DNA of 4,333 nucleotides from a virus (lineage: Duplodnaviria; Heunggongvirae; Uroviricota; Caudoviricetes): IMG/VR virus record IMGVR_UViG_2660238126_000003, positions 1 to 4,333 of that record; one strand, given 5' to 3'. Under the pieces are notes generated by a model. It was not told where the DNA came from, made no database searches, and worked only from the letters and a program-made list of their open reading frames with translations. Numbering within the stretch: position 1 is the first letter of the stretch; each line of letters begins with the position of its first letter. Of this stretch, positions 1 through 4,333 are shown piece by piece. A program made the position numbers and the translations under genes.

Positions 1-240
1 CCAGTAAATACATCTGGGCGGTAAGCCAGGTGGCATGAACCGGCCAGGCATCGGGATAGACAAACACCTGGATCACTATCGTCATTCCTGCCAGCACTAG
101 TGCGGAAAAACGGCGCGACGAAGGCGATGGCGAAGGTGGCGAGCGACTGTAGCGTTGCTGCCGTTGGATCGCCCTGCGGGAAGAAGATATGCGGAAACAC
201 AATAACGGCCGCAGTGGCGTAAATGTAAAAGTCGAAGAAC
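1..240 (-). CDS. Fragment of an MFS-type (metabolite:H+ symporter-like) transporter; missing its 5' end at the 241 junction and running off the window start; reading frame is not continuous (see findings)
   Basis: Minus-strand translation from 239 downward gives FFDFYIYATAAVIVFPHIFFPQGDPTAATLQSLATFAIAFVA, a pattern typical of TM1-loop-TM2 of MHS-family MFS transporters (compare the WYDF..Y..A motif in ProP/ShiA/KgtP-type proteins). Downstream (1-100) a different minus frame is the hydrophobic one (RRFSALVLAGMTIVIQVFVYPDAWPVHATWLTAQMYLL). Identity of the gene is not established. Confidence 0.4.
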
Positions 241-245
241 NNAAT

Positions 246-1022
246 GGCGCGAACGTCTGGCCACTGAACACCGTTCAATTTTCTAATCACACCCAATACG
301 GCAAATGGACTGGCTGCGTGATGCCGCCCAGCCATTTAACCGAAATTGTGCAAGGCATTGCCGCCATTGATAAATTACACACCTGTGATGCCGTGTTAAG
401 TGGCTATCTGGGATCGGCGGAGCAGGGTGAACATATCCTCGGTATCGTCCGTCAGGTGAAAGCCGCGAATCCGCAGGCGAAATATTTTTGCGATCCGGTA
501 ATGGGTCATCCGGAAAAAGGCTGTATCGTTGCACCGGGTGTCGCAGAGTTTCATGTGCGGCACGGTTTGCCTGCCAGCGATATCATTGCGCCGAATCTGG
601 TTGAGCTGGAAATACTCTGTGAGCATGCGGTAAATAACGTCGAAGAAGCGGTTCTGGCAGCGCGCGAACTCATTGCGCAAGGGCCACAAATTGTGTTGGT
701 TAAACACCTGGCGCGAGCTGGCTACAGCCGTGACCGTTTTGAAATGCTGCTGGTCACCGCCGATGAAGCCTGGCATATCAGCCGTCCGCTGGTGGATTTT
801 GGTATGCGCCAGCCGGTAGGTGTTGGTGATGTGACGAGCGGTTTACTGCTGGTGAAACTGCTTCAGGGGGCAACGCTGCAGGAGGCGCTGGAACATGTGA
901 CCGCTGCAGTCTACGAAATCATGGTGACCACCAAAGCAATGCAGGAATATGAGCTGCAAGTGGTGGCTGCTCAGGATCGTATTGCCAAACCAGAACATTA
1001 CTTCAGCGCAACAAAGCTCTGA
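246..1022 (+). CDS. pdxY: Pyridoxal kinase PdxY (ribokinase superfamily), 5'-truncated; the first ~38 codons and the native start/RBS are absent
   Basis: ORF 189..1022 translation from residue 20 onward ([47 protein letters not shown]...[15 protein letters not shown] stop at 1020-1022) matches my recollection of E. coli PdxY. The first 19 residues of the track ORF (MRKHNNGRSGVNVKVEEXN) cross the nn at 241-242 and do not match PdxY. Confidence 0.9.
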
Positions 1023-1034
1023 AATATCTCATTT

Positions 1035-1058
1035 CGGCCCACAACGACCTGTGGGCCG
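1035..1058. terminator. Perfect 9-bp GC-rich hairpin (cggcccaca / acgacc loop / tgtgggccg) between the convergent pdxY and gstA; candidate bidirectional terminator or mRNA 3'-stabilising stem-loop
   Basis: Inverted repeat read directly at 1035-1043 and 1050-1058, 13 nt after the pdxY stop and 8 nt after the gstA stop. Neither side has a strong U-tract, so terminator function is uncertain. Confidence 0.4.
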
Positions 1059-1065
1059 ATGGATA

Positions 1066-1671
1066 TTACTTTAAGCCTTCCGCTGACAGCGCGTCTTGTA
1101 CTTCCGGACGTTCAGCCATACGTTGCATAAATGCTGCAATGTGCTCTAACCCTTCCAGATTCAGTTTCACCGCGTATGCCCAGCGCAGAACCGTAAACAG
1201 ATAGGCATCAGCAATTGTAAATCTTTGCCCGCAGATCCAGTGCTCATCCTTCAGTGCCTCGTTCACATATTGCAGCTTCTTCTCCAGCTGCGCGCGAACT
1301 GTCGGTTTGTACTCTTCCGGTGTATCAGGGCGAAACAGAGGTGTGAAACCTTTATGCAGCTCGGTGGCGATGTAATTCAGCCATTCGATGGTTTTATAGC
1401 GGGAAATACTGTTTACCGGTGCCAGCAACTGGCGGTCGGGGACGCTGTCGGCAAGATACTGCATAATCGCTACGCCTTCCGTCAGCAAAGTACCGTCATC
1501 CAGCAGCAATGCAGGCACCTGCCCCTTAGGGTTAACGACAAAGTAATCGTCACCGTTTTCGAGACGTTTTTTCATTAAATCCACACTGACGAGGGTAAAA
1601 TCCTTTCCGCTCTCACGCAGGGTGATATGGGAAGCGAGAGAGCAGGCACCCGGTTTGTAGAACAATTTCAT
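1066..1671 (-). CDS. gstA: Glutathione S-transferase GstA, complete (201 aa)
   Basis: Translation [44 protein letters not shown]...[12 protein letters not shown] matches my recollection of E. coli GstA. ATG at 1671-1669 is preceded by a GGAG Shine-Dalgarno (minus-strand aaaaGGAGttaccgATG); stop TAA at 1068-1066. Confidence 0.93.
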
Positions 1672-1721
1672 CGGTAACTCCTTTTGTCTGTGGTTTAAAG
1701 TATGGTAGTGCGTTGCTGAAC
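1672..1721 (-). promoter_or_regulatory. Putative gstA promoter / 5'UTR squeezed between the dtpA terminator and the gstA start
   Basis: Minus strand reads tttttttttGTTCAGCAACGCACTACCATACTTTAAACCACAGACAAAAGGAGTTACCGatg. It has only weak -35/-10-like hexamers (TTGTTC, CATACT/TTTAAA) with non-ideal spacing; the call is positional and low-confidence. Confidence 0.3.
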
Positions 1722-1754
1722 AAAAAAAAAGCCGCTAACGAAAAGTTAGCGGCT
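1722..1754 (-). terminator. Rho-independent terminator of dtpA: 10-bp stem (agccgctaac / gttagcggct), 5-nt loop, followed on the minus strand by a 9-U tract
   Basis: Read directly: plus-strand A9 (1722-1730), stem 1730-1739 and 1745-1754. On the transcribed minus strand the hairpin is immediately followed by UUUUUUUUU, 23 nt downstream of the dtpA stop. Confidence 0.8.
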
Positions 1755-1776
1755 TGTAAAAGAGTTTCCCTGAATT

Positions 1777-2970
1777 TTACGCTACAGCAGCTTTCGCCGC
1801 TTTGTCTGCAGCGTCATCCTGCGTCATACGGTGCAGTTTAGGCGCGGTCAGCAGCATCAGTACTGCAATAATGGCAGTAGCGACACCAATCTGCAAGAAT
1901 ACGCGACCATAAACTTCCAGTGACATCAGCGGGTCGGTAACGTTATCCGGCACAGCCATCATACCCGCAACATAACCACCAATCAGGTTTGCACCGGCAG
2001 TGGTCAGGAACCAGCTACCCATAATGAAGCCCATCAGACGCTGCGGAACGAGTTGTGCAACCATTGCCAGACCCAGACCAGAGATCATCAGTTCCCCGAT
2101 GCTCTGCAGGCCATAGCTTGCGACCAGCCAGCTTACAGACACGATACCAGCGTCAGACGCGAATTTCGCACCCAGCGGCAGAATCAGGAACGCACCAGAA
2201 CACATCACCATGCCGATTGCAAACTTGGTTGGCATCGGCAGGGTATCGCCCATCTTGTTATAGATAGCGGCCAGAATCGGACTACCGATGATGATCCAGA
2301 ACGGGTTCAGTGCCTGATACTGCTCAGGTTCTACGGCCAGACCCAGAATGGAGTGCTCAACGTTACGAATCGCAAAGAAGTTCAGTGACGTTGGCATCTG
2401 GCTGTACAGCACGAAGAAGATAATGGCTTCGAGCATCAGGATGAAGGCAACGATCATTTTACGACGCGCAGCACCTTTCATCGCGAAGGCTTCTTTACCG
2501 AAGATAACCACGATACCGAAGGCAACAACGCCCAGCGCCATACGCGCAACTTCCTGATTGTGCAGCAGCCAGGTGGCGATAGCGATCAGTGCCACAACAC
2601 CAATAATGGTCAGCAGCAGGTTACGGTAGTTGATAGGCTCGAAGTCTGGTTTTGAACCGTACTGTTTAACCCAGCGTTGGCAGAAGGCGAAGTTAACGAT
2701 AGTGATCAGCAGGCCTACAACGCTCAACGCAAACGCAACACTCCAGCCGTATTTCGCGGCCAGCCACGGCGTAGCAATCATAGAGAAGAAAGAGCCGATG
2801 TTGACGGACATGTAGTACATGGTGAATGCACCGTCCAGACGCGGGTCGTTTTTCTCATAGCATGTAGAAAGCAGAGAAGACGGGTTAGCTTTAAACAGGC
2901 CGTTACCGACCGCAATAGCCGCCATACCCATATAAACGATACCGGCGTNGTGACCNGACNNGNNANNCNG
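1777..2970 (-). CDS. dtpA: Dipeptide/tripeptide permease DtpA (TppB/YdgR; POT/PTR2 family), 5'-truncated; about 100 N-terminal codons and the promoter are absent
   Basis: ORF 1777..2931 translation ([49 protein letters not shown]...[16 protein letters not shown]) matches my recollection of the C-terminal ~385 residues of E. coli DtpA. The codons readable through the n-containing stretch 2932-2970 are compatible with the preceding DtpA residues (..LVAWSGHDAGIVY); compatibility ends at about 2970. Confidence 0.9.
2949..2969. other. Cluster of nine ambiguity codes (n) within 21 bp at the dtpA / phage junction; low-quality base calls
   Basis: Read directly: gtNgtgaccNgacNNgNNaNNcNg, with n at 2949, 2956, 2960, 2961, 2963, 2964, 2966, 2967 and 2969. 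A second nn pair is at 241-242, at the other end of the pdxY-gstA-dtpA block. Confidence 0.95.
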
Positions 2971-3140
2971 GGGATCACGGTCATCATCGCGTTTACATCC
3001 ATATCCATAATGGCCTGCAGGCGTGTACCGCGTAGCGCACCGGACTGCGGTTTACGCAGCACAATTTCGGTGATTTCTGTTTTACCGCGCTTGATGGGGG
3101 TATCCAGTTGAATGGTCTTTTCAGTCTGCTTATCGCTCAT
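2970..3140 (-). CDS. P2 gpE-like phage tail assembly chaperone, N-terminal 57 codons only; 3'-truncated at the 2970 junction
   Basis: ATG at 3140-3138 with AGGA Shine-Dalgarno 7 nt upstream; translation [57 protein letters not shown]. Its position directly after the tube gene matches the P2 order FI-FII-E, and the sequence pattern resembles gpE-family proteins as I recall them. The remainder of track ORF 2778..3140 is out-of-frame read-through into antisense dtpA. Confidence 0.6.
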
Positions 3141-3165
3141 TTTGCTGTCCTGTCAATTGGGTTCT

Positions 3166-3183
3166 GGCGCGGTATCCCGCGCC
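3166..3183 (-). promoter_or_regulatory. GC-rich stem-loop (7-bp stem ggcgcgg/ccgcgcc, 4-nt loop) in the FII-E intergenic spacer; possible attenuator or RNA-stability element
   Basis: Inverted repeat read directly, 11 nt downstream of the FII stop and 25 nt upstream of the E start on the minus strand. No U-tract follows, so it is not a canonical intrinsic terminator. Confidence 0.35.
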
Positions 3184-3194
3184 GTTCAGATATA

Positions 3195-3710
3195 TCAGAG
3201 GCCGAGGGCGTTGCGGTGCGCTTCCATCAGGTCCACACCGTCCACAATTTCCACCATGTTGATAAGGTCCACTTCATAGAGCACCTCACCATTGATGGTC
3301 AGCTTCGCGTAGCTGTTGGTACTGGTCACTTTGGTGGTGTTGCTTTCGCCCGTCTTCCACTCGCCGGAATCCACTTCTTTGTGACGTCCACGCACGACAA
3401 GCTCCACGGCCTGCACTTCCCCGGTATCGTCACGCTGAATAGAGCCGGTAAAGCGCAGCTGGATGCCATCCACCGTGGCTTTACCCATCTGTTTAAACAG
3501 CAGCAATTCAGTACCACCAATGGAAAATTCTGTGTCCAGCGCACTGTCATCAAGCCCCAGATCCACATCCACCGCACCCGGCATTCCGCCGCCGCGATAC
3601 TTCTCATATTTGCGGGTAAATTTCGGCAGCGTCAGCGACTCAACGATCCCCTGCCAGTTGTTCCCGTCGTTAAACAGGTTCAGGTGTTTTAATTTGCGTG
3701 GTAATGCCAT
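3195..3710 (-). CDS. P2 gpFII-like phage major tail tube protein, complete (171 aa)
   Basis: Translation MALPRKLKHLNLFNDGNNWQGIVESLTLPKFTRKYEKYRGGGMPGAVDVDLGLDD...MEAHRNALGL resembles P2 FII as I recall it. ATG at 3710-3708 with GGGGA Shine-Dalgarno; it starts 10 nt after the FI stop, the tight packing typical of phage structural operons. Confidence 0.85.
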   Translation of the reverse strand: MALPRKLKHLNLFNDGNNWQGIVESLTLPKFTRKYEKYRGGGMPGAVDVDLGLDDSALDTEFSIGGTELLLFKQMGKATVDGIQLRFTGSIQRDDTGEVQAVELVVRGRHKEVDSGEWKTGESNTTKVTSTNSYAKLTINGEVLYEVDLINMVEIVDGVDLMEAHRNALGL

Positions 3711-3719
3711 GTTGTCCCC

Positions 3720-4244
3720 TTACGCGCTGACCTGGCTGGCGAAATTCACCAGGTACTGATCGGTGATGCGCTGACGCAGCATCAGGTTTTCAAGTGGCGG
3801 CACTGGCGTGTAGTCGTAGTCGATGGTGAGTTTTCCGGCTTTCAGCGTGTCTTTGTCGTTCACCGACTCATCCAGCCAGCAATCACCACCAATGAGATAG
3901 CCCTGACTGACCAGGCTGCGCATTTTGGCGCGGATACCTTCGATAATGTCGCGGGCCAGCGACGGGTTAAGCGGTTTATCCACCGCCCACATGTGTGCTT
4001 CTGCCATCGTGTCCATCAGCACCTGCGCCGTGCGGGTGTAGTTTTCGAAGGCAAAGAGCGGGTCATCACTCAGGCAGCGGGAACCCCAGAAGCGGAAACC
4101 GTCTTTACGCACAAGCGTGGTGACGTCGTTCTGGTTCAGCAGACCTGCATCGGTTGCCGGGTCCTGCAGATCCCAGAACACATCTGCAGAAATTCCGGTG
4201 ATGCCTTCCCGTGCAGTGATATCAGTGCGCTGAAACGGGATACG
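3720..4244 (-). CDS. P2 gpFI-like contractile tail sheath protein, C-terminal portion; upstream continuation is interrupted by in-frame stops
   Basis: Translation ...[62 protein letters not shown]...[41 protein letters not shown] closely resembles the C-terminal region of P2 FI as I recall it. The track ORF start at 4181 is an internal GTG (the Val of ..SADVFWDLQ), not the true start. The frame stays open to 4244 and then meets in-frame stops at 4245-4247 and 4281-4283. Confidence 0.8.
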
Positions 4245-4333
4245 TCAGGGGCATTCAGGATGACCACCACCTTTATGGGGTTACAGGGGAGCCAGTCGCC
4301 TCTCCCCGGTTATTACCTCGATCACCTGGCCTG

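Follow-up and report, generated by a model that had tools for sequence, protein, structure and literature searches.

In Escherichia coli, pyridoxal kinase 2, a member of the ribokinase/PfkB superfamily, is encoded by pdxY within the tyrS-pdxY operon. At the native locus 58 nt separate the end of tyrS from the start of pdxY; tyrS lay directly upstream of pdxY in all native loci examined, and the order tyrS-pdxY-gstA-dtpA was found in 12/12 other contigs carrying the same GstA or DtpA products. The DNA described here contains pdxY codons 30-287 in identical form, followed by gstA and then dtpA in the native order as well, but its pdxY reading frame starts with 19 codons of antisense yhjE in place of the first 29 codons of the native gene.

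Two kinds of described system resemble this arrangement. Real truncations produced by insertion sequences (IS) or recombination likewise remove the 5' end of a gene at a sharply defined breakpoint marked by microhomology of a few nucleotides, whereas here no IS, transposon end, duplication or repeat was present at the junction, and the neighbouring fragment was 136 nt long and itself joined to a third unrelated fragment. Chimeric contigs of draft bacterial assemblies show the same mid-gene joining of unrelated single-copy loci, unique to one draft, with the same read-sized foreign pieces at their ends and ambiguity codes clustered at the joins. The window differs from such contigs in no essential way; four apparently false joins within 4.3 kb are unusual, and so is the column-by-column placement of ambiguous bases at one of these joins.

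Composition of the window and its source contig

The window, by which we mean the whole 4,333-nt stretch analysed, was recognised by exact-sequence look-up of the product of its 277-aa ORF as the entire contig CCBV01000741.1 of draft assembly GCA_000936365.1. This is contig number 741 of a fragmented draft, and a literature search found no paper for CCBV01 or GCA_000936365. Segments of the window were resolved by BLAST against 5,426 complete E. coli genomes and then by direct alignment to five reference loci (L001-L005). Results showed that the window is a mosaic of five mutually unrelated E. coli segments with four joins (junctions A-D), and that each of the five segments is 99.9-100% identical to ordinary E. 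coli sequence. The features are as follows.

1-112, minus strand: internal fragment of a DoxX family gene (about codons 104-140), corresponding to L003 2501-2612
112/113: junction A, blunt DoxX-yhjE join with no N and no microhomology (column-by-column alignment)
113-248, minus strand: fragment of yhjE (MFS transporter), corresponding to L001 2501-2636
246-248: junction B, GGC common to the yhjE and pdxY parents (per-column comparison)
246-2959: pdxY-gstA-dtpA locus, reference L002
1066-1671, minus strand: gstA, intact, in its native position beside pdxY
1777-2959, minus strand: 3' part of dtpA; window 2959 is L002 6714, and the dtpA CDS is L002 5532-7034
2956-2969: junction C, 14-nt ambiguous zone leading from dtpA to prophage (per-column table)
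2970-4201, minus strand: P2-like prophage tail genes (tail assembly, tube, sheath), corresponding to L004 2501-3732
2970-3140, minus strand: tail assembly gene, 5' 57 codons
3195-3710, minus strand: tail tube gene, intact, with Pfam Phage_tube on record for its product
3720-4201, minus strand: tail sheath gene, C-terminal part, with Pfam Phage_sheath_1C on record for its product
4201/4202: junction D, blunt sheath-tssG join in mid-ORF of the sheath gene, with no N and no microhomology
4202-4333, plus strand: internal fragment of tssG, corresponding to L005 2501-2632

All of the window sequence was accounted for by ordinary genes. According to the annotated reference loci, 8/8 internal segment ends lie in mid-ORF, and every one of the four joins interrupts both of the genes that flank it. 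Three of the pieces are read-sized, at 112 nt (DoxX), 133-136 nt (yhjE) and 132 nt (tssG). The window holds 11 ambiguous bases, namely an nn pair at 241-242 and nine n between 2949 and 2969, and all of them lie within 21 nt of junction B or junction C.

Sequence 100% identical to the DoxX piece was found in 61 E. coli plasmid records and in no chromosome; the piece was confined to plasmids, occurring in 64 plasmid records that belong to 62/5,426 genomes. It maps inside the parent DoxX CDS (L003 2394-2921) and translates in frame, and it is a part of the chimera that has no connection with pdxY. ETEC occurs in the names of several strains bearing the plasmid DoxX gene, a hint that the isolate behind the contig was ETEC-like.

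At the other end of the window, the tssG fragment, which derives from a baseplate gene of type VI secretion, was 100% identical to its reference and lies inside the tssG CDS (L005 2268-3350). The prophage segment 2970-4201 was 100% identical to L004. A separate P2-like prophage remnant was seen in a Logan assembly (L013 2952-5462), in which a ThsB_TIR (Thoeris-like) gene stands by a truncated portal gene and a C-terminal fragment of the sheath gene; it looks like a defence-gene hotspot or a deletion variant, unrelated to the junction in the window.

The pdxY-gstA-dtpA piece makes up the core of the window. The initial 320 nt of dtpA (about 106 codons) are absent. Across window 246-2955, the sole true base difference from the dtpA locus of strain M8 was at 2627 (T vs C), and it is an ordinary SNP within dtpA. 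Between the start region of gstA and the stop codon of dtpA, at 1728-1752, a run of A is followed by a GC-rich hairpin (gccgctaac...gttagcggc) that has the appearance of dtpA's native intrinsic terminator.

The truncated pdxY and junction B

An intact PdxY of this type would be about 287 aa long, with the 29 N-terminal residues in place, and its gene would have its own RBS directly downstream of tyrS. In the window, homology to PdxY begins at codon 30. The first-pass annotation of this sequence had placed the start of homology at about nt 246; alignment showed it to start exactly there, and window 246-1022 on the plus strand was 100% identical to native pdxY over codons 30-287 and the stop codon at 1022. 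The same annotation had estimated that about 38 codons were missing, and this figure needs correction: the native gene spans L002 3914-4777, window 246 corresponds to L002 4001, and the N-terminal loss is accordingly 29 codons (87 nt), together with the RBS and the upstream tyrS. Its statement that the window contains no tyrS was borne out; the gene that directly precedes pdxY in native loci is nowhere in the window. The break in homology is deterministic, and a chance effect need not be considered.

On the other side of the break, the opposite strand had been described as an MFS-like segment whose own N-terminus was lost. This segment is yhjE. Positions 113-248 encode on the minus strand residues 32-76 of YhjE (translation AIXFFDFYIYATAAV...), the 31 N-terminal codons being absent. 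The parent CDS lies on the minus strand of the reference at L001 1407-2729, and the only mismatches between the piece and L001 were the two n. The picture of two 5'-truncated genes abutting each other thus held in part: both N-termini are indeed missing, but the yhjE side is a 136-nt fragment that is interrupted at both of its ends, the other end being the junction at 112/113.

The junction had further been placed exactly at the nn pair, and this turned out not to be so. Native yhjE has TC at 241-242 and the native sequence upstream of pdxY has GT; after the two ambiguous bases, identity to yhjE resumes in register (243-248, AATGGC) and continues to 248. The breakpoint of junction B falls within the GGC at 246-248 and can be drawn anywhere from 245/246 to 248/249. 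The nn pair is therefore two ambiguous calls inside a yhjE-derived stretch, and is neither a spacer nor the breakpoint. We considered and rejected the nn as a gap spacer, because the register of yhjE is preserved across it. The scenario in which correction of the n positions would reveal tyrS upstream of 246, and hence no junction at all, is excluded; what lies upstream is yhjE sequence in register with nn read as TC.

The ORF at 189-1022 on the plus strand, which gives the 277-aa product, consists of 19 antisense-yhjE codons, one of them X, that run in frame into PdxY residues 30-287; the first-pass annotation had called this ORF a chimeric read-through. It owes its existence solely to the antisense strand of yhjE, which by chance is open and enters pdxY codon 30 in the right frame. 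Its Pfam matches, Phos_pyr_kin and PfkB, coincided with the matches of native PdxY apart from a displacement by 10 residues, and CCBV01000741.1, from which the window comes, was the single contig on which the exact 277-aa product turned up. What the window has of pdxY is ordinary E. coli sequence, and its failure to form an intact PdxY is due only to the broken contig; a kinase annotation is unwarranted for the 277-aa ORF.

Whether the best matches of 1-240 and 246-1022 are adjacent in any genome had been proposed as a check on this junction. The yhjE and pdxY sides occurred together in one place in 0/5,426 complete E. coli genomes. The DoxX and yhjE pieces likewise occurred together in 0/5,426, and no genome among them had a single location covering 80% or more of 1-240; the largest single-place match among them was 246-2959, equal to 63% of the window. 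Within single complete genomes the pieces are widely separated: NZ_CP025849.1 has yhjE at 1.68 Mb but tssG at 0.44 Mb, and NZ_CP012376.1 has pdxY at 1.81 Mb but tssG at 0.26 Mb. Exact-pattern scans were run for junctions A, B and D in collections that evidently do not hold the source assembly: the patterns of junction A and of junction B (any base being allowed at nn) gave no match in 185,579 GTDB species-representative genomes and JGI metagenomes, and that of junction D gave no match in viral contigs. An independent assembly spanning the yhjE/pdxY junction, which had been named as one observation that would make the rearrangement real, was thus absent from the complete genomes, representative genomes and metagenomes searched.

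Ambiguous bases at junctions B and C

The ambiguous bases were most informative at junction C. Within the 14-nt zone, N stood in 8/8 columns where the dtpA and phage parents differ, and bases were called in 6/6 columns where they agree; 8 N placed at random in 14 columns would give this exact pattern 1 time in 3003. Outside 2956-2969, the disagreeing columns were cleanly called, as dtpA leftward and as phage rightward. Read from the sequence, this zone has the hallmark of a consensus drawn from two sequences in conflict. Such a consensus would mean that the underlying data contained both an unbroken continuation of dtpA and an unbroken continuation of the phage. One isolated N at 2949, where both parents have C, has no explanation under this model and may reflect either poor base quality or a SNP of the strain. 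At junction B the model explains the nn pair in part, not fully: of the five columns of disagreement in 241-245, two hold N and the other three, 243-245, carry the yhjE base. When reads are lacking, N's that trace parental disagreement are a useful reference-based sign of false joins.

This pattern also bears on how the contig was put together. The first-pass annotation had favoured a concatenation or misassembly artefact. The misassembly part was upheld by the origin of the window as one small contig of a fragmented draft, by the four unrelated joins, by the absence of the tested joins from the other assemblies searched and by the N's at junction C; concatenation through N spacers was not. 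Under the latter explanation, leftover contigs or reads would have been concatenated, deliberately or automatically, into a pseudo-contig with N spacers, and the presence of N's at 2/4 joins agrees with it. Spacer N's would stand between segments and carry no positional information, which is not what was found: the nn lies inside the yhjE piece in the exact register of the native TC, junctions A and D have no N, and at junction C called bases shared by the dtpA and phage parents stand in among the N's. We therefore regard this explanation as very improbable.

A narrower version of the artefact reading is a laboratory chimera, in which blunt-end ligation or amplification during library preparation made the fragments and the assembler simply reproduced them. 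The perfectly blunt junctions A and D, free of microhomology and of N, would suit such an origin, as would the short pieces, which at 112-136 nt have the size of reads or fragments. It fits less well that ligation chimeras are rare reads and are normally outvoted by correct ones, that junction C resembles a conflict consensus rather than a clean ligation, and that the DoxX-yhjE-pdxY stack needs two independent chimeras. On balance a laboratory origin is possible but rather unlikely, and a misjoin made during assembly or finishing remains the preferred explanation.

Misassembly against real rearrangement

The yhjE/pdxY junction showed what is expected of a misjoin. Its two sides are non-adjacent in independent assemblies, further unrelated joins are present in the same low-quality contig (five segments, four joins), and the ambiguity reflects two conflicting sequences at junction C and partly at junction B. 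From these comparisons of sequence, the junction at 246-248 is very probably a false join that arose during assembly or finishing of a highly fragmented draft, of low quality, from one E. coli isolate. The truncated pdxY and the 277-aa fusion ORF are almost certainly assembly artefacts, a strong inference that follows from the yhjE/pdxY junction being one of four false joins in the contig.

The contig may have been built as follows. Its core would be a genuine 2.7-kb pdxY-gstA-dtpA piece that ended inside pdxY and inside dtpA. The pdxY end would have been extended first with a yhjE piece of read size (about 133 nt), next with the likewise read-sized plasmid DoxX piece (112 nt), and the dtpA end with a 1.2-kb prophage piece and the read-sized tssG piece (132 nt); N's would have been left where the consensus spanned conflicting sequences. 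Candidates for the responsible step are chimeric reads extending the contig ends, a spurious merge of overlapping ends, and scaffolding or gap-closing. The actual chromosome most likely carries an unbroken pdxY with tyrS before it, and we infer that the intact genes are present elsewhere in the same isolate.

The opposite possibility is a real patchwork locus in the isolate, formed by end-joining-like illegitimate recombination of plasmid, chromosomal and prophage fragments, with pdxY, yhjE and dtpA destroyed. The genes pdxY, yhjE and dtpA are non-essential in E. coli, so that viability does not speak against a real disruption, and the dispensability of the disrupted genes even agrees with one; the 3-nt microhomology GGC at junction B and the existence of natural dtpA null alleles in other strains are further points in its favour. 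Such a locus would nevertheless require four joins in 4.3 kb between fragments of a plasmid, three chromosomal loci and a prophage, with three of the fragments merely 112-136 nt long, and E. coli is not known to build patchworks of this kind by any pathway. Neither mobile-element ends nor repeats are present to account for it: a search at the joins found no IS ends, transposon ends, target-site duplication or att-like repeats, a repeat search of the window gave chance-level repeats of 12-30 nt only, none of them associated with a junction, and the terminal repeats, duplication or att repeats that would mark transposition or site-specific recombination were thus missing from the window. An IS- or repeat-mediated join was accordingly rejected, no such element lying at any junction. 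Furthermore, the tested joins were absent from every other assembly searched, and the ambiguity codes at the joins imply that both unbroken parental sequences were in the data. A real rearrangement is the least probable of the explanations considered and can hardly be credited, and false joining during assembly or finishing is retained.

The biology of the locus is ordinary, and the value of the analysis is one of data hygiene. The 277-aa chimeric 'PdxY' is already a called gene in a public protein collection, in which the truncated DtpA and tail-sheath products of CCBV01000741.1 are found too and should also be treated as artefacts. Products of this sort can be mistaken for pseudogenes, for gene fusions or for evidence of rearrangement, and the contig merits a misassembly flag.

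Null alleles of dtpA were observed in several unrelated public assemblies (L019-L024, about 2653-3001, in the 5' part of dtpA). Four of them (L020, L021, L023 and L024) carry dtpA W107* (TGG to TAG), L022 has a 1-nt deletion in dtpA, and L019 has a 106-nt dtpA deletion between GGTCTGGTC direct repeats. The downstream ORF that remains in all of these alleles is 384 aa long and identical to that of the window; the product is the same only because each upstream disruption exposes the same next ATG. The dtpA breakpoint of the window lies in codon 107, at or near the position of the natural null alleles; a link between them was considered, and their closeness was judged to be a coincidence.

Follow-up and report, generated by a model that had tools for sequence, protein, structure and literature searches.

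The joint at which dtpA meets gene E of a P2-like prophage in this contig is almost certainly absent from the genome of the bacterium; it is most probably (about 0.86) an artefact of assembly or consensus building. The window analysed here, 4,333 nucleotides in length (positions 1 to 4333), is the entire contig CCBV01000741.1 of the NCBI assembly GCA_000936365.1, shown in reverse complement. The contig number, 741, suggests that this draft assembly was highly fragmented. The open reading frames of the window were listed and scanned for Pfam domains, and its loci were compared with a reference set of 5,426 complete E. coli genomes. The contig was found to combine five pieces of unlinked DNA: a DoxX gene from a plasmid, yhjE, pdxY-gstA-dtpA, phage E-FII-FI and tssG. 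Apart from the n's, each piece was 100% identical to some finished genome when compared without gaps. The features are the following.

1 to 112, minus strand: 112-nt piece of a DoxX-family gene, matched at 100% in 59 of the 5,426 genomes, each time on a plasmid.
113 to 248, minus strand: 136 nt from the interior of yhjE, a chromosomal gene, identified by comparison with complete E. coli genomes.
246 to 1671: pdxY without its 5' end (plus strand) and gstA (minus strand, 1066 to 1671), identified by synteny and identity with strain GE3 and by Pfam.
1777 to 2970, minus strand: 3' part of dtpA, about three quarters of the gene, identical to GE3 except for the n's; PF00854 (PTR2), E = 7.6e-94.
2949: n at the indel of the gapped (global) alignment, to which it may be linked.
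2954 to 2970: superposition zone, compatible with the dtpA and the phage references alike in a position-by-position table.
2971 to 3140, minus strand: 5' fragment of the P2-like gene E, 57 of 100 codons, identified by identity with the prophage of strain A7 and by PF10109.
3195 to 3710, minus strand: complete tail tube gene FII; PF04985, E = 8.8e-60, and RefSeq annotation of the matching prophage.
3720 to 4201, minus strand: 3' part of the tail sheath gene FI, ending at the joint at 4201, where the ungapped prophage match stops; PF17482.
4202 to 4333, plus strand: 132 nt from the interior of tssG, a type VI secretion gene; 100% identical in many genomes.

The dtpA side of the joint was aligned with strain GE3. 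Positions 246 to 2970 of the window matched the pdxY-gstA-dtpA region of this strain without a gap, and the n's were the only mismatches. The gene encodes the dipeptide/tripeptide permease of the POT family, an assignment confirmed both by the PTR2 domain and by the synteny with gstA and pdxY. These two genes are the usual chromosomal neighbours of dtpA, and the window keeps their normal order. Bases that fit dtpA and not the phage end at 2953, and bases compatible with dtpA extend to 2970, where the GE3 match also ends; a reading made from the letters of the window (the sequence-only reading) had followed dtpA-compatible sequence to about the same position. When the full gene of 500 codons was projected onto the window, it occupied 1777 to 3279 on the minus strand. 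The copy in the contig thus lacks its promoter and codons 1 to 103 (counting to 2970) or 1 to 108 (counting to 2953), in agreement with the first ~100 codons that had been reported as missing together with the promoter.

Interrupted copies of dtpA were also encountered elsewhere. In six other public assemblies the gene is broken independently, and all six give the same 384-aa open reading frame starting at M117. Three of them carry the nonsense change W107* (G320A). In the other three, the 5' region of dtpA is not translatable in frame, which looks like the result of indels. Since codon 107 corresponds to window positions 2959 to 2961, a link between W107* and the joint was considered; it was judged a coincidence, because one SNP cannot give nine n's.

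The phage side was aligned with the P2-like prophage of strain A7. Positions 2954 to 4201 matched without a gap, and again the n's were the only mismatches. Bases compatible with the phage begin at 2954, and bases that fit the phage and not dtpA begin at 2971. The P2 gene order together with the domains PF17482, PF04985 and PF10109 confirmed an FI-FII-E module of the P2-like Peduoviridae. Gene E, which encodes the tail assembly chaperone, starts with an ATG at 3140 on the minus strand and is broken 171 nt into the gene. The PF10109 match covers residues 9 to 56 of E and positions 1 to 48 of the 79 in the profile (E = 7e-10). The 57 N-terminal residues of a gpE-like protein without its C-terminus, as proposed earlier, were recovered as 57 of the 100 codons with this domain. 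In the matching prophages, the gene order is sheath, tube, E, E', tape measure, U, D and ogr, followed by host DNA.

The phage piece is 99.8% identical to Escherichia phage 500465-1 (Peduoviridae). The record of this phage, NC_049342.1, is a predicted prophage region located beside smpB. Host genes annotated as phage (ffh, grpE, nadK, recN, bamE, ratA and smpB) take up about 9 kb of it, and IS fragments are present at the end opposite the host genes. In NC_049342.1 (33537 to 33965) and in the Logan contig SRR22198920_13 (3682 to 5462), a gene with a TIR domain (ThsB-like) separates the replication genes from the portal gene. In the latter, a C-terminal sheath fragment of 153 aa is immediately adjacent to the portal gene, suggesting that this prophage is also rearranged or misassembled.

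The letters at the joint were then compared with both parents position by position. Nine n's, at 2949, 2956, 2960, 2961, 2963, 2964, 2966, 2967 and 2969, lie at the dtpA/E joint, as the sequence-only reading had seen. The only others are found at 241 and 242, so that all 11 n's of the contig fall at two of its four joints and the rest is flawless. Because the remaining sequence is flawless, a generally poor base quality does not explain the n's. Between 2954 and 2970, all eight n's fall on differences between the two references, dtpA and phage, and all nine called bases fall on agreements, although the interval was itself defined by the called bases and the statement that every difference is an n follows partly from this definition. 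What the definition does not force is that the nine called bases fit both parents and that no n falls on an agreeing position. The bases common to both parents across these 17 positions, all nine of them called, read CC.GAC..G..A..C.G.

With a plain breakpoint and random low-quality calls in this interval, the fit of all nine called bases to the "wrong" parent would be accidental, which has a probability of (1/4)^9 or about 4e-6. Among about 300,000 17-mers from the fetched loci, 12 fitted all nine called bases; 11 of these were copies of dtpA or gene E and one was unrelated. The ninth n, at 2949, is located at the sole indel of a gapped end-to-end alignment (GTC-GTG versus GTCAGTG, with an extra A in the phage), and it may well be tied to this indel. 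The parental ends thus overlap over 17 nt without gaps, with 9 of the 17 positions identical, or over about 24 nt when gaps are allowed. An identity of 9/17 has P = 0.012 at a match rate of 25%, and about 1.5% of random 17-mers reach it. Judged from the letters themselves, the run of n's is the apparent consensus of two superimposed sequence ends, with an n at each conflict. In these two respects the earlier view had to be corrected: it had the ends joined without a spacer, whereas the two overlap by 17 nt, or by about 24 nt in the gapped alignment, and it had taken the n's for low-quality bases, whereas they mark the positions at which the parents disagree.

The reading frames across the joint were also compared. 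The frames of E and dtpA differ, since the distance between their starts (3279 minus 3140, or 139) is not a multiple of 3. The open reading frame that reads through the joint, 2778 to 3140, continues the frame of E into out-of-frame dtpA sequence. Because the frames differ, no DtpA fusion protein would result, and the fusion makes no sense as a coding unit.

The sequence-only reading had suggested a comparison with complete genomes. When this was done, the joint was found in 0 of the 5,426 E. coli genomes: no locus covered 80% of the whole window, and none covered 80% of a 601-nt query with the joint at its centre. The search would have joined pieces up to about 800 nt apart. A 45-nt pattern of the joint, with the n's as wildcards, had no match in bacterial and archaeal genomes (one per species), in viral contigs or in metagenome contigs. 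A literature search with the accessions of the assembly and the contig and with neighbouring WGS prefixes gave nothing relevant; the matches were unrelated strain names.

The contig contains three other chimeric joints. At 112/113, plasmid DoxX sequence meets the chromosomal yhjE bluntly and without n's; several of the plasmids bearing the DoxX piece come from strains named ETEC. At 240 to 248, yhjE passes into pdxY; the two share the 3 nt GGC, and nn stands at 241 and 242. Here, two of the five differing positions were written as n (241 and 242) and the other three (243 to 245) were called as yhjE. Since only 2/5 of these disagreements became n, the contig does not follow the rule "n at every disagreement" throughout. 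At 4201/4202, the sheath gene FI of the P2-like phage meets tssG, again bluntly and without n's. Within single finished genomes, dtpA and tssG lie 1.5 Mb apart, the prophage and yhjE about 1 Mb, and yhjE and tssG 1.2 Mb. Misassembly accounts far more readily than four rearrangements for four unrelated joints within 4.3 kb, of which one connects a plasmid to the chromosome. The occurrence of two blunt, n-free joints among the four suggests that more than one error process was at work. The earlier reading had spotted the dtpA/E joint and missed the three others, and these strengthen the artefact reading. Its preference for an artefactual join over a real rearrangement is supported by the n pattern, by the absence of the joint elsewhere and by the mosaic contig.

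On these grounds, we propose that the assembly or consensus step for CCBV01000741.1 overlaid the end of dtpA on the unrelated end of a P2-like prophage. The two ends share chance similarity over 17 nt, or about 24 nt with gaps; a base would have been written where the two ends agreed and an n where they conflicted. The superposition was presumably made by software. The flanks of the joint belong to separate, unlinked loci, the n's occur only at joints, and the contig shows further signs of misassembly. A real DNA junction has one sequence, so the fact that every discriminating base in 2954 to 2970 is an n counts against a genuine junction. Against the proposal, an overlap of 9/17 is far below what mainstream assemblers accept.

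The joint was compared with known kinds of artefact. Like the chimeric contigs of draft bacterial assemblies, this contig has perfect but unlinked flanks, a joint that is seen in no finished genome, several joints within a short length and short foreign tails at its ends. It differs from them in that the run of n's encodes the disagreement between the parents, which most assemblers do not write. Overlap-merging consensus steps, such as read-pair or contig mergers and options that convert conflicts to N, do write an N or an ambiguity code at disagreements. The joint resembles the output of such tools in having a base at each agreement, an n at each difference and one n beside the indel of the gapped alignment. 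It is unlike them in that they normally need overlaps far better than 9/17, and in that only 2/5 of the differences at the yhjE/pdxY joint were written as n.

Alternatively, a chimeric library molecule may have bridged the two loci in vitro, either by ligation of fragments or by a template switch of the polymerase at the CC.GAC..G microhomology. Genuine dtpA and phage reads overhanging the joint would then yield the conflict n's, so that the observed n pattern is equally expected here, and the joint would still be an artefact. The parental identity at the joint (9/17; P = 0.012) is above the expectation for random abutment, and the pieces of 112 to 136 nt set off by the two blunt joints (112/113 and 4201/4202) resemble chimeric reads or fragments. 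However, the microhomology is weak evidence, given the share of random 17-mers that would do as well. Moreover, one template-switch product has one clean sequence, and the n's would still need a consensus that mixed parental reads. We consider such a molecule an unlikely source of the joint. Whether software overlaid the ends or a library molecule joined them, the joint is non-genomic.

A genuine rearrangement of the chromosome would be a large inversion, a deletion or a transposition-like event that connected dtpA to gene E of a resident P2-like prophage by illegitimate recombination at microhomology. The n's would then come from a mixed population or from poor local read quality. Prophages are frequent end points of rearrangements, and the short imperfect homology at the joint would fit. 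Junctions of this kind, including deletions that end in prophages, likewise bring unrelated loci together at short imperfect similarity, but they are unambiguous and usually recur within a lineage, whereas here the discriminating bases are n and the joint is unique. A microhomology-mediated rearrangement should leave a single, unambiguous and reproducible junction sequence, and neither the letters of the contig nor the joint searches gave one. A true junction has a defined sequence and not an n at each parental difference, and this joint is absent from the 5,426 complete genomes and the three contig collections. Three other impossible-looking joints, one between plasmid and chromosome, lie in the same 4.3 kb. 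In addition, the closest phage record has its prophage beside smpB, with ogr nearest to that end, and not in the nth-dtpA-gstA neighbourhood. A rearrangement in the bacterium is therefore very unlikely. Even less probable is a variant in which dtpA and E did recombine, for example at the end of a large inversion, and a heteroduplex of about 17 to 24 nt was resolved differently among the cells, giving polymorphic n's.

A plain end-to-end abutment without overlap, in which the n's come simply from poor base calls where a read ends, is scarcely credible. The density of n's does climb towards the joint, as it would at a decaying read end, but a chance match of nine called bases to the other parent would be needed (about 4e-6), and the zero n's on the nine parent-agreeing positions would be left unexplained. 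Given the coincidence of the n's with the parental differences, a decay of quality at a read end was rejected as their source. Finally, the site-specific integration of a prophage, which had been excluded before, was rejected here too: phage DNA adjoins chromosomal DNA at a P2-type attL or attR as it does here, but the break lies within E, a structural gene. It is roughly 5 kb away from the closer end of the prophage and does not adjoin the integrase, and in intact relatives E', T, U, D and ogr separate E from that end.

The dtpA/E joint is thus without biological significance and is a matter of the quality of a database record. The contig CCBV01000741.1 of GCA_000936365.1 is a chimera made of five pieces and should be treated as such. 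The truncated dtpA, the truncated E, the "fusion" open reading frame and the adjacencies of plasmid to chromosome and of phage to type VI secretion genes in this contig should be disregarded. The case also has a general diagnostic use, since a run of n's that falls on the differences between two candidate parents is a quick sign of a consensus misjoin that can be read without access to the reads.
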